The notes under the pieces: generated by a model
Database searches by the model: none
The model's input: only the letters and a program-made list of their open reading frames with translations
Told to the model about the DNA's origin: nothing
Shown here: positions 1 to 27,610 of the stretch, in pieces
Position numbering within the stretch: the stretch's first letter is position 1
Layout: each line of letters starts with the position of its first letter
Program-made: the position numbers and the translations under genes
From: Candidatus Hodarchaeota archaeon
GTDB taxonomy: Archaea > Asgardarchaeota > Heimdallarchaeia > Hodarchaeales > Hodarchaeaceae
Assembly (NCBI GenBank): GCA_016839785.1
Contig: JAEOTQ010000093.1
Span: forward strand, 1-27,610
Length of the DNA stretch: 27,610 nucleotides
Direction of reading: 5' to 3'

Positions 1-1
1 A

Positions 2-361
2 TCAATTCCAATGGTAGCCATTGAATGGGATTTAACAGAAAATAAAAATAAATTAACTGTATCTGGTGAATCAATGTATGCGGATTATAAAGATATGTTT
101 GGGACTGAGACACAATATCGTGAGAACACGAAACTCCAGAATATTCTTATGACTCACAATATTCTTGATTGGTTTAGTGGTAAAATTCCCATCACAACTG
201 ACACCGACATCACAACTGACACCGACATCACAACTGACTCCGACATCACAAATCCGACATCCTCATCAGGACCTCCGGAAATAACTCCAGGTTTTTCTAT
301 TCATACTTTGTTTGGGATTGTATTCTTAATTATGTTCATAAATTTTCAGAAAAGGAGATGA
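2..361 (+). CDS. C-terminal part of a secreted/surface protein with a Thr/Asp/Ser-rich linker and PGF-CTERM-like sorting tail (probably 5'-truncated)
   Basis: The frame is open from the window edge (tca att cca atg...). It ends in a TTDTDI-repeat linker, then TPGF, a hydrophobic helix (SIHTLFGIVFLIMFINF) and a basic QKRR tail. Confidence 0.8.
   Translation, partial: SIPMVAIEWDLTENKNKLTVSGESMYADYKDMFGTETQYRENTKLQNILMTHNILDWFSGKIPITTDTDITTDTDITTDSDITNPTSSSGPPEITPGFSIHTLFGIVFLIMFINFQKRR
191..251 (+). repeat. In-frame 18-bp tandem repeat (ATCACAACTGACACCGAC x2, ATCACAACTGACTCCGAC, then a partial copy) encoding ITTDTD/ITTDSD
   Basis: Read directly: copies at 191-208, 209-226 and 227-244, with a partial copy from 245. 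Confidence 0.95.
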
Positions 362-394
362 AACCGTACATATGGGAAGGTTTCTCTTCCTTTA

Positions 395-1291
395 TTATAA
401 CTCAGACATCTTACGAAGGGAGATAGCTGGAGTACCTTTCTCAACCATCATATAATCGTATACAGATTTCCAAATCTTCGAGTCTGGATTCCATTTGTTT
501 TCGAAATTATTAATGCCAAACCATGCTTCAAGGGCTTTATTTTCAGAATCTGCCCACTCATTCTGTGTAGAGCCTTGTAAATATTCTAAATCAGTCAATA
601 CTGATTTAATATTTGTCATAATTTCCCCTTCTATCTTGAATAAATTCTCGGGATTTTCTCTCGTCAAAAAAATCATATCGTAAATATCAAAGATCCGTTT
701 TAATTCCTTGATGGGTTCAATGTGTTCATCTACACGTATGTCTACTAAACGGTCAATGTACCCTCCATAGCTTCCCCCTTCACGCACTACGAGGAGTGAA
801 GCTGATTGTTTGCCACGACGATCACCCATCCCTTCTGATCCTCCAGCACTGAGACTAGCAAGTAACTTATCAGACAAATCACCTGTTGCTGTTTCATAAG
901 CTTTGGCCATCGATTCTACAGTTTCTTCACTAATGAGAATATTCCCTTGCACACTAAAGGCATCACCAATTATATGACCAGCCCATTCAAAACATTCCTT
1001 TCCTGTAAAAGCGTCTACTTCTCCTTTTGCATCGATTATTGCCACCTGACGTTGTTCTTTTTCTTCATCCGCATTTATTAATTTTTGGAGTACTTCTTTG
1101 GCCCCCAACCCCGACCTCAACATATCTAAGCCCATTGGTCCATAGGAAACATTTGCCATCGCCTGGGTGGCTATTGCCCCAACCTTAACATTAGCCCAAG
1201 GTACGATAGCTCCAACACATATGAACTTACTTTGTACAGCTACTCCTAAATCCCCTGTATTTTCATCGAACGCTACAATTGAAAATGTCAT
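395..1291 (-). CDS. DUF1028 family Ntn-hydrolase-like protein with C-terminal extension
   Basis: MTFSIVAFDENTGDLGVAVQSKF..VGAIVPWA, GAIATQA, RQVAIID, QGNIL, GDRRGKQSA, DIRVDEH. Start placed at MTF (1291) rather than the ORF-track start at 1300. Confidence 0.9.
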   Translation of the reverse strand: MTFSIVAFDENTGDLGVAVQSKFICVGAIVPWANVKVGAIATQAMANVSYGPMGLDMLRSGLGAKEVLQKLINADEEKEQRQVAIIDAKGEVDAFTGKECFEWAGHIIGDAFSVQGNILISEETVESMAKAYETATGDLSDKLLASLSAGGSEGMGDRRGKQSASLLVVREGGSYGGYIDRLVDIRVDEHIEPIKELKRIFDIYDMIFLTRENPENLFKIEGEIMTNIKSVLTDLEYLQGSTQNEWADSENKALEAWFGINNFENKWNPDSKIWKSVYDYMMVEKGTPAISLRKMSEL

Positions 1292-1491
1292 ATAAACCAT
1301 TCCTTTCTAAGATAGCATACCGAGGTATTTTTTTTGTTTTTTTAAGATATCTATGTTCGAAATATTGCCAATATCATCTAACACTTAAATATTTAGGCTG
1401 ATTTGTGCCTACCTTCAAAAGAGATAATTGTTTAGAATTCTATCCCAAGAAGTCGACATTCCGTTAAAATTACCTAGCATGAGGAACCATT

Positions 1492-2817
1492 ATGGAGAGT
1501 AATACAGCACTTGAGCCAGTAAATCACTTGAAAAGTTATATCCTATTTCTGACTGGGCAATGGGTGTCTATACTGGGGTCAAATATTGTAAGATTTGGAA
1601 TAATATGGTATCTAACGGTAAAAACGGGAAGTCCGTTTATCCTAGCCTTAGCTGCTTTTTTTGCATTTGCCCCATTCATCATTGTAACTCCCATCTCTGG
1701 GGTTTTTGTAGACCGTTGGGATAGGAAAAAAATCATCATATTTGTCGATTTCATGCAAGCTTTCTTGACGGTGGTTTTAATTAGTACTTTCGCTGGGATA
1801 TCAATACCCGAACTGAATCTTAACCTTCTTTTCTCTGATGATGATTTAATAAAAATAATATTTGGAATGAGCATTATATCTGGAATATTTGGGGCATTCC
1901 ATACCGCAGCAGTTGATACTCTACTCCCAATAATGGTTCCTCAGAATCACTTAAGTAGAGTGAATGGGCTTAATTTTCTAGTTAATGGAGGGATACAGAT
2001 TATTGGTCCATTAATTGGTGCATTTGCACTAAGTTTCATGCTCTTAAGGGATCTATTTTGGTTGGATGTATTAACGTTTCTTTTAGCAATTATTCCCACC
2101 CTTCTTATATCTATACCTAAGGTTAAACGTGAAAAAAAGGAGATAGAAGAAAAATATTCATTTCAAAGTGAATTTAATGAAGGTATTACCTTTATAAGTG
2201 CAACTAATGGATTATTGGCGTTATTAGCGGTCTTTACAGGAGCGAATTTTTTCCTTAGCCCAATTTTTTCCCAGATACCGGTATTGGTTTCCGAAATTCA
2301 TCTTGGGAATGAGGACAATTTGGCATTTGTTTTTGCTATGCAGCAAGTAGGTATGTTACTAGGATCACTACTTATGAGTTCATGGAAAGGATTTGAAAAT
2401 AATGCGAAAGGAGTAGCTATAGGTTTATTTGTAGGGTATATTGGAATGTACGTAATGGTACTTGCTCCCTTAGGGAATTTTTATGTTTTAGGAGGAGGAT
2501 TACTTATCACAGGTTTTGTATTACCATTAGCCAATGTTTCGAGCGAGACTATTTGGGCAAAGATTGTTCCTAAGGATATTTTAGGAAGAGTTTATTCTGT
2601 ACGCAGAACGATTGCTCAGATTTCTGCACCAGTGGGAATACTTCTTGGAGGATTCTTAGCAGAGTTATTTGGTTTAGTATTTATTCTTGGAATTTCCACC
2701 CTTGCAGGTACCATTCTCTTATTGTATGCCTGGTTTTTCACTGCTTTTTCTCAGGTTGAACGATTATCTGCAGAATCTCGTAAAGATAAGATGAATGAGA
2801 AAGAACCGCCCGTATAA
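1492..2817 (+). CDS. MFS transporter (MefA/DHA3-like efflux subfamily)
   Basis: About 12 hydrophobic segments, motif A (SGVFVDRWDRKK), GQWVSILGS at the N-terminus, VPQNHLSRVNG and VPKDILGRV repeats. Confidence 0.9.
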   Translation: MESNTALEPVNHLKSYILFLTGQWVSILGSNIVRFGIIWYLTVKTGSPFILALAAFFAFAPFIIVTPISGVFVDRWDRKKIIIFVDFMQAFLTVVLISTFAGISIPELNLNLLFSDDDLIKIIFGMSIISGIFGAFHTAAVDTLLPIMVPQNHLSRVNGLNFLVNGGIQIIGPLIGAFALSFMLLRDLFWLDVLTFLLAIIPTLLISIPKVKREKKEIEEKYSFQSEFNEGITFISATNGLLALLAVFTGANFFLSPIFSQIPVLVSEIHLGNEDNLAFVFAMQQVGMLLGSLLMSSWKGFENNAKGVAIGLFVGYIGMYVMVLAPLGNFYVLGGGLLITGFVLPLANVSSETIWAKIVPKDILGRVYSVRRTIAQISAPVGILLGGFLAELFGLVFILGISTLAGTILLLYAWFFTAFSQVERLSAESRKDKMNEKEPPV

Positions 2818-2865
2818 GAGGGAAAATCTTCTTCAACTCATTGTGAAAATCTCAGAATGATAATC

Positions 2866-4017
2866 ATGTGCGATACTTTTGTGGCATTATCAACTGCAAC
2901 TACTGATGGTTCGATTATATTTGGTAAAAACAGCGATCGCCCTTATTCTGAAATACAAAATATCACCTTCTATCAGCATGAAGAATATTCTCAAGGGACA
3001 GAGGTTCAATGTACTTATATTAAGATTCCCCAAGTTGAAGAAACATACGCAGTATTACTTTCCCAACCTTTTTGGATGTTTGGAGCAGAAATGGGTGCAA
3101 ATGAATTCGGTCTGGTCATTGGAAATGAGGCGGTATGGACACGAGAACCGCTAGGCCCACCCTCTCTCCTAGGGATGGACTTACTCCGCCTTGCATTGGA
3201 ACGCTCTCGGACTGCGCGTAGTGCAATGGAATCAATTATTGAATTATTGGATTTATATGGGCAAGGAGGGGCCTGTGCAGAAAATGATCCTTCCTTGAAC
3301 TACCATAATTCATTTCTTATCGTTGATAAATTCGAAGCCTGGGTTTTAGAAACTGCAGGGAAATGGTGGGTAGTAGAACGGGTTACTGAACCGACACGTA
3401 ATATCTCAAACAGTTTATCCATCAGGACAAACTTCGATCTATCTGCAGAGGGGATCGTGGATCATGCTATTGAAAGAGGTTATACCGAAGAAACTGAACC
3501 ATTCGATTTCGCTAAATCGTTTGGGATAAACTGGAGAGAATGTAGTCCATATTCTCGTGAAGGAATTGGAAGAAATAAATTGCTAGAGGAACGTGGGAAT
3601 ATTTCACCTCTAACAATGATGGGCTTACTACGCAACTGTGAATCAGGTATTTGCATGCATGGAGGATTCAGAAGTACTGCTTCAATGGTATCTCAACTAT
3701 TTGCTTCAGAGCAAGATATCCACTGGATGACTGGCACTCCGCATCCGTGTGAAAGTTTGTTCAAACTGATCACTATTCCAGCTACTATACTCGAATATCA
3801 ACCAGCCATAAAAGAACCAAATCTTAACTCAATTTGGTGGGCTCATGAAGAACTCTCCACAATCAATCCTTCCAATTTTCCAGACTGGACAATTTACGAG
3901 AAAGAAATGTATATCAAAATACAAGATATGAACGAGGAACAACTGAAAGCGATAAGTAATCAAGCCTTTACGATTGAACTTGAGAATTATAATGCTCTCC
4001 TCAAAAATTCCAAGTGA
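2866..4017 (+). CDS. Peptidase C69/secernin-like Ntn hydrolase
   Basis: MCDTFVAL (N-terminal Cys nucleophile), IFGKNSDRP, QCTYIKIPQV, GAEMGANEFG, GNEAVWT, LLGMDLLRLALER, YHNSFLI. Start placed at MCD (2866). Confidence 0.9.
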   Translation: MCDTFVALSTATTDGSIIFGKNSDRPYSEIQNITFYQHEEYSQGTEVQCTYIKIPQVEETYAVLLSQPFWMFGAEMGANEFGLVIGNEAVWTREPLGPPSLLGMDLLRLALERSRTARSAMESIIELLDLYGQGGACAENDPSLNYHNSFLIVDKFEAWVLETAGKWWVVERVTEPTRNISNSLSIRTNFDLSAEGIVDHAIERGYTEETEPFDFAKSFGINWRECSPYSREGIGRNKLLEERGNISPLTMMGLLRNCESGICMHGGFRSTASMVSQLFASEQDIHWMTGTPHPCESLFKLITIPATILEYQPAIKEPNLNSIWWAHEELSTINPSNFPDWTIYEKEMYIKIQDMNEEQLKAISNQAFTIELENYNALLKNSK

Positions 4018-4069
4018 ATTGACTGAAGGATTGGGTCATATTTTAAAAGAGAAGATTCGAAGATTACTC

Positions 4070-4888
4070 ATGGTTACCTCTGAAATCAACACTTTTCTTT
4101 CTCCTTCTCGCCCACTTGTCATGGCTCATCGAGGTGACCAAACTGTCAGCCCTGAAAACTCCTTATTGGCATTAAAAAATGCGAGTTTACTTGAGATAGA
4201 TTTCATTGAATCGGATATTCGGATAACAAAAGATCATGAACTGATTCTCTTTCATGATGATACTCTCGATCGAACAACAAATGCATCTGGTCGGATCATT
4301 GATTACACGCTTAATGAACTCGAGAGTGAGGTTGACGTTGGATATCATTTCACGCTAGACGATGGAGAAACATACCCCTGTCGAGGAAAAGATTGGCGTG
4401 TAGTGACTCTGAGGCAAGCGTTTCAAATTTTCCCCAGTATGCGATTTAATTTGGACATAAAAAATTCTGAATCTGAAGCGCCCCGCTTATTAGCTGACTT
4501 AATCACTGAGTTCGGTCGTGAAAATAGTGTCCTTATAGGATCTTTCCATCACGATCAAATAGTACGGTTTCGGAAACTTCTACCCCATATTCCTACAGCT
4601 GCTTCTCCTAATGAGGTGAAGAATTTCATTATACGACACAAAATACGGATGAATAGACTGATTTCACCCAAATATCTTGCACTCCAAGTGCCAGTAAATT
4701 ATAACGGAACTCGTATAATTACCCCTGCATTTATTAGCGACGCCCATAAAAGAAACCTTGCGGTTCATGTATGGACAATCAATGATCGACCAACAATGGA
4801 ATGGTTAATTGGACTGGGAGTTGATGGGATATTCACAGATGACCCATGGTTATTACTAGAGGCATTACAGGAAAAAGAATTGATTTGA
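4070..4888 (+). CDS. Glycerophosphodiester phosphodiesterase (GDPD)
   Basis: AHRG, PENS, ESDIRITKD, HDDTLDRTT, NLDIK, HVWTIN, GVDGIFTD. ATG 4070 avoids overlap with the upstream gene. Confidence 0.92.
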   Translation: MVTSEINTFLSPSRPLVMAHRGDQTVSPENSLLALKNASLLEIDFIESDIRITKDHELILFHDDTLDRTTNASGRIIDYTLNELESEVDVGYHFTLDDGETYPCRGKDWRVVTLRQAFQIFPSMRFNLDIKNSESEAPRLLADLITEFGRENSVLIGSFHHDQIVRFRKLLPHIPTAASPNEVKNFIIRHKIRMNRLISPKYLALQVPVNYNGTRIITPAFISDAHKRNLAVHVWTINDRPTMEWLIGLGVDGIFTDDPWLLLEALQEKELI

Positions 4889-4908
4889 GTACTTGTGTAC
4901 TAAGTAAT

Positions 4909-5673
4909 TTACTGAGAACCAGGAATACTCACCAAGAAGTCGCTAAGCAATGAATTGAATTCCTCTGTCCGTTCATTTGCAATACCATGGTCTCCATCAT
5001 ACTTATAATAACGGGTATGACCGGGTAGAGCGCTTTCCATTGTTTTAAAGACAATTTGAGGTGTTACTGTATCTTTTAAACTATAGATCATTAGAATAGG
5101 TACTGTAATTTCCCCCATTTGGCGTAAGTAGTCTTTGTTGCGCCTTTTTTGGATAACTGTAGCCACATATGTAAAGACTTTTTGAAGTCGCTTTACAATT
5201 GACCAAGTACGGGAACTAGCAGATTTTTTCTTTTCTTCAGTACGTTTTTCTTTGGCTAAGAAGTTCCAGGAGCGTGTTGTCTTATGAAAAAAAGGCCGAG
5301 GGCCTACTAATACTAATCCACTTACCTTGTCAGGATTTTGGAGGCAATACTGTATGCAAAGAGTAGCTCCAACAGAATAGCCGATTAAAACAGGTTTGTT
5401 CTTGAGAGTAAGTACGGAATTCAACAGATGGTGGATATCTTCTAATAAGTCAGTTGTTTTGTTTTTTTCCACAAATTTTCCAAGACTTGATTTAGCAAAG
5501 CCTCGAAGATCAGGAGCAATCATATGATAACTAGCGGATAATTTTGGATCATCAAGTTGATGACCCCAATGGGATCGTGAACTCCCTAAATATCCGTGAA
5601 TAAACACTACTGGGGAACCTTCTCCATTTTCTTCATAAAATACCTGATAACCGTCACGTATAAAGTATGGCAT
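4909..5673 (-). CDS. Alpha/beta-fold hydrolase
   Basis: VVFIHGY oxyanion motif, APDLRGF, nucleophile elbow GYSVG, candidate Asp (KDTVTP) and His (GDHG). Confidence 0.9.
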   Translation of the reverse strand: MPYFIRDGYQVFYEENGEGSPVVFIHGYLGSSRSHWGHQLDDPKLSASYHMIAPDLRGFAKSSLGKFVEKNKTTDLLEDIHHLLNSVLTLKNKPVLIGYSVGATLCIQYCLQNPDKVSGLVLVGPRPFFHKTTRSWNFLAKEKRTEEKKKSASSRTWSIVKRLQKVFTYVATVIQKRRNKDYLRQMGEITVPILMIYSLKDTVTPQIVFKTMESALPGHTRYYKYDGDHGIANERTEEFNSLLSDFLVSIPGSQ

Positions 5674-5953
5674 ATGAACGAGATTCCTTTTCTGTTGATT
5701 GATGAAATAACGAATAATTCACCTTTTTCCGTTTTACACCTAAATCTTTTGGGAGATGAATTATTAGGAAATAGTGTAAGATAATCTTTGGAAAGTCCTT
5801 AATTGTAATGAATCGAAATTTCTCCCTTTTAGAAATACTTTTTAATGCGTAAAGCGGTATATACATTTGTGTAAGCTCAATATTGCAGTTATCTTATGCT
5901 ATAAGATATGGTAGAAGTATCTAGTAAATATCTTCATTCCCCTTCGTGATACT

Positions 5954-7663
5954 ATGTTCCTCTCAAAAGTGAAATTGAAGAATTTTCGCAGTATTACATC
6001 TCTCACATTAAATAACCTTAAAAATTTGAATTGCTTTATCGGGGGACATAATTCTGGGAAAACGAATATTTTAGATGGAATATCCGTGTTCTGGGATCCT
6101 CAAATCCGTACTTATAGCCAACGACGGCAATTTCAAGCAGAAACGACCCCTATCACTGAAGATTTCGATCGTAGTATTTTATCGTATCTCGACACTCATC
6201 ATACCCATGGTTCATTTAATTTCAATCTTGATCCCCAACAGGGATTACAATTATGGAGAGAGAATGAGCTCTTAAAACAAAATTTTATCCAAACAGCGTT
6301 TAAATATAAGATTATTAATCCATTCGATGTTTACGACTTTTTCTTGGATGATTTGAGTTCCATTGTTAATCTTTCTCAAATTAGCTCATTAGAATTTAAC
6401 TTAACATTAAGTCCAAGCTTTCTAGAATTTCTAAACGAATCCTTACTTCTTCACTTACGATCTGAGGAGATTATAAAATACGAATCTGTAAATGTTCCTG
6501 TACCTATGATTAGAGACTCACTTGGGACAACTTTTATTCGTCGTTTTCATGATATCAATCTAGAATTTGATGAATTAAGGAATACATTGCTAAATATTCT
6601 TCAGGGGAAGGATTATCAATCTATAATTACAATCGAGAAATTTCTAAAAGATGTGATTGACCAAGATTTCGTTTTTCAGGTTGGGGGTACAGCACCTGAT
6701 GGCAAACCTCAGATTGATGTTACCATCGAACGGAGTTTCACCAGTCCTCTGTGGCGGATCTCGAGTGGCACTGTCCGATTGATTGCACTTGCATGTTTAC
6801 TAACATCAAATCCAGCAAATGGACAAATTATAATAGCAGATAATCCTGGAATCTTTTTACATCCAAGAGGAGAACGAGTACTAGCAAGAAAGTTTGAAGC
6901 CTTTGCCAAAGATAGGCAATTCTTTTTTTCCACGCATTCTTCTCGCTTATTAATTGGGCACGCCCATCTTGTGGAGCTGAAGAACGGCTGGACAAATATA
7001 GAACGAATAAAAGGCCGAAAATCCATGAGAAAGATTGTGAAGCTCCTAGGAATTAGACCCTCTGACTCACTTGGCTCAGACATTGTTGTTTTTGTTGAGG
7101 GAAGGACAGATTCCCGAGTATTCCGAGTGTTTGAAGATAAAATTTGCCGTTTCTTTCCAGAACTTTCAAATGTACGTGTATCTTATATTGGAGTGGGAGG
7201 ATGGACAAATATGAGGTATATTTTATCAATCGAATTATTGAAGAGTAAGTTTGTACGTAGTCGAGCTCTGGCGATAACTGACGGCGATATTGTAAGTACT
7301 AAAACCTATGAAAAATTAAAACAACATTGGCTAGATGTATTCTTGAAAGAGGGAGATTTTTTCTCTCTTAAAGAAGAATGTATAGAATCACTCTTTCTCA
7401 ATAATCCTGTTGTTTTTGATCGTTTAATGCAAGAAAAAGATAGAGCCCCTGCTCCTTTGTCAGAAATTGAAAAGTTTATTGAGCAGAGACGTAATCACGG
7501 ATTATCAGATAAGTCCATTACGCGAGAAATCGTCATTAAATACAATATTGGACGTAAATACTCTTCCTCGATTGCGGAAAGACTAGCTAGGCAGTTTAAA
7601 GATAAGGAAATTCCAAAATATTTAGTAGAATTTTACCAAACTCATATTCTACAATATGAATAA
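5954..7663 (+). CDS. OLD-family ABC-ATPase + TOPRIM nuclease
   Basis: LKNFRSI, Walker A GGHNSGKTNIL, signature ISSGT, Walker B-like IIIADNPGIFLHP, H-loop STHS. TOPRIM motifs VFVEGRTD, VGG, ITDGD and EECIE. Confidence 0.85.
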   Translation: MFLSKVKLKNFRSITSLTLNNLKNLNCFIGGHNSGKTNILDGISVFWDPQIRTYSQRRQFQAETTPITEDFDRSILSYLDTHHTHGSFNFNLDPQQGLQLWRENELLKQNFIQTAFKYKIINPFDVYDFFLDDLSSIVNLSQISSLEFNLTLSPSFLEFLNESLLLHLRSEEIIKYESVNVPVPMIRDSLGTTFIRRFHDINLEFDELRNTLLNILQGKDYQSIITIEKFLKDVIDQDFVFQVGGTAPDGKPQIDVTIERSFTSPLWRISSGTVRLIALACLLTSNPANGQIIIADNPGIFLHPRGERVLARKFEAFAKDRQFFFSTHSSRLLIGHAHLVELKNGWTNIERIKGRKSMRKIVKLLGIRPSDSLGSDIVVFVEGRTDSRVFRVFEDKICRFFPELSNVRVSYIGVGGWTNMRYILSIELLKSKFVRSRALAITDGDIVSTKTYEKLKQHWLDVFLKEGDFFSLKEECIESLFLNNPVVFDRLMQEKDRAPAPLSEIEKFIEQRRNHGLSDKSITREIVIKYNIGRKYSSSIAERLARQFKDKEIPKYLVEFYQTHILQYE

Positions 7664-7736
7664 GCATAAATTTCATGAAACTTACGAAACATCCACGAGT
7701 GAGATTTTTAATGCTATTAATTTTCAAATAGTAACT

Positions 7737-8453
7737 ATGAAGGTTTCTAGCATTTGGAAATTTAAAACCTTAATTTTTGTTATAGGGTTGATCCTAATTA
7801 ATAGCAATCTCTCACCAGCTATAGCGTCCATTACAAATATGCAGCTCACTTTAGAGGGAAATGTAATTGGTACCCTAACTGAAGCTGAAATTAAACTTGG
7901 ATTACCAACTACTACTGGTTGGGGAGGTTATCAAAATTCGCGGGGTACAATTACCCCAACTTCTCGATGGAAAGGTGTTCATATTCCTTTATTTCTCACC
8001 TCAATCCTTGAAGAACTAGAGTATAATGTTACCATTATGGCGCTAGATTATTCTATCAACCTCACGCGCGCTGAAGTGGAAGGAGGAATCCGAACTTTTG
8101 ATGAGGAAAATAATACTCTTACAACCAAGGCCATTCCAATTCTTGCTTATGAACAAAATGATAATACTGTTAAAGATGGTGATGGGCCTCTCAGACTCGT
8201 GTTCATTGGAGAAAATAATCTGAGTATCCTTACTTATGGACCACTCTGGGTAAAACAGGTTATAACATTACGTGTAACTCTCAATTCAGAGATAATTTTT
8301 AGTCTAACAAGCATAAGTGTTCCTGAATTCACTTCGAGTACTTCTGATGAAAATAATACTGAATCAACATCAGGAAATTCATTCGGAGTTACAATCCTTT
8401 TCCTCACCATTGCAACCCCTATGATAATTTGGATACGCAGAAAAAGAAGGTAA
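7737..8453 (+). CDS. Secreted, C-terminally anchored protein with a molybdopterin-oxidoreductase (sulfite oxidase)-like fold
   Basis: Signal peptide from ATG 7737. Motifs LTLEGNV, WKGV, ILAYEQN, GPLRLV and WVKQVITL, followed by an S/T linker, a TM helix and IRRKRR. The ORF-track start (7656) overlaps the upstream gene. Confidence 0.7.
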   Translation: MKVSSIWKFKTLIFVIGLILINSNLSPAIASITNMQLTLEGNVIGTLTEAEIKLGLPTTTGWGGYQNSRGTITPTSRWKGVHIPLFLTSILEELEYNVTIMALDYSINLTRAEVEGGIRTFDEENNTLTTKAIPILAYEQNDNTVKDGDGPLRLVFIGENNLSILTYGPLWVKQVITLRVTLNSEIIFSLTSISVPEFTSSTSDENNTESTSGNSFGVTILFLTIATPMIIWIRRKRR

Positions 8454-8673
8454 AGGTTTTTAACTGTAGAACTTTGATCGTAAAGAGTTTAGAATGAGGA
8501 TAACTTACAGAATTCTTATTAAAATGTCATCTAGCATCTTTTTGTCATATTTAAACTCGAAATGCCTAGGTTCACTAAGTTACCAGAATATAGCCATTCT
8601 ATAATTGGGTAGATAGGATTAAAAGATTTCAAGTAATGAACGCAAAATCAAAAGAAATTGGAATGAACTCACA

Positions 8674-9642
8674 GTGAAAGCCTTTGTAGTCAATCTATTT
8701 CCTTCTTTTTTCGTTAAATTCTTCGCACGAGCATATGTTGCTGGTGTAGGTATAGAGTGCGGTATTAAAAAAGCACGTGACCTCTGGGAAAAACAGAAAA
8801 TAGCTTCAACAATTGATATGCTGGGTGAAGAGGTAAAGAATCTGGAGGAAGTGGATAAAATTGTACATATTTATCTAACACTTATTGAAAAATTACGTAC
8901 CGAGTCCTTTCCAAAGCATATCTCATTAAAACCTACAAGTCTTGGTATTGATATTGACAAAGAAATTTGCTTTTCAAATTTAGAAAAAATTCTAAAACTC
9001 ACGGTTGAAGAGAATATCACAGTAACCTTAGATATGGAGGATTCTACTTATACTGATGCTACCCTCGAGCTATATAAATCTTTAAGACCTAAATATGAGT
9101 TTGGTACAGTATTACAAAGTAGATTGTTCAGAACAAAGGATGATATCTTAGGATTAGCAGGATTTAATGCTAGAGTGCGGATGTGTATTGGTGTTTACAA
9201 TGAAGATAAGAGCATTGCTTACACCAAGAAGAGTGAAATGAAGAAAAAAATTGTAGAGTATACAGGAATGTTACTAGAACACCAACATAAAGTCGATGTT
9301 GCCACTCACGATCACAAGTGTATTGTTAACGCACTAAAACAGGTAGAAGAACGAGGACTCGGAAAAGAAGCTGTGGAATTCCAATTTCTTCTCGGTGTCC
9401 CCAGACAACGAATCCAATCTGAGTTGATCAATAGAGGTTATACTGTTCGCTTATATGTTCCTTTTACTATAGAATGGAAATGTGCAATTGCCTATCTTAG
9501 ACGAAGATTAATCGAAAATCCCTCAATGGTTTATCTTGGGGGTTTGGATTTCCTTGGTCGAATTCTTCAACCACTTACCGCCAAGAGAAAAAAATCCATT
9601 CTTCCGCCTAAACAAGAACCTACTTCTTCTATCAGTTCTTAG
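8674..9642 (+). CDS. Monofunctional proline dehydrogenase family flavoprotein
   Basis: DMLGE, ISLKPTSLG, LDMED, VLQS, ATHD, EFQFLLGV, LYVPF, YLRRRLIENP. GTG start. Confidence 0.9.
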   Translation: MKAFVVNLFPSFFVKFFARAYVAGVGIECGIKKARDLWEKQKIASTIDMLGEEVKNLEEVDKIVHIYLTLIEKLRTESFPKHISLKPTSLGIDIDKEICFSNLEKILKLTVEENITVTLDMEDSTYTDATLELYKSLRPKYEFGTVLQSRLFRTKDDILGLAGFNARVRMCIGVYNEDKSIAYTKKSEMKKKIVEYTGMLLEHQHKVDVATHDHKCIVNALKQVEERGLGKEAVEFQFLLGVPRQRIQSELINRGYTVRLYVPFTIEWKCAIAYLRRRLIENPSMVYLGGLDFLGRILQPLTAKRKKSILPPKQEPTSSISS

Positions 9643-9651
9643 GAATGGTTA

Positions 9652-10326
9652 TTATTCAGGCCCAATGATATTATCATCATCACATGAATTATCTGTGAGA
9701 TTCCTATCGTATATATCTTCAAAGAAAATTAAATACGCTGTAACACTAATGGCCCCTATAAGGAATAATCTTGGGTCGGCCAACCAAGCTAAAACGGAAA
9801 TTGAGTAAAATAATCCCCGTATCCCGAATGACCAATGGTTCTGGGCACTTATTAAAGTATCCTTGGTAAAACGAAGACCGTTCATTCCACATACTTCAAA
9901 ATTTTGGGGACTGGAGGAAATTAAAATTGTAAATCGGACTAACATTCGAATTGCAAGTACAAAATTGAAGAGGCAAAAGACAAAAATTAACACAAGAACT
10001 ACCATTTGGATAAACCCAAGGGAGATATCAGTCCCCGTGATTAGCTCTTTAGAAAATATTTGATCATAAAAAGCAAGTAATAGTCCTAACAGAACTAATA
10101 GTGCGGAAATAAACGCAGAATTTGCCATTATTAGATTTCGTACAGCCTGAACAGCAATTAATGGAGAAGCTTTTACTCTTTCTTCGACATACTTTTCATA
10201 TACAAGGTTTAATGACCCTTTTCTTGATGTAGTCGGATGCTTAAGCCCATAAATTATCATTATACTATAAATAGTGATACAAAAGATGAAAACAATAAGA
10301 GCAGCAATATCAAGAGTTATTTCCAT
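9652..10326 (-). CDS. DUF599-like integral membrane protein
   Basis: IAVQAVRNLIMANSAFIS, FNFVLAIR, FGIRGLFYSI..LAW and 4-5 TM segments. Confidence 0.8.
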   Translation of the reverse strand: MEITLDIAALIVFIFCITIYSIMIIYGLKHPTTSRKGSLNLVYEKYVEERVKASPLIAVQAVRNLIMANSAFISALLVLLGLLLAFYDQIFSKELITGTDISLGFIQMVVLVLIFVFCLFNFVLAIRMLVRFTILISSSPQNFEVCGMNGLRFTKDTLISAQNHWSFGIRGLFYSISVLAWLADPRLFLIGAISVTAYLIFFEDIYDRNLTDNSCDDDNIIGPE

Positions 10327-10400
10327 AAGGGTAATCCTCGCAAACTGAATTTCTCATCGATATTTGACTGATGAGAAGAATATATTAATTTCATTTCTAT

Positions 10401-10610
10401 TTTAGAAACGGAAGCATCTACGGTTACTTTGTGTGCATGACGCACACTAAGACGTTGGAGAGGTGGTTATTTGTTAATCGAAGGTATTTACGTGGACTTT
10501 TGAGCGAGCCCCGCTCTAAAAGTGTTGTAGATGTGTCTGTTTGTTAATCGAAGGTGTTTAATGGGACTTTTGGCAACTCAGTTGCCACAAGATGTTGTAG
10601 ATGTGTTTGT
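10401..10610 (+). repeat. Three tandem 70-bp units with conserved flanks and variable palindromic cores; candidate structured ncRNA/ssDNA array
   Basis: Units at 10401-10470, 10471-10540 and 10541-10610 align without gaps. Units 2 and 3 match at 43/50 positions outside unit positions 31-50 but only 6/20 inside. Each core is its own inverted repeat. Confidence 0.9.
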
Positions 10611-10617
10611 TTTTTTT
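10610..10617 (+). terminator. T-run directly after the 70-bp array (possible archaeal terminator)
   Basis: TTTTTTTT follows the third unit. Oligo-T termination is established in archaea. Confidence 0.35.
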
Positions 10618-10728
10618 AGTATTACATTAGTAAATTTTTCAAGTAACAAATATTAATTTTCGTAAACGAAGCTTTTTCATATTTTTTCTCCTTCGATAAA
10701 TTTTGTATTGCTATTAGGTGTGAGTAAA

Positions 10729-11328
10729 ATGGATTTATTAGAGCCAATAGCTCGATCTTCAAATTTAATTAAGTTAAACGATTGCTTTATTATATTAATA
10801 GATGTACAAGAAGTTTTTTTAAAAAAAGGTTTGACTAATTCTGAAATTCAGACCTTTATTTTAAAACTAAAACATTTAATTAGAGTAGCTCAAGTTTTAG
10901 AAATCCCCATCATTATTACAGTAGAGGATATCAAGAATAATGGGTCAATTCCCGTGGATCTTTCTACAATGCTTCCAGCTGATTTTTGGATTTACGATAA
11001 ATTTATTTACAGCTGCTGGGGTCAGGAGGACATACAAAATGCTATTAAAAATATTGGTAAAACGGTTGCTGTAATGTGTGGACTTGAAACTGATATTTGT
11101 GTTTGCCAAACATCTATAGATCTACTTTCAAACAAGTTTAAGGTTGTTATTCTCAGTGATATCACATTCTCTAGGAATAAAAATGAACATGAAATTGGAT
11201 TAAAAAGGATGGAGAACAGCGGAGCGATTATTTCTACGTTGAAAACTTGGCAGGAAGAAATTGCCGGAGGGATTAAAACAGAAATTAATTTAAAATTGCG
11301 GAAACAAAATTTGTCGGATATTCCTTGA
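10729..11328 (+). CDS. Isochorismatase/cysteine hydrolase family protein
   Basis: Triad candidates IDVQ (Asp), YDKFIYS (Lys) and GLETDICV (Cys). AGGTGTGAG lies upstream of ATG 10729. Confidence 0.9.
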   Translation: MDLLEPIARSSNLIKLNDCFIILIDVQEVFLKKGLTNSEIQTFILKLKHLIRVAQVLEIPIIITVEDIKNNGSIPVDLSTMLPADFWIYDKFIYSCWGQEDIQNAIKNIGKTVAVMCGLETDICVCQTSIDLLSNKFKVVILSDITFSRNKNEHEIGLKRMENSGAIISTLKTWQEEIAGGIKTEINLKLRKQNLSDIP

Positions 11329-11463
11329 CAAAATTGACTGTTTACGAAAATTTCAACTCCTTTTAACCCATACAATATCCATTTTCCAAAAGAAATATTT
11401 GGGTTGAGTTAATATCCTAATACAATCAATATTTTGGTTAAATGACAGAAGGTTGGACAGATA

Positions 11464-12387
11464 ATGGAAATCGGCGCAACTTGTGAATATTCCCCTCTAA
11501 AAAAAGTACTTTTATTCCGTCCAGGAAGAGAGATTGAGAAGATAACGATTAAAACGTACAAAGAACTGTCCTTTAGAGATATTGCTTACTGGCGTCGATT
11601 TCAGCAAGAGCATGATCAATTTAGTGATCTATTAAAAGATGAACAAATTGACGTCACTTTTCTCAATGATTTGTTGAAAAATGAAGATTTGTCTCTATTA
11701 GATCCTAATCTTGTCTACATGCGAGATGCAGGGGCTATTGTAGACTCGGGATATATTCAAATGCGCATGGCTTCACAAGTTAGAGGGCCAGAACCAGTTA
11801 TTGTAGCTAAAGCCCTAAGATCCCTTGGAATTCAAGAATCGCATGTCACTACTTCTCCAGGGTTTTTAGAGGGGGGCGATCTTGTTTTTCCAGATGAAGA
11901 AACCTTAATGGTAGGGTATGGGACGCGTACAAATGAAGAAGGAGCGCTACAGTTAGTTACTAGCCTTTTGAATACTAATCTGAAGACAGTTATACTCGTT
12001 CCTTTACCTTCTTGGCGAGTTCATTTAGACGGAGGTTTAATGTTCGTTGATAAAGATCTGTTATTATATCATCCCATGTCAGTTACTTCATTTCCAGCAA
12101 GAATTTATCGTAAAAATGAACCAGTGGAAATTTCGCCTCTGATGGAAATCCTAGATGATAAATTTAGTCCTGAAAAGATTCCTATAACGGATAACGAACT
12201 ATATTTATTTGGAGCAAATGTAATCTGTTTAAATAGAAGGAAATGCGTAGTTTATGAGTGGAATGAACGGATTATTAATGAACTCGTACAACGTGGGGTA
12301 GAGGCTCTTCCAATTCAAGGTAGTGAACTAGCTCGAGGAGGTGGAGGCCCTCACTGTATGACTCTACCAATTCTAAGAAAAAAATAA
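11464..12387 (+). CDS. Amidinotransferase/arginine deiminase superfamily (pentein) enzyme, short form
   Basis: EYSPLKKVLL..PG.E, NLVYMRD, FLEGGD, RTNEEG, HLD, SELARGGGGPHCMTLPILR (Cys-His-Asp set). Confidence 0.9.
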   Translation: MEIGATCEYSPLKKVLLFRPGREIEKITIKTYKELSFRDIAYWRRFQQEHDQFSDLLKDEQIDVTFLNDLLKNEDLSLLDPNLVYMRDAGAIVDSGYIQMRMASQVRGPEPVIVAKALRSLGIQESHVTTSPGFLEGGDLVFPDEETLMVGYGTRTNEEGALQLVTSLLNTNLKTVILVPLPSWRVHLDGGLMFVDKDLLLYHPMSVTSFPARIYRKNEPVEISPLMEILDDKFSPEKIPITDNELYLFGANVICLNRRKCVVYEWNERIINELVQRGVEALPIQGSELARGGGGPHCMTLPILRKK

Positions 12388-12414
12388 AACCCTTTTGTAC
12401 CTCTCAAGGAAACT

Positions 12415-13173
12415 ATGAGACACATTGAAGTTTGTTTAACATTTGATTTTGATGCAGAAAGCGTCCAAGTTAGACAAAAAGAAGAACAAGGGAGAGTTTC
12501 AAAGGGTCAATTTGCTGTTAGGCGAGGTATCCCCCGAATATTAGCCCTTCTGAAGAAGTATGGAATAAAAGCAACCTTTTTCACATGTGGATGGGTTGCA
12601 GAAAAATATCCTGAACTTGTCAATAAAATAGTGGACGACGATCATGAATTAGGAGCTCATGGATACCTTCATGAGTATTTTGATCAATTATCGACTCAGG
12701 AAGAAGAAACTGTTATTGAAAAAATGACAACTCCTTTATTAGATTTCAGTGATAAAATCAAAGGCTTTCGAGCTCCATATTGGCAATTATCCCCAAATAC
12801 GCTCAAATTAGTTTCCGAAGCAGGGTATATATACGATAGTAGTCTATTTTCTGATGATAGACCGTATTTCATTCCATCTTTAAACTTATTAGAATTCCCT
12901 GTAGAATGGTTCTTAGACGATTGGGTAATATTTGAAATCCATCAACATTCTCCTACCTCAGCGCTTGATATTTGGAAATCACAATTTGATTCTTTCATGG
13001 AAATTGAAGATATTTCTACCAATCGTCGTGTATTTACCCTTACGTGTCACCCTGCGGCTATTGGTCATGTTTATCGATTAAATGTACTGGATAAATTGAT
13101 TAATCATATGAAAATGAATAACGTGACCTTTCAGAAGATGGGTGATGTAGCGGATCAAATTATCAACGAATAA
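12415..13173 (+). CDS. Polysaccharide deacetylase (CE4), PuuE/HpPgdA-like subgroup
   Basis: LTFDFD, GIPRILALL, ATFF, HGYLH, GFRAPYW, YDSSL, TCHP. Confidence 0.88.
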   Translation: MRHIEVCLTFDFDAESVQVRQKEEQGRVSKGQFAVRRGIPRILALLKKYGIKATFFTCGWVAEKYPELVNKIVDDDHELGAHGYLHEYFDQLSTQEEETVIEKMTTPLLDFSDKIKGFRAPYWQLSPNTLKLVSEAGYIYDSSLFSDDRPYFIPSLNLLEFPVEWFLDDWVIFEIHQHSPTSALDIWKSQFDSFMEIEDISTNRRVFTLTCHPAAIGHVYRLNVLDKLINHMKMNNVTFQKMGDVADQIINE

Positions 13174-13192
13174 TCTCTATTCCGAAAACAGG

Positions 13193-14158
13193 TCACAATA
13201 AGGAGCTTTTTCGGTTCACGAGAGAAACACCAATTATGATTAAGATTGTGGCTAATACATGGGCTAGGGGATCCACAATTTCCTTAAGTAAAATGGCTGA
13301 AAGAGAGACCCCAAAAATTGGAACCATATTTTGAAATATCGCAGCTCTAACTGCAGTTAGTCGTTTTACTCCTTCAATAAAGAACCAGTAGCCAATTAAC
13401 GTGGAAAATATAACAAGATATGAAACCCCCCACCAAACACGACCAGGTATCTGAAAAAACAAAACTGGATTGATATATTCAGGATTCAGAATCATAGTGA
13501 CAGGTATAGTAGTTATTAATCCGTAAAGGGATACCCAAGTTATGAGATAAAGTGATGTTATCTGATCCTTATGTGTTTCCAAAAAGATTTTTGAGGCAAC
13601 AGTGTATACTGCATAGGATAATGCTGCAATAATTATTAGTAGATTACCTAGAAAGCGATCCTCGGATATAATGTTTGGTGTAAGACCAATCACGAGCAAA
13701 ATTCCGATGAAAGCAAGTGTCGTACCTAAGATGATATTTCTGTTAATTTTCTCAATTTTAACTACAAGACATGAGATAATAACAACCATTATAGGATTAA
13801 CGGATAATAATACACTAGCATCACTAGCTGCTGTAAAAATCTGGCCAAATAACGTAGTAGCTTGATGAACTGTAACAGAAATAAACCCCATGAATCCTAA
13901 AGCCTTCCAATGCGTTCTGGCAAATTTAAAGTTCAATGATCCCTCTTTAAAATTTAAGATAAGAAGAAATGGCCATATGACTAGAAAATAACGAAGCAAT
14001 GTTATTATCATTGGTGGTACTGTTGCTCCCCCGACCTCTTCTGAAACTAACCACCGTCCAAGTGGCCAAGTGCCTCCCCAAATCAGTGCAGTCATAATTA
14101 ATAGAATATATGCAGTAAATTCGGATTTTCTCTCAGATTCTTGTAGATAGCTGGACAT
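13193..14158 (-). CDS. EamA/DMT family transporter
   Basis: LIWGGTW, ASDASVLLSVNPI, GNLLIIIAALSYAVYTV, RAAIFQNMVPIFG..LLKE and about 10 TMs. Start placed at ATG 14158 (ORF track gives 14239). Confidence 0.9.
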   Translation of the reverse strand: MSSYLQESERKSEFTAYILLIMTALIWGGTWPLGRWLVSEEVGGATVPPMIITLLRYFLVIWPFLLILNFKEGSLNFKFARTHWKALGFMGFISVTVHQATTLFGQIFTAASDASVLLSVNPIMVVIISCLVVKIEKINRNIILGTTLAFIGILLVIGLTPNIISEDRFLGNLLIIIAALSYAVYTVASKIFLETHKDQITSLYLITWVSLYGLITTIPVTMILNPEYINPVLFFQIPGRVWWGVSYLVIFSTLIGYWFFIEGVKRLTAVRAAIFQNMVPIFGVSLSAILLKEIVDPLAHVLATILIIIGVSLVNRKSSLL

Positions 14159-14274
14159 CTTCAAATTGATCATAAAAAAAAATTCATTAATACTATTCTC
14201 TTTCTCGCTTCTTCCATACACATAATTGAAATTTCCCAAGGGTTTTTCGATTATGAAAAGTGGGTTAAAAGAAC

Positions 14275-14994
14275 GTGAATATAATAGAGATTTTGGGAAT
14301 CTGGTTAGTTACTGCATCTTTAGGGGTCACTTTAGCTGCTCCTCTAGGGCCTATTAATCTAGAGTTAATCAAAAATGCACTTGATACTTCCATAACCCGA
14401 AAGGCCGCATGGATTTCTGCACTCTTAATTGGTATAGGAGCCATGACTGGGGATTTTATCGTGGCTTTATCAGCATTAACAGTAGGAGGAGAAGTGCTTG
14501 AGTCATTTTTCAGCAACTTATGGGTCAAATTTCTATTATTTGGTTTAAATTTGATAATTTTAGGTTATCTGGGAATTTCTACTCTTCTCAAAACACCAAT
14601 TGAATCTTCAAATTCTTTTAACCCAAAATTACACGATGACAAGTCCTTGAACCATGTTAAATCAATTTCGTTGCTTAAAAAGTATTTTACTGGGCTTTCT
14701 ATCGTTGTCACCTCACCATGGTCTTATTTATGGTGGACTTCAGTTGGTACAATCATTCTATTTAGCGATTTTAGCTTACCAGATCTGAATTCACGTTTAA
14801 TAATTGTCATAATGTTCTTATCAGGAATTTTTGCATGGATGATTGCATTTAGTTCTACATTAACAATAATTGGGAAATCTCCAAACCCAAAATTCTTTTC
14901 AAGGATTACCAAAGGAACAGCATTCATTTTACTTTTTTTTGCTCTCATTATATTGAGAGAGATGTTAATCACTTTGGGAGAATTATTAAATTAG
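14275..14994 (+). CDS. LysE/RhtB family exporter
   Basis: AAPLGPINL, GIGAMTGD, GLSIVVTSPWSYLWW and about 6 TMs. GTG start. Confidence 0.85.
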   Translation: MNIIEILGIWLVTASLGVTLAAPLGPINLELIKNALDTSITRKAAWISALLIGIGAMTGDFIVALSALTVGGEVLESFFSNLWVKFLLFGLNLIILGYLGISTLLKTPIESSNSFNPKLHDDKSLNHVKSISLLKKYFTGLSIVVTSPWSYLWWTSVGTIILFSDFSLPDLNSRLIIVIMFLSGIFAWMIAFSSTLTIIGKSPNPKFFSRITKGTAFILLFFALIILREMLITLGELLN

Positions 14995-15093
14995 GAAGAA
15001 AACTAGAGGCTTCAACTTCCGAAAAGCATTTGTATGGGTTCAGTCCCAAATATCATATTTAACTTAAATTCAAATATAAGTTGGTGAAAAACA

Positions 15094-16005
15094 ATTTCAT
15101 TACAAAAAAAAGAGGGAGTTGAGCTTAAGGATCTCCCCGAGGAGTGGGGAGGAGTTGTTCCACTTCACGTTTTTATTGAAGAGGCTAAAAATCTAGTACA
15201 GAACGCGGAAGAAGCGGGAGTCCATTTTCGTCTTGTTGGAGGATTAGCAATTAGACTTCATGTCCAACCACACGGCTTAGAGGATTTGTACAAGAGTTTA
15301 AAACGTCTAGGAGACAAAATAGAAATTACTGATATTGATGGGGCCATATCGTATAAACACATGAAAAAAATGGATAAATTCATGAAGAAAATGGGATACC
15401 TAAAACGTAAACCAACCTTAAGTTCTTCTGCAAGTCAAAGACGAATATATATCCATCCTAAAAACTGGTGGTTTATTGATTGTTTTTACGGTATGATCAA
15501 ATTTAATCACGATATCGAACTAGATCACAAGCGTATTGCCCTAGAACCTCTGACACTTCCATTAGCGGAATTACTTCTTGGAAAGATTCAGATAGTGAAT
15601 ATGAATTACAAAGACATTGCAGATACGGTTATGTTACTTCTTGCACATAAAATAGGCGAGTCTGATGAGCCAGAAACAATTAATATGAAGCATATTGGTG
15701 AAAAATATTTTAAGAAAGGAGCTTTCTCTTGGGGATTCTATCATACTGCAACAACAAATCTGAGTAAGATTAAAGATCTTTTAGCGGATGTTGACAACCT
15801 TTCAGAAGAACAACGTGAGGAGATCAGAGCCAAAATTGATGAGATGCTAAAATATTTCGAAAATCTTCCCAAAAACCGAGCCTGGAAAGCCAGGGCATCT
15901 ATTGGAGAGAAGAAGAAATGGTATCGTCCTGTTGAATCTAGTACATCAGTTGGTGAATTTCAATTATTTAGTGCCAAACATCTACTAGATAACCGTAATG
16001 ACTAG
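15094..16005 (+). CDS. Nucleotidyltransferase-fold protein (paralog A), probably starting at a non-canonical ATT
   Basis: The frame is open from TGA 15085-15087. The section upstream of the ORF-track start encodes ...FIEEAKNLVQNAEEAGVHFRLVGGLAIRLH. Then TDID, LLLGKIQIV, KDIAD. GGTGA lies 6 nt before ATT 15094. Confidence 0.8.
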   Translation: MSLQKKEGVELKDLPEEWGGVVPLHVFIEEAKNLVQNAEEAGVHFRLVGGLAIRLHVQPHGLEDLYKSLKRLGDKIEITDIDGAISYKHMKKMDKFMKKMGYLKRKPTLSSSASQRRIYIHPKNWWFIDCFYGMIKFNHDIELDHKRIALEPLTLPLAELLLGKIQIVNMNYKDIADTVMLLLAHKIGESDEPETINMKHIGEKYFKKGAFSWGFYHTATTNLSKIKDLLADVDNLSEEQREEIRAKIDEMLKYFENLPKNRAWKARASIGEKKKWYRPVESSTSVGEFQLFSAKHLLDNRND

Positions 16006-16014
16006 GAAAATTAT

Positions 16015-16878
16015 TCATCGTTCTCTAGCATCTACTCTGACGGGTTTTTCCCTTCTCATTTTTGATAAAAATCCTCCTTTATCCTTTTCTAAAAGAGGGG
16101 ACACAAAATCTAAAATTTTTTCGGCTTTCTGCCTTCCCTGTTCATTTAATTCGGAAGATTCTATTACTTTAGATAGATTTCGATGAATAATTGTGGCAAA
16201 CTGATCTTTTGTTTTGGAAAGACGTTCAAACATTTTAGTTCCGATACAACAGTCATACTCACTACTTAATTGAGGTTCAGTAAATATTGTATCTAATTCT
16301 ACAATTTTTGTATGAGGTTGGTTCAATACCTGTGCAATATCCTGAATATCTTTCAGATCAAAATCATCTGGATGAATAGGGTTTAATTTCAAGGCGATCT
16401 GAAATCCAGGAGGACAAATTACTGAATCTGCATAGCTTTTAGGAAGATCTTTGATATTAAACTTCCAACACATTCTTATTCCATTAACAAAAAGCTCTAC
16501 TTTTTGGAATTTTACATTGTCAATCTTGCTTTTCCTTCCGCGTTGAAGGTTTTCGACTTCCGAATCTGTCAGCTCTCTATCGGGTAAATAAAATTCTCTT
16601 CGAGGCATGGAGTACATATTTTGCACATTATTAAATGTTGAGTATGGTATAAACCCCAAATCTTCTAGAATCTTTTGTACTTTTTTATCTGCGGATTTTG
16701 GAAGCATAAATTCAATATCACTCATTTTTCGATAATCTAATTTCCCATTTATCATGTGATATATTCCTCCGCCCCCCCAAAGAAAACAAGGTATTGACCT
16801 TTCTTTGCATTGCCTTAATATCTCATAAGCACTTGCCATAAGCTTATCATTATGAGTTTGTACTGATTCTTCTATCAA
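16015..16878 (-). CDS. Nucleotidyltransferase-fold protein (paralog B)
   Basis: FLWGGGGIYH, RKMSDIEF, ALKL, KDIQDI and NLSKV are collinear with paralog A motifs. TTG start. Confidence 0.72.
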   Translation of the reverse strand: MIEESVQTHNDKLMASAYEILRQCKERSIPCFLWGGGGIYHMINGKLDYRKMSDIEFMLPKSADKKVQKILEDLGFIPYSTFNNVQNMYSMPRREFYLPDRELTDSEVENLQRGRKSKIDNVKFQKVELFVNGIRMCWKFNIKDLPKSYADSVICPPGFQIALKLNPIHPDDFDLKDIQDIAQVLNQPHTKIVELDTIFTEPQLSSEYDCCIGTKMFERLSKTKDQFATIIHRNLSKVIESSELNEQGRQKAEKILDFVSPLLEKDKGGFLSKMRREKPVRVDARER

Positions 16879-16974
16879 TATTTCATTCCAGCTCTGTTTT
16901 CCCTTTTGGTACCTGCATTTTTCCTTTAAGTGAACATTTAAATCTTGTCATTCACAGGAAGAATTTTTTCGGAA

Positions 16975-17985
16975 TTAGGTTTCAACACGTTGCATTCGTT
17001 TTATTTCCCCTTTATCGAGCTCAACTAAGAAACCCTTTAGAATTGCTTCTGTATACTCACTACCAGGATTTAAAACATAGGTTCGACCAATCTTAATGGC
17101 TCCAGGTGACTCATGAATATGTCCGTGTAGTCCAAGAACTGGTTGGTATGTTTCAATAGCTTTTCTAACTGCTGTACTTCCGACAGGCCCACGAATAGGT
17201 TCACCGTGTGAATATCCAATATAGGTAAGATCAGGATTTAAGAGAGGGGCCTCGTCGATTTTACTATCATGTGGAGGGGCATGGAAACAAAATACTGAAT
17301 TTTTTATGTTATTCACTTGAGAGACTAAATTCTCTATAGCTTCATGCATTTCTTCTTCTGATTGTTCACGATATGTGTTCCAAGGAGTAGGATTGGTCCA
17401 ACCATAACTAATCATCTCATGTTGATCGTCTAGATCTAATCTGGAACACTCACCAAAAATAACTCGTGGATCTTTCTGGATAACCTCATCAATTGCAAAT
17501 TTATCATCATTTCCTGGACAAATAATGATCTGAGTACCATCAGGTACACGTTTTGTGCCATCATTCATGGTATCGTCGATCATGTCGATCCACTTTTGAA
17601 GACCTTCCGCTTCAACTTGGTCGAATAGTTGATCCAATGGTCCTCCTTTAATCATTTTCTTTTCCTCTGTTATCGAATCAGAGGAAGAGAGTCTCTCATT
17701 TTCTTCTGGTGTTAAGCGATGAGGATAGGAGCCAGCCATTCTAGTTCGTTTCTCAAAATCTAGAATCTCTTGTTCTGTACTCATTACTACTTCCTGTTCT
17801 ACAGTTCCATAAATACTCCCTTGCCAAGTTCCATCATCTAATTGAACAATTGGTACTATTCGCTTGCCAGTAATATCTCCTCCCATTATTAAAGTATCTA
17901 CTTCCAGATATTTAGCAGCATTAAGAAATTTACGCCAAACAGCCTCGGAACCATGTATATCAGTACAATAAAAAAATCGAACCAT
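16975..17985 (-). CDS. Calcineurin-like (Icc-related) metallophosphoesterase
   Basis: TDIHGS, GGDITG, PGNDD, FHAPP, LHGHIHES, NPGSEY. AAAGGTGA precedes ATG 17985 (ORF track starts at 18054). Confidence 0.92.
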   Translation of the reverse strand: MVRFFYCTDIHGSEAVWRKFLNAAKYLEVDTLIMGGDITGKRIVPIVQLDDGTWQGSIYGTVEQEVVMSTEQEILDFEKRTRMAGSYPHRLTPEENERLSSSDSITEEKKMIKGGPLDQLFDQVEAEGLQKWIDMIDDTMNDGTKRVPDGTQIIICPGNDDKFAIDEVIQKDPRVIFGECSRLDLDDQHEMISYGWTNPTPWNTYREQSEEEMHEAIENLVSQVNNIKNSVFCFHAPPHDSKIDEAPLLNPDLTYIGYSHGEPIRGPVGSTAVRKAIETYQPVLGLHGHIHESPGAIKIGRTYVLNPGSEYTEAILKGFLVELDKGEIKRMQRVET

Positions 17986-18067
17986 AATTTCACCTTTATC
18001 ATTGGAATATTGCGAACACAAAATACCCTCCTTATTAATTAAATCTTCGGCCAAGATAAAACTAGTC

Positions 18068-18080
18068 GAAACTTTTATAA
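18068..18080. promoter_or_regulatory. Candidate archaeal BRE/TATA element in the divergent metallophosphoesterase/APC intergenic region
   Basis: GAAACTTTTATAA. A near-identical GAAAACTTTTAAT occurs at about 19997-20009, upstream of the 20024 ORF. Confidence 0.4.
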
Positions 18081-18231
18081 CATCAGGAAAAAACGTAAGT
18101 TTTTGTGCGTACTACTTTCTAATATGGATTTTATCTAAAATCTAGTATAAGGTAGAAGCTAATTATCCAATCTTGAATAAGTAATCTCAAAATTTAATTT
18201 CGAGAATAACTCTATCAATTGGTGAAAACTT

Positions 18232-19956
18232 ATGTCAAAAACATATGTCCGTGATGCGACTGGACTAGTACGAGAAATCGGGGTAGTAACCGCAACAATC
18301 TTCATTCTTAGTAATGTTATTGGAGGCGGTTGGCAAAAAAGAGTCTTTCAGACAACTGGTTGGGCTCCTCTTCACCCTGACGACATGATACTCCCAGTCG
18401 ATCCTTTAGTTATTGCATTCCTTCTTACAGGAATAGCTGCAATAGCCACTGTATTCGTTTTCGCAGTGATGGCTACCGCCATGCCCCGAGCAGGTGGAGG
18501 ATATGTATACATTTCCCGAACCATAAGCCCAGGGGTTGGATTCGTCTCCGCGTGGGCCGAATTCCTTGGAATTGCTATTTCTTATGGTTTAATAGCTGTT
18601 GCTGTCGTTGAATTTGCAGTCTTATTTATGCCCGTTGCAGGAATTGATTTAGGATTCCTTGACAATGAAATTGCGTACACTGTCCTTGGAATTGTGTTCA
18701 TATTTGCGTTCGCAGGTATTGCATACTTTGGTACCTCTATGACTGGCAAATTTCTACATGCGATGTTCTGGATTCCCGCAGTAATAACCGTGGGAATATA
18801 TCTGTCTCTCTTACTTGGTGCTCTTGACCCAGGTGCAATGGTTGATGGAATAACATCTGTTACAGAAGCAACGCCGAATGAGTGGATTGCTGACGCAGTA
18901 GCTTCGGGTATCGATGCGGAAAGAGCTCCCGATTATTTCGCGGCTGTTAATACAGCCATTTTAGGAGCCTACTGGTCGTGGATCGGTTATGCTGCAATTT
19001 CATTTGCAGCAGGAGAAGTTAAAGAAGCAAATAGATCATTACCAATTTCTCATCTTGCTGCAGGTTTCATAATACTTGGAGTATACATGAGTATCAGCAC
19101 CTTACTAAGTATGGCTGCCTCTGTTGGTGATCATGGTTCTGGTTGGACATTCTTCCAAGCTTTAGGATTCAATAACTACGGTACGACTACCGCTGATCCA
19201 ACGAATACTGGCTATGGTTGGATGCCTTTTGTTGCTGTTATGGCTGCTGATGGTCTTGGCTTCGGATTTGTTGCAATTTTCTTCGCTTTAGCCGCAGTTC
19301 TTTGGCTAGCAAACGATCTACCTCCTTTCATTATGACATCTTCCCGAATTCTATTCGCAATGTCATTTGATAGGGCATTACCAGAGGCCTTTGCAAAAGT
19401 TGACGAAAAGTACCACTCGCCTACAAATGCTATTATATTCACAGCAGTAGTTGCTGTTTTTGGTGCATTTGCGGAAAGTGGTATTTTTAGTGAGATTGCA
19501 GTCATCGGTGATATCATCGGTAATGGTATTATAGCAACAGATCTGTTCGACGGTATATTCTTTACTATGGCCTGTGTTGCTGCGATCTTGTTACCGCGGC
19601 GTCTAAAAGATGTCTATGATAAGGCAGCTTGGAAACCGCAGATCGGTGGTAGAGAAGCTGTTGTAGTCATCGGTTGGGTCGCGCTCATCGCAAACATATA
19701 TCTAGATTTGATTATTCTAGGTGAGTTTGGTATTTTTGATCCGCTGTTGATCGGTGGCAATACCATACCGTTTGCACCCCCTATTATTCCTAATATAGGT
19801 GGATTAACAGGCGTAGGTGCTGACTTTAACTGGGGCTTTTGGACTGTCTTCGTATTGGTTGTGGTTGGTGCCGTAATCTATCTCTTCATGAAGTCTTACT
19901 ACAGTAGAAGAGGTGTCGACTTCACAACGATTTATGCATCTATTCCACCCGAGTGA
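18232..19956 (+). CDS. APC superfamily amino acid/polyamine permease
   Basis: YVRDATGLVREIG, AMPRAGGGYVYISR, AAGEVKE, SSRILFAMSFDRALP, C-terminal IYASIPPE and 12 or more TMs. GGTGA RBS 6 nt before the ATG. Confidence 0.93.
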   Translation: MSKTYVRDATGLVREIGVVTATIFILSNVIGGGWQKRVFQTTGWAPLHPDDMILPVDPLVIAFLLTGIAAIATVFVFAVMATAMPRAGGGYVYISRTISPGVGFVSAWAEFLGIAISYGLIAVAVVEFAVLFMPVAGIDLGFLDNEIAYTVLGIVFIFAFAGIAYFGTSMTGKFLHAMFWIPAVITVGIYLSLLLGALDPGAMVDGITSVTEATPNEWIADAVASGIDAERAPDYFAAVNTAILGAYWSWIGYAAISFAAGEVKEANRSLPISHLAAGFIILGVYMSISTLLSMAASVGDHGSGWTFFQALGFNNYGTTTADPTNTGYGWMPFVAVMAADGLGFGFVAIFFALAAVLWLANDLPPFIMTSSRILFAMSFDRALPEAFAKVDEKYHSPTNAIIFTAVVAVFGAFAESGIFSEIAVIGDIIGNGIIATDLFDGIFFTMACVAAILLPRRLKDVYDKAAWKPQIGGREAVVVIGWVALIANIYLDLIILGEFGIFDPLLIGGNTIPFAPPIIPNIGGLTGVGADFNWGFWTVFVLVVVGAVIYLFMKSYYSRRGVDFTTIYASIPPE

Positions 19957-19964
19957 GATCAAAA

Positions 19965-19998
19965 TCCTTCTCCTCCCCCCCCTTTTTTTTTTGAAGGA
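19965..19998 (+). terminator. Pyrimidine tract/oligo-T terminator after the APC permease
   Basis: A 28-nt pure pyrimidine run (19965-19992) ending C8T10, bracketed by the TCCTTC/GAAGGA inverted repeat. Confidence 0.6.
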
Positions 19999-20023
19999 AA
20001 ACTTTTAATCGTTAATTTTTCGG

Positions 20024-20632
20024 TTGTTAATTAAATATCAGGATATATTCCCATTGAGTGCACTTCAATTAGATAAGAATGAACTTTTTCTTCGTTATGT
20101 CGAAGAAGAATTAATGATTGGAGGAGGACGCTGGATAGCCACATTCAATATAGCAATTAGAAATTTTCATATCAGTAAAGCTCTTCATTCTAAAACGTCG
20201 GTTGCACAATCTTCGAAGATTGACTCTTTGATCTATGGAGGAGTACGACATTCTGGATTTATCCTATCCAGAGCTTTTTCATTCATGGCTTCGCCAACTT
20301 ATCGAGTTGGTTGTGCAGCTGTTACATTAGAAAATCCAAAAAAGGCGAAATGGTCACATATTGTTAATTGGATGCGCGATCTTCACACAATCAAGAAAGA
20401 AATGGAGTTTGAATGGCTCTGGTTATTAATCTCTGGAAATGGTCCAATTGATCTGTCGTTAATTAAGAAAATACAATCACATGTGACAAAAGAATTAGGT
20501 CTAGTATATGTTGATTTAAAAAATGATGAAATCCACCATTCTGATGGTTTTATAGCCCGACATGGGGCAAAATTATTCCATCCTAAAAATCTCAAAAAGA
20601 AGCCCTCAAAATTGAAGTTTTGGGCTCGTTAG
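20024..20632 (+). CDS. Hypothetical soluble alpha/beta protein
   Basis: 202-aa ORF in the same direction as its neighbours, with no motif recognised. The in-frame TTG at 20054 is an alternative start. Confidence 0.7.
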   Translation: MLIKYQDIFPLSALQLDKNELFLRYVEEELMIGGGRWIATFNIAIRNFHISKALHSKTSVAQSSKIDSLIYGGVRHSGFILSRAFSFMASPTYRVGCAAVTLENPKKAKWSHIVNWMRDLHTIKKEMEFEWLWLLISGNGPIDLSLIKKIQSHVTKELGLVYVDLKNDEIHHSDGFIARHGAKLFHPKNLKKKPSKLKFWAR

Positions 20633-20647
20633 AAGGTGTTTTGACAA

Positions 20648-21193
20648 ATGAAATCTTCTCCTGATATTAAACCGTTTGAAATTCCTAGTTCGGGGTCAGA
20701 TTCGGCCTCACTGAGGACTTACGGAAAAATGACATTGATATTAGCCTTTCTTCTGGTATTAGCCATTGAGACAATGGGATTCTTTATGATCCGTTCAACA
20801 ATAGCTCAAGCTATGGGGCAAGCATTGATTGTTATTGATCTAGGATCAGTTATTGTATTGTTTCTTGGCGCAGGAACATTAACTTACTTTTATTACACAC
20901 GTTACGTAAGAAGGGAAATATTGTTTGAAGCTAAATCCTTTACTTTAAAGATTGGGAAACGAGAGTTTTCATATGAATGGGATGAATTCTCTCTTGTAAC
21001 TCTCTCAACTGCATCTGCTACATATGGACCCAAAGGATTTAGTATTCGACTATATACTGATGATTTGGAGGGAGAATATGTTGAATTACCTATGTATCGT
21101 TTTACTAAAGGCGTAGATGTTTTTGATTTACGAACAATGATTGAGGATAAAGTCAAAATAGCGGCTAAAGAAGATAAGGTAAACCCGAATTAA
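20648..21193 (+). CDS. Hypothetical membrane protein (2 TM plus a beta-rich, bacterial PH-like C-terminal domain)
   Basis: Two hydrophobic helices, then ILFEAKSFTLKIG..FSYEWDEFSLV, which resembles the 'I.W.EI..V' pattern. AGAAGGTG RBS. Confidence 0.7.
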   Translation: MKSSPDIKPFEIPSSGSDSASLRTYGKMTLILAFLLVLAIETMGFFMIRSTIAQAMGQALIVIDLGSVIVLFLGAGTLTYFYYTRYVRREILFEAKSFTLKIGKREFSYEWDEFSLVTLSTASATYGPKGFSIRLYTDDLEGEYVELPMYRFTKGVDVFDLRTMIEDKVKIAAKEDKVNPN

Positions 21194-21206
21194 ATTCATT
21201 AAAAGA

Positions 21207-22013
21207 TTACCGAGATTTCCGCTTCCCTTTTTCTAATGATATATCTTTTACCACTTGTGAATCACCAACGGGTTTCTTAGAATAAAAACTTTTTTGGCCG
21301 AGATAAGACATGGCTTCTGTCAGATTAAATAAGATTTCTAAGAAAAACTTTGGATTCAAATCTTCTTTCAATAATGCAACCATTCTAATTGAGGGTTGGG
21401 CTAAGGGGTAATAAGATAATCGAATTAGGGAATGTCGAACTGAGTAAAGATATTTTATAATTTGAGGATCTTTTTTAAAGGCAGCTTGAAAAAATTCTAA
21501 ATCATTTACACGTATGATAAATTCTTCTTCAAATTTTCTAGATCCTAAGGGTAGATGCTCCAATTTGTATAGCATATCAGCTAGTGATTCAATTCTTTTC
21601 TTATCATCTTTATTCAAAACTTCAATTTGATAACGTTTTACAACCTTATCAGCTGGATCAGCTTCAAACAGAACATAATCAAACTTCTTCTTTACCAGAC
21701 TAGCAACTCTACTGATAATTAAATGACGGTGGATCATTGTAAAATGTAAACGGAAATTTATCAATGAACTTTCCTCTTCCACTTCTCCCAAATATGTCCT
21801 TCCTATCGTATCTGATTCAACTAATTCCAAATTTTTAATTTTTCCCTTGCTAATATTTTTAAATTTGATAAATGATGAATCCATGAGGTTAATGTTTGTT
21901 TTTTTACCAATATAGTATACAGCCAAACCAATGATTATTGTAAGACCACTTAAAACTATAGTGGGAAGAAAATATATTATATATGAAATTATTACGTCAA
22001 TTGTTGATACCAC
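21207..22013 (-). CDS. N-terminally anchored membrane protein resembling DUF1682/CCDC47
   Basis: TM helix, then YYIGKKTN, F.MIHRHLII..VASLVKKKFDYVLF, FIIRVND and IIKYLYSV..SLIRLSY. The resemblance is by eye to a remembered family pattern. Confidence 0.55.
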   Translation of the reverse strand: MVSTIDVIISYIIYFLPTIVLSGLTIIIGLAVYYIGKKTNINLMDSSFIKFKNISKGKIKNLELVESDTIGRTYLGEVEEESSLINFRLHFTMIHRHLIISRVASLVKKKFDYVLFEADPADKVVKRYQIEVLNKDDKKRIESLADMLYKLEHLPLGSRKFEEEFIIRVNDLEFFQAAFKKDPQIIKYLYSVRHSLIRLSYYPLAQPSIRMVALLKEDLNPKFFLEILFNLTEAMSYLGQKSFYSKKPVGDSQVVKDISLEKGKRKSR

Positions 22014-22201
22014 GAGCTTAAAACCTCAATAACGAATTTCAAACGATCAGAAGAAGAATAACTTCAATCAGTCTTTATGTATTTTCCTTCGGTGCTTAGA
22101 CTGTTGCTCAGAGAAGGACATATTAATTTTCATTAATTTGAAAATAATGCACAAAGTTAACTATTGACTGGAGCTAGAACTTCCCCAGGTTTTGAAAATA
22201 A

Positions 22202-23239
22202 ATGCTAAAAGATATTACACGGAGTTTACAATTGACTGGTGCTAGAACTTATCTAGTAAGTCTTCCTAGAGAATGGATCGAACGAAATGGACTTGAGGCT
22301 AAAGACGAAATCGGTATACGCATCGAAAATGAAAATTATTTACTCCTTTATCCACGAAATCCTCGTTTGATTCCTAAGAAGACAACTACAATTCCAGAAT
22401 CTGAAACCATTGAACTTGAGCTTCTTTCTAGGTATATCACAGGCTTTGATACTATGGTGGTATATTCAAGTGAGGGAAATAAGATTAAGGACCCAGATAA
22501 GATTCGTGAAGAAATTAGACATCAAATAGGGCTGGAAATAATTCGTGAATCCCCTAATCAATTAGAAATTCAATTTATCGCTTCTTCAGTACTTGACTTG
22601 CAAACGTTAGTTAGAAAAATCTATGCCTTAGCATTCAGTATGTTAGATGATGCGATTAGTGCAATCTTCTCTGGAAATAATGAAAAACGAGATAAGATAG
22701 TAAAAAGATATTCTGAAATAGACCGAGTATATTACTTCATTGTTAGGTTGTTACAAAAATCTTTTGAGGATCCACTAGAAGAAATTAATGAGAGTCTATA
22801 TCCTTTTGAAGGCTTAAATTATCAGATTGTTGCTTATCAGGGAGAAGTTCTGGGACGATCGTGCAAAGAGCTTGCAGAGAGGATTGGCAAATTCCAGAAA
22901 TCATTCTTGACCACAGAAACCGAGTCTATGGTAAGGGAAATTGCAGAGAAGCTCATTAAACTACTAGATTCAGCCATTGAAGCCTTTTTGAATAAGGATA
23001 CTGAAAAAGCGGCCGTTACAGTGGAAGAAGTTAGAAACAAGAAATATCAAGTTCAACCATTACTTGCTATTATCTCGGGAGAAGCGGCAGATGAACCCAC
23101 TTGGTTTTTAGCAAGATTATTATCTAGTTTGCTTGAACAGGCAGACCAAGTATGTTATCTCACCGATATTGTCACACGAGGATTTAATGCCTTACACGAA
23201 TACGATACGAAACAGTATCTGGATTCAGAACTCTCTTAA
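22202..23239 (+). CDS. phoU: Archaeal AbrB-PhoU phosphate uptake regulator family protein
   Basis: AbrB-type N-terminus RSLQLTGARTYLVSLPREWI, YITGFD, IGLEII, and PhoU helices with EIDRVYYFIVR. Confidence 0.85.
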   Translation: MLKDITRSLQLTGARTYLVSLPREWIERNGLEAKDEIGIRIENENYLLLYPRNPRLIPKKTTTIPESETIELELLSRYITGFDTMVVYSSEGNKIKDPDKIREEIRHQIGLEIIRESPNQLEIQFIASSVLDLQTLVRKIYALAFSMLDDAISAIFSGNNEKRDKIVKRYSEIDRVYYFIVRLLQKSFEDPLEEINESLYPFEGLNYQIVAYQGEVLGRSCKELAERIGKFQKSFLTTETESMVREIAEKLIKLLDSAIEAFLNKDTEKAAVTVEEVRNKKYQVQPLLAIISGEAADEPTWFLARLLSSLLEQADQVCYLTDIVTRGFNALHEYDTKQYLDSELS

Positions 23240-23449
23240 TTCCCCTTTATTCTGAAGTTCGTTCCTGATTAACTATGTTGAAAGTGTAAACCATTAGGAC
23301 CGCAAAACCCCTCTAAATGTCATCATTCTTCAATTTCTATGTTAGTCAAAATTTATTATGAAGGTTAGAAATGCTCATTAGCAGAAAAATAATTGGTAGC
23401 TTAACAGTAAAAGTACGCTATTAAAGTAATTGTAGATTTGGGATTTACT

Positions 23450-24253
23450 ATGACATGTTTAGAGAAGATATTTAATATAACTAAGCCAATAATTGGAATG
23501 GTTCACTTCCCCCCCCTTCCCCATACCCCTGAATACGATGATGAAGAAGGGATGGAAAATATTATATCGAGTGCAAGACAGGATATTTATGCTTTACAGG
23601 AAGGTGGGATAGATGGCCTTTTGTTCTGCAATGAGGGGGATAGACCTTATGCTAACGGTGTGGATCCAGTAATTGTTGCCGCAATGTCAGCTGCGATTGG
23701 AGAATTAAAACCCGATATCGACATCCCATTCGGAGTAGATATCATGTGGGATCCAATATCTGCTATTTCTGTTGCTAAAGCAACCCAGGCAAAATTTGTG
23801 CGAGGAGTCTTTACAGGAGCTTTTGCAGGGGATATGGGATTTTTTAGTGCTCCTGGAGCTGAAGCCTTAAGATATAAGAAAGCTATTGAGGCATATGATG
23901 TAAAAATATTCAGTATCGTCAATGCAGAATTTGCTCATCCTTTAGACAGACGGGTTCTTTCACTTATTGCAAAAGGAGCGGTTTTTGTGGGTATTGCGGA
24001 TGCATTATGTGTCTCAGGACCCATGACTGGAATGGAAGCCAAATTAAAGGAATTGAAAATCGTCAAAGATAATTCTTTGGGAGCAGATGTCATTGTGAAT
24101 ACAGGTGCTCGAAAAGATAACATTTTGAAGCAATTAGAAGTCGCTGATGGTGTTATTGTTGGCACAAGTCTAAAATTTGACGGAGATACGTGGAAAAACG
24201 TTGATATCAATCGTGTCCAAGAGTTTATGCAAGTAATTAAGACCTTACGATAG
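23450..24253 (+). CDS. btpA: BtpA/SgcQ family TIM-barrel protein
   Basis: KPIIGMVHFPPLP, NEGDRPY, PFGVD, FVRG, ADALCVSGPMTG, NTGA, ADGVIVGTSLK.DG. ATG 23450. Confidence 0.92.
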   Translation: MTCLEKIFNITKPIIGMVHFPPLPHTPEYDDEEGMENIISSARQDIYALQEGGIDGLLFCNEGDRPYANGVDPVIVAAMSAAIGELKPDIDIPFGVDIMWDPISAISVAKATQAKFVRGVFTGAFAGDMGFFSAPGAEALRYKKAIEAYDVKIFSIVNAEFAHPLDRRVLSLIAKGAVFVGIADALCVSGPMTGMEAKLKELKIVKDNSLGADVIVNTGARKDNILKQLEVADGVIVGTSLKFDGDTWKNVDINRVQEFMQVIKTLR

Positions 24254-24395
24254 AGAAACGATCGTAAGCTACTCTCCCAATCTCAAAGATAATGATTTTA
24301 ATCTCTGTGTAATAATCCATTAAAGAGCGTAATCTAGTGATTTCTTATCAGATTACTCCCCCCAAGTCATTCAATAAAGGAAGTGCTTTTTCTAG

Positions 24396-27300
24396 TTGAG
24401 AATTTCCTTGAAAGCCCGTAATAAATACAAATTAGCTGACGAATTCTTTAATACCAAGGAAGGTTACATTACTTTCCCCGATATTTACTTAGTTAGGTTA
24501 TTTGTGGAATCTATTAATGGAAAAAAAGATTTACTCCATTTTCCAGAACTTGCAGTTCGTGCTTCAGAAATAAATGGCATCGGACTGATAAATGAAATAT
24601 CTCACAATATTTTTAGACAATTTAAAGAAGAAGTCAAGCCAGATCTTTATAAAAGCTTATTATCGGAATTAAAAGTAGATATAGATCAAGTAGACCTCAA
24701 AAATGAAATGAAAGCTTTTCTAGAGGAGTTTCCTAATCAAAATATTTATTCAGGAGAGGCAGATGTTGAAGTATATCTCGAGGAAACAACTGAAGGCAGA
24801 CCAAATCAAGAAATCATCCTCGAAGAGATGATTCATCTTTGGTTGAATAATAATAATCCGTCTTTCTCCAAACATCTAGAATTTTTTGATGATGCAGATC
24901 TTGAAAAGACCTCAAACTATCGTGAAATTATGGAAAAAATTGAACAATTTTTTACAAAGCAGGAACTATTTGGTCCTGAGAACTTACCTCTAATTCAATC
25001 AATCCAGAAACCTGTTTCAGAACATCCATATTCGATAAAAGATCAATTGGAATATATGACTAAAAATTGGGGAGCATTCCTTGATTCAACAACATATTAT
25101 CGATTGTTATACGCACTTGACCTTTTTGCAGAAGAAGAAAAAATGAGGGGGTTGGGTCCTGGTGAAGCCCAAGCAATAGATTATGGGGATGGTCTTGAAG
25201 AAAGGTACACACCTGATAAAGATTGGATGCCAAATGTTGTTATGATTGCAAAGACCACTTATGTCTGGCTTGATCAGCTATCAAAGAAATATAACAGAGA
25301 AATACACCACCTAGATCAAATACCAATAGAGGAATTAGATCAATTAGCTTCATGGGGATTTAATGCCCTCTGGTTAATAGGGCTCTGGGAAAGAAGTCCT
25401 GCATCAAGAAGAGTAAAGCATTGGTGTGGTAATCCCGAAGCAGAAGCTTCTGCTTACAGCTTGTTTGATTATGTAATAGCACAGGATCTGGGAGGAGAAA
25501 AGGCTTATCAAATTTTGAAAGAGCAAGCACAGAGTAGAGGAATTCGCTTAGCTTCAGACATGGTTCCAAATCATACAGGTATTGATTCTAAGTGGGTGAG
25601 GGAACATCCCGAATGGTATGTTTCATTGGATTATTCTCCTTTTCCTTCCTATTCATATTCTGGTGAGAGTTTATCAGGTGACCCAAATCTTGGTATATAC
25701 TTAGAAGATCATTATTTTTCGCGATCAGATGCTGCTGTTACTTTTAAACGGATAGACTTTCGCACTAATGAAACCAAGTTTATTTATCATGGTAATGATG
25801 GGACAAGTATGCCTTGGAATGATACTGCACAGCTCAACTACCTTTTAAAAGATGTTAGAGAAGCCGTTATTAAGACAATTTTACACGTTGCTAGAAAATT
25901 TCCAATCATTCGCTTTGATGCAGCAATGACATTAACCAAGAAGCATTTTCAACGTCTATGGTTTCCAACTCCTGGAAGTGGAGGCGATATCCCGTCAAGA
26001 GCAGGTATGGGATTGACTCAAGATGAGTTTCACAAAGCATTTCCTCAAGAGTTTTGGCGAGAAGTAGTGGATCGAATCAACGAAAAGATGCCTGACACTC
26101 TGTTATTAGCAGAAGCATTCTGGTTGTTAGAAGGATTCTTTGTTAGAACCTTAGGAATGCACAGGGTTTACAATTCCGCCTTCATGAACATGCTTAGGGA
26201 TGAAGACAATGCGAAATATCGGTCTGTGATAAAAAATACACTAGAATATGATCCACAAATTTTAAAACGATTTGTAAACTTCATGAATAACCCTGATGAA
26301 GAGACAGCGGTTAAACAATTTGGAAAGGGAGAAAAATATTTCGGTATTTGCCTTCTTTTAGTGACTTTACCTGGATTACCAATGTTCGGACATGGAATGA
26401 TTGAAGGATTTTCAGAAAAATATGGAATGGAATATCGAAAAGCCTACTGGGATGAAGAAGTTGATTGGGGGTTACTCCAACATCACGAGAGAGTTATCTT
26501 CCCATTAGTGAATAACCGTTATTTATTCTCGAACGTGGACAATTTTTATCTTTACGATTTGTACACAACAGATGGATATGTAGATGAAAATGTTTTCTGC
26601 TACTCTAATGGAACTGAAACCGAACGATCTCTTATAATATACAACAATAACTTCAAGGGTACAGCTGGCTGGATCAAAACGTCTTCTGCAAAACTTAATA
26701 AGAGTACAGAGGTTCTACATCAACAAACACTAGGAGGGGGATTATTGCTTACAAATGACCCTGAGAAATACTGGATTTTCAAAGATCAATTTTCCAATCA
26801 AGAATATATTAGACACTCATCAGAGATTTTTGATCAAGGATTCTATGTTATCTTAAATGGGTACCAGTCTATGGCTCTCATTAATTTTCGAGAAGTTGTT
26901 GATAATGAATGGAAACATTATTCTCATCTAAACAATTTTCTTGGAGGAAGAGGTGTCCCTAACATAGAAGAAGCAAAACTAGAGCTCGTTTACGAGCCTT
27001 TATTACAAGCTCTTCGGTCGGTATTTAATTCTGAACTCATTTTCCCATTGTATAAGGCTATAATGCTTTTAGATCTTAAAAATGTGACAGAAACCATTGA
27101 CCTTGAACGTGTTAACTATGAAGAGCTTTATTTCCAAGTAGCGACTTACACAAATGATAATTTAATTGTTGCAGAAAGAAAACAAATAAGCGAATATTCT
27201 TACAGTAAAATTCTGAAAGATTTACTGAGCTTGAGCAGAGTGTACACAAAGGATATGAGTTTTTCCGATGAAATGAGTGATTATATTCTACAAAAAGCTA

Positions 27301-27610
27301 ATAAATTCTCAATTGCATATGCTTGGATTATACTAAGAGGTATAGGTAGAATTGGAAAAGAAGAAGATTATTCAATTAGAAGTAGAGCTCGTCTAGATCA
27401 ATGGCACCTTGGACATGTGCTCAGAGACCAACTATCAAGATTTCCACGTGTAACCATTGATGAGGCTGATTTCGACATTAATCTCGTTAAAGTATTAATT
27501 AGACACCAGTACTGGTTTAAAGATAAAAATATTAAGAATGCAGGAACAATCCTTCGTTTACTTCTTGCCGATCCCGAAATTCATGATTTTTTAAACATTA
27601 ATAGATTCCA
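24396..27610 (+). CDS. Large GH13 alpha-amylase-family protein, 3'-truncated (at least 1071 aa; absent from the ORF track)
   Basis: TTG 24396 follows TAG and opens MRISLKARNKYKL. The same frame is read at the window end (...LADPEIHDFLNINRF), and the ORF track reports no stop-terminated ORF here. GH13 regions: WLIGLWERS, DMVPNH, RFDAAM, LAEAFW, FMNNPDE. Confidence 0.93.
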   Translation, partial: MRISLKARNKYKLADEFFNTKEGYITFPDIYLVRLFVESINGKKDLLHFPELAVRASEINGIGLINEISHNIFRQFKEEVKPDLYKSLLSELKVDIDQVDLKNEMKAFLEEFPNQNIYSGEADVEVYLEETTEGRPNQEIILEEMIHLWLNNNNPSFSKHLEFFDDADLEKTSNYREIMEKIEQFFTKQELFGPENLPLIQSIQKPVSEHPYSIKDQLEYMTKNWGAFLDSTTYYRLLYALDLFAEEEKMRGLGPGEAQAIDYGDGLEERYTPDKDWMPNVVMIAKTTYVWLDQLSKKYNREIHHLDQIPIEELDQLASWGFNALWLIGLWERSPASRRVKHWCGNPEAEASAYSLFDYVIAQDLGGEKAYQILKEQAQSRGIRLASDMVPNHTGIDSKWVREHPEWYVSLDYSPFPSYSYSGESLSGDPNLGIYLEDHYFSRSDAAVTFKRIDFRTNETKFIYHGNDGTSMPWNDTAQLNYLLKDVREAVIKTILHVARKFPIIRFDAAMTLTKKHFQRLWFPTPGSGGDIPSRAGMGLTQDEFHKAFPQEFWREVVDRINEKMPDTLLLAEAFWLLEGFFVRTLGMHRVYNSAFMNMLRDEDNAKYRSVIKNTLEYDPQILKRFVNFMNNPDEETAVKQFGKGEKYFGICLLLVTLPGLPMFGHGMIEGFSEKYGMEYRKAYWDEEVDWGLLQHHERVIFPLVNNRYLFSNVDNFYLYDLYTTDGYVDENVFCYSNGTETERSLIIYNNNFKGTAGWIKTSSAKLNKSTEVLHQQTLGGGLLLTNDPEKYWIFKDQFSNQEYIRHSSEIFDQGFYVILNGYQSMALINFREVVDNEWKHYSHLNNFLGGRGVPNIEEAKLELVYEPLLQALRSVFNSELIFPLYKAIMLLDLKNVTETIDLERVNYEELYFQVATYTNDNLIVAERKQISEYSYSKILKDLLSLSRVYTKDMSFSDEMSDYILQKANKFSIAYAWIILRGIGRIGKEEDYSIRSRARLDQWHLGHVLRDQLSRFPRVTIDEADFDINLVKVLIRHQYWFKDKNIKNAGTILRLLLADPEIHDFLNINRF

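Follow-up and report, generated by a model that had tools for sequence, protein, structure and literature searches.

CRISPR arrays consist of conserved repeats, between which lie unique spacers that are not palindromic and are about as long as the repeats or longer, and are accompanied by cas genes. REP/BIME sequences and the ends of IS200/IS605 elements are multi-copy sequences that are recognised as folded single strands, with a Y1 HUH transposase as the enzyme involved; REPs carry the tetranucleotide GTAG, and to our knowledge neither REP/RAYT systems nor IS200/IS605 elements make a target duplication. MITEs (miniature inverted-repeat transposable elements) occur in several copies per genome, with terminal inverted repeats, a target-site duplication, and a related autonomous IS. 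SINEs lack inverted termini; they are built of multimeric structured-RNA modules with an oligo-T run and an A-rich 3′ tail, duplicate about 10 bp of their target, and make use of a reverse transcriptase. Tandem structured-RNA repeats followed by a terminator are found in type III toxin-antitoxin systems (ToxI-like), H/ACA RNAs have an ACA 3′ of each hairpin, and C/D RNAs have a C box (RUGAUGA) and a D box (CUGA). The attC sites of integrons are described, in an excerpt of PMC5027507, as having R″/R′ boxes (GTTRRRY/RYYYAAC), a conserved AAC triplet, and a variable terminal structure. An excerpt of PMC9668308 reports that integrons are enriched in Asgardarchaeota, with almost 8% of genomes, and that short ORF cassettes lie between the attC sites, whether IntI is present or not.

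The array described here is located in a window of 27.6 kb (the whole stretch of DNA that was analysed) and is built of tandem units with conserved flanks and self-complementary cores. By sequence comparison, it is the body of a recently acquired, non-coding insertion of 258 bp. The insertion is bordered by a target-site duplication, a feature absent from the original prediction, i.e. a first reading made from the letters of the window. The features of the locus are summarised in Table 1.

Table 1. Features of the insertion, the hairpin array and the two adjoining genes (window coordinates)
Feature	Coordinates	Strand	Remarks
DUF599 membrane-protein gene	9652..10326	-	Pfam DUF599, E = 1.1e-23; upstream region took the insertion
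Left duplication copy, ATATTAATTT	10382..10391		10 bp; in the TATA-like block (AT-rich, conserved) of the divergent promoter
Inserted element (by sequence comparison)	10392..10649	+	258 bp, non-coding, 37% G+C, no terminal inverted repeats
Small terminal hairpin, TTTCTA-TTT-TAGAAA	10394..10408	+	Left end of the element, read from the sequence
Unit 1	10401..10470	+	Core hairpin GTGTGC-ATGAC-GCACAC, 10431-10447
Unit 2	10471..10540	+	Core hairpin GAGCG-AGCCC-CGCTC, 10502-10516
Unit 3	10541..10610	+	Core hairpin TGGCAAC-TCA-GTTGCCA, 10571-10587
T8 run	10610..10617	+	Candidate archaeal oligo-T terminator
Right tail of the element	10618..10649	+	No significant similarity to the units
Right duplication copy, ATATTAATTT	10650..10659		10 bp, direct repeat of the left copy
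Isochorismatase-family gene	10729..11328	+	Pfam Isochorismatase, E = 1.4e-23; first gene downstream of the element

The array and its insertion site

A gap-free alignment resolved the array into three contiguous units of 70 nt, as had been predicted, and both of the predicted counts of flank identity were reproduced. Outside unit positions 31-50, our own count on the alignment gives 43 of 50 identical positions for units 2 and 3 (86%) and 31 of 50 for units 1 and 2 (62%). The program TRF reports a period of 70 nt across 10449-10612, with 2.3 copies and 77% matches. All three cores are perfect hairpins of 15-17 nt, symmetric around unit position 39, and they lie exactly at the predicted coordinates. 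Their sequences are unrelated; units 2 and 3 agree at 4 of the 18 positions of the core (own count on the alignment). The conserved portion of each unit thus amounts to about 53 nt, and the variable, palindromic portion to 15-17 nt. In six of six core pairs, both sides are altered between units. In a symmetric structure of 24 pairs, drawn by hand, 84.7% of the cells pair, versus 34.7-58.0% in slid registers, i.e. with the partner moved by 1-3 columns.

The G+C content of the cores is 53-80%, compared with 36% for the genome and 25-31% for the native flanks on either side. The genome contains no second copies of the cores with up to two mismatches, except for one chance match of a 15-mer. Five further arrays with a TRF period of 40-120 nt were found in the genome (six in all); they have periods of 69 or 102 nt and unrelated units. 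Within the window, TRF also reports an 18-nt tandem repeat at 190-251 (3.4 copies, 97% identity, score 117), which is located inside an open-ended ORF (2-361). The right tail of the element does not represent a fourth unit, as 992 of 1000 shuffles score as well or better. The TATA-like sequence TATATTAA at 10381, ahead of the array, and the T8 run behind it were both present as predicted. The T8 run, which on general grounds is a candidate terminator, is the first run of at least five T that the element has on its + strand. A further one, a T5, is located at 10635, and the - strand has no run of this length.

The insertion was delineated by comparison with filled and empty sites. A contig of 266 nt from run X3, a metagenome of another study, joins position 10381 straight to position 10650 with two mismatches and continues into the isochorismatase gene. 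The junction skips 268 nt, and 10 letters fit either side. The contigs of the public runs were built on words of 31 letters; because the 10-nt repeat is shorter than these words, the join is unlikely to be an assembly collapse, and we read the contig as the empty-site allele of a near-identical strain. Run X2 contains the array independently (contig 9991-10535, 0 differences), and the contigs of runs X4 and X5 stop short of it. The site is likewise uninterrupted in four genomes of the same genus (G002, G014, G019, and G004), upstream of DUF599 orthologues with 69-77% identity. In these four genomes, the conserved AT-rich block runs through as ...GAATATATTAATTTTCGTAAA.... In pairwise comparison with G002 and G014, the left flank aligns as far as relative position 95 and the right flank from position 86 onwards; the 10 nt covered by both alignments are those of the duplication. 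The columns of the left copy are invariant in the five-genome alignment and are the most conserved stretch of the intergenic region.

Since filled and empty alleles occur in near-identical strains and the congeners are empty, the empty state is ancestral. The presence/absence polymorphism between near-identical strains also implies that the insertion is recent. The 10-bp duplication indicates a staggered cut followed by fill-in. The duplicated block itself looks like a TATA element shared by the two divergent genes. Between this block and the DUF599 start codon, an inverted repeat CTCATC...GATGAG is found (10353-10375), which is partly conserved in G002 and G014.

These alleles bear directly on the regulatory role that had been proposed for the array with respect to the downstream hydrolase cluster. 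The isochorismatase gene is followed by an arginine-deiminase-like gene and then by a polysaccharide-deacetylase gene, and the array is located upstream of this operon on the same strand, the arrangement expected if it were a cis-regulatory leader or a tandem riboswitch for the three genes. Such a leader should also be conserved together with the genes that it regulates. However, the same operon adjoins the empty site in the near-identical strain, and the 258-bp block is missing at the site there as well as in the four congeners. In addition, the T8 run and 110 nt with the second TATA copy lie between the array and the isochorismatase start codon, the regions upstream of the isochorismatase orthologues at 10 loci of the same genus are dissimilar by eye, and no Rfam family matched. 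A leader function is thus extremely improbable. The candidate of a native leader of the hydrolase genes was rejected, as it is contradicted by an empty-site allele with the downstream isochorismatase gene present.

Two further features of the neighbourhood were observed. First, a block of four genes is located between the DUF599 gene and a LysE-type gene (10700-14270). It contains the isochorismatase-family gene, the arginine-deiminase-like gene, the polysaccharide deacetylase gene, and an EamA transporter gene on the - strand. In G002, the orthologues lie side by side in divergent orientation, with nothing in between (81% identity for ProDH, 74% for LysE), which makes the four-gene block an accessory insertion of its own at this spot, older than the element. 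Second, the stretch 5954-8453 contains a gene for an OLD-family nuclease (AAA_15/AAA_21 ATPase and OLD-like TOPRIM). Its stop codon overlaps an ORF of 265 aa without a Pfam match, and the two genes, about 2 kb from the element, are a candidate defence system.

Chance expectation and folding of the hairpins

The array is real and non-random. For comparison, perfect stems of at least 5 bp with a loop of 3 or 5 nt were counted across the genome, and 10,654 of 4,031,973 positions (0.264%) are centres of such hairpins. With the 70-nt phase already set by the flanks, three in-phase hairpins would be expected by chance with a probability of about 70 x p^3 = 1e-6 (own arithmetic). If the flanks are ignored, the genome contains four equally spaced hairpin triplets versus about six expected. 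Conserved flanks accompany one of these four triplets, i.e. the array, and the other three are without them.

The pairing of the flanks is modestly above chance and weakly significant. In the symmetric register, and with G-T counted, 14, 16, and 16 of 22 flank columns pair in units 1, 2, and 3, respectively, and the observed values were reached by 919, 168, and 254 of 20,000 shuffles. In unit 2, 15 of 21 flank columns pair even in a register slid by +2. The flank pairing behind the interrupted stem of about 51 nt that had been proposed is weaker than was implied.

The RNA energies of the symmetric hairpin on the + strand are -12.9, -9.2, and -11.9 kcal/mol for units 1-3, and the respective values for the - strand are -6.7, -3.3, and -1.0 kcal/mol. 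When DNA parameters are used, neither strand of units 2 and 3 forms a stable extended stem, and the short cores alone fold there; on the + strand of unit 1, the stem reaches a weak -5.0 kcal/mol. The folding z-scores of the single units on the + strand are modest, ranging from -0.87 to -2.29. The ratios of G.T to A.C mismatches are 5/1, 6/2, and 7/0 for units 1-3, in agreement with folding of the + strand. As the flanks are G+T-rich anyway (T62 G44 A40 C13), the excess of G.T alone is no sign of selection.

These values modify two claims of the original prediction. The first was that the fold works only on the + strand: the RNA energies are indeed clearly better on this strand, but the G.T excess can be explained by the composition. 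The second was that the retention of structure through the turnover of sequence reveals selection. Inside the array, the idea that the fold was kept despite sequence turnover is reasonable, because the tips have been replaced and are nevertheless self-complementary in the same register; the G.T excess, however, is not a proof of it.

Palindromic tips can also stay perfect without selection, via template switching in quasi-palindromes. This mutational route, i.e. template-switch correction of quasi-palindromes, may account for the perfect tips, of which there are three sequences only. It is part of an alternative explanation, according to which the insertion is functionless filler: a staggered break would have taken up a decayed palindromic repeat block, whose tips would be perfect owing to correction and not to selection. 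The orphan state of the array, which has neither a partner gene nor a family, perfect short inner palindromes within decayed outer arms, and weakly significant flank pairing would fit this origin. In contrast, the sharp boundary between flanks with 86% identity and unrelated cores (4/18) is hard to obtain via gradual decay, the centre is the same in all three tips, and the units are too diverged to stem from the insertion event itself. We regard captured filler as a rather unlikely explanation.

Searches for further copies and for partner genes

With BLAST, the array and the element detected nothing but themselves in their own genome. A covariance model, R1, was built from the three units with 24 pairs, and it retrieved the three units alone from this genome. 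The best BLAST match in 60 relatives, with an E value of 0.0067, is one of 22 nt to the linker between units (G027 and G037, see below), and the other short matches look mostly coding by eye. In 100 relatives, R1 gave matches with E values of up to 1 in six genomes (best 0.0252), which is at chance level for the number searched. In 150 genomes of the phylum, which overlap with the 100, four had matches with E values of up to 0.1 (best 0.0097), again at chance level. BLAST searches of phage and plasmid collections yielded no match.

Viral contigs were scanned with several patterns. A 15-mer pattern was found at 52 loci, none of which extends past 21 nt. Two strict unit patterns gave 0 matches, and a loose pattern gave 32 single matches, on which R1 scored at most 17.6 bits. 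The left end and the arm of unit 1 had 0 matches, and the right end had one, which spans about 21 nt and is located in a giant-virus bin among unrelated sequence. The pattern scan of genome contigs returned three single 20-nt matches, in bacterial bins, and that of metagenome contigs returned one, in an apparent coding region (by eye). In two genomes of the same class, G027 (L008, ~1501-1522) and G037 (L009), a sequence of 22 nt matches the linker between units, TTATTTGTTAATCGAAGG..., at 95%. It is apparently intergenic, has E values of 0.007-0.009 per genome and 14-18 bits with the unit model, and is probably due to chance.

All foreign matches that were inspected are short and at chance level, and nothing similar was detected in any of the collections searched. 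The original prediction had held that a lack of further copies or covariation in relatives would count against it; none were found by BLAST or with R1 in the own genome and in the Asgard samples, and the evidence for covariation is limited to the three units among themselves. A literature search on Asgard MITEs, on Asgard hairpin or tandem-repeat ncRNAs, and on archaeal MITEs at TATA boxes retrieved nothing relevant; the excerpt of PMC13343696 gives IS counts only.

The Rfam search that had been proposed was run on 9800-11200 with E values of up to 10, and no family was matched: only SNORD52 (18.2 bits, E = 0.85) and WT1-AS_5 (12.4 bits) were returned, both of which we take as chance. The SNORD52 match is located at 10845-10917 on the - strand, antisense in the isochorismatase coding region, and contains C- and D-like boxes; the gathering score of the family is 45, and the match is probably accidental. 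The inter-hairpin linkers contain no ACA. A C box (RTGATGA) is missing on either strand, and a D box (CTGA) on the + strand.

Genes for mobilising or processing enzymes were searched for in the window and in the assembly, which is 84.5% complete. The scanned ORFs of the window encode no transposase, integrase, or HUH domain (Pfam) and no Cas-named Pfam family, and the window has no tRNAs. In the assembly, there were 0 matches to the reverse transcriptase family PF00078 and 0 to the Y1 transposase family PF01797 (Y1_Tnp), and a search of the genome for Piwi-domain genes was negative. The linked integrase, HUH, or RAYT gene suggested by the original prediction is therefore missing among the window ORFs, with no Y1_Tnp in the assembly. 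The genome also has a full-length actin gene (G000:C4:22817-23923; 440 bits), which has no counterpart in the control genomes (0/14) and is in keeping with an Asgard archaeon.

The ends of the element were analysed by alignment and by reading shifted boundaries. Apart from the duplication, the element bears no mark of a known mobile family. Terminal inverted repeats are absent, irrespective of how many of the 10 bp are assigned to the target. The best local alignment between the left end and the reverse-complemented right end covers 15 nt with three mismatches, is non-terminal, and involves the duplicated target. No second pairing of the ends (18-mers with up to three mismatches) was found in the genome, and its five DDE_Tnp_1 transposase loci have at most 11 nt in common with the element. 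The ends read ...GTAACAA on the + strand and ...AGAAATG on the - strand, without an A-rich tail on either. One copy cannot demonstrate mobility beyond a single event.

These results have to be weighed for two further explanations. In the first, the array is a free-standing small RNA gene that is useful to the host and arrived by horizontal insertion. Its product would be a three-hairpin precursor of about 205 nt that is cut to hairpins of about 70 nt, or a protein-binding decoy. Several observations are compatible with this: the extended stems are stable solely as + strand RNA, the stems are G+C-rich in an A+T-rich setting, the tips covary, a TATA-like block is located about 25 nt before the foot of the unit 1 hairpin and T8 follows unit 3, and the genome has a gene with an RNase III-like domain (G000:C212:1830-2111; 39.4 bits, just above the cut-off). 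However, the array is dispensable in a near-identical strain and absent from all relatives searched, it has no Rfam match, no C or D box on the + strand, no C box on the - strand, and no ACA after the hairpins. No Piwi-domain gene accompanies it in the genome, and the folding z-scores on the + strand, given above, are modest. We consider such a small RNA gene unlikely.

In the second explanation, the units are structure-specific recombination sites in single-stranded DNA, similar to attC or REP, with conserved feet as protein sites and a recombinase that is encoded elsewhere. The combination of a conserved foot and a free, paired tip resembles the variable terminal structure of attC given in the excerpt of PMC5027507, integrons are enriched in Asgardarchaeota according to that of PMC9668308, and the arms contain GTAG/CTAC tetranucleotides. 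In contrast, the attC boxes GTTRRRY and RYYYAAC have 0 matches in 10392-10649 (both strands are covered, as the motifs are reverse complements of each other), the units abut at 70 bp without cassettes, and the extended DNA stems are unstable in units 2 and 3. Moreover, the array is single-copy, the assembly lacks a Y1 transposase, and the window lacks an integrase gene. The attC- or REP-like nature that had been suggested is thus very unlikely. The suggestion of an IS200/605 end fares no better, as the 10-bp duplication does not fit and no Y1 transposase was found.

Origin of the element and comparison with known classes

The hairpin units are probably the cargo of a small, non-coding element that was recently inserted, whereby the module itself evolved elsewhere under a constraint to fold. 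Between the divergent genes for DUF599 and isochorismatase, the element would have entered the conserved TATA-like block, which is AT-rich, and a staggered cut at entry would have led to the duplication of the 10 bp ATATTAATTT. The units have diverged far beyond the strain age of the insertion, so that the array should long predate its arrival here; the 70-nt module probably evolved for a long time in an unsampled genome, a plasmid, or a virus. The missing inverted termini, the ends without a second copy in the genome, the lack of sequence shared with the DDE_Tnp_1 loci, the enzymes not found in the window and the assembly, and the modest flank pairing speak against this interpretation. The sharp boundary between foot and tip, and the replacement of tips that are still paired and have the same centre, argue for a folding constraint in the source lineage. 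A conserved hairpin base with a free tip is the pattern expected of a protein that recognises the foot of a folded single strand.

The duplication may also have consequences for transcription. In archaea, the spacing between the TATA box and the start is about 25 nt. The left TATA copy retains its native upstream side for the + strand, and a start is predicted at about 10408-10412, where unit 1 has its foot. Transcription would terminate at the T8 run, and the predicted product is a three-hairpin RNA of about 205 nt. The right TATA copy retains its native upstream side for the - strand, and because this strand has no T5 or longer run, a long DUF599 leader is possible. Both neighbouring genes would keep a TATA copy but gain a new upstream (BRE-side) sequence from the ends of the element.

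A more far-reaching interpretation is that this is a new kind of archaeal mobile element, with neither inverted termini nor a gene of its own. TATA boxes would be its target, and the promoter duplicated in this way would drive transcription of the cargo: 70-nt hairpin RNAs joined to a multimer, with feet that are conserved, cassette-like variable tips, and an oligo-T terminator of its own. We regard this as quite improbable. At the same low level of confidence, its logic would be like that of a SINE or a promoter trap, and the present insertion would be the first one caught in an Asgard archaeon. If the element were truly mobile, it would represent a type of small Asgard insertion outside all the families tested, and with the core promoter as the target, each insertion would rewire two genes at once. 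The coexistence of filled and empty alleles in nature offers a ready comparison for promoter use. With one copy known and no enzyme to go with it, the element is an anecdote for now.

The hairpin-repeat element that we favour as the explanation of the locus can be compared with the described classes feature by feature. Like a MITE, it is small (258 bp), non-coding, and located at an intergenic promoter site, it has a target-site duplication and a presence/absence polymorphism, and it would fold into hairpins if transcribed. Unlike a MITE, it has no terminal inverted repeats, is single-copy as judged by BLAST and R1, and its ends match no DDE_Tnp_1 locus. With attC sites it shares an imperfect hairpin with a conserved foot, a tip that is variable and yet paired, and strands that fold unequally. 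An attC hairpin has extrahelical bases, an unpaired central spacer, and a variable terminal structure; the units have a variable paired tip and internal mismatches, and no defined extrahelical bases could be assigned in them. It differs from attC arrays by the lack of cassettes, as the 70-bp period leaves no ORF between units, by the lack of IntI in the window, and by the instability of the extended DNA stem in units 2 and 3.

The clustered imperfect palindromes and the GTAG/CTAC in the arms are reminiscent of REP/BIME sequences with RAYT and of IS200/IS605 ends, but there is one copy, a 10-bp duplication, and no Y1_Tnp in the assembly. Tandem hairpin units followed by T8 as a candidate terminator are also typical of ToxI-like arrays; however, the element came with no toxin gene, and the downstream gene for an isochorismatase-family hydrolase is also present at the empty site. 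The description of the array as the inverse of CRISPR holds: the proportions of repeat and spacer are inverted (about 53 versus 15-17 nt), the "spacers" are palindromic, and there are only three units. SINEs resemble the element in the lack of inverted termini, the 10-bp duplication, the repeated hairpin modules, and the oligo-T run. In contrast to SINEs, it has no A-rich 3′ tail, PF00078 has 0 matches, and the element begins upstream of the predicted transcript start.

Taken together, and as far as sequence features can tell, the element fails the tested defining features of attC sites, REPs, IS200/605 ends, MITEs, CRISPR, and SINEs, and the motifs of H/ACA and C/D box RNAs are absent. Compared with these systems, the description that suits it best is that of an orphan hairpin-repeat element, non-coding and recently inserted.
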